Assembly (NCBI GenBank): GCA_018302205.1
Contig: JAGVZZ010000017.1
Span: forward strand, 1-34,479
DNA: 34,479 bases
Direction of reading: 5' to 3'
Origin: Candidatus Woesearchaeota archaeon
Lineage (GTDB): Archaea > Nanobdellota > Nanobdellia > SCGC-AAA011-G17 > GW2011-AR17
The notes below the pieces were generated by a model. The model did not search any database. It was not told the DNA's origin and worked only from the letters and a program-made list of their open reading frames with translations. A program made the position numbers and the translations under genes. Positions within the stretch are counted from its first letter, which is position 1. Each line of letters begins with the position of its first letter. Positions 1 to 34,479 of this stretch are shown here, in pieces.

Positions 1-111
1 AACTATACTTTAAGACATGTGAGAAGATTGCTTCAACAAATGTCCTTAAGATTAAAAGTTCCTAGACCAAGACATAAGAAACGAAATCAAGAAAATGTTT
101 TACAACATTGG
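1..111 (+). pseudogene. IS630-family transposase fragment (HTH region only). Open at the window edge, stop at 109-111.
   Basis: Frame 1 reads NYTLRHVRRLLQQMSLRLKVPRPRHKKRNQENVLQHW*. This resembles the conserved RLL..lg...KKPRPRH.K segment of IS630/Tc1-type transposases. No DDE domain follows. Confidence 0.4.
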
Positions 112-162
112 TAAATACAAATGAGAAAAGCTTAAATATAACAATATATTACAATATATAAC

Positions 163-405
163 ATGAAACAAACGCTTATTGCTCTCAATGAACATCAAGA
201 CCAAGTACTTCAGATTATTAAAGCAAACCAGGGACTGAAAAATAAAGTAGAAGCCGTTCAATTTATTATTAAAGAATATGAAGAAAATCATATGGAACCA
301 GAACTCCGACCAGAATTTATTAAGAAAATTCAAAAAAAAGAAAAAAAAGGTAAATTTAGGGAATATAAATCTCTTTCTCAACTCTGGAAGGATGTAGATG
401 CGTAG
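163..405 (+). CDS. Small RHH/CopG-like antitoxin candidate (TA pair 1)
   Basis: 80 aa. It overlaps the downstream RelE-like ORF by 8 nt. It is a paralog of ORF 16956..17192 (shared L.QIIKAN.GLK/VVKAKYGLR and an identical EPELRPEF motif). The N-terminus has a strand-helix-helix-like pattern. Confidence 0.55.
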   Translation: MKQTLIALNEHQDQVLQIIKANQGLKNKVEAVQFIIKEYEENHMEPELRPEFIKKIQKKEKKGKFREYKSLSQLWKDVDA

Positions 406-670
406 TTTTGCAATAGAAGAAAAACTTCAGAAAACTCTTAAAAAAATTTCTAAAAAAGATAAAGTACTTTATCAAGTATTCCAAAGAAAAGTAGAAGAAA
501 TTCTTACTTGTGAAACTGTGGACCATTACAAAAATCTGCGAAAGCCATTACAGTATCTCAAACGAATACATATTTTAGGTCCATTTGTTCTCACCTTTCT
601 CTACATAGAATCTGAAGATAAAATTGTGTTCTATGATCTTGATCACCATGACACTATTTACCAAATTTAA
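398..670 (+). CDS. RelE/ParE-superfamily toxin (TA pair 1)
   Basis: 90 aa. The pattern HYKNLRKPLQYLKRIHI...IVFYDLDHHDTIY matches the RelE/ParE layout (k.L...l...R.r.G...iy......i....hh..iY). It is a paralog of 17189..17452. Confidence 0.6.
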   Translation: MRSFAIEEKLQKTLKKISKKDKVLYQVFQRKVEEILTCETVDHYKNLRKPLQYLKRIHILGPFVLTFLYIESEDKIVFYDLDHHDTIYQI

Positions 671-682
671 AAACTAACCAAC

Positions 683-719
683 TTAGAGTCCTTCCTGGCT
701 CACCAGATTTAATTAACTT
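683..719 (+). repeat. Degenerate tRNA-3'-end-like (att-like) fragment just downstream of TA pair 1
   Basis: ttagagtccttcctggctcacca reads as T-loop-like TTAGAGT + CCTTC + CTGGCTC + A + CCA with no matching 5' half. The following atttaattaactt resembles the attattaactt tail of the repeats at 15727, 16838 and 17523. Confidence 0.25.
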
Positions 720-799
720 GAGTTTCTGAATTTTGTTTATAAATAAACTTAAAAGAGCATCCTCCTCTTTCTGTAACTAGGAAAAAGGAGGGTTATGGG

Positions 800-1056
800 A
801 TGATTTTAAGTAAAATAAAAGAGATACTAAACTTTTAAGTTTTGCTAAAAAATCTTTTATAAAAGGTGGTTTTAGACATGTAGGTAATTATTTATCTGGA
901 CCTATCAGTTTAGCTAAAAAAACGGTAAGAAAAATATCTGCATTTTGTGCAGATGAAAAACATTCATCTGCTTTAAATCGAATTTTGATTGATGCAAAAT
1001 TTGAAAAAGAATTGCTTGAAAATATGGGATTTCAGTTGAAGAAATGCATCAAATGA
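800..1056 (+). pseudogene. IS701/IS4-like transposase N-terminal remnant (frameshifted, no DDE domain)
   Basis: A GGAGG Shine-Dalgarno precedes ATG at 800, giving MILSKIKEILNF*. A start-less frame from 814 to 1056 then reads ..FAKKSFIKGGFRHVGNYLSGPISLAKKTVRKISAFCADEKHSSALNRILIDAKFEKELLE... This resembles the N-terminal region of IS701/IS4-type transposases. Confidence 0.35.
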
Positions 1057-1388
1057 CAACTGAAGCATTAAAAATAGGATTAGCAACACCTTCCTATTTG
1101 GATATTAATTTTGCAGGGAATATTCATTGGTTATATCCGAGGGCTAGAATTAGAAATAGGATTGTATCTCCAAATGGAGTTACTGAATTTGATGTTACAC
1201 CTTTTGGATTAGCATTAAATGAAATAGAATAGGAAACTTTAATAGAGTTATATGAACAAGCAGAAAGAAGCCCTCCAATAGAATGTGCAACATTTAATCC
1301 AAAAAATACTAAAGCTTGTGTGGCTACAAAAGATAATGATTTTGTAAGAGTAAATTTTAATTATTATTCTGAGTTATCTGGTTATTAA
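1044..1388 (+). pseudogene. Hypothetical ORF interrupted by an in-frame TAG (1230-1232)
   Basis: The 62-aa ORF 1044..1232 continues in the same frame for 51 more sense codons to TAA at 1386-1388. That stop overlaps the permease stop (1385-1387) in a TTAA, the same arrangement as four intact convergent pairs in this window. Confidence 0.3.
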
Positions 1389-2509
1389 AAAAATAAAGTA
1401 TACAAAGTATAAACCATACCAAATAAATAAACAGCGACCATTATTGTTGATAACCAAAATCTATTCTTTATTTGATATTCGGGTTTTCTTTCACTTTTAT
1501 TTTTAGCAGCACGATGAGATAATACAATCATGATCCCTTCAATACCACCTGCAAAGGTTCCAGTAATTGCCAAAACTTGGACGAAGCTTGCAAACCCAGA
1601 AAGGGCAATGGCTAAAGGTAAAATTAAAGTTAGAGACCAAGCAAGAATTTTTTTCATTTTGTAATCAAAGTGATACATCCAAACTAAAGCCAAACCTAGT
1701 AACATAAAGCTAGTGGCCATTGTAAAGATTGCAAATAAATTGCCCATGAAAAGCATGTATGAACCGAGATAGTCTCCTAGAGCGATTGTAGCAATTTGAG
1801 AGGTATCTAATCCAGTAACACCAACAACGGCCGTAGCAAATAGAAGGTATAATATTAAAGGGATTATAGAACCTATGAAAATAACTTTTTTTAGTTTGTG
1901 TAATTCGCCTTTTCCAAGTTCAACTTTGAGATCAGGGATTGCTGCCGCACCTGCAAGAGCGAATAATGCAACACCATAGGGGATTAATAAATTTGAAGAA
2001 TGGAACCCAGTAAGATTAGAAGGTTCTAAGAAAAATAAAGCGATGATAGAAATCAAAGCTAAAACACTAACTACAATTATATTAAAATAATATTCTAAGT
2101 GTTCGATTAATTTTAATCCTTTAAAGACAATTATTGCCATTAGAATACAAAATACTAGCATTGGATAAATTGGTTTGACGCCGAGGATCGCACTCCAAGC
2201 CTGACCTTCACCAATAAGATAACCAGTCAAAGCACCATAAACAGTAATCATCAAAGAAATACACATGAAAAACTTACCTTTCTTCCCTAAATATTTTTCA
2301 ACATAACCTGGAAGTTGATGGATACCTTTTGTTCTTAATGTAATTTCACCTAAATAAAGGTTCATCATTATTACAAGAAAGCCAATCAAAACTAGAACAA
2401 TAACGCCAGTCAAAAAACCAGCTTGCATGAAAACATATGGTAATCCTAGAACACCAGCACCAATTATTAATCCCATTAATGTAGCAATTGCTTTTATTAC
2501 TTTGCTCAT
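1385..2509 (-). CDS. Amino acid permease (Aa_trans / aromatic amino acid permease-like)
   Basis: 374 aa and polytopic. The N-terminal IATLMGLIIGAGVLGLPYVF motif is typical of this transporter family. Confidence 0.75.
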   Translation of the reverse strand: MSKVIKAIATLMGLIIGAGVLGLPYVFMQAGFLTGVIVLVLIGFLVIMMNLYLGEITLRTKGIHQLPGYVEKYLGKKGKFFMCISLMITVYGALTGYLIGEGQAWSAILGVKPIYPMLVFCILMAIIVFKGLKLIEHLEYYFNIIVVSVLALISIIALFFLEPSNLTGFHSSNLLIPYGVALFALAGAAAIPDLKVELGKGELHKLKKVIFIGSIIPLILYLLFATAVVGVTGLDTSQIATIALGDYLGSYMLFMGNLFAIFTMATSFMLLGLALVWMYHFDYKMKKILAWSLTLILPLAIALSGFASFVQVLAITGTFAGGIEGIMIVLSHRAAKNKSERKPEYQIKNRFWLSTIMVAVYLFGMVYTLYTLFF

Positions 2510-2510
2510 C

Positions 2511-3026
2511 TTAGTCGTACCTATGAACTTTCAAATAAGTTTTCAAATCAGAAATAATAATTTCTATATCTTTTTCTAAGGCCGATTTTCTACGTTCCCA
2601 TTTACCACGAGCAAGCATTTTATCCCAAACTTCTCGGAATAAAGTTTTGTAAGGATCTTTTTTTAGCATGTTCCATTCAGAAGTTGGATCACGATCAAAA
2701 TAAGAAGTAAATGTTACAAGAACTTGGCCCATTTGAGCAGATTTCTTTTTACCATCATGAGTTTCAATAGCCACATTTTCAATCTCTGCTTTGAATTCAA
2801 CATTAATCATTGCTTTAGTCATATCATCAATCCATTTACCATTGGACCAATTAAAATGATAAAGTTTTTTACCATCAGATAAAATTTTTTCAGTGTAATC
2901 TTTTTCTTTTAGAGAATAACCTCTTTCAGTGAACCATTTTTTTAAAAATTTGTATAATTCTTTTTGATCATAGGTCAAAGTATTAGAAACCGATAAAGGC
3001 ATACCTACAAAATCTTTTGTTCCCAT
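2511..3026 (-). CDS. Hypothetical protein, distant paralog of 3063..3560
   Basis: 171-aa ORF in an AT-rich genome. Its stop lies 1 nt from the permease start. The similarity to the upstream ORF is collinear and visible by eye. Confidence 0.6.
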   Translation of the reverse strand: MGTKDFVGMPLSVSNTLTYDQKELYKFLKKWFTERGYSLKEKDYTEKILSDGKKLYHFNWSNGKWIDDMTKAMINVEFKAEIENVAIETHDGKKKSAQMGQVLVTFTSYFDRDPTSEWNMLKKDPYKTLFREVWDKMLARGKWERRKSALEKDIEIIISDLKTYLKVHRYD

Positions 3027-3062
3027 ATTTGGTTCTATGGAGTAGAGAAATTATAAAGCTTT

Positions 3063-3560
3063 CTATTTCAAATATTTTCTAACTGTTTCTAATAAAGCTA
3101 AGGCTTCTTCATCAGACTTACCAGTGTATTTGATAAAATAATCTTTTAAGAAATAACGCTCATAAAGTTCTACAAAAAATTTCAAACTTTTTTTTCTATT
3201 TTTTGCTTTGTAAGTACCATGAGGATCTTTGATTACTTCAGATTTTATTGTAATTGTTGTCCGTCCCCAAAAAGTTTCAGTACCATCATCTGCAACAATT
3301 TTTCTTAAATCTAAAATTTTGATTGAAAGTTCAATTTTAAATTTTAAATAATTATCTACGCTTCTTGAAGCAATCCAATCACTATCTATTTGATGGCCAG
3401 TACCAATGTCCTTTTCAGCTAAACCTTTTTCATAAAAATCATATTGGAATTGTTTAAACCATGCAGGGATTGCTTTGATCAAACCGAACACATCAATAAA
3501 GGAATGATGGACAACTTTTTCAGAAACACCACTAATTACATCCAGCTTTTCAAATCCCAT
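3063..3560 (-). CDS. Hypothetical protein, distant paralog of 2511..3026
   Basis: 165 aa. Landmarks shared with 2511..3026: WF..(G)Y...EK, a central W, F/K.E alternating strand, DG, T.T..S....DP, and a C-terminal ..YLK. Confidence 0.6.
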   Translation of the reverse strand: MGFEKLDVISGVSEKVVHHSFIDVFGLIKAIPAWFKQFQYDFYEKGLAEKDIGTGHQIDSDWIASRSVDNYLKFKIELSIKILDLRKIVADDGTETFWGRTTITIKSEVIKDPHGTYKAKNRKKSLKFFVELYERYFLKDYFIKYTGKSDEEALALLETVRKYLK

Positions 3561-3598
3561 GGATAAATCTAAAGAAAATTAATTAATAATGCTTTCGG

Positions 3599-4153
3599 TT
3601 ATTCTTGCTCAATGCGGCATTCTTCACAAAGATATTGACCATCAACCTCATAGAGCTTACCATAATTCTCACAAAGCTCGCATTCGCCTTCTGTAGGTTT
3701 GGGATTATTTTTTGAGGATTCCATTTTTGCACGCTCTTGAATTAATTCAAATAATGCTGGTTGAATCTTTAAAATATCATTTATTGTCAGCATACCTAAA
3801 AGTTTGTTTTTGTAAACAACAGGAAGACGTCTAATTTTTTCAATTTTCATTTTTGTAAGTGCTTCAAATAAATCAACGTCTGGTTCAATTGTATCAATCT
3901 TTTTAGTCATAATTTTTGAAACTTGAATTTTTTTAGGATCTAAACCTTTCGCAATAAAACCTACTAAATCTTTTTCCGTAAGAATACCTTGAAGCTTGTC
4001 TCCATTTGCAATAAGAATGCTTCCAACATTTCTCTTGAGCATAATTTTTGCACACTCAAGAATAGTTTTTGTTGGTAAAATTGTGACTGGAGTTTGTGAC
4101 ATCGCTTCCGAGACTTTTAGGCCAGTTTTCATAGGATTATATAGGTCTTTCAA
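3599..4153 (-). CDS. CBS-pair domain protein with C-terminal zinc ribbon
   Basis: Two CBS-like repeats (..VGSILIANGDKLQGILTEKDL.. and ..IRRLPVVYKNKLLGMLTINDI..) are followed by CELCEN..(14)..CEECR. Confidence 0.8.
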   Translation of the reverse strand: MKDLYNPMKTGLKVSEAMSQTPVTILPTKTILECAKIMLKRNVGSILIANGDKLQGILTEKDLVGFIAKGLDPKKIQVSKIMTKKIDTIEPDVDLFEALTKMKIEKIRRLPVVYKNKLLGMLTINDILKIQPALFELIQERAKMESSKNNPKPTEGECELCENYGKLYEVDGQYLCEECRIEQE

Positions 4154-4241
4154 ACATTTAAGGATTGTGCTATTACTTTCAAAGGTATAAATCTACTTAA
4201 GAAAAGTATTTTAATCGAATAAATAGAGAATAAATGGGATT

Positions 4242-7200
4242 ATGGACGAGGAAATTCGAAAAGGGGTTGCTAAAGGCCTTCTAATGAGTGCTATTCAACA
4301 AAATAAGCCCTATTGGAAAAAAGAGATTACAGCTATAATTATTGTTTCATTAATTGTTATAATGATTTTTACGAATTTTAAATATACTGGAAAGGTTATT
4401 AGTGAATTTGATTACGGAGAATTAGAAGATACAACTGCTTATGATTTTTGGACCTTAGGGAATAGTTCTGGGACTTTACAAATAGATTATGTTTTTGTAG
4501 AACCGACACAGAAATATATTAATGAAACTTATTATTGTTTTAATGGGTCTGTAACAAATGATGTAAGCTCTTTGTTATATTTATGGTATATCAATGGAAG
4601 TTTAAAAACAGATTTGAATACATCGACAGTTGTTAGTGGTTTAAGAAATTTTACAACACACGATTATCTTGAATGTGGAATCATTCCTCAGGACTCAAGT
4701 TTAGTAGCATATTGGCCCTTAGATGAAGGTTCTGGAGTTGCATTCAAAGAAGTTGTAAATAATAACTCTGGAGCAAGTACAACCGCAGATTGGAAAAAAG
4801 GAAGAAATCATAATTCTGTAAATATTAGCTTAAACAATCATTATGATGTAACAACCCCAACGGGTTTAAACTTAACAAATAATTTTACTTATGAGATTTG
4901 GATGTATCCAAGGAGTATTTCTACTGCAGGGATTATTGATAATTCAAACACAGTATATATTAGGAGTGCAAATCAAAAAATCGAGGGGTATTTAAAAATC
5001 TCTGAATCCTCACCAACATTAAAGATTGTTTCTCCGGATAGTATTTCATTAAACCAATGGAACCAAATAGTTTTAACTTATGACAATCAAAATATTTCTT
5101 TATACTTGAATGGCCAATTACAAAATAAAACCAATTTAACTGGAAATATGGATGTTTTTTCGGGGAATATTGCCCTTGGGAGATTAATTGATGCTCCTTC
5201 CCAATATTTAGAGGGGCAAATTGATGAAGTTGCAATTTATAATAAAAGTTTAAGTGAAGCTGAAATTGAAAGCCATTATAACAGAGGGATTGTAATATTA
5301 TCAAAAGACAATACTTTGATTTTAGATGTTACTGAACCAAATTTTCTAAATGGAACTCTAACAAATGTAACTTATAGTAGTTCTGCTGGAGGATTAATCC
5401 TTTCAAATTGTAGCACAAATAATTATTGTACTCAAGGGATTTATACTTCATCAATAAAAACAATTAATGATAACGATTATGATGCTGAATTATTTTATGG
5501 AATCAAACCTATTTCAAATGGGAATATTTCATTTGAAGTAAGAACCGGAATCAAAGGAGACAATGGTTCAATTAATTGGGGGGATTATTCCGGAGGAGAC
5601 TATTCTTCAAATGAAGATCCTTCAAAAATATTGGCTTTATCATTTTCTGAAGGAAAGAGTAATACCACCCAAAATTCAGTAACACAAGAAAAATATAATT
5701 TGAGATATACAGACTTTTCTCCAAAAGGGAAATCAGGAACTGCATTAAAGTTCTTTGAAACTGGAGGAATAGTTATAAATGATTATCAAAACCTAAGATT
5801 AAATTATTATAATTATTCTATTGAATTTTATTTTCTTCCCCATAATGCAAAAAATATGGAAGTATTTAATAAATTGGTATATTCCCTTAATACAAATGCA
5901 AGCTTGAATTTAATTTATAATACTACTTGCGATGGGGGGCTTAATTATTCAATAATTAGTAATGAAACTTTAAACCTGGATAAATGGAATTATGTTGTTA
6001 TTACACATAGTTCTGAGAATTTAACAAAAATTTATTTAGATGGAAAGCTTGTTGCAAATGAGAATTCAAATTCAATAATTACTTCTTCAAGTTCTATTTT
6101 TGTTTTAGGTTATGGAGGTACGAGTAGTACTTTTAATGGAAGTATTGATAGCTTTGTAGTATATAATCGAACATTAAGTAGTGATGAAGTCTTGAATCGG
6201 AATAATAGTCTAAATCCACAAGGGGGATATTTTGATTCGAATGATTATATACAATATAGAGCAACTTTTTCTACAACAGATACAACCCAAACACCAACTT
6301 TAACAAATGCATCAATTAGACTTCAAAATCATACTGTTTTTGTATATCATTCAACGCCATATAATTCAGTATTATCTTATTTTACAAATAATTCCAATAT
6401 TAGTTCGGAGTTAAATTCTTCTATTTTTAATTGGTCTGTTGGGAGTATTTTAGAGGCAGGAGATAGTTTATATTATGAATGGGCACTTTATAATTATAGT
6501 AATTTTAGTAAGTTTGTTGATTCAAATTTAGGGATTAATAATTATTCAAGACCAGATTATACAGACCCACAAACATTACTTGTTGAACATTTTGATTTCA
6601 AAGAAGAATTATATAATCATGGATGGTTGATAAAAGGATCAGAAACTAGCACTTTGGGGAGATATAATAATGGATTAAGATTGGATCAATCTGGAGGATA
6701 TCTTGAAAATTCCCTAAGAACAATTCATTCAAATGAAGGTTCAATTGAATTTTGGGTTATGCCATATTGGAGTCCAAGTGATGGCCAAACAAATTATTTT
6801 TTTGATCACGAAACCGGGGGCCTAAGTTTAAATAGAACTGGAAGCCAATTATTATATAGTGTTGGTACTGAAAATAGAAGTTTTATTACTTATAATATTA
6901 GTAATTGGAATACAAACGAATGGCACCATATAGCCGTAAATTGGGAAAGATATGGGAATATTACATTAATTCTTGATGGAACTCAAGTTAATACTACACA
7001 AATTGAGAGGATTAGTAGTTTTAATGATCAGGCATTTTATTTAGGCTCAAACGCAGATATAACCACTTCAAATATAATTTTAAATGGAGTTCTTGATGAA
7101 TTAAGAATAAGCCGGATTTTAAGAAAAGATTATTCATCTCTAAGTGTACAAGCATTTAATTTAAGCTTAAGTAATATTTCAGATGGGACTTATTATTGGA

Positions 7201-8660
7201 AAGTAAATAATTTTGTTTCAGGAAATTTTTCTTTAGATAATGAAATATTAAATAGTACAACCGAAACTTGGCAAATTAATTTTAATCGGAGAATGCCGAT
7301 GATTTATTTTACTGAGGATTATATGAATAACTATTCAGATGCTACAAAAACCATAGCTTTTAGTTCAAGTGAAAATGTATTTTGTCAATATAGAACACTA
7401 AATAGTAATTGGGGAAACATAAATAATACGGGTAAAACTGAACATTCTTTAGCAATAGATATTAATAATTATGGAAATTTTACTTATTATCTTAACTGTA
7501 ATGATAGCGGGAATAATTATATTAATAAGACATTTAGTTATTATGTATTTGAATTTACTGACGGGATTTATAATTTTACAGAATACAATTTTACAGCAAA
7601 TACCCGAACAATAATTAATTTGACTGAATCTGGGGGGAATCTAAGTTTTTTTGAAATAACAACAAAAAATGATATAACCTCAAAATTAGGAGTTATTAAA
7701 CATTTTTCAGATCGGAATCCAGAAAATTCTAGTTCTGGGCTGGGGGTTGAAAAGGTAGCTTTCTGGACCATTGTATTAGATGATAATTTGGTTTCTAATT
7801 TAACGGGAAATGTGACAGTGAGGTTAGTAACGACTGCTAATGATTTAGCTACTAGATTTATAACAAATGCAACATTATATTGGTTTAATCCTCAGACTTC
7901 AATATGGGAAGATCAAGGAATCGATGTAGACCTCGTAGCTAATACTGAAGTGACAATTAATACTAGCCGGTTTGGGACATATACACTTTCTGGAAGTCTT
8001 CCAGCAACACCTTTAACACCAAGGTCTACTACCCCGGAAGAAGGAGCATTAACTCCAGTAATTATTCAGCCTGAATGTTATTCAGATACTGATTGCTATG
8101 AAGGGTATACTTGTCAAAACTATTACTGTGCCCAAGGAGAATATAATTCAGAAGAAATGGGAGAATCTGGACAATATAATGTCGGAGCACAAACAGATTT
8201 AATTCAGGAGATTGGAGATTTGACAGGGATTTTAAGATCGGCAGATTTAATTGGGGGAGGTAATTTCTTATTAATGTTAGCTTATGTTTTTATTATTGGT
8301 GGGGCAGTATTTTATGGATATAGGATTGGTTTGGCCTTAATATTAAAAATGCAAATGAAAGGGAAAATAAAAATTGAGGATATAGAAAAAAATATTGATG
8401 AGGGTATAAAATATTATACCTATCACCATATAAATAATCTAAATCTAAAAGATGAACTTTTGAAGGAAGGTTATTCTGAGAGTCAAACTGAAAGTTTGTT
8501 GTTAAAAGTAAATAAATTGGGTAGAGGGAAATTTGAGGATTATATTTATAAGAGCCTAGCAAAAGGGGATAGTGAACAAGAAATAATAAAAAAACTAACT
8601 GAAAAAGGTTGGGATGAGATAAAGATAAAAAAAGAAATTGAAAATTTTAAAAATATTTAA
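4242..8660 (+). CDS. Giant surface protein with three LamG/concanavalin-A-like lectin domains, an N-terminal signal anchor and a C-terminal TM helix
   Basis: 1472 aa. There are three LamG signatures: WNQIVLTYDNQNISLYLNG...GQIDEVAIYNKSLSEAEI; WNYVVITHSSENLTKIYLDG...GSIDSFVVYNRTLSSDEV; WHHIAVNWERYGNITLILDG...GVLDELRISR. It also has about 60 N-X-S/T sequons, a P/T linker, a Cys-rich knot and a TM segment LLMLAYVFIIGGAVFYGYRIGLALIL. Confidence 0.8.
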   Translation: MDEEIRKGVAKGLLMSAIQQNKPYWKKEITAIIIVSLIVIMIFTNFKYTGKVISEFDYGELEDTTAYDFWTLGNSSGTLQIDYVFVEPTQKYINETYYCFNGSVTNDVSSLLYLWYINGSLKTDLNTSTVVSGLRNFTTHDYLECGIIPQDSSLVAYWPLDEGSGVAFKEVVNNNSGASTTADWKKGRNHNSVNISLNNHYDVTTPTGLNLTNNFTYEIWMYPRSISTAGIIDNSNTVYIRSANQKIEGYLKISESSPTLKIVSPDSISLNQWNQIVLTYDNQNISLYLNGQLQNKTNLTGNMDVFSGNIALGRLIDAPSQYLEGQIDEVAIYNKSLSEAEIESHYNRGIVILSKDNTLILDVTEPNFLNGTLTNVTYSSSAGGLILSNCSTNNYCTQGIYTSSIKTINDNDYDAELFYGIKPISNGNISFEVRTGIKGDNGSINWGDYSGGDYSSNEDPSKILALSFSEGKSNTTQNSVTQEKYNLRYTDFSPKGKSGTALKFFETGGIVINDYQNLRLNYYNYSIEFYFLPHNAKNMEVFNKLVYSLNTNASLNLIYNTTCDGGLNYSIISNETLNLDKWNYVVITHSSENLTKIYLDGKLVANENSNSIITSSSSIFVLGYGGTSSTFNGSIDSFVVYNRTLSSDEVLNRNNSLNPQGGYFDSNDYIQYRATFSTTDTTQTPTLTNASIRLQNHTVFVYHSTPYNSVLSYFTNNSNISSELNSSIFNWSVGSILEAGDSLYYEWALYNYSNFSKFVDSNLGINNYSRPDYTDPQTLLVEHFDFKEELYNHGWLIKGSETSTLGRYNNGLRLDQSGGYLENSLRTIHSNEGSIEFWVMPYWSPSDGQTNYFFDHETGGLSLNRTGSQLLYSVGTENRSFITYNISNWNTNEWHHIAVNWERYGNITLILDGTQVNTTQIERISSFNDQAFYLGSNADITTSNIILNGVLDELRISRILRKDYSSLSVQAFNLSLSNISDGTYYWKVNNFVSGNFSLDNEILNSTTETWQINFNRRMPMIYFTEDYMNNYSDATKTIAFSSSENVFCQYRTLNSNWGNINNTGKTEHSLAIDINNYGNFTYYLNCNDSGNNYINKTFSYYVFEFTDGIYNFTEYNFTANTRTIINLTESGGNLSFFEITTKNDITSKLGVIKHFSDRNPENSSSGLGVEKVAFWTIVLDDNLVSNLTGNVTVRLVTTANDLATRFITNATLYWFNPQTSIWEDQGIDVDLVANTEVTINTSRFGTYTLSGSLPATPLTPRSTTPEEGALTPVIIQPECYSDTDCYEGYTCQNYYCAQGEYNSEEMGESGQYNVGAQTDLIQEIGDLTGILRSADLIGGGNFLLMLAYVFIIGGAVFYGYRIGLALILKMQMKGKIKIEDIEKNIDEGIKYYTYHHINNLNLKDELLKEGYSESQTESLLLKVNKLGRGKFEDYIYKSLAKGDSEQEIIKKLTEKGWDEIKIKKEIENFKNI

Positions 8661-10126
8661 TTTGATTCAGGTTTCATTGTAGGGAAGAAGATTACTTCTC
8701 TAATAGATGCTGCATTTGTCATTAACATAACCATACGATCAATACCTAAACCCAAACCACCAGTTGGAGGTAGGCCGTATTCTACAGACCTTAAGAAATC
8801 TTCATCCATTTGTTGAGCTTCTTCATCTCCACCACGACCACGCTCTGCTTGCTCTTCGAATAATTTTCTTTGCAAAATAGGATCAGTTAATTCTGAATAT
8901 GCATTACCAATTTCCCAGGTATTAATGTAAGGTTCAAACCTTTCAATTAAATCTGGATTTCCTCGCTTTAATTTACATAAAGGAGAAGTTTCTTTTGGAT
9001 GATCAGTGATGAATACAGGTTGGACTAAATGTTTTTCACAAAACTCTTCAAATAATAATACAATTGCTAAACCTCTCGGGGTTAAATCCATTTTGTATTC
9101 AATTCCATTTTTGTCAAGTAAATCGTAGATATCATTATCCGAAAGTTTTTCTACATCAATCTGAGCAAACTGTTTCAAAGCTTCATACATAGTCATACGT
9201 TTCCAGGGTTTCTTGAATGAAATTTTTGTCCCTTGATAATCTACTTCAGTTGTACCAAGAACTTTCATTGCAATGGATTCATAAATATCTTCAGTCAAGA
9301 CCATCATATCATTATAATCCGCACCAGACCAGTAGCATTCCATCATTGAAAATTCAGGATTATGTGTTTTATCAACACCTTCATTTCTGAAACTTTTTGC
9401 GATTGTATATACTTTTTCATAGCCCCCAACAATTAATTTTTTCAAATATAATTCCGGTGAGATTGAAAGGAATAAATCTAAATTCCAAGCATTAATGTGG
9501 GTCTTGAAAGGCCTTGCACTTGCTCCACCATAGATGGGTTGTAAAGTTGGGATTTCCACTTCAGTAAAACCTTTCTTATCCAAGAATTCACGCATTGCGG
9601 AAATTATCTTACTCCTTTTTAGGAATATTTCTTTTACCTCAGAATTAGCAATTAAATCAACATATCTCTGTCGATATCTGATTTCGGAATCTTGTAAACC
9701 ATGAAATTTTTCAGGTAATGGACGAAGAGATTTTGAAAGTAAAACAAACTCTGCTGCATGGATTGTGACTTCACCTTTTTTAGTTTTAAAAACTATACCT
9801 TTAACTCCAATTATATCACCAATATCCAAAAGTTTGAAAACATCATAATTTTTTAGTTCATCTTCTCTGAAATAAACTTGGACTTTTCCTTCTTGATCTT
9901 GTAAATGAGCAAAAGCTGCTTTACCCATATCTCTCAGGGTCATTATTCTACCCATAACTGAGTAAACATCTTTTGTACTCTCTCCTTCAGCTAAGTATGC
10001 ATATTTTTTTAATAAGGGTTGTGAGAATATGTAATCTTTAAATGAATAGGGATAAGGATTTACACCTAAGTGTTTTAATTTTTCTAACTTGTCTAATCTT
10101 TCTTGAATAAGTTTATTCGTTTCCAT
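8657..10126 (-). CDS. lysS: Lysyl-tRNA synthetase, class II
   Basis: 489 aa with an N-terminal OB-fold region. The class II core motifs are present: SFRNEGVDKTHNPEFSMMECY and GGLGLGIDRMVMLMT. Confidence 0.93.
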   Translation of the reverse strand: METNKLIQERLDKLEKLKHLGVNPYPYSFKDYIFSQPLLKKYAYLAEGESTKDVYSVMGRIMTLRDMGKAAFAHLQDQEGKVQVYFREDELKNYDVFKLLDIGDIIGVKGIVFKTKKGEVTIHAAEFVLLSKSLRPLPEKFHGLQDSEIRYRQRYVDLIANSEVKEIFLKRSKIISAMREFLDKKGFTEVEIPTLQPIYGGASARPFKTHINAWNLDLFLSISPELYLKKLIVGGYEKVYTIAKSFRNEGVDKTHNPEFSMMECYWSGADYNDMMVLTEDIYESIAMKVLGTTEVDYQGTKISFKKPWKRMTMYEALKQFAQIDVEKLSDNDIYDLLDKNGIEYKMDLTPRGLAIVLLFEEFCEKHLVQPVFITDHPKETSPLCKLKRGNPDLIERFEPYINTWEIGNAYSELTDPILQRKLFEEQAERGRGGDEEAQQMDEDFLRSVEYGLPPTGGLGLGIDRMVMLMTNAASIREVIFFPTMKPESN

Positions 10127-10147
10127 TTGTATAAAAATATTTAGAGA

Positions 10148-10702
10148 TTATTTAAAGGTTTTTATGCGGAAGAAACGGCAATTAGATGAATCCCGGAGAG
10201 TGTATACTGAAAAAGGATAACAGGAGCCCATTTGTTCAAAAACTTGGCCTTCACTTAAATAAACCGCAGTATGAAACAAATCAAAAAAAACACGAAATAA
10301 ATCTCCTTGTAAAGTCTTTTTTCCCATAGCCACAATACAATCTGGTTTTGGTGAAGAAATTTCTTCTACATAATCACTAGTAAGAAAACTATGCATTGAA
10401 TCTGGACAAATATAACCTGGAGACCTTCTTCTTGAGGGAAATAGATTATTTGGATGAGATTGAAATAAACCCTCTAATCCAGAGACAAATGCAGTAGTTC
10501 CAAAACAATTAGAACAAATCATCTGTTGCCTGAATTCATAAGGAGGAGAATCAACCAAACCAGTTTCTAATAATTCTATAAACCCTGTTTCATGCCAAAA
10601 ATGGGTTGTAGCAAAATCGGAATTAGCAATGAGATATTCGATAGGTTCTCTAAATCTGGACTTAGAAATTACTGCTCTTTGAGGATCGGAAATATAAACC
10701 AT
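10148..10702 (-). CDS. Hypothetical protein, possibly a papain-fold (NlpC/P60-like) enzyme
   Basis: 184-aa ORF, 21 nt upstream of lysS on the same strand. It contains CSNCFGTTAFV and, later, QGDLFRVFFDLFHTAVYLSEGQVFEQ. These loosely resemble the Cys and GDL..F...H..IY.G.G motifs of NlpC/P60. Confidence 0.45.
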   Translation of the reverse strand: MVYISDPQRAVISKSRFREPIEYLIANSDFATTHFWHETGFIELLETGLVDSPPYEFRQQMICSNCFGTTAFVSGLEGLFQSHPNNLFPSRRRSPGYICPDSMHSFLTSDYVEEISSPKPDCIVAMGKKTLQGDLFRVFFDLFHTAVYLSEGQVFEQMGSCYPFSVYTLRDSSNCRFFRIKTFK

Positions 10703-10736
10703 AATAAAAAATTTTAATAGAATTATTTAAATGTTT

Positions 10737-11237
10737 TTACAAGAACTTTAATGCTAATTTTAGTGGGGCTAATTTAAGTTTATTAAAGAAACCTACCCCT
10801 TCCAAAGTAATATCGCCATTATCTAGGCTTTCTTTGATATTAAACGTCCCTTGGATATTTGCCAATAATGCAGGATCGTTGATATAAACATTAAAATCTG
10901 GGTCTGAGAATTCACTTTCCTGCAAAGTATCGATTTTGCCCTCTTTGATTATTAATAAAAATTTATAATCATTGTCTAGAATAAGGTTAATTTTTTCTTC
11001 ATTTAAGAAATAATCTATTGGTGATGGGATCTGGGAATCAGAATTAAAATCGTCTTTTATCTCAGGAAGTTGTGTAATTAACGCTTCTTTGAAAAGTGCA
11101 ACAATTTCTTCATCAGAAAGGGCACTTTGGTCCATTCCTTCAAAATCCGACATTGAATGGGAACGCATTAAATCAAAGTTTGCGGAAACTAATGGTATTA
11201 ATATTAATATTAGTAAAAGAAGAGTAAATTTTTTCAT
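10737..11237 (-). CDS. Secreted hypothetical protein
   Basis: Signal peptide MKKFTLLLLILILIPLVSANF. A TATA-like tttatataa lies about 28 nt upstream of the ATG. Confidence 0.6.
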   Translation of the reverse strand: MKKFTLLLLILILIPLVSANFDLMRSHSMSDFEGMDQSALSDEEIVALFKEALITQLPEIKDDFNSDSQIPSPIDYFLNEEKINLILDNDYKFLLIIKEGKIDTLQESEFSDPDFNVYINDPALLANIQGTFNIKESLDNGDITLEGVGFFNKLKLAPLKLALKFL

Positions 11238-11311
11238 TGGATTACTATTTATTTGAAGAGTTTATATAAGTTTTGGAAAGTTATTAAAGGAAGCTTTTCT
11301 TATCTTTAGTT

Positions 11312-11497
11312 ATGGAACAAGAAAAAATGTTTGAAGTGAAGTTTGTTATTAAAAATGGGAATATAGGTACTAAAGTTGAAACGAAAAATATTTCACCACA
11401 AGAATGTGTAGGATTATTAGAAATTGCAAAACAACAAATCATTAAAGATTTAGAAAAGAGTAAAAAAGAACTTTTTAGAGGGTCCAAGAATGAATGA
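11312..11497 (+). CDS. Small hypothetical protein upstream of HIT
   Basis: 61 aa. It overlaps the HIT start by 8 nt on the same strand, and an AT-rich box lies about 27 nt upstream. There is no recognisable motif. Confidence 0.35.
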   Translation: MEQEKMFEVKFVIKNGNIGTKVETKNISPQECVGLLEIAKQQIIKDLEKSKKELFRGSKNE

Positions 11498-11891
11498 TTG
11501 TATATTCTGTAAAATAATTAAACAAGAAATTCCTTGTTACAAAGTTTATGAGGATTCAGATTGTTTGGCTTTTTTAGATATTAATCCAATGTGTAAGGGG
11601 CATACTGTGGTTATTCCAAAAAAGCATTATGCTTTGATTACGGAGATGGAAGAAAAAGATTTGTCTTCTTTGATGAATGGAGTACAAAAAGTTGCAAAAG
11701 CTTTAATGGATTATGGAGAGAGTGTGAATATCATTCAAAATAATGGGCCTTATGCTGGGCAAGTAATTAACCATGTGCATATACACGTTGTTCCAAGAAA
11801 TAAAGATGATGGATTACATTTAGGACAATGGAGAACAACCAAGTTTGAGAATATGGATGAGATTAAAGAAGAGATTAAAAAATTATTTTAG
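11490..11891 (+). CDS. HIT-family (histidine triad) nucleotide hydrolase
   Basis: C.FCKII N-terminus and the histidine triad NHVHIHVVPR. Confidence 0.9.
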   Translation: MNDCIFCKIIKQEIPCYKVYEDSDCLAFLDINPMCKGHTVVIPKKHYALITEMEEKDLSSLMNGVQKVAKALMDYGESVNIIQNNGPYAGQVINHVHIHVVPRNKDDGLHLGQWRTTKFENMDEIKEEIKKLF

Positions 11892-12238
11892 TCGTTTGTT
11901 CCTTCACGTCCGTATTTATCTTCTAATCTTATAATATCTTTTTCGTCCCAAAGGCCATAAAGGATTTCTAAAATCTTAACGGAGGTTTTAGCTTCAAATC
12001 GATGTAATTGGGTTCTTTTTACTGAGAGTTCATCACCAGGCTTAACATCAAAGTATTCTTCACCAATTCTAAATGTACCTTCACCTTCAAGGATTTTAAA
12101 GAACTCATCCCTATGATTATGGTATTGTAAACTCCATACACCACCTGCGATAAAATGATGGATCTTTACTGTAACTTTTTCATTGTCTGCATAGACTTCA
12201 TACCGACCCCAAGGTCTTTGAACTGTTTCTTTTGGCAT
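11888..12238 (-). CDS. Cupin-domain protein, type II phosphomannose isomerase-like
   Basis: RPWGRYEV...SLQYHNHRDEFFKILEGEG...GD...V....HR matches the ManC C-terminal cupin pattern. Confidence 0.75.
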   Translation of the reverse strand: MPKETVQRPWGRYEVYADNEKVTVKIHHFIAGGVWSLQYHNHRDEFFKILEGEGTFRIGEEYFDVKPGDELSVKRTQLHRFEAKTSVKILEILYGLWDEKDIIRLEDKYGREGTND

Positions 12239-12333
12239 AAGAGATTTATCAGAATTTTATTTATAATATTTATGGAATTGAAATAATTTTAGTCTTCACA
12301 ATATTTTTAAATCAGGTTTAGGACATTAGAAGA

Positions 12334-13707
12334 ATGATAATTTCAGTAGCAGGTTCGGGTTTTGTGGGATTAGTACACGGTGCAGTCCTTTCAAAACAAG
12401 GTCACAAAGTTATTCTTTTTGATATTAATCAAGATAAAATAAATTCAATAATTAATTTCTGTGAAGGGAAATCAAATGATTTGCCAATATTTGAAGAAGG
12501 ACTTCCAGAGATATTAAGGACATCGTATAAAAATAAATTGATTGAGTTTACAACGGATTCTAAAAGAGCAATTAGGGAATCGACATTTGTATTCATTGCT
12601 GTTGGGACACCACCAGATGCAAATGGGAAAGCAGATTTATCTTATGTTGATTCTGTTGCGCATAAAATTGGAGAAGTGTTGAAAGAAACGCCTTCGTATA
12701 AAATCATTGTAAATAAAAGTACAGTTCCGGTTGGGACAGCTAGACGAGTAAGAAAAATTATTGAACAATATTATCAAGGTGAATTTGAAGTAGCATCAAA
12801 CCCCGAAACGTTAGCTGAGGGTAGAGCTGTAATGGATTCTTTGTATCCAAATAGATTGATTGTGGGTGTAGAATCAGAGAAAGCAAGAAAGCTATTCGAA
12901 GAATTGTATTCATCACTATTTTCACCGGGGCAATCTAGAATACATTTCATGGCTCCAGAGAGTTCAGAACTGACTAAATATGCATGTAATACTTATTTAG
13001 CGTCACAAGTTGCATTGACAAATGTTTTTGCGAATCTGGCTAAAAAGGCTGGTGCAAATTGGAGGGAGATGATCCCTGCGGTTCTAGGAGATGAGAGGAT
13101 TGGTAGATTTGTTCACCCTGGTTTAGGATTTGGTGGAAGTTGTTTTATGAAGGATGTATCACAATTGTATAACACTATCAAAGAGATTGGTGGATCAGAA
13201 CAGGATTTTCAATTATTAAAGCAAGTTCTAGAACAAAATGAGAATCAAAAGATGCAATTGAATATTGTCCTGGATAGAATTTATCCTGAATTGAATGGTA
13301 AGAAAATTGCTGTATGGGGATTAGCATTCAAAAAAGATACCAATGATATTAGAGAAGCTGCTTCATTAAAAGTCATTCCAGATTTGTTGAAAAAAGGTGC
13401 AAAAGTAATCGCACATGATCCGCAAGCTTCAGAAGAGTTTATGCATGAAATGAAAAAATTGAATGTGGATACAACGAATTTAATGATAGTTGAGGATATG
13501 TATGAGGCTACTAAAGACTCTGAGGCATTATTAATTTTGAATGATTGGAAATTGTATCGGAGGCCAGATTATAACCAGCTTAGGAGTAATTTATCTAAAA
13601 GATTAATCCTAGATGGAAAAGATGTCTTTAATTATGAATCTATAAAAGAACAGAAGGACTTTGAATATCATTGTATCGGTCGGCCATCGGTGAATATTTT
13701 GTTGTAA
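12334..13707 (+). CDS. ugd: UDP-glucose 6-dehydrogenase family (nucleotide-sugar dehydrogenase)
   Basis: N-terminal Rossmann motif AGSGFVG, then VGTPP, KSTVPVGT, NPETLAEGRA, the catalytic-Cys motif GFGGSCFMKD, and GLAFKKDTNDIREA. Confidence 0.88.
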   Translation: MIISVAGSGFVGLVHGAVLSKQGHKVILFDINQDKINSIINFCEGKSNDLPIFEEGLPEILRTSYKNKLIEFTTDSKRAIRESTFVFIAVGTPPDANGKADLSYVDSVAHKIGEVLKETPSYKIIVNKSTVPVGTARRVRKIIEQYYQGEFEVASNPETLAEGRAVMDSLYPNRLIVGVESEKARKLFEELYSSLFSPGQSRIHFMAPESSELTKYACNTYLASQVALTNVFANLAKKAGANWREMIPAVLGDERIGRFVHPGLGFGGSCFMKDVSQLYNTIKEIGGSEQDFQLLKQVLEQNENQKMQLNIVLDRIYPELNGKKIAVWGLAFKKDTNDIREAASLKVIPDLLKKGAKVIAHDPQASEEFMHEMKKLNVDTTNLMIVEDMYEATKDSEALLILNDWKLYRRPDYNQLRSNLSKRLILDGKDVFNYESIKEQKDFEYHCIGRPSVNILL

Positions 13708-13712
13708 AAACC

Positions 13713-13720
13713 TTTATAAA
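13713..13720 (+). promoter_or_regulatory. TATA box for the tRNA-Met gene
   Basis: cctTTTATAAAacc is centred about 30 nt upstream of tRNA position 1. Confidence 0.5.
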
Positions 13721-13746
13721 ACCCAAAATAACTTTTTTTCTTAATT

Positions 13747-13820
13747 GGCACTGTAGTTCAACCTGGTAGAACACTAGTCTCATGAGCTAGTTGTTGGGGG
13801 TTCAAATCCCCCTGGTGCCA
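13747..13820 (+). tRNA. tRNA-Met (anticodon CAT; could alternatively be an Ile2-type CAU tRNA). No encoded CCA.
   Basis: Manual cloverleaf: acceptor GGCACTG/TGGTGCC (two G-T pairs); D arm GTTC-aacctggta-GAAC; anticodon arm CTAGT-ctCATga-GCTAG; variable loop ttgtt; T arm GGGGG-ttcaaat-CCCCC; discriminator A. Total 74 nt. Confidence 0.88.
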
Positions 13821-13832
13821 TTATTAATTTCT
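13797..13832 (+). repeat. att-like repeat copy A (T arm and 3' acceptor strand of tRNA-Met plus 12 nt downstream)
   Basis: ggggttcaaatccccctggtgcca ttattaatttct. This is the reference copy for copies B, C and D. Confidence 0.8.
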
Positions 13833-14041
13833 AAAAATTGTTTTATTTCAGAAATTTTTCTAGGATTAAGAGAAATATGTTCTGAAGAATCTTTGCCTGT
13901 TCTTTTTACAAAAAGTAAAATCCATTCATCATTATTTAATTCTTTCAAAGCAGTGCCTATTTCTTTTTTACCTTCTTTGTATAAAATTAATAGTCAGAAT
14001 GAATTTTTCTTCACAGTTGATTAAATTATATGACAAAATGA

Positions 14042-14093
14042 TTTTACAAGAATTATGTATGCATACGCCATGCTCACACACCTTCTTGTAAAA
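14042..14093. repeat. Nested palindrome / stem-loop in the non-coding part of cassette 1
   Basis: Perfect 11-bp inverted arms ttttacaagaa (14042-14052) and ttcttgtaaaa (14083-14093). They enclose a perfect 10-nt palindrome gtatgcatac (14057-14066). Confidence 0.7.
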
Positions 14094-14152
14094 AAATTTA
14101 GCTTCGATATCAAGTATTTAAATTTTGAAAAATTTAGCAAAAGTTTTTATTC

Positions 14153-14563
14153 TTATAAATTTCTAAGTAATTCTTCAAGGGTATCCTTTACCTTTTTATT
14201 TTGTTTTGCTAAATCTTCTGCTTTTTTAACTCTATAGTCCTTAAGTACTCTTATATATATGCCTGATATAACAACTTCATTCAATTTGTTAACAGGAATG
14301 ACCTTATATTCTTCAAAACATACAATTAAACTATATACAATTGAATCTGATGCATCATCACCAGCAAAAATAGGGCTTCCATATTCTATTCCTCTTCTTA
14401 TTTGAGCAGAAACATTAGGGTTTATAGACGTAAAAATCATACCAGAAGAGCCATTGTTACTAATAAACTCTTCATCATATTTCCAATCTTCAAAAGCAAT
14501 ACTTTCTAGCTTTTTACAAACTATTTCTGCTTGAGATATATCCAACCCATATATTAGTTCCAT
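14153..14563 (-). CDS. Hypothetical protein (cassette 1), divergent from the TrmB-like gene
   Basis: 136-aa ORF. A TATA-like ctatatta lies about 28 nt upstream of the ATG. No recognisable motif. Confidence 0.55.
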   Translation of the reverse strand: MELIYGLDISQAEIVCKKLESIAFEDWKYDEEFISNNGSSGMIFTSINPNVSAQIRRGIEYGSPIFAGDDASDSIVYSLIVCFEEYKVIPVNKLNEVVISGIYIRVLKDYRVKKAEDLAKQNKKVKDTLEELLRNL

Positions 14564-14599
14564 TATAATCGGATGAATAAAGCTAAACTATATTAGAAC

Positions 14600-14621
14600 T
14601 TGTTGTAACTCAGAACAACAA
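14600..14621. promoter_or_regulatory. Candidate operator: inverted repeat TTGTTGT-N8-ACAACAA
   Basis: Perfect 7-bp arms at 14600-14606 and 14615-14621. The site sits between the two divergent TATA-like boxes, directly 5' of the TATA (tttattaatta, 14624-14634) of the TrmB-like gene. Confidence 0.5.
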
Positions 14622-14653
14622 CATTTATTAATTACTTCTTCTTCATAAAAATT

Positions 14654-15373
14654 ATGGAGGAATTGATAAGAAAACTTGAAGAAACAGGATTAAGTGAAAA
14701 AGAATCTATAGTTTATCTAGCTCTTCTCAAAAATGGATCTGTCTTTGGAAGTGAACTAGCAAAAATTTTGGGCATGGATAGAAGTCACACATACAATATT
14801 TTACAAAATTTGATTAACAAAGGCTTAGCCAGCCACATTGTCAAAAACAAAAAGATATTATTCCAAATTACATCTCCAAAAAATTTACTTAATTCAATAC
14901 AACAAAAAGAAAAAATTATTCAATCAATTATTCCCGAATTAGAAGCACTGGAAAAAATAAAATATAAATCTTCAGCAATTAATATACATGAAGGTAAAAC
15001 AGGATTAAGAACAGTTATTAGATTAATATTAGAATCAAGAGCAAAAGATATGTTAGTAATTGGTGCAACAGGAAAAAGTTATGAATTTCTTAAATATGAA
15101 ATGCCCCATATTTCAAAGAAGACAGCATTACTCAAAATAAAAGGAAGATTAATTACAAGTGAAAAGTTAAGAGGGCATGCATTTACAAAACTTCCAAATT
15201 TTACGATAAGATACATTGAAGAATTAACTCCTTCTTCTATATTAATCTTTAATAATAACGTGGCTATTAATGTATTTGAAGAAAAACCTTTTGTAATTCT
15301 AATTGAAAACAAATCTATTGCTGATAGTAATAAGAAATATTTTGAATATTTATGGAAAATAGCAAAGAAATAA
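14654..15373 (+). CDS. TrmB-family transcriptional regulator (cassette 1)
   Basis: The N-terminal wHTH GLSEKESIVYLALLKNGSVFGSELAKILGMDRSHTYNILQNLINKGL is typical of TrmB. It is a 239-aa paralog of 16090..16812. Confidence 0.8.
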   Translation: MEELIRKLEETGLSEKESIVYLALLKNGSVFGSELAKILGMDRSHTYNILQNLINKGLASHIVKNKKILFQITSPKNLLNSIQQKEKIIQSIIPELEALEKIKYKSSAINIHEGKTGLRTVIRLILESRAKDMLVIGATGKSYEFLKYEMPHISKKTALLKIKGRLITSEKLRGHAFTKLPNFTIRYIEELTPSSILIFNNNVAINVFEEKPFVILIENKSIADSNKKYFEYLWKIAKK

Positions 15374-15532
15374 TCAATAAATCAAAAACAAAACCTACAT
15401 ACTTTGTCTTTAATTCTACAAACAAAATAACTGAGCCTACCCTTATAAAACAATATAAAATACTAAAGAGAACTTTGCATAATTCATAAAGAGTAAAAAC
15501 TTTTAACACTTCAGCTTTGCTGAGGTAAAATA

Positions 15533-15631
15533 ATGATAACTTCTTTAAAACAATATGGTGTTAAACTAGCATATGAAAAATTAGATCGAATAGGAGATAA
15601 ATTAGAGCCTTTTCAAAAATTAATTGATTGA
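15533..15631 (+). pseudogene. IS5-family transposase N-terminal remnant
   Basis: MITSLKQYGVKLAYEKLDRIGDKLEPFQKLID* resembles the d.L..l...IDW segment of IS5-type transposases. TGA stands where the conserved Trp codon would be. Only about 16 further codons follow before the next stop. Confidence 0.3.
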
Positions 15632-15726
15632 ACAAGAAATAATTATACTATTATTAAGAGTCCTAAAAGAAGACGTATTTAATGATGAAAAAAACACAAA
15701 ACAAAGGTAAAGATGCAATTATTAAT

Positions 15727-15764
15727 GGGGTTCAAATCCCCCTGGTGCCATACTATTAACTTCT
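15727..15764 (+). repeat. att-like repeat copy B
   Basis: ggggttcaaatccccctggtgcca is identical to the 24 nt of copy A that lie inside the tRNA. The tail tactattaacttct differs from copy A by a 2-nt insertion and one substitution. Confidence 0.8.
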
Positions 15765-16013
15765 GTTTAATAAATAGCAAAGGCCAGCAAATAATGTAGA
15801 ATATTCTGCAGTTTGTACTAAAGCACAAGCCATTAAATAAGTATTAGATGGTCTGAGGCTTAAATTTTCAAGTAATCTTCTATATCGATCCATTTCAATA
15901 ATAGTATTATCATCATGAGAGTGATTTCTTCTCCAGGCTATTGCTTCTTGGATTGTAGTGTCAATTGCTTTTCTTAATTCATTTACCATTTTATTTACCT
16001 CTTTGTTTGGCAT
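15756..16013 (-). CDS. Hypothetical small protein (cassette 2), divergent from the TrmB-like gene
   Basis: 85-aa ORF with a hydrophobic C-terminus. Its stop codon lies inside the tail of repeat B. The start is uncertain (M1 at 16013 or M9 at 15989). Confidence 0.45.
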   Translation of the reverse strand: MPNKEVNKMVNELRKAIDTTIQEAIAWRRNHSHDDNTIIEMDRYRRLLENLSLRPSNTYLMACALVQTAEYSTLFAGLCYLLNRS

Positions 16014-16035
16014 TCAAATAAGCTATATAAATGTA

Positions 16036-16058
16036 TGTTGTTGGAATTAACCACAACA
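16036..16058. promoter_or_regulatory. Candidate operator: imperfect inverted repeat TGTTGTTGG-N6-CCACAACA
   Basis: It has the same GTTGT...ACAAC half-sites as 14600-14621. It again lies directly 5' of the TATA (ttataaa, 16060-16066), which is 27 nt upstream of the TrmB-like ATG. Confidence 0.4.
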
Positions 16059-16089
16059 ATTATAAACTCAAAGAGATTAATAAATAGCT

Positions 16090-16812
16090 ATGAAAGCCTC
16101 AATGTTAGTAGAATTTGGATTAAGTGAAAATCAAGCTAGGGTTTATTTAGAAATTATTCAATCCCCTGGAAGATCTGGGAGCAATATTTCAAAATCTTTA
16201 AGCATAGATCGTTCATTTGTATATGATATAATTAATTCTTTAATCAATAAGGGATTAGTCAGCTATGTTGTTAATGGCAAAATAAAAGTATTTTATCCTT
16301 CAGATCCCGAAAATTTAATTAAAGAAATAGATGAAAAGAAAATTAAAGCTTTAAATCTAATAGAAGAAATAAAAAAACTGCAAGAAAAAAATAAATCTGA
16401 AAATGAGGTTAAAGTTTATGAAGGAAAAGCTGGATTAAAGGCTTATGTAAGAGAATTCTTGGATTGTGATAATTTCTATACTCTTGGTGGAGGAGGAACA
16501 TTAAATATACTAGAAGTTTTAAAATATGATTATCCTAATTATATTAAAGAATTTGAACAAAAAAAAATTAAAGGCTCTTTGATTACATCAGAAAAAAATA
16601 AAAAAATTATGGGCTCAATATACCCAAAATCTTCGGTTAAAATAAGAAATCTAGAACATCTAGATAGTAGTGTTAGTTTTTCTATTTTTAATAATAAATT
16701 AGCCATCTATTCTGCCGAAGAAAAACCTTTTGTTTTAATAATAAATAATAAAGAGATTAGTTCATCTTTAAAAAATTATTTTGATCACCTTTGGAAGCAA
16801 GCTAAAAAATGA
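16090..16812 (+). CDS. TrmB-family transcriptional regulator (cassette 2)
   Basis: wHTH GLSENQARVYLEIIQSPGRSGSNISKSLSIDRSFVYDIINSLINKGL. The C-terminus EEKPFVLIINNKEISSSLKNYFDHLWKQAKK is collinear with EEKPFVILIENKSIADSNKKYFEYLWKIAKK in 14654..15373. Confidence 0.8.
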   Translation: MKASMLVEFGLSENQARVYLEIIQSPGRSGSNISKSLSIDRSFVYDIINSLINKGLVSYVVNGKIKVFYPSDPENLIKEIDEKKIKALNLIEEIKKLQEKNKSENEVKVYEGKAGLKAYVREFLDCDNFYTLGGGGTLNILEVLKYDYPNYIKEFEQKKIKGSLITSEKNKKIMGSIYPKSSVKIRNLEHLDSSVSFSIFNNKLAIYSAEEKPFVLIINNKEISSSLKNYFDHLWKQAKK

Positions 16813-16837
16813 AAGCAATAAAGACAAAAGCACCGCA

Positions 16838-16874
16838 GGTGTTCCAAATCCCCCTGGTGCCATTATTAACTTCT
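16838..16874 (+). repeat. att-like repeat copy C
   Basis: ggtgttccaaatccccctggtgcca ttattaacttct. There is a one-base insertion in the T-loop part and the T-stem 5' strand is degraded. Confidence 0.75.
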
Positions 16875-16955
16875 AATAAATTTATAATTTAAATAAATAG
16901 ACTTTCAGAAAAATTTATAAATAAGTTAAACTTAGTTGGTATAAGGAGGACTAAT

Positions 16956-17192
16956 ATGGTACAAGCTTTGGTTCAGATAAATGAAAATACAAATAGGGTA
17001 TTGAATGTAGTGAAAGCAAAATATGGTCTTAGAGATAAAGGTGAAGCTATTCAATTAGTTGTAGAAAAATATATTGAAGAAGAAGATGAGCCTGAATTGA
17101 GACCTGAATTTATTGAAAATATTAAAAAAACTGAAAGTAAAAAAGGCATAACTTTTATATCAATTAAAGAATTAAGAAAGAGGTATGAATGA
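16956..17192 (+). CDS. Small RHH/CopG-like antitoxin candidate (TA pair 2, cassette 3)
   Basis: 78 aa. An AGGAGG lies 7 nt upstream. There is an ATGA stop/start overlap with the toxin ORF. It is a paralog of 163..405 (EPELRPEF). Confidence 0.6.
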   Translation: MVQALVQINENTNRVLNVVKAKYGLRDKGEAIQLVVEKYIEEEDEPELRPEFIENIKKTESKKGITFISIKELRKRYE

Positions 17193-17452
17193 AATATGAA
17201 ATTCACCCAGATTTAGATGAATTATTAACAAAACTTTCTAAAAAAGATAAAAGTTTATTTGAGCAGATTTTAAAGAAAATTGCAGATATTTGCAATTCAG
17301 ATATTAATCATTATAAGAATTTGAAAAAACCATTACAGAATTATAAAAGAGTACATATTGGTCACTTTGTTTTTCTATTCAAAGTAGAAAATGAAACTAT
17401 TATTTTTAGATATTTTGATCATCATGATAAAATTTATCTGATAAATGATTAA
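17189..17452 (+). CDS. RelE/ParE-superfamily toxin (TA pair 2, cassette 3)
   Basis: 87 aa with HYKNLKKPLQNYKRVHIGHFVFLFKVENETIIFRYFDHHDKIY. It is a paralog of 398..670. Confidence 0.65.
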   Translation: MKYEIHPDLDELLTKLSKKDKSLFEQILKKIADICNSDINHYKNLKKPLQNYKRVHIGHFVFLFKVENETIIFRYFDHHDKIYLIND

Positions 17453-17522
17453 TAACTATATTCATTAAATCTATGAATCCTATAAATAATTCTTTGAAGA
17501 AATGTGAAAGTAAGCAGAGATG

Positions 17523-17549
17523 CAAATCTCCTTGGTGCCATTATTAATT
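17523..17549 (+). repeat. att-like repeat copy D (most degraded)
   Basis: caaatctccttggtgccattattaatt matches copy A at 25 of 27 positions. The T-stem 5' part is missing. Confidence 0.7.
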
Positions 17550-18002
17550 CAATAATCCTGTGCACCTCCAGTTAACTTCTGTTGAACCATTTTCATAAAC
17601 AACACAAGCAGGATTGCAGTTATAAGGATTTTCAAAAGGTATTAGATCTATCCAATAGGTTTTTGAATTTTCGTTGTACATTATTGAATCTTCTGAAAGA
17701 GTACCATATTCAGTACAGTTGCTAGCTTCTGCAACTATCATAGCCCAATCTTCAGAACCGGCTTCGTATTCCAAGCATTTTGCATCTTTGGAATAATCCC
17801 CTTCACAACCAATTTCAGTACAACCAGATATTTTACCATCAACAACACCACAAGTATTGCAGCCATCATAGTAAGAGATGCAATTTTCCATAATTTCATT
17901 ATCGCCTAAAGCATCGTCACCATAAGGAATGCCTTTATCTGCTGAGCAGCCAGCTATTATTAAGCATGATACTGCTACTAGGAATATAATTATTTTTTTC
18001 AT
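17544..18002 (-). CDS. Cys-rich lipoprotein
   Basis: MKKIIIFLVAVSCLIIAGCS provides a signal peptide and lipobox. Ten further Cys are present in the mature part. I prefer the start at M8 of the listed ORF (18002). Its stop abuts repeat D. Confidence 0.65.
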   Translation of the reverse strand: MKKIIIFLVAVSCLIIAGCSADKGIPYGDDALGDNEIMENCISYYDGCNTCGVVDGKISGCTEIGCEGDYSKDAKCLEYEAGSEDWAMIVAEASNCTEYGTLSEDSIMYNENSKTYWIDLIPFENPYNCNPACVVYENGSTEVNWRCTGLLN

Positions 18003-18061
18003 AAAATATGCAAAGCATAACAACTATTTAAAGCATTTCAAGACTTCAAATATAATTGAAG

Positions 18062-19759
18062 TTAAGATTTCTTTTTATCTAATAGTAATCTAAGATGAGT
18101 TTGGCGAATCTTTTGCAAACCCTTATGGTCATTATAATATTTATCTAATAGACTTGAAAGGATCTCACCAGATTTTACGTAAGGAACCAAAACATAATCC
18201 GCACCAAGATTGTAAAGATCAATAGCTTCATTTGAAGTTTTTGCGGTTAAGATTATTGTAGGTTTTAGATTCAATTCTTTAATAAATAGGATTAAGGTTT
18301 TATTATCCTCTATACAGGGGATAGTTGAAACAATAAATTTAGCGGATGTAAAATCAACTCTTTTTAAAAGTTCTAAGTTACTAATATCGCCATATAAACA
18401 AGGAGTTTTTTTATGTTTGAGTGTATCAATTATCTCAGGATTATAGTCTACAACAAATAATTTTGTTTTAAGGTGTTTGAATGTTCTTAAGAATGTACCA
18501 CCAACACGATCTGCACCGAATAGGATTAATTCAGGGCGGTCTTTATGTTCATAGCCAAAAAATTTCTTTTTTGTTGAAAGTTTTTCAAATATTGAAAGAA
18601 ACCTATGAATAAAATTGTAAGTTTTTAATTCATATTCAACAATGTAAGAAGTTAAAGCGATACTAATAACACCCAAAAGGATTGTAACTGAGAATAACTC
18701 TGGGGAGATATTATCTACTGAAAGAACAAGGATTAAACCAAATTCACTTATTTGGGCTAAGGAAACAGCCGTAACGAAGGAGTTACGCTTATCATAACCG
18801 AATATACTTAGTAATATCATTACTATTAATGGTTTTAATAAAATCACTAATGCTAAAAATACAAAGAAGGGAGTTATAATTGAGGAAATATTTGTTGAAA
18901 CAATTTGTAGCCCAAGAGAAACAAAAAATATAATTGCAAAAAAATCTTTTAATGAACTCACTTTTGAAATAATATTTAGGTTGTAAGGTAAGTTGGCTAG
19001 TGTGATTCCACCGAAAAAAGCACCAATTGCAATTGAAAAATCAAGTGCATAGGCCAATAAAGAAAATAAGAAACAAAATGCTAATGAGAGTAAAAATAAT
19101 AATTCTGAAGACTTTGCCGCAAATTTGAAGGTAGGGTGGATTAAATATCTATTTGCAATGAATGCGATCACTAGTAAAATTAAAAATTTCAATAAACTAT
19201 ATAGGATGGCTGTAAATGAAAGGGAATCTGAGCCGATAATCAAAGTTAGTGCAAGGATTACTAGGATATCTTGGATGAATAATATCCCTAATAACATTCT
19301 TCCGTGAATAGTACTTAATTCATCTTTGTCTATTATTAATTTTAAAACAATCATAGTACTTGAGAATGCAATAATTAAACCAGCATAGATTGCATTCATA
19401 GTATCAAAACCCATTAATAGTGCAACAAAATACCCCGCTGCAAAGGTTAAGAATACTTGAAGAATACCTGTAATAGCAACAACCCCCCCTAGTGATTTTA
19501 ATTTCTTTAAATCCATCTCTAGTCCAACAATGAAAAGTAAAAAAATTATTCCAATTTCGGAGATACTTTGGATTAAATTTGTATCTTGAATTAATTTTAA
19601 ACCAATAGGACCAATAACTAAACCGGCAATTATGTATGCAGGGATTAGTGGTTGTTTGAATAATCTTGCAATGTATGCAAAGAAGGTTGCAACAATAAGT
19701 ATAACACCTAAGTTAAATAGTAAACTCTGCGGAACAAAACTCAACACGTCTTCGAACAT
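18062..19759 (-). CDS. CPA2-family cation:proton antiporter (Kef-type) with C-terminal RCK/TrkA-N domain
   Basis: 565 aa: a polytopic N-terminal region of about 390 aa, then a Rossmann-like ILFGADRVGG and a TrkA-N-like domain. Confidence 0.8.
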   Translation of the reverse strand: MFEDVLSFVPQSLLFNLGVILIVATFFAYIARLFKQPLIPAYIIAGLVIGPIGLKLIQDTNLIQSISEIGIIFLLFIVGLEMDLKKLKSLGGVVAITGILQVFLTFAAGYFVALLMGFDTMNAIYAGLIIAFSSTMIVLKLIIDKDELSTIHGRMLLGILFIQDILVILALTLIIGSDSLSFTAILYSLLKFLILLVIAFIANRYLIHPTFKFAAKSSELLFLLSLAFCFLFSLLAYALDFSIAIGAFFGGITLANLPYNLNIISKVSSLKDFFAIIFFVSLGLQIVSTNISSIITPFFVFLALVILLKPLIVMILLSIFGYDKRNSFVTAVSLAQISEFGLILVLSVDNISPELFSVTILLGVISIALTSYIVEYELKTYNFIHRFLSIFEKLSTKKKFFGYEHKDRPELILFGADRVGGTFLRTFKHLKTKLFVVDYNPEIIDTLKHKKTPCLYGDISNLELLKRVDFTSAKFIVSTIPCIEDNKTLILFIKELNLKPTIILTAKTSNEAIDLYNLGADYVLVPYVKSGEILSSLLDKYYNDHKGLQKIRQTHLRLLLDKKKS

Positions 19760-19791
19760 TTATTTAATAAGGTGGAATTAATTTATAATAC

Positions 19792-20088
19792 TTATTCTTT
19801 TTTGATAAAAATTTCAATAGTCGAAACACGAATTTGTTTGCCTTCTTTATTTTTGAAATCTTCGCTATTAATCACAACTTTGTCTACAACAATTTTATTT
19901 TCCAAAAATCTTTTTCTAGCAACTTCTGCAATGTCAACAGCCTTTGCAATAAATTTACCACGGGCTTTTACGATGACTTCAGAAGAATCTAATGTCGTAA
20001 ATTGCATTACAACCCCTGTTACATAATTCATAAATGGTTTTTCACCAACTAGAATAATATTATTATTATTATCACCCATTTTAATCAC
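19792..20088 (-). CDS. albA: Alba (Sac10b-family) chromatin/RNA-binding protein
   Basis: NIILVGEKPFMNYVTGVVMQF....VIVKARGKFIAKAVDIAEVARKRF......RVSTIEI matches Alba. A GGTGA lies 7 nt upstream, and the gene is 8 nt downstream of eS17. Confidence 0.85.
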   Translation of the reverse strand: MIKMGDNNNNIILVGEKPFMNYVTGVVMQFTTLDSSEVIVKARGKFIAKAVDIAEVARKRFLENKIVVDKVVINSEDFKNKEGKQIRVSTIEIFIKKE

Positions 20089-20096
20089 CTAAAGGA

Positions 20097-20285
20097 TTAT
20101 TCTTCATTTCTCATCAAACGAGTAATGTAACCAGCTAAAACGTTTTTCATTTTTTTAGAAGGAACTTCAATATAGGTAGGTAATAGTTGTTTATTACTCT
20201 CAAAATCAGTTTTGAAGCTTGCTCTATGTTGAGAAACTAACTTTTTTCCGGTTCTCTTGATAACAGTAGTTTTAATTCTTCCCAT
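20097..20285 (-). CDS. rps17e: Ribosomal protein eS17
   Basis: MGRIKTTVIKRTGKKLV....F..DFE.NK........SKKMKNVLAGYITRLMR. Confidence 0.9.
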   Translation of the reverse strand: MGRIKTTVIKRTGKKLVSQHRASFKTDFESNKQLLPTYIEVPSKKMKNVLAGYITRLMRNEE

Positions 20286-20308
20286 GGGTTCAGTGAATTA
20301 AATAGAGG

Positions 20309-20316
20309 TTTATAAA
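20309..20316 (-). promoter_or_regulatory. TATA box for the eS17-Alba operon
   Basis: ggTTTATAAAtg is centred about 27 nt upstream of the eS17 ATG. Confidence 0.5.
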
Positions 20317-20328
20317 TGTTTCTAAGGG

Positions 20329-21396
20329 TTATTTTCTACGTAGAACCCAGATTTCACGATGCATTTTGGAGGTGGGTGTAGTATATAGAATTGGCTCATC
20401 AATAGTAAATTTGCTGGTTATGAAACGGGTTAAATTTATCTTGAAATGCTTTTTTGACCTTGCACGAAATATTGGGGTTATGATTACAATGTTCTTTTTT
20501 GTAATCTTTTGTAAAGTGACTAATAATTCTCTGTAAAGAGGGATTAATTCATTCAAAATCTTTTTTGCTTCAACTTCTGTAGGGAAATTTTTTAGAAATG
20601 GGCCCATATAAGGTTCAGTTGCAACTACATCAACAGAAGGGGCTTTCCGATCAGAACTTCTGGAGTCTAATTGGTATAATTGGAATGAATTTTCGAAATT
20701 GTGTCTTGCTTTTAACCAATCCAAGTTCTTTTTCGAGGCATCAATACAAAAATGATCCTTATCAATACCAATAACATTAATATCCATCAATAATGATTCT
20801 TGAAGGATTGTTCCAATACCACAAAAAGGATCTAATAAAGTTTCACCTTTTTTTACTTCAGAAAGATTGATTAAAAATTTTGCTAATCGAATTGAGATTG
20901 TATGTAATGGTCTTTGTACTGGACGTTGTAAATCTCGAGCCTTGTATTCACGTGGATTAAATACGGCAATAGATTTGAAAACTTGGCCCTTGTATTGGAT
21001 GATTTCAATGACTGAAGTTGCTTCTGAAGGATTTAGAAACTCTTGCTCTTGATGATGAGATTTTTTTATGGTTGCTTTGATTTTTTCTTTTTTGAAATAA
21101 TTTTTTAATTCGCTGACCATAGATTCATCTTTGGTATAATTTGAGACTGCAAACCGAGCTTTGTTTTTTGTTCCTTCATAAAGATTGTCAAATGAGTCTA
21201 TCTCAACACCAATCTTTTGTGTACCGGCCAAATCTTTGATGAATTTACTGGAATTAAAAGAAGGAAGTTCTAAAATTAAAGCTATATCAGAATCGTCTTT
21301 AATTGTATACTTAACCTTTTGAGTTTTCAAATAGGCAAAAAGTTCTTTCCTTGAAAGTTCTGGATCTCTACCTAAGATGAATATGTATGATTTCAT
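20329..21396 (-). CDS. Trm11/Trm-G10-like SAM-dependent tRNA (guanine-N2) methyltransferase
   Basis: N-terminal FILGRDPELSRKELFAYL as in Trm-G10. SAM motif LLDPFCGIGTILQE. The motif IV variant VVATEPYMG replaces DPPY. Confidence 0.65.
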   Translation of the reverse strand: MKSYIFILGRDPELSRKELFAYLKTQKVKYTIKDDSDIALILELPSFNSSKFIKDLAGTQKIGVEIDSFDNLYEGTKNKARFAVSNYTKDESMVSELKNYFKKEKIKATIKKSHHQEQEFLNPSEATSVIEIIQYKGQVFKSIAVFNPREYKARDLQRPVQRPLHTISIRLAKFLINLSEVKKGETLLDPFCGIGTILQESLLMDINVIGIDKDHFCIDASKKNLDWLKARHNFENSFQLYQLDSRSSDRKAPSVDVVATEPYMGPFLKNFPTEVEAKKILNELIPLYRELLVTLQKITKKNIVIITPIFRARSKKHFKINLTRFITSKFTIDEPILYTTPTSKMHREIWVLRRK

Positions 21397-21426
21397 TGTA
21401 AAAATTAGTATTGTAGAAGTTTATAA

Positions 21427-22449
21427 TTATTCTGTTCTACTTATTGATGCATAAACTGTTGCATTCTTATCCCATAGTCTTGGAATATAAGCGCCCCTGT
21501 ATTTTAATGATTCTTGTGCGGCCATTGTTGCAGTAATAAGTAAATCTTCTGGATTCGTTCCCCTTGATATTGCATCAACCGCTGAAGCTAAAAATGCATC
21601 ACCTGCGCCGATAGTATCTACAATTTGCCCCGGAGGGGTTTTGGATCCTAATTCTTGAAGATTTAAATCATACACACTAGAATAATTACGAGCCATTAAA
21701 CAAGCACCAGAAGCATCTTTTGTTGTTAATAGATATTCTAATCTTGGAAATCTATCAAAAAATTCTCTTCCATTAATTCCAAGTAATTCTTTGATTCTTC
21801 TAAGTTCTTCTTTGTTTGTAGAAAGAACAGTAACAAGGCTTAATAAATTTCCTAAAAATGATGCATCTGAGGAGGAATTTAAAGAAAAAACCTCTGAACC
21901 AGGATTTAATACACTCATTCCTGAGTATGAATTTAATGCTCGATATGCAAGAGATAAATTTACCTCAGAAACAATCATGATACCGTGGGAATTAAAAAAA
22001 TCCTGGGGTAATTTTGTAGATCCTTGAGCAGTTACATGGGGCAACCAAATTGCTGAATCATGTTCAGTTGGAGAATTAAGTGCATATATACATTCTGCAG
22101 AAATACCTGGCAGAGAAACAAATCTACTAGTATCTACTTCAAGGGTATTTAGATCACGGATATATTTTCGAGTTAATCTATCATTACCGACAACAGAATA
22201 TCCTGATACAGCTCTTTCTCTAATTCTTAAAAACTGGCAAATATTTGGAAGGGGCCCACCTAATTGTGTATGAAAGGGAACTCTTTTTTTCTGAGTATAT
22301 TCAAACAGTAACTTTCTAAAGCTCTTTAAATTTTTTTTTGTTTGAATAAAATTAACCAATTCCTCATATTCATTCAGTTGAGGAGTAATAATTCGATCAA
22401 TAGCAAAATCTCCTATAACTACAATACTATCCAGATCTTTATGGCCCAT
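21427..22449 (-). CDS. PfkB-family carbohydrate/nucleoside kinase
   Basis: C-terminal DTIGAGDAFLASAV (the PfkB signature DTxGAGD). The N-terminal ..VIGDFAIDRI is an atypical GG-type region. Confidence 0.75.
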   Translation of the reverse strand: MGHKDLDSIVVIGDFAIDRIITPQLNEYEELVNFIQTKKNLKSFRKLLFEYTQKKRVPFHTQLGGPLPNICQFLRIRERAVSGYSVVGNDRLTRKYIRDLNTLEVDTSRFVSLPGISAECIYALNSPTEHDSAIWLPHVTAQGSTKLPQDFFNSHGIMIVSEVNLSLAYRALNSYSGMSVLNPGSEVFSLNSSSDASFLGNLLSLVTVLSTNKEELRRIKELLGINGREFFDRFPRLEYLLTTKDASGACLMARNYSSVYDLNLQELGSKTPPGQIVDTIGAGDAFLASAVDAISRGTNPEDLLITATMAAQESLKYRGAYIPRLWDKNATVYASISRTE

Positions 22450-22514
22450 AATCTATTTTTGAGCAAAATAAGAACTTTATAAAATATTCGGTTTGTTACT
22501 CTTGGGTGCTAAAA

Positions 22515-23360
22515 CTATTTTTCTTTGAAAAGTTTGATTTCTTCTAGTATATTCTTTGCCAACTCAGAATCCTTAACAATTAAAACTCTGAACTTACCTT
22601 TTTTGTGAATCATTTCAAGGAGTTCATTTAAATCTCCACAAGGGCAATCTTTGTATTTAACAAAATAATTTCCTAATTCTTGGTGAATTTGGTTGTCGCC
22701 GTAGAAATAAACAATTAAATCTCCTAGAACATTGGTTTTCCAAGAAAGATTTGTGTTATTTGAAACTAAAATTTTAAAGCCGATATCACGTTCAAATTTA
22801 AGGCAAAATTGATCAATTTTAAAATTGAATGCACAAATTCCATAGATCTTAGATTTTAATTTTGAAATGACTTGTTTTTCTCTAGCGGGATAAACTAATG
22901 GCCACCAATTATGGTGGTAATGCATGAGAATTTTTTTATCGGTATCAAAAAATTCGTTGAAATAATCTAAAAGCTCTAAAAAATAATTATCTAATTCAGC
23001 ATAAGAGCCAAAATCAAATGATAAAGAATCGCCTTCATTTTTCAATTCTAATAATTTATTGATTGAATGTTTCTTTTGAGAAGTATAATTTGAGATAATT
23101 AAATCTGAAAAAAGGCCAACTTGTTTTATCCATACAATATTGAGAAGATACTTTTTGTTCTCTTGAAGTATTATGTCTTCTTGAATTAAATGATTCAGTT
23201 CTTTATGGACTGATTGATATGAAACGGATTCGTTGAAATTATTTTTAATTTTTAATTTTAAATCCTTAACAGTTAATGGAAACTCGGAGGATAATATTAG
23301 AATTATTTTTTCTTTAACAGTTTTTGGAATCAATTTCGGGAGTAATGCTCTAATAATCAT
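22515..23360 (-). CDS. Hypothetical protein with N-terminal winged-helix-like domain
   Basis: 281 aa. KEKIILILSSEFPLTVKDLKLKI....VSYQSVHKELNHLIQEDIILQENKKY looks like a wHTH. A TATA ttatatataa lies about 25 nt upstream. Confidence 0.55.
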   Translation of the reverse strand: MIIRALLPKLIPKTVKEKIILILSSEFPLTVKDLKLKIKNNFNESVSYQSVHKELNHLIQEDIILQENKKYLLNIVWIKQVGLFSDLIISNYTSQKKHSINKLLELKNEGDSLSFDFGSYAELDNYFLELLDYFNEFFDTDKKILMHYHHNWWPLVYPAREKQVISKLKSKIYGICAFNFKIDQFCLKFERDIGFKILVSNNTNLSWKTNVLGDLIVYFYGDNQIHQELGNYFVKYKDCPCGDLNELLEMIHKKGKFRVLIVKDSELAKNILEEIKLFKEK

Positions 23361-23452
23361 TTTTGGAAATAAATTAACAATTATATATAAATGTTTGGAT
23401 TTTTAAACTGAATCGTTGAGTTTTTATTTAACTGAAATTTTAAGTAGTAGTT

Positions 23453-23809
23453 ATGACAATAAGAATTAATCATAAGGAAATGAATCTTCATATCAAAGAA
23501 AACGGATGTCAGGACAAAGAAGTTTTAATTCTTGATACAAGATTACCTTACTTTTATACAAAAGTTAAAGAATTGTTTCAAAAAGAGCCATCTGAAGTGA
23601 ATATTGTTTTTGTAAAAAATAAGGTTGAATTTGAACAAATCATTGGTGAAGCTTCTGAATCTTCTTGTACATATTCTGATGGGAATGCTATTTATATCTA
23701 TGAACCAAATCAATTTGGGATTGCGACAGAAGTACCAAGAGAAAATTTTTATGAAGCTTTATGCCAAGAATTGATTAATTTATTCTATAAACAAAATCGG
23801 TTAAATTAA
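23453..23809 (+). CDS. Hypothetical protein
   Basis: 118-aa ORF. An AT-rich box ttttattta lies about 27 nt upstream. No motif recognised. Confidence 0.5.
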   Translation: MTIRINHKEMNLHIKENGCQDKEVLILDTRLPYFYTKVKELFQKEPSEVNIVFVKNKVEFEQIIGEASESSCTYSDGNAIYIYEPNQFGIATEVPRENFYEALCQELINLFYKQNRLN

Positions 23810-24408
23810 ACTCTTAACCATTCATTTCTAAGGATTTCATCCCAAGAATTTGCTCTCTGAACCAAATCTGGGAGTTGGCTATAACTTGTATTCCAAGGGC
23901 GAGAAAATAATATACCCTTAATACCCTGATTTGCACAATCTCGAAGAGTATCAAGATTATCATCAATCATTAATTCTATATCGCCTTCAAGGCAAATTTG
24001 GGATTTACTAATAGAGCCTCCGGGATATAAATGGGTAAAATGTATTTCTCTAAAACAGCCAGGGCAATCTTTCTGTAGTCTAGCTTGGACTCTCTCATAT
24101 TGGTCAACACCAGAATCAGTGATCAAAACTAAATTATGCCCCCGACCAACCAAATCTAAGATTCCATTATTTGCTCCCTGGATTGATTTAGTTTTTTTTC
24201 TTGTCCTAGACCTTTCAAATTGGCCCATAAAAGAATGATATTGTTCTGGAGTTGAAAATCCAAGAATATGCTGAAGATTAAATGAAGTTAAATGATTTAA
24301 TTTCATTCTTCGGTTTGGAAATTTTTGATTAAAGTAAATTAATAAAGCTCTAGCATAATCATCCTTTACATCATCATAATCAATACCGATAGATTTGGTA
24401 AAAGGCAT
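23806..24408 (-). CDS. HAD-superfamily 5'(3')-nucleotidase-like hydrolase
   Basis: Motif I-like IGIDYDDV, a late LMIDDN, and ILFSRPWN, as in NT5C-type nucleotidases. Confidence 0.6.
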   Translation of the reverse strand: MPFTKSIGIDYDDVKDDYARALLIYFNQKFPNRRMKLNHLTSFNLQHILGFSTPEQYHSFMGQFERSRTRKKTKSIQGANNGILDLVGRGHNLVLITDSGVDQYERVQARLQKDCPGCFREIHFTHLYPGGSISKSQICLEGDIELMIDDNLDTLRDCANQGIKGILFSRPWNTSYSQLPDLVQRANSWDEILRNEWLRV

Positions 24409-24440
24409 TTAAAAAAAGTTTTTAAGGGAGTATTTAAACC

Positions 24441-25391
24441 TTACTTAATCTTCAAAAAACTCATTCCTTTAAGATTTTTGGTCATATATTCATTAGCTTT
24501 TTTGGTTATGTCTCCTGATGAAACAAAAATTGTTGGAAGTTTCATATTTTGGCCCTCTGTAAATGCTAATAATAAATCGCCCTCATTAGAGGATTTTTTA
24601 TGCCTGGCTTTTACAAAGTAAGACAAGTCACCCAATGTTGAAGGGACCTGGACAGTAAAGTTGATTTCTTTCTTGCCTAAAATTTTCTTTTCTAAGACTT
24701 TAATTTCTTTTTTCTTTAAGAAAATTGAAACGGTTTTTTCGAAATCAGTAGGCTCTTCTTTTTTATCAACTAATACTTCCTGTAAGAATTTTTTCTTAGA
24801 TTTAGGTTTTTCTTTTATTTCAGGAACTTTAGTTTCTTTGATTTTGATTTCTTCTTTTTTTATTTCTGGCTCTTTGATAATTTCTTTTTCTATTATTGGT
24901 TCTGTTTCTGATTCTTTAGTAGGATATAATTGTTCAAGCTGTTTCCCTATTAAATCTTTAGCCAGTGTGTCCTCAATAATATACCATTTCCAAAATAATT
25001 CTTCAGTATCATTGATGGTTAATTTAACGGGTATTGCGAAATCCATTAATTCACGTAGAGCTACTCTTTCAAAAGGCAAACAATCTCTATCCCTAAGGAC
25101 TTTTTTTTCTCTAAGTAAGTCTAGTGCTTCGCGAGGTTTTTGTCCAATGCTATTACGAAGCATATCTGGAAGTTTGGATTCTTGTTCTTTACAATAATAA
25201 ACTGGAGAACCACCAATCTTTGCCTTAGAAATCTTAATACGTTTATTTGATGCTAACTCAGATAATAGTGCTGAAATGAAAATGTTTGTAGAACGGAATT
25301 CTTTTGAAGCCTCAGAAGGAAGTATTGGGCCATTTCGTTGAACATATTCAAATAATCTTTCCTTTAGTTCAAGAATTCTGTTGGGGGACAT
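24441..25391 (-). CDS. Winged-helix protein with a Lys/Glu-rich linker and a C-terminal globular domain
   Basis: 316 aa: an N-terminal wH-like region (..NGPILPSEASKEF....ISALLSELASNKRIKISKAKIGGSPVYY) and a K/E/I/P low-complexity stretch. The C-terminal domain was not recognised. Confidence 0.6.
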   Translation of the reverse strand: MSPNRILELKERLFEYVQRNGPILPSEASKEFRSTNIFISALLSELASNKRIKISKAKIGGSPVYYCKEQESKLPDMLRNSIGQKPREALDLLREKKVLRDRDCLPFERVALRELMDFAIPVKLTINDTEELFWKWYIIEDTLAKDLIGKQLEQLYPTKESETEPIIEKEIIKEPEIKKEEIKIKETKVPEIKEKPKSKKKFLQEVLVDKKEEPTDFEKTVSIFLKKKEIKVLEKKILGKKEINFTVQVPSTLGDLSYFVKARHKKSSNEGDLLLAFTEGQNMKLPTIFVSSGDITKKANEYMTKNLKGMSFLKIK

Positions 25392-25445
25392 AATTAACTT
25401 TAGGAGAAGAGAGTTTGTAAACTTTTCTATTCTTTAGAAGATATC

Positions 25446-27395
25446 TTAGTTTTTTACTGTTGATATTTGAAGAGGTAATTTTCGTTTCTTTTTTGGGATT
25501 TTACCCTTTGGTTCTTCTTCTATTTTAGATGATTTTTTAGCTTTACAATCTATTGTTAAACTTCTTACTAATCCTATTGGGGAACCTACACCATCTTTTT
25601 TTACCTTTGCACGCAATTTAAAATTTAAATCATCTAAATCTGTTTCATGATCAATCAAATCACTAACTGCAGCAATCATTTCATAAGGATCATATCTTAA
25701 TAAAACATTTCCATTAAAATCCTTTTTTGTCAAATATTCATAAGCAATATTTCCTATTACAAAAGAAGGAATCATTCCAATAATTCCAAAAAGAGTTGAT
25801 GTATCTGAATCTAATCCAAGATAATTTAATGCTAAACCAAACCCTAAACCGCCAATTGGTGCAATAGCAAAACCAGCAATTATTCCATCTTTACCAAAAT
25901 AGTTTTGTTTACCATAATGATCATATTTTTTGCCAACATTAACAACATGTTCTTCAAATAAAATTTTTGCTAAAGCACGATCTCTTCGATCATCCATATT
26001 TAAACCGTAATCTTTATCAACTTTTGTTTCAAGATTAGCATGCCCTATTCTTTTTCTAAGTGCTTTTATTCTTTTTCTACCCATTTGATTTTTTTGGTCA
26101 CTAAAATTATAAGCAGTAGCAAAAAAATATTCAAGATCATTCATAGAAATTCCCTTTTGATTTGCTTTTTCAATTAATTTTCTTAAATCATCATCAACTA
26201 ATCTTCCAAAGTAATCTCTATTATCATCAAATACAATTTTTTCTAAATAAAATAAGTTTATTCTTGGTACTCCAAAGATATTTTCATCTGGGATAATACT
26301 TCTCAACCGATTTAATGATTTTGGTTGAATACCATCTTTTAATTGTTTTATTATTTCATCAATAGCCTCCTTTATGTTTGGAGCCATTAAATCATGATTA
26401 TTAGTAACATAATCTTCTAATTCTTTAATTATTACAGGTATTGTTTTATTTGATTCTAGCTGTTTTAATACAAAATATTTTGGTTCAACATCTGGAATGT
26501 TCCAACTATTTGTTGAATGAACTTTTTCTTCTAAAGAAACTGCAGTTTCAGGATCAGCATTAAAATCAGCTAACAAGCTTTCACCAGAATTATATCTTTG
26601 AGTTAGTATATTTCCTAGAGTTTCTCTAATTGCTCTTGCTCTACCTGCACCAAGACTTTTGAGATTATCTTCGAATTTATCATAATCAACCTTTTCTGAA
26701 GTTTTACCACATTCAAATTTTGAAATCTCACCACAAACTAATTCATACAAAACTAAACCCAAAGAATAAAAATCACTAGCAGGACTTGCTTCACCAGCCA
26801 TTTGATCTAATGAAATGTATTTTAAAGTTCCTTGAACTGTTCTTAACGAAGTACCAAAGGTTTTATCAACCTTATCTGTTACACTGCCTAAATCTAAGAT
26901 TCTAACTTTTTCTCCTTTACCAACCATAATATTTGAAGGTTTAATATCTCTATGCGCTTTTGTTGAATCTCCAGACCTATGTAAATAATCTAAAGCTTCA
27001 ACTGCTTGCTGAAAATAATTTAAACTATCTTCTAGAGAAACACCTTCTTTGATTTTTTCTTCAAGAGTTTTACCTGGGATATATTCCATTACAAGGCCTT
27101 TTGAAACCAGCCCTCTATCAGAATGTGAATACAAACCAAACACTTTTGGAAAAGCAGGATTATCTAATGCCATTAATTCTTTAACTTCTCTTTCAACAAC
27201 TTCATATAATTTAAGAGCATCATCAGAACCAGAAGCAGCTTTTCTATTGATTTCTTTTAAGGCATAATAATGACCATCTTTATCTTTGACTAAGAAAACT
27301 TGAGCACTACCACAATCTGAACTTAATACACTTTCAATTAAAAAATCATCAGAATTATATAATCTCAATCCTCCAAAAATTGGTTCGCTAGCCAT
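25446..27395 (-). CDS. Ser/Thr protein kinase (Hanks-type) with a long C-terminal extension and membrane segment
   Basis: YYALKEI (VAIK-like Lys), the catalytic loop AHRDIKPSNIMV, ILDLGS (DLG in place of DFG), GTLKYISLDQ. A hydrophobic stretch GIIAGFAIAPIGGLGFGLALNYLG...LFGIIGMIPSFVIGNIAY lies near the C-terminus. Confidence 0.8.
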   Translation of the reverse strand: MASEPIFGGLRLYNSDDFLIESVLSSDCGSAQVFLVKDKDGHYYALKEINRKAASGSDDALKLYEVVEREVKELMALDNPAFPKVFGLYSHSDRGLVSKGLVMEYIPGKTLEEKIKEGVSLEDSLNYFQQAVEALDYLHRSGDSTKAHRDIKPSNIMVGKGEKVRILDLGSVTDKVDKTFGTSLRTVQGTLKYISLDQMAGEASPASDFYSLGLVLYELVCGEISKFECGKTSEKVDYDKFEDNLKSLGAGRARAIRETLGNILTQRYNSGESLLADFNADPETAVSLEEKVHSTNSWNIPDVEPKYFVLKQLESNKTIPVIIKELEDYVTNNHDLMAPNIKEAIDEIIKQLKDGIQPKSLNRLRSIIPDENIFGVPRINLFYLEKIVFDDNRDYFGRLVDDDLRKLIEKANQKGISMNDLEYFFATAYNFSDQKNQMGRKRIKALRKRIGHANLETKVDKDYGLNMDDRRDRALAKILFEEHVVNVGKKYDHYGKQNYFGKDGIIAGFAIAPIGGLGFGLALNYLGLDSDTSTLFGIIGMIPSFVIGNIAYEYLTKKDFNGNVLLRYDPYEMIAAVSDLIDHETDLDDLNFKLRAKVKKDGVGSPIGLVRSLTIDCKAKKSSKIEEEPKGKIPKKKRKLPLQISTVKN

Positions 27396-27419
27396 GAAAA
27401 AAAAAATGTATTCAAATAG

Positions 27420-27427
27420 TTTATAAA
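27420..27427 (-). promoter_or_regulatory. TATA box for the kinase gene
   Basis: gTTTATAAAcc is centred about 28 nt upstream of the ATG. Confidence 0.45.
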
Positions 27428-27463
27428 CCTTCCGATTAATTTACTTCTTATGAGTGATTAATA

Positions 27464-28000
27464 TTATGGTCTAGTCCATTTGATTTCGTAATAGGTTACA
27501 TCGCCTTCTTCATCAACAACAGCAATTAAAAGCCTTTTACGGGTAGAATGGGCAACTCTGTTCTTGGATGAAAAATCATACCAAGTCATTGTACTAGATT
27601 CGGCTACTGGGAACATAATCCATTTTGCATGATCATCACCAGGTTTGATCCCACGATCATATACTCTAAAGTCGGCACCAAATTTTAATGCAGTTTTTAC
27701 TACATAACCACGATTACGCATATCCTTAAAAGCTGAATATCTAATAAAAAAATTAGCTTCTTTTTTTACGGCTATTCTTAGTAAGGAATCAAAATCCAAA
27801 AGTTTTTTTCCTTTAGTAATTTGCATTTTTTCACGTTCTAACAAATAAAGAGCTTCGACAAGGGAATATTGAAATTTTTTGTGATAAGGTTCTCCGTATC
27901 GAGTTTTATCATAAAATTCATTAGAAGCATTGCTATTTGAAGCGAGAACTTTATCACCAATATATTCAGCATTAATGACTTGAGCAATATCTTCTGACAT
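27464..28000 (-). CDS. endA: tRNA-splicing endonuclease, single-unit (about 180 aa) type
   Basis: The size and overall pattern are typical of archaeal EndA: N-terminal ....YGE........LSLVEALYLLE..K..I, and C-terminal GY.V..G.KFGADFRVY...........H..W. Confidence 0.8.
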   Translation of the reverse strand: MSEDIAQVINAEYIGDKVLASNSNASNEFYDKTRYGEPYHKKFQYSLVEALYLLEREKMQITKGKKLLDFDSLLRIAVKKEANFFIRYSAFKDMRNRGYVVKTALKFGADFRVYDRGIKPGDDHAKWIMFPVAESSTMTWYDFSSKNRVAHSTRKRLLIAVVDEEGDVTYYEIKWTRP

Positions 28001-28020
28001 TCTTTAAAATAAAGATAAAG

Positions 28021-28030
28021 TATTTAAAAA
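28021..28030. promoter_or_regulatory. Single central TATA-like element shared by divergent endA and rnz
   Basis: tatttaaaaa is centred at about 28025.5. It is equidistant (about 25 nt) from the endA ATG (28000) and the rnz ATG (28051), within a 50-nt spacer. Confidence 0.45.
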
Positions 28031-28050
28031 CCTTTTCTTTCATTATACAT

Positions 28051-28944
28051 ATGGAAATAGTATTGTTAGGAACAAGCTCTATGGTGCCAACCGTAGAAAG
28101 GAATCATTCAAGTTCTTGGTTAAAATACGAAAATGAAAATATATTAATAGATTGTGGAGAAGGAACACAGAGGCAGATTAGAAAAGCTAAACTCTCTGCA
28201 ATGAAGATTACTAAAATTCTGATTACTCATTGGCATGGGGACCACATTTTAGGTTTACCAGGATTATTTCTAACTTTAGGAATGCATGATTTTTCTGGAG
28301 TGATTGAAGTTTATGTGCCGAATGGAACAAAAGAATATATGCATAAAATGATGGGATTCTTTATTGGAAGTGAAGTTGCAAGGTATAAAATCATTGAAGT
28401 AGAACAAGGTATGTTCTTTGAAAATGAAAAATTCAAGCTTGAAGCTAAATGGTTAGAGCATGGAGTTAAAACCTTAGGATATAGTTTCATTGAAAAAGAT
28501 AAAAGAAAAATTTTAATGAATAAATTGAAAAAAGTGGGTGTGAAACCAGGGCCACATATTAAACAATTACAAGCTGGAAAAGATATTGTTGTTAACGGAA
28601 AGAAAATCAAAGCTAAGGATTATACACAATTGATTAAAGGGAAAAAAGTTACTTTTGTAAGTGATACTAGAAAGTGTAAGAATGCAATTGAACTTGCAAA
28701 AGAAGCGGATATTTTATTTTCAGAAGCGTGTTACTTGAATGATTTTAAAGATTTAGCAAAACAAAGAATGCATATGACTGCAGAAGATGCAGCAACAATA
28801 GCTAAGCAAGCAAAAGCAAAAAGATTGGTAATGGTACATTTTTCTCAAAGATATAGTAACCTAAAAGACTTTGAAAAACAAGCTAAAAAAGTTTTTAAGA
28901 AAAGTGAAGCAGGAAAAGATTTAGAAAAATTTAATCTTTCTTAA
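28051..28944 (+). CDS. rnz: Ribonuclease Z (tRNA 3' endonuclease, metallo-beta-lactamase fold)
   Basis: LGTSSMVPT, IDCGEGTQRQ, ITHWHGDHILGLPGL (the HxHxDH motif), and HFSQRY near the C-terminus. Confidence 0.88.
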   Translation: MEIVLLGTSSMVPTVERNHSSSWLKYENENILIDCGEGTQRQIRKAKLSAMKITKILITHWHGDHILGLPGLFLTLGMHDFSGVIEVYVPNGTKEYMHKMMGFFIGSEVARYKIIEVEQGMFFENEKFKLEAKWLEHGVKTLGYSFIEKDKRKILMNKLKKVGVKPGPHIKQLQAGKDIVVNGKKIKAKDYTQLIKGKKVTFVSDTRKCKNAIELAKEADILFSEACYLNDFKDLAKQRMHMTAEDAATIAKQAKAKRLVMVHFSQRYSNLKDFEKQAKKVFKKSEAGKDLEKFNLS

Positions 28945-29782
28945 GTTTTAATTGTAATTGCAAAAATAAGTAAATACTTGCAATTATTGATACAGAAATT
29001 GAAATGAATATCTGTAGAATGGACCAAATATATGTTGGGTAAACATTAGGAATTAACTCTATAATTTGAGAGAAAATATTCGAAACCCCTGAGACAATCA
29101 AACTCAAAGCAAATACCATTAAACCACTGAAAAGAACAAAGGAGGTCTTATTTTTAATCAATTTGAATGATTCTCTTAATAATTTAATTGGATGTTTATT
29201 TGATTTTAAAAACATCATTTGATACACGAAAAGTAAACCGAATTTTAATAAGATAAAAAGGACTAACCCGATTCCAATCATTACTGCTAATGAGATCATA
29301 GTTGCAGAATCGGGACCCCAATTTGAGAATATTAAATAAACTAAACCACCTAGGATTAAAGTCAATAAAAGCCCAATACCGAATATTAGAAATATACCTG
29401 CTCTCAATAAAACAATAGGCCAGAAAAAGGGTTTACACTTTACAAAAGAATTTTTCAAAGAAGCTTTCTTATTATGCATTAAGTCTGTAATCATATCAAA
29501 TTTGATTGCAGTAATACCAACACCGACGAAAAAGGTGATAATAATGAATAATAAGGATGAGATAATTATCTGAGTCATATTTTCGCTAAAAAAATTCTTC
29601 ATTAGCTCTAAAGAAGCATCTTCAGCCGATTGAACTAAAGGCATAATCTCGGATGCACCAGTATAAAAGTAAACAACTGCTAACAAAGAATAAATAATCA
29701 ATAAAGAAATTGCATCAGGTAAAATTAATATTAAGTTTTTCTTGAATAAATTAAAACTTTCTTTTAAATTCTTAAATGACAT
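28931..29782 (-). CDS. Polytopic membrane protein of unknown function
   Basis: 283 aa with at least 6 hydrophobic segments. Its 3' end overlaps the rnz 3' end by 14 nt. Confidence 0.6.
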   Translation of the reverse strand: MSFKNLKESFNLFKKNLILILPDAISLLIIYSLLAVVYFYTGASEIMPLVQSAEDASLELMKNFFSENMTQIIISSLLFIIITFFVGVGITAIKFDMITDLMHNKKASLKNSFVKCKPFFWPIVLLRAGIFLIFGIGLLLTLILGGLVYLIFSNWGPDSATMISLAVMIGIGLVLFILLKFGLLFVYQMMFLKSNKHPIKLLRESFKLIKNKTSFVLFSGLMVFALSLIVSGVSNIFSQIIELIPNVYPTYIWSILQIFISISVSIIASIYLFLQLQLKLKKD

Positions 29783-29822
29783 GAGGATAGAGTTTAATTA
29801 AGTGTTTAAATATTTTTTGTAG

Positions 29823-30923
29823 TTATTTTAATATTAGTTCTACTATCGCTTCTGAATGAGGTGTTTGCGGGAATAAATCAAATAATGCGGCAGAATTTAC
29901 TTTATACTCATGAAGTTTAACTAAATCTTTAGAGAGTTGTTGAGGATTACATGAAATGTATATAATTAAGTAAGGTTTTAATTCTTTTATTGCATTAATG
30001 GTTTTAGGATCCATTCCGGTTCTCGGGGGATCTGTGATTAAGTATATCGGAGTTTTTAGGTTTAAATTTTTCAAATATTTTGAATCCATAGCAAATGCTT
30101 CAACATTGTCTAAGTTGTTTAGTTGAATATTATGGTTTGCCATCTCTATAGATTCTTTAGAAAATTCTACGATTGTGACTTTTTTGAATAGTTCAGAGTT
30201 AATAATTCCAAAAGTCCCAACACCGCCATATAAATCTAATAAATTATTTTCTTTTGTAGGATATTTGGAGAGTATTTCAGAACAATATTCGTGCATTTTC
30301 TTTGCCATTAAATGATTATTTTGGAAAAAGCTTTGTATAGAATAATGGAAATTTTTATTATGATAATTAATTGTTAAATAATCGTTTCCCTTTACCACAA
30401 AAAAATCTGAAGAAGTGCTTACATCCGTTTCTGGGGGAACATATGTTACTAAAATATTTTCAGCCGAAGTTTTTTCAGCAAAAGATTTGATTTGTTCTAT
30501 CGCTTCACCAAGTTTTGTGGACTTTGAATTTAAAACAAAAGAGATTGAAGAATCATCAGCAGTACGAATAACTGCATACCTAAATGTACCTGAATGTTTT
30601 TTTACATCAAAAGTATCATTATTAGTGAAGAAGGATTGTATTTCTGACATAAAAGTATTTATTTTTTTGTCTGCAATTAAGCAATTATCAATTGGAACGA
30701 TCTTCTGCCATTCAGACTTTTTTCTTAGCCCTAGGCTGTTTGATGTGAAAATAAGGTCCATACGGTTTCTATAGTTGTATTTTTCCTCTGAAAAAACCTT
30801 AACAGGGATTTTGGTAATTATCTCAAGCTGTTTTTTCTTGTTCTCTAATTGTAGCTCATAGGGAATATGCTGAGCTGAACAACCACCACAATTCCCAAAA
30901 TATTTACAATCTGGTTCAACCAT
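29823..30923 (-). CDS. RumA/TrmA-family RNA (uracil-C5) methyltransferase, without a TRAM domain
   Basis: N-terminal Fe-S cluster cysteines CKYFGNCGGCSAQH. SAM-binding LLDLYGGVGTFG, DPPRTG, and the catalytic-Cys motif YISCNP. Confidence 0.8.
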   Translation of the reverse strand: MVEPDCKYFGNCGGCSAQHIPYELQLENKKKQLEIITKIPVKVFSEEKYNYRNRMDLIFTSNSLGLRKKSEWQKIVPIDNCLIADKKINTFMSEIQSFFTNNDTFDVKKHSGTFRYAVIRTADDSSISFVLNSKSTKLGEAIEQIKSFAEKTSAENILVTYVPPETDVSTSSDFFVVKGNDYLTINYHNKNFHYSIQSFFQNNHLMAKKMHEYCSEILSKYPTKENNLLDLYGGVGTFGIINSELFKKVTIVEFSKESIEMANHNIQLNNLDNVEAFAMDSKYLKNLNLKTPIYLITDPPRTGMDPKTINAIKELKPYLIIYISCNPQQLSKDLVKLHEYKVNSAALFDLFPQTPHSEAIVELILK

Positions 30924-30945
30924 AAAGTATGTGATTTAAGAAACA

Positions 30946-30955
30946 CTTAAAAAGG
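30946..30955. promoter_or_regulatory. Single central AT-rich box shared by the divergent methyltransferase and radical SAM genes
   Basis: cttaaaaagg is centred at about 30950.5. It lies 27.5 nt from the ATG at 30923 and 26.5 nt from the ATG at 30977. Confidence 0.4.
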
Positions 30956-30976
30956 TTTGCAAAGCTAATTTTTACT

Positions 30977-31984
30977 ATGGATTATTTAGAAAAGGCACAA
31001 GAAGTATACAATCAAAACTTTGGTAATGAAACCTGGTATGGTAGATGTATTTTTCTAAGTTGGTATTGTGATTTAGGGACTTGTAAATTTTGTTTTCGAT
31101 CAACACAGAAGCATAAAATTAAATTTGCAGCAAATGCTAAGAGGACTTTGAGTTCGGTTATTGTGGAAGCATTATTATGTAAAAAATTGGGGTGGAGAAT
31201 TGAATTTTTAACTGGAGGATATAAGATATTTACAATTGATGATTTGATTGAAATAGTAAAACAAGTAAGTAATGTATTTGGTGAAAAAATTTGGTTAAAC
31301 TTGGGAGTAATTAGTGAAGAAGACCTAGAGAGGTTTAGACCGTACATTATGGGAATTGCAAGTTCTATTGAGACTATTAATCCCGAATTACACAAAGAAA
31401 TTTGTCCGGATAAAGATATTGAATCTTATGAGAAAATGTTCTCTTACGCTAAGGATTTGAAAAAGAGTATGACAATCGTAATTGGGCTTGGAGAGAAAAG
31501 GGAAGATTTTGAATTATTGTGTAATTTTATTGAAAAGCATAAATTGGATAGGATTACATTTTATGCCTTGAAACCAGTTAAAGGGACTGTATTTGAAAAT
31601 TCTTCTGGGCCTAAAACTGAGGATTATCTATGGTGGATTGCGAATACTAGAATAAGATTCCCAAAAATGGAAATAATTGCTGGTACGACTCCAAGAAGGT
31701 ATGAAGAAGTAGGGGAATTAATGAAAGCTGGAGTGAATGCTTTTACTAAATTTTCTGCAACGAAAATGTTTGGAACAAAACAGGCTTTTAGAATTGAGAA
31801 AGATATAAAAAAATCTGGAAGAAAAATGGTAGGGACTATTACAAACCTACCCGATATAGATTGGAATAAAGAAATTGAAGCATTACATTTAGAGCCAGAA
31901 TTAGAGAATGATGTTAAAAAAAAAATGGAGATATATTTAGATAGAATGAAAAGGCAGAATAATGATGATAGTGGTGATGAATAA
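30977..31984 (+). CDS. Radical SAM protein, BioB/lipoyl-synthase-like
   Basis: Cys cluster WYCDLGTCKFCF near the N-terminus. A TIM-barrel-like pattern follows (..FLTGG.., ..NLGV.., ..VIGLGE.., ..FYALKP..). Confidence 0.7.
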   Translation: MDYLEKAQEVYNQNFGNETWYGRCIFLSWYCDLGTCKFCFRSTQKHKIKFAANAKRTLSSVIVEALLCKKLGWRIEFLTGGYKIFTIDDLIEIVKQVSNVFGEKIWLNLGVISEEDLERFRPYIMGIASSIETINPELHKEICPDKDIESYEKMFSYAKDLKKSMTIVIGLGEKREDFELLCNFIEKHKLDRITFYALKPVKGTVFENSSGPKTEDYLWWIANTRIRFPKMEIIAGTTPRRYEEVGELMKAGVNAFTKFSATKMFGTKQAFRIEKDIKKSGRKMVGTITNLPDIDWNKEIEALHLEPELENDVKKKMEIYLDRMKRQNNDDSGDE

Positions 31985-32026
31985 AGATTATATATTAGTT
32001 AAAAAAAATAATATTGGAGGCAAAAA

Positions 32027-33079
32027 ATGGGAACAGTAGAATATGGAGTAAAACAATTAACGGAGAATTGTTTAGGTATACAACCTTTTGAGAGAGTTGT
32101 ATTAGTTTATGATCAAGAGAGAACTTGGTTAGCAGACGAAGTAACTAAAGCACTAGTAGAGAGAAGAGCCACTGTGGAGGCTTTTGAAATGGAAAATTAT
32201 GGGGATAGGCCTGAAATTTTATCACAAGGACAATCAGCATTAAAATTTCCAAGAGAAATTGAAGAGGCATTAAATAAAGCTAGTGTAAGTATTTATTTTG
32301 CAAGTTCTAAAGTGGGAGAATATGCTTCATTTAGAAAACCCATGATTGGAACAATATTACCTTTAACTCAAGCAAGAAAATTAAGACATGCACATATGCC
32401 TGATTTAACTAAAACAATTATGGAACAAGGGATGAATGCAGATTATACTGATATTGAGAGATTGAATGCACAATTAATGGGAATTGCACCTCAAGCAAGA
32501 ACAGGAAGGGTTGTAACAACAGCTGGGACTAATTATAGAGTTGATTTTATTCCTGAGAAATATCATTGGTATAATTGTAATGGAGACTTAAGATCAGGGT
32601 CAACAGTAAGATTTACAAACTTACCCGATGGTGAAGTATTTGGTTATGCATTAAATGCTAATGGAGTTGTTGTTGTTGATGGAGTTTTAGGGGATGAATT
32701 TTCTAGAAAGTATGGGGATATTAATGATACTCCCGTAAGTTTAGAGATAAAAAATAGTAGAGTAATTATTGATAGTATTAGATGCACAAATCCAACATTA
32801 GTTGCAGAATTAAAAGAATATATGCAAAGGGATGAAAATGCAAATAGAGTTGGAGAATGGGCTATCGGAACTAATCTAGCATTATTAGATTATCCATTTA
32901 GTGGAGAGCTATTACAAGATGAAAAATATCCTGGCCACCACTTTGCTGTTGGAGAACCATGCTCAGATGAAACTGGTGCAGAATGGACAAGTTGTGTACA
33001 TCTAGATATGGTTTTAAGAAATCCAACAATAACTTTAGATCAAAAAGTTGTTATGGAGGCTGGAAGATTTTTAATTTAA
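32027..33079 (+). CDS. M29-family (AmpS/PepS-type) aminopeptidase
   Basis: NLPDGEVF, GEWAIGTN and HHFAVGE motifs. A GGAGG lies 8 nt upstream of the ATG. Confidence 0.75.
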   Translation: MGTVEYGVKQLTENCLGIQPFERVVLVYDQERTWLADEVTKALVERRATVEAFEMENYGDRPEILSQGQSALKFPREIEEALNKASVSIYFASSKVGEYASFRKPMIGTILPLTQARKLRHAHMPDLTKTIMEQGMNADYTDIERLNAQLMGIAPQARTGRVVTTAGTNYRVDFIPEKYHWYNCNGDLRSGSTVRFTNLPDGEVFGYALNANGVVVVDGVLGDEFSRKYGDINDTPVSLEIKNSRVIIDSIRCTNPTLVAELKEYMQRDENANRVGEWAIGTNLALLDYPFSGELLQDEKYPGHHFAVGEPCSDETGAEWTSCVHLDMVLRNPTITLDQKVVMEAGRFLI

Positions 33080-33095
33080 TTTTTTATTTTTTAAT

Positions 33096-33650
33096 ATGAA
33101 TAAAGATTTTTTCTTGAATACTGAAGAAGTTGCTAAGAAATTACTTGGAATGAAATTAATTCACGAAACTCTAGATGGAATAATCTCTGGAAAGATTGTT
33201 GAGGTGGAAGCTTATTTATTCAATGATCCGGCATCACATTCATACAAAGGTAAAACCAAGAGAAATAAAGCAATGTTTGAAGAAGGTGGTATTGCATATG
33301 TGTATAAGATTTATGGAGTACATCATTGTTTTAATGTTGTTACAAACAAAAAAGGAATTGGGGAAGCAGTTTTAATTCGGGCATTAGAACCTTTAGAAGG
33401 GATTGAATTAATGAAAATAAATCGGAAAAAAGATTCTGATTTATGCAATGGGCCTGCAAAGTTGGTTGAAGCTCTGGGGATAAAAAAAGAGCAGGAAAAA
33501 AAAGATTTAATTTCCAGCGAGTTAAGAATAGAAGAATTTGAAATCCCAAAGAATATTGTTGCTAAGGAAAGGATTGGAATTTCTAAAGGGAAAAGTTTGA
33601 AATTAAGGTTTTATATTAATAAGAATAAATATATTTCAAAAATAAATTAA
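33096..33650 (+). CDS. mpg: DNA-3-methyladenine glycosylase (Mpg/AAG family)
   Basis: VAKKLLGMKL.......GKIVEVEAY...DPASHSYKGKTKRNKAMF..GG.AYVY.IYG.HHCFNVV.......AVLIRALEP. Confidence 0.85.
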   Translation: MNKDFFLNTEEVAKKLLGMKLIHETLDGIISGKIVEVEAYLFNDPASHSYKGKTKRNKAMFEEGGIAYVYKIYGVHHCFNVVTNKKGIGEAVLIRALEPLEGIELMKINRKKDSDLCNGPAKLVEALGIKKEQEKKDLISSELRIEEFEIPKNIVAKERIGISKGKSLKLRFYINKNKYISKIN

Positions 33651-34072
33651 AAAGAAATTAATTTTATATGGAAATTTAAAACTTCACCAGCTAATGGGTG
33701 GTTTAAATCAATACCTAAATGTTCTTCTGTTACTTCAAAGATTTTACCCATTGCTTTTCTACCATCTTGCATTGTCATACCGATAATCATGCCAACTTGA
33801 GGAGTTTGTTCCTTAGATAAATTCTGTCTAGGAAGTTTTAATTTCATGTCTGGCCGTGGTTCGCCATAGCCGTCTTTAGGTTCTACTTTGAAATCTTTTT
33901 CTTCATTAACTTTCATTCCAACAACAGCATCATTGAATCCTTTAATTACATGACCTTCGCCAAGAGTAAACTCTAATGGATCTCTTCCTTTAGAAGTATC
34001 AACCACTTGGCCATCGTCTAAAGTTAATGTATATTCGACCTTTACTTTATCGCCATTTTTTGCAGTTTTCAT
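33647..34072 (-). CDS. FKBP-type peptidyl-prolyl isomerase (SlyD-like)
   Basis: GDKVKVEYTLTLDDGQVVDTS...PLEFTLGEGHVIKGFNDAVVGMKVNEEK.F.V.P.DGYGE......HPLAGE.L.F.I.L. Confidence 0.85.
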   Translation of the reverse strand: MKTAKNGDKVKVEYTLTLDDGQVVDTSKGRDPLEFTLGEGHVIKGFNDAVVGMKVNEEKDFKVEPKDGYGEPRPDMKLKLPRQNLSKEQTPQVGMIIGMTMQDGRKAMGKIFEVTEEHLGIDLNHPLAGEVLNFHIKLISF

Positions 34073-34155
34073 TTGCTTCAGGAAAATTTTAGGATATAAA
34101 AGAGTTTTGGTAGTTATTAAGATAGTTTTTTATATTATTTGGCTAATATTAGATT

Positions 34156-34479
34156 ATGCCTTTCTTTTATCAAGAAAAAAAATGGAGTTGTGGACCAGCA
34201 GCAATGAGAATTGCTTTAGTTACTCTAGGGATAAATAGAACTGAAAAACAATTAATTAAATTACTTAAAACAAATTCAAGAATTGGAACAAATAATAAAG
34301 CCTTTCCAGAAGTTGCTGAAAAGTTTAGATTAAATTATATAGTTAAAAGAGTTGCAACAACTAATGATTTAATAGGGGCTTTTAATAGAGAGTATATTAT
34401 TATTATATGTTATACTGAAGAGAAAATGAAAGTAGGGCATTATGCTGTTATTAAAGAGATTAATGATAAATATATTATA
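34156..34479 (+). CDS. Peptidase C39-like domain protein (partial, runs off the window)
   Basis: MPFFYQEKKWSCGPAAMRIAL... has the Q..WSCGPAA catalytic-Cys motif, and later VGHYAVI has the His motif. The frame is open to the last base. Confidence 0.6.
   Translation, partial: MPFFYQEKKWSCGPAAMRIALVTLGINRTEKQLIKLLKTNSRIGTNNKAFPEVAEKFRLNYIVKRVATTNDLIGAFNREYIIIICYTEEKMKVGHYAVIKEINDKYII

Follow-up and report, generated by a model that had tools for sequence, protein, structure and literature searches.

The window analysed here is a stretch of 34,479 nt, and the region of interest extends from a tRNA-Met(CAT) gene to a gene for a Kef-type antiporter (Table 1). A single tRNA-Met(CAT) is called by both ARAGORN and Rfam (at 13746/7–13820/1), in agreement with the intact gene given in a preliminary description of this DNA, and a tRNA-Met(CAT) occupies the equivalent position in the syntenic relatives L020/L018 and L023. 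A 25-nt core of its 3′ end, GGGGTTCAAATCCCCCTGGTGCCAT, has three further copies on the same strand, and directly behind every core copy is a TTATTAA(Y)TT-type trailer of about 12 nt; a 25-mer across core and trailer has three matches at no more than three mismatches, with 0.00 expected from 100 shuffles. The copies had been placed at 15727, 16838 and 17523; the first position stands, and the other two are corrected to 16839 and 17517. The resulting start-to-start distances of 1930, 1112 and 678 nt bear out the reported intervals of about 1.9, 1.1 and 0.68 kb, which we refer to as units 1–3. The 3′ part of the tRNA-Met gene is itself att copy 1, the attL of the newest unit. Att copies 1–3 have intact cores, with 19–25 identical nt that include the likely crossover region. 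In copies 3 and 4 the mismatches concentrate at the left (T-stem 5′) side, a pattern that would be expected of attR sites derived from the left arm of an element's attP, and faint similarity extends leftward into the anticodon-arm region. The left arms of the three partial copies, which reach toward the anticodon arm, are degenerate and all different, which points to three different attP donors.

Table 1. Features of the tRNA-Met-to-Kef region, in coordinates of the window.
Feature	Position	Strand	Basis
tRNA-Met(CAT), intact; chromosomal integration target	13747–13820	+	ARAGORN; Rfam RF00005, 64.7 bits, E 7.8e-13
att copy 1: T-arm, acceptor 3′ strand, TTATTAATTTCT trailer	13797–13835	+	repeat search and alignment
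Non-coding stretch, 317 nt, left end of unit 1	13836–14152	.	short spurious ORFs only; no integrase similarity
136-aa ORFan, divergent from regulator 1	14153–14563	-	ORF list
Candidate operator, palindromic, TTGTTGTAACTCAGAACAACAA	14600–14621	.	flanked by the two A/T-rich, divergent promoter boxes of unit 1
TrmB-family winged-helix regulator 1, 239 aa	14654–15373	+	PF01978, E 7.5e-14
Non-coding right end of unit 1, 353 nt, broken short ORFs	15374–15726	.	ORF list, profile scans
att copy 2	15727–15765	+	core 15727–15751, 25/25 identical; 2-nt 'AC' insertion in trailer
85-aa ORFan, divergent from regulator 2	15756–16013	-	ORF list
Candidate operator of unit 2, palindromic, TGTTGTTGGAATTAACCACAACAA	16036–16059	.	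alignment
TrmB-family regulator 2, 240 aa	16090–16812	+	PF01978, E 1.4e-13
att copy 3	16839–16875	+	core 16839–16863, 22/25 identical; mismatches on left side
DUF2683 antitoxin-like gene, 78 aa	16956–17192	+	PF10884, E 3.9e-7, 30.7 bits vs cutoff 27
RelE/ParE/YafQ-family toxin-like gene, 87 aa	17189–17452	+	TIGR00053, E 7.6e-13; PF05016, E 2.3e-4; phrog_1213 RelE-like
att copy 4, most distal	17517–17552	+	core 17517–17541, 20/25 identical
Cys-rich lipoprotein-like ORF, 159 aa, between array and Kef	17544–18023	-	ORF list, profile scan
Kef-type K+/H+ antiporter gene	18062–19759	-	Pfam families; 82–92% identical to L023, L018, L020 syntenic genes

Units 1 and 2 each contain a divergent gene pair with its own promoters and a candidate operator, and the pairing of a small ORF with a TrmB-like regulator, proposed earlier for both, is upheld by the profile matches; the IS5-like remnant also proposed for unit 1 has no backing in Pfam, even at E up to 10. 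The 136-aa ORF of unit 1 has no match in Pfam, PHROG or NCBIfam and matches only itself among 5.8 billion clusters, and the 85-aa ORF of unit 2 likewise has only a self-match among 1.84 billion representatives. The two regulators share 41% identity (E 5e-49), and their partner genes are mutually unrelated. In alignments the palindrome of unit 1 hardly varies upstream of regulator 1 orthologues from three other genomes, and it can still be recognised ahead of the paralogue in unit 2. The left-end position of unit 1, non-coding here, is filled by an integrase gene in related integrase-bearing islands (by comparison with L023), and the last ~20 nt of its right end (GATGCAATTATTAAT) resemble an att fragment. 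In unit 2, the stop codon of the 85-aa ORF falls within the trailer of att copy 2, and that of regulator 2 lies 26 nt ahead of att copy 3. Unit 3 has no regulator, and the RelE-type toxin–antitoxin pair attributed to it is recovered as two genes overlapping by 4 nt, although the matches of the toxin-like gene to TIGR00053, PF05016 and phrog_1213 are all under curated cutoffs. The lipoprotein gene shares its final codons with the trailer of att copy 4; it has no counterpart here in L020 or L023 and therefore belongs to the variable interval; judging from its sequence conservation, the Kef gene is the right-hand chromosomal anchor. G+C content is 24–29% in the array and 30–35% in the flanks, and this low G+C, the ORFan partner genes and the toxin–antitoxin pair suggest that the array is of foreign character.

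The reported lack of a recombinase in the array extends to the whole window. Neither PF00589 nor PF16795 matches any ORF of at least 90 aa or any of the shorter array ORFs scanned, tblastn with the cognate integrase (see below) against the window returned noise only, and a profile HMM of the integrase family, run against all six-frame peptides, gave a best E of 3 and no remnant. Integrase remnants inside each interval, an outcome that the preliminary description had considered, were thus not found, and it is by comparison with relatives alone that we infer former possession of an integrase by the units. Replication and transfer functions are absent from the units, nor was a helper recombinase element identified in the organism. 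IMG/VR contains no member of the integrase family, and none of the family's members could be linked to the window's own organism.

The syntenic relatives have AspRS proteins 86–87% and Kef proteins 82–92% identical to those of the window, and the content of the tRNA-Met-to-Kef interval is wholly different in the three genomes (window, L020 and L023), with homology to the tRNA loci of L020 and L023 stopping at about 13836. The gene order in L020/L018 is cupin, tRNA-Met, three unrelated genes and Kef, and the syntenic interval of L020 contains zero att copies and none of the array's genes. In L023, from a syntenic member of the Woesearchaeota, the order is tRNA-Met, integrase, five genes, a TrmB remnant and Kef. 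The integrase (P0121) is a 270-aa tyrosine recombinase (PF00589, E 4e-18) that begins 7 nt past the same tRNA-Met, and TTCTAA/GTCTAA in the att trailers of the window aligns with the codons at its start (ATGTCTAAG); because this cognate family exists, the site appears to be one that a recombinase recognises, contrary to a possibility raised earlier. Variation is confined to the comparison between these genomes, as all contigs of the window's own species (at least 10, from several samples) carry the identical array, collinear and essentially identical, with no circular or alternative junctions; no ongoing gain, loss or excision is therefore seen. None of the three units was found elsewhere between att sites.

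Homologues of P0121 are located directly 3′ of tRNA-Gln in L024 and of tRNA-Phe in L028. In L024 there is a second exact 19-nt copy at a distance of 10.8 kb, and an integrase ORF that starts with ATG and spans the core is regained when the attR-left and attL-right arms are joined; an apparent second unit without integrase follows behind a TrmB remnant. TrmB C-terminal remnants lie ~10–25 nt ahead of decayed att-like sequences (judged by eye in alignments, not by a tool) in both L024 and L023, where the distance at the right end of the island is ~20 nt, and regulator 2 before att copy 3 has this same right-end arrangement. The L028 integrase element likewise has a TrmB gene. L030 is a circular, plasmid-like contig of 7.36 kb encoding Prim-Pol, a DUF5906 helicase, HNH and an integrase whose ORF encloses a tRNA-3′-end-like attP, and in L019, from a related organism, a tRNA-Met, a 262-aa non-integrase ORF and an att copy all lie within 0.87 kb. 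Orthologues of regulator 1 form ~60 clusters (58–84% identity) in Woese-, Pace- and Nanoarchaeota metagenome bins. Those in L011, L013, L015, L031 and L032 have no flanking att copies, and several stand amid ordinary chromosomal genes, so the regulator is not exclusively element-borne; for example, the L011 orthologue is 60 nt upstream of a complete tRNA-Asp, and that of L031 is ~1.2 kb from another tRNA-Met, near S17e-Alba. The module of regulator plus variable gene is found at many unrelated loci, and the 69% identity between regulator 1 and its L011 orthologue, compared with only about 40% between the Kef proteins of the two genomes, suggests its horizontal spread.

The array is most likely a known kind of genome scar and not a new integron-like system, and we favour (with a probability of about 0.62) a series of captured remnants without integrase, stacked in tandem at an integration hotspot by successive plasmid-like insertions. 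Small plasmid-like elements found in Woesearchaeota-type (DPANN) archaea would use the tRNA-Met-to-Kef interval as a hotspot, with a tyrosine recombinase recombining the attP of the element with the tRNA gene's 3′ part. Three related yet distinct elements would have entered successively; at each insertion the incoming attP would have supplied a new 3′ end for the tRNA, and the older one would have been shifted downstream as a partial copy, to give the order tRNA/att1, unit 1, att2, unit 2, att3, unit 3, att4. In this element family the integrase gene begins within or right behind the att core, such that integration severs it from its promoter and start codon and, in the manner of archaeal suicidal integrases, would leave the element trapped ('captured'); at the other end, beside attR, is a TrmB-family regulator whose divergent neighbour is a variable gene. 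Subsequent deletions in this compact genome would have removed the replication genes together with the integrase, by then silent. As an essential tRNA would once have had its working 3′ end at each left boundary, a deletion could have survived only by stopping just downstream, a constraint that would explain the clean att boundaries. Units 2 and 3 start almost directly after the att trailer, which counts against this reading, since three independent random deletions ending so near att would be improbable if no such constraint applied; also against it are the lack of any integrase remnant in the units, the regulator 1 orthologues with no att copies beside them, the identical array in all contigs of the species, and an integrase family that is missing from IMG/VR and has no member tied to the organism. 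What survives would be loss-resistant or useful, namely two autoregulated regulator modules and a toxin–antitoxin addiction pair. An eroded stack of successive integrations, offered earlier as one of two readings, thus fits the left arms, the variability of the site, the L023 integrase and the right-end arrangement, and it is the comparative evidence, not remnants within the window, that speaks for an ordinary decayed stack.

The other reading offered earlier, an integron-like platform with the tRNA 3′ end as its site, on which cassettes are captured singly by a dedicated recombinase from another locus and expressed from the platform, is contradicted on every defining feature tested and is extremely improbable. 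The superficial layout of kb-sized, repeat-closed units with no integrase in the array does recall it, but no integrase or attI-like site is present beside the array or in the 34 kb, and the repeats are plain tRNA-derived att sites that fold no better than shuffles (z-scores -2.1 to +0.4) and, the T-arm hairpin aside, show nothing like the single-strand structure of attC. The genes are moreover arranged as divergent pairs under a promoter and operator of their own, rather than as promoterless ORFs sharing one orientation, and in L023 an ordinary element-borne integrase uses the same site. Local duplication or gene conversion, by which a segment of small ORF, TrmB gene and tRNA-Met was duplicated in tandem and the extra tRNAs decayed to 3′ fragments, is very unlikely, even though units 1 and 2 are alike in layout, their regulators are paralogous, and the orthologues in L011 and L031 lie near tRNA genes. 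With regulators just 41% identical and unrelated partner genes, the units are far older, or far less constrained, than the repeats, whose att cores are 88–100% identical. A regulator is missing from unit 3, every fragment starts at the T-arm with an element-type left arm, as att sites do, and the syntenic relatives either lack the segment or have an integrase in its place.

It is also conceivable, if rather doubtful, that the units are integrase-less yet mobile mini-elements, mobilisable in cis or in trans like bacterial CIMEs or satellite elements. On this reading the att sites of each unit would still work, a P0121-type integrase from an incoming plasmid would insert, excise or co-excise the units (accretion-mobilisation), and the array would keep a changing stock of small cargo modules. 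The intact cores of att copies 1–3 and the tight unit boundaries are consistent with this, as are the comparable single-gene unit in L019 (within 0.87 kb), the apparent integrase-less second unit of L024 and the presence of the regulator module at many unrelated loci, suggesting horizontal spread, and the integrase-less, att-bounded islands of Dehalococcoides are read likewise (PMC3146451). The uniformity of the junctions in at least 10 contigs argues against it, however, as does the failure to find any unit att-bounded elsewhere, the 136-aa and 85-aa genes matching only themselves; the regulator orthologues elsewhere have no flanking att, and the units have neither replication or transfer functions nor an identified helper in the organism.

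The remnant stack that we favour shares with the tRNA/tmRNA accretion arrays and CIMEs of bacteria an intact RNA gene whose 3′ end is repeated several times downstream in direct, co-oriented copies, accessory-gene units each closed by a repeat, some of them without an integration module, and a region that is hypervariable among related genomes and in which the integrase, if there, adjoins attL. Examples are the integrase-less tandem islands bounded by ssrA 3′ repeats in Dehalococcoides (PMC3146451) and, as cited in that paper, the CIME/accretion case of ICESt1-related elements in Streptococcus thermophilus (Pavlovic et al. 2004). The host here is a DPANN archaeon, however, and the units are far smaller (0.7–1.9 kb), all three lack an integrase, and mobilisation is not seen; the Dehalococcoides islands also have a serine recombinase, whereas the window's cognate family consists of tyrosine recombinases. 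The resemblance to integrons (IntI, attI, attC) is an outward one, in that a repeat closes each of several small units; the array has no platform integrase or attI and no attC-type folded sites, and its units have their own regulator and promoters and are neither promoterless nor co-oriented.

Among archaea, integrase loss after integration and tandem integration have been described (PMC8371274, PMC6563490), and suicidal integrases trap elements (PMC7253208). In SSV-type (type I, suicidal) 'gene capture', the int gene contains attP and is split on integration, which traps the element (She et al. 2001, as cited in PMC7253208; review PMC8371274). The att cores of L024 and L030 are similarly inside the 5′ part of the integrase ORF, so integration removes promoter and start codon, and common to both systems are trapped elements that decay in place at tRNA genes and successive integrations at one tRNA. 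In contrast to the SSV type, the family here matches PF00589 and not PF16795, the severed N-terminal piece is short (in L024 about 15 codons precede the core, in L030 roughly 35), and the window has no int(N) or int(C) stumps; the SSV type was described from hyperthermophiles, whereas the host contigs here may come from non-geothermal sources. The iMGEs of Thaumarchaeota (PMC6563490) are by definition detected via their integrase, unlike the integrase-less remnants in the window, but they too are tyrosine-recombinase elements at tRNA genes whose sites are re-used to produce arrays, and many are small and cryptic, containing mostly ORFans, regulators and toxin–antitoxin or defence genes.

An overview of the array is provided in the table below. 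The intact tRNA-Met(CAT) gene is the sole tRNA gene in the window (ARAGORN), and no RNA families other than tRNA-Met are found at 13000-18500 (Rfam). A repeat finder applied to the window reveals a 25-nt core, GGGGTTCAAATCCCCCTGGTGCCAT, present four times and always on the + strand, the att repeat sequence of the array being CAAATCCCCCTGGTGCCATTATTAA. When the 25-mer composed of the T-loop, the acceptor strand and the first 7 trailer bases is used as a pattern, 3 matches are found at ≤3 mismatches versus 0.00 expected (100 shuffles), and copy 2 escapes only because of a 2-nt insertion in its trailer. The delimitation of three units by copies of the tRNA-Met 3' end, reported in a preliminary description, is confirmed, with four same-strand copies and 0 expected by chance.

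Features of the tRNA-Met-linked array (window coordinates)
Feature	Position	Strand	Description
tRNA-Met(CAT)	13746-13821 (ARAGORN); 13747-13820 (Rfam, 64.7 bits)	+	intact
att copy 1 core	13797	+	within tRNA-Met itself
att copy 2 core	15727	+	25/25 identical
att copy 3 core	16839	+	22/25 identical
att copy 4 core	17517	+	20/25 identical
Unit 1	13836-15726		136-aa ORF divergent from 239-aa TrmB-family regulator; non-coding ends 317 and 353 nt
Unit 2			85-aa ORF divergent from 240-aa TrmB-family regulator
Unit 3			78-aa DUF2683 antitoxin-like gene, 4-nt overlap with 87-aa RelE/ParE/YafQ-like toxin gene

Alignment of the copies and their flanks shows that the right side is common to all until about 12 nt beyond the tRNA end (TTATTAAYTTCT), that mismatches are concentrated at the left, and that weak similarity extends leftward of the cores into the anticodon-arm region. 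To judge from the alignment, this is the signature of putative attR sites, each composed of a left arm from an element and the displaced native 3' end, and three partial copies with mutually different left arms indicate three donors. Each unit is bounded by co-oriented direct repeats of the tRNA 3' end, with the intact target tRNA at one end, as in a tandem array. An interpretation of the fragments as split-tRNA halves was rejected, since the tRNA-Met gene is intact and the partial copies begin at the T-arm and not at the anticodon loop. Two weaker att-like fragments may be older scars or chance matches: GATGCAATTATTAAT at 15703-15726, which directly adjoins att copy 2 and looks like copy 4 without the acceptor part, and AGAGATGCAATTTTCCATAATTTCATTAT at 17874-17902, which lies inside the lipoprotein ORF and matches copy 4 at 22/29 positions.

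The G+C content across the array is 24–29%, compared to 30–35% in the flanks. Regulators 1 and 2, the TrmB-family proteins of units 1 and 2, share 41% identity over their full length, and both have an N-terminal TrmB winged-helix (PF01978, E 7.5e-14 and 1.4e-13, above cutoff); their C-terminal halves match no sugar-binding-domain model and no solved structure, and sequence searches find no solved structure for regulator 1. The 136-aa and 85-aa partner genes share no similarity with each other and are both ORFans, with no homologues among 5.8 billion clusters and 1.84 billion representatives. The IS5-like remnant previously noted in unit 1 is not supported by Pfam, even when E values as high as 10 are allowed. 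Upstream of regulator 1, between two A/T boxes, is a palindrome, TTGTTGTAACTCAGAACAACAA, of the form TTGTTGTAAC-N-GAACAACAA; it hardly varies among the orthologous loci in three other genomes, can still be recognised ahead of regulator 2, and is a likely operator for both divergent promoters. We note that a palindrome, TGTTGTAACTnAGAACAACA (window 14600-14621 and 16036-16059, and just upstream of position 8001 in L011, L013 and L015, loci of other genomes), is strongly conserved before orthologues of the TrmB-like regulators, and that each genome's regulator is paired with a different, non-homologous and divergently transcribed small gene, such that regulator and operator are constant and the partner varies.

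Unit 3 has the layout of a type II toxin-antitoxin system, in which the small antitoxin gene comes first and overlaps the small toxin-like gene directly after it. The antitoxin-like protein matches PF10884 above cutoff, and the 87-aa toxin-like ORF has matches (TIGR00053 YafQ, E 7.6e-13; ParE_toxin, E 2.3e-4; RelE-like phrog_1213) that are all below curated cutoffs. Regulator 1 has its closest orthologue, at 84% identity, in another genome (L032, 127-1242), where it is directly followed by an AbrB/MazE-like antitoxin gene and the start of a RelE-like toxin gene, both assigned by reading the translated sequence; this echoes the regulator and toxin-antitoxin content of the array, but with no att copy between them.

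There is no recognisable recombinase in the array, as previously described, and this extends to the whole 34 kb. Integrase families are matched by no ORF of at least 90 aa and by none of the shorter ORFs scanned in the array (Pfam; precomputed gene tables), and comparisons of the window with the cognate integrase (tblastn, word size 2, E up to 100) and of all six-frame peptides with an integrase-family profile HMM (best E 3) give only noise. Split-integrase pieces, int(N) or int(C), are likewise absent from the window by tblastn and profile HMM. The frame read through the att core by the related integrases stops 3–6 codons past copies 1–3 (..NPPGAIINF*) and after 13 codons past copy 4; SSV-style int(N)/int(C) frames across the att copies were also considered and rejected, every frame stopping within a few codons. 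One 28-codon ORF crosses att2 and is not integrase-like. The integrase remnants that, in the preliminary description, would have made the array an ordinary stack of decayed elements are not detected within the units by any of Pfam, tblastn and profile HMM; they are not required for units of the CIME (cis-mobilisable element) type, which are integrase-less by definition.

Within the species, the array is identical and collinear in at least 10 contigs from several samples (99.3–100% identity), which differ by scaffold Ns and one 33-bp in-frame deletion; at the contig level no presence/absence variation or alternative junctions are seen among these assemblies. The deletion, a single population variant, lies inside regulator 2 (window 16447-16479, contig L004) and may reflect relaxed selection or an assembly artefact. 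In the proposed search for the repeat in metagenomes, exact-match scans find the att 23-mer at four loci in JGI metagenomes and a 20-mer in one genome among GTDB species representatives, and the 23-mer is absent from IMG/VR.

The syntenic relatives, which the preliminary description suggested examining, carry different content between tRNA-Met and Kef, the right-hand chromosomal anchor gene. The L020/L018 loci (~77% nucleotide identity) share the Laminin_G giant protein, AspRS, HIT, cupin and tRNA-Met genes, with Kef on the other side, and the interval contains genes for two 79-aa membrane proteins and a 322-aa Cys-rich protein; it lacks att copies as well as all of the window's genes, and the window lipoprotein has no similarity to the L020 secreted protein at the same position. 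A second syntenic relative, in a Woesearchaeota MAG (L022/L023, contig CAYYMN010000001.1), has AspRS (86%) and Kef (82%) followed by Alba, methyltransferase, PfkB, a 281-aa gene and NT5C, and its interval encodes a 270-aa tyrosine recombinase and five small genes. As the flanks are common to all (AspRS 86–87%, Kef 82–92% identity) and the interval content is entirely different, the tRNA-Met/Kef interval is a hypervariable hotspot and its content in the window is inserted material. A UDP-glucose/GDP-mannose dehydrogenase gene of relatively high G+C (0.33–0.355) lies between cupin and tRNA-Met in the window (12283-13690) and is missing from L020/L018, where cupin abuts tRNA-Met, indicating that the upstream side of the tRNA is variable too. 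Two further loci were noted. L019 (a 1,283-nt contig, 291-1236) has a related tRNA-Met and after it a single 262-aa ORF without a Pfam or PHROG match; ~870 nt downstream comes a partial tRNA 3'-end copy (22/25), which makes this another integrase-less, att-bounded single-gene unit. In L021 (796-2001) a tRNA-Lys has T-arm/acceptor 3' sequence identical to that of the window's tRNA-Met, with a second 3'-end copy only 136 nt downstream, on which a TrmB-like gene (~30–34% to the window regulators) converges.

The recombinase of L023 (P0121; 10001-10813; PF00589, E 4e-18) begins 7 nt past the tRNA-Met 3' end; the codons at its start, ATG TCT AAG, can be aligned to TTCTAA/GTCTAA in the att trailers of the window and L020. 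A recombinase whose flank holds the site, which the preliminary description proposed to seek in the rest of the genome, is thereby found in a relative, and its position suggests catalytic use of this att site by the P0121 family. The family is small (ten clusters, 41–100% identity), and its members P0121, P0122, P0126 and P0130 match PF00589 with E of 1e-17 to 1e-21 and the SSV family, PF16795, only below cutoff (E 0.0008–0.06). Other members are found at other tRNA genes. The L024 integrase gene (9758-10576) is directly 3' of a tRNA-Gln, with an exact 19-nt second copy of the tRNA 3' end 10.8 kb downstream (20522-20561), and the L028 gene is directly 3' of a tRNA-Phe, in an element carrying a TrmB-family gene and a D5_N/DUF5906 primase-helicase gene. 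L030 is a 7,356-nt contig without a tRNA gene, circular as judged from a 30-nt terminal overlap, that encodes Prim-Pol, a DUF5906 helicase, HNH and an integrase (4717-5628); the tRNA-3'-end-like TTCAAATCTGGGCGGTGCCA lies inside this 303-aa integrase ORF. In its integrated state the L024 integrase lacks an ATG in the ~70 codons that follow the tRNA, and joining the left arm of attR to the right arm of attL restores an ORF across the core, MMKGIKNKNKTSVAVMNPGGAIPITKVRL... An attP within the integrase ORF is found only in L030 and L024 and not in the window, and an int(C)-equivalent is kept next to the tRNA in L023 and L024. With attP so placed, integration would cut the integrase gene from its promoter and start codon and trap the element, and from this gene arrangement the P0121 family is predicted to behave like the archaeal 'suicidal' integrases. 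The sources of the integrase-family contigs appear to be non-geothermal, neither the family alignment nor regulator 1 has relatives in IMG/VR, and no convincing flanking repeats are found around the integrase-to-TrmB stretch of L013.

A connection between these elements and the units is seen when the array is compared with all fetched loci (tblastx), which places short TrmB C-terminal remnants at two sites. One (L023, 13535-13606, ...NYFNLIWKQVKK*) closes the island on the right, with a degenerate att-like sequence ~20 nt on, and the other (L024, 14661-14846) lies within the element, again with an att-like fragment after it; both att-like sequences were recognised by eye. Regulator 2 ends 26 nt before att copy 3. 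Together these positions suggest a family layout of att, integrase, cargo, a variable gene divergent from TrmB, and att, in which integrase appears to lie at the left and TrmB at the right. Units 1 and 2 would accordingly be what is left of two related elements, their right-hand ends, after loss of the integrase and middle parts, and unit 3 would be a surviving addiction module.

The better reading is that successive integrations at a tRNA gene left captured element remnants, now without integrase, stacked in tandem and eroded, a view that the preliminary description had favoured less. Elements would have integrated successively at tRNA-Met, each rebuilding the tRNA 3' end and becoming trapped as its integrase was severed from its start, with the silent integrase and replication genes later deleted. 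As each left boundary would then be the working end of an essential tRNA into which deletions could not reach, this would explain why the units start so near the att trailer; we infer both the order of insertion and this constraint on deletion. An origin of the array by duplication is disfavoured, as the repeats are much better conserved than the units between them, unit 3 has no regulator, and the segment is missing from syntenic relatives. The integron-like cassette array favoured in the preliminary description fails, as a strict integron system, on every defining feature. There is no IntI-type integrase with an adjacent attI at the head of the array, and no recombinase in the 34-kb window; attC sites are imperfect palindromes of variable sequence that fold as single strands, whereas the repeats here are conserved tRNA 3' ends without attC-like structure, whose DNA folds show the T-arm hairpin only (z-scores -2.1 to +0.4). 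Moreover, integron cassettes are mostly promoterless, co-oriented and served by a platform promoter, whereas units 1 and 2 each consist of two divergent genes with a conserved palindromic candidate operator, placed between two A/T boxes, in common.

That the units are themselves mobile is a more serious alternative, and one we regard as unlikely. Four observations argue against decay and lend some plausibility to mobility: the lack of any integrase trace in the window; the very tight boundaries of units 2 and 3; the arrangement in L019, where tRNA-Met and an att copy enclose one gene that is not an integrase; and the wide occurrence of the regulator and variable-gene module at loci without att sites, with regulator 1 69% identical to its L011 orthologue versus ~40% for Kef between those genomes. 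None of these is positive evidence for it, however: assembled contigs show no circular junctions, none of the units is encountered a second time, and no helper is tied to the window's organism. It is quite improbable, in our estimation, that the units are archaeal integrase-less mini-elements (att plus regulator/cargo or toxin-antitoxin) shuttled through tRNA 3' ends by P0121-type plasmids; were this true, the tRNA-Met locus would be a re-usable cassette store, a functional DPANN analogue of CIME accretion or, loosely, of an integron.

Interpreted as a stack of captured remnants, the array illustrates that a tRNA-linked integration hotspot persists even in DPANN genomes that are very small and streamlined, and that the plasmid-like elements captured there are reduced until regulators and addiction modules are left, by the process that also gives rise to genomic islands in bacteria and better-studied archaea. 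The kind of structure is already known, and what is new is an example in a little-studied archaeal lineage; the array itself leaves current understanding unchanged. Of greater interest is what emerged alongside it: a tyrosine-recombinase family of Woesearchaeota plasmids, small and not named before, whose targets are tRNA 3' ends and whose attP overlaps the start of the integrase gene. This overlap offers a way to approach gene flow and mobile elements in a lineage for which hardly any such elements are characterised.

In archaeal suicidal integrases, integration severs the gene from its promoter and start and the element is trapped (PMC7253208, PMC8371274). The P0121 family resembles these SSV-type elements in having attP inside its own integrase ORF (L030 and L024), but its catalytic domain is PF00589 and not the PF16795 of the SSV family (PMC8371274), and P0121–P0130 are, from their predicted architecture, of the 'suicidal' type outside that family. 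For the integrase-less ssrA islands of Dehalococcoides, accretion and cis-mobilisation have been proposed (PMC3146451), and the integrase-less units of the window might likewise still be recombined by the integrase of an incoming element, as the cores of att copies 1–3 are intact.
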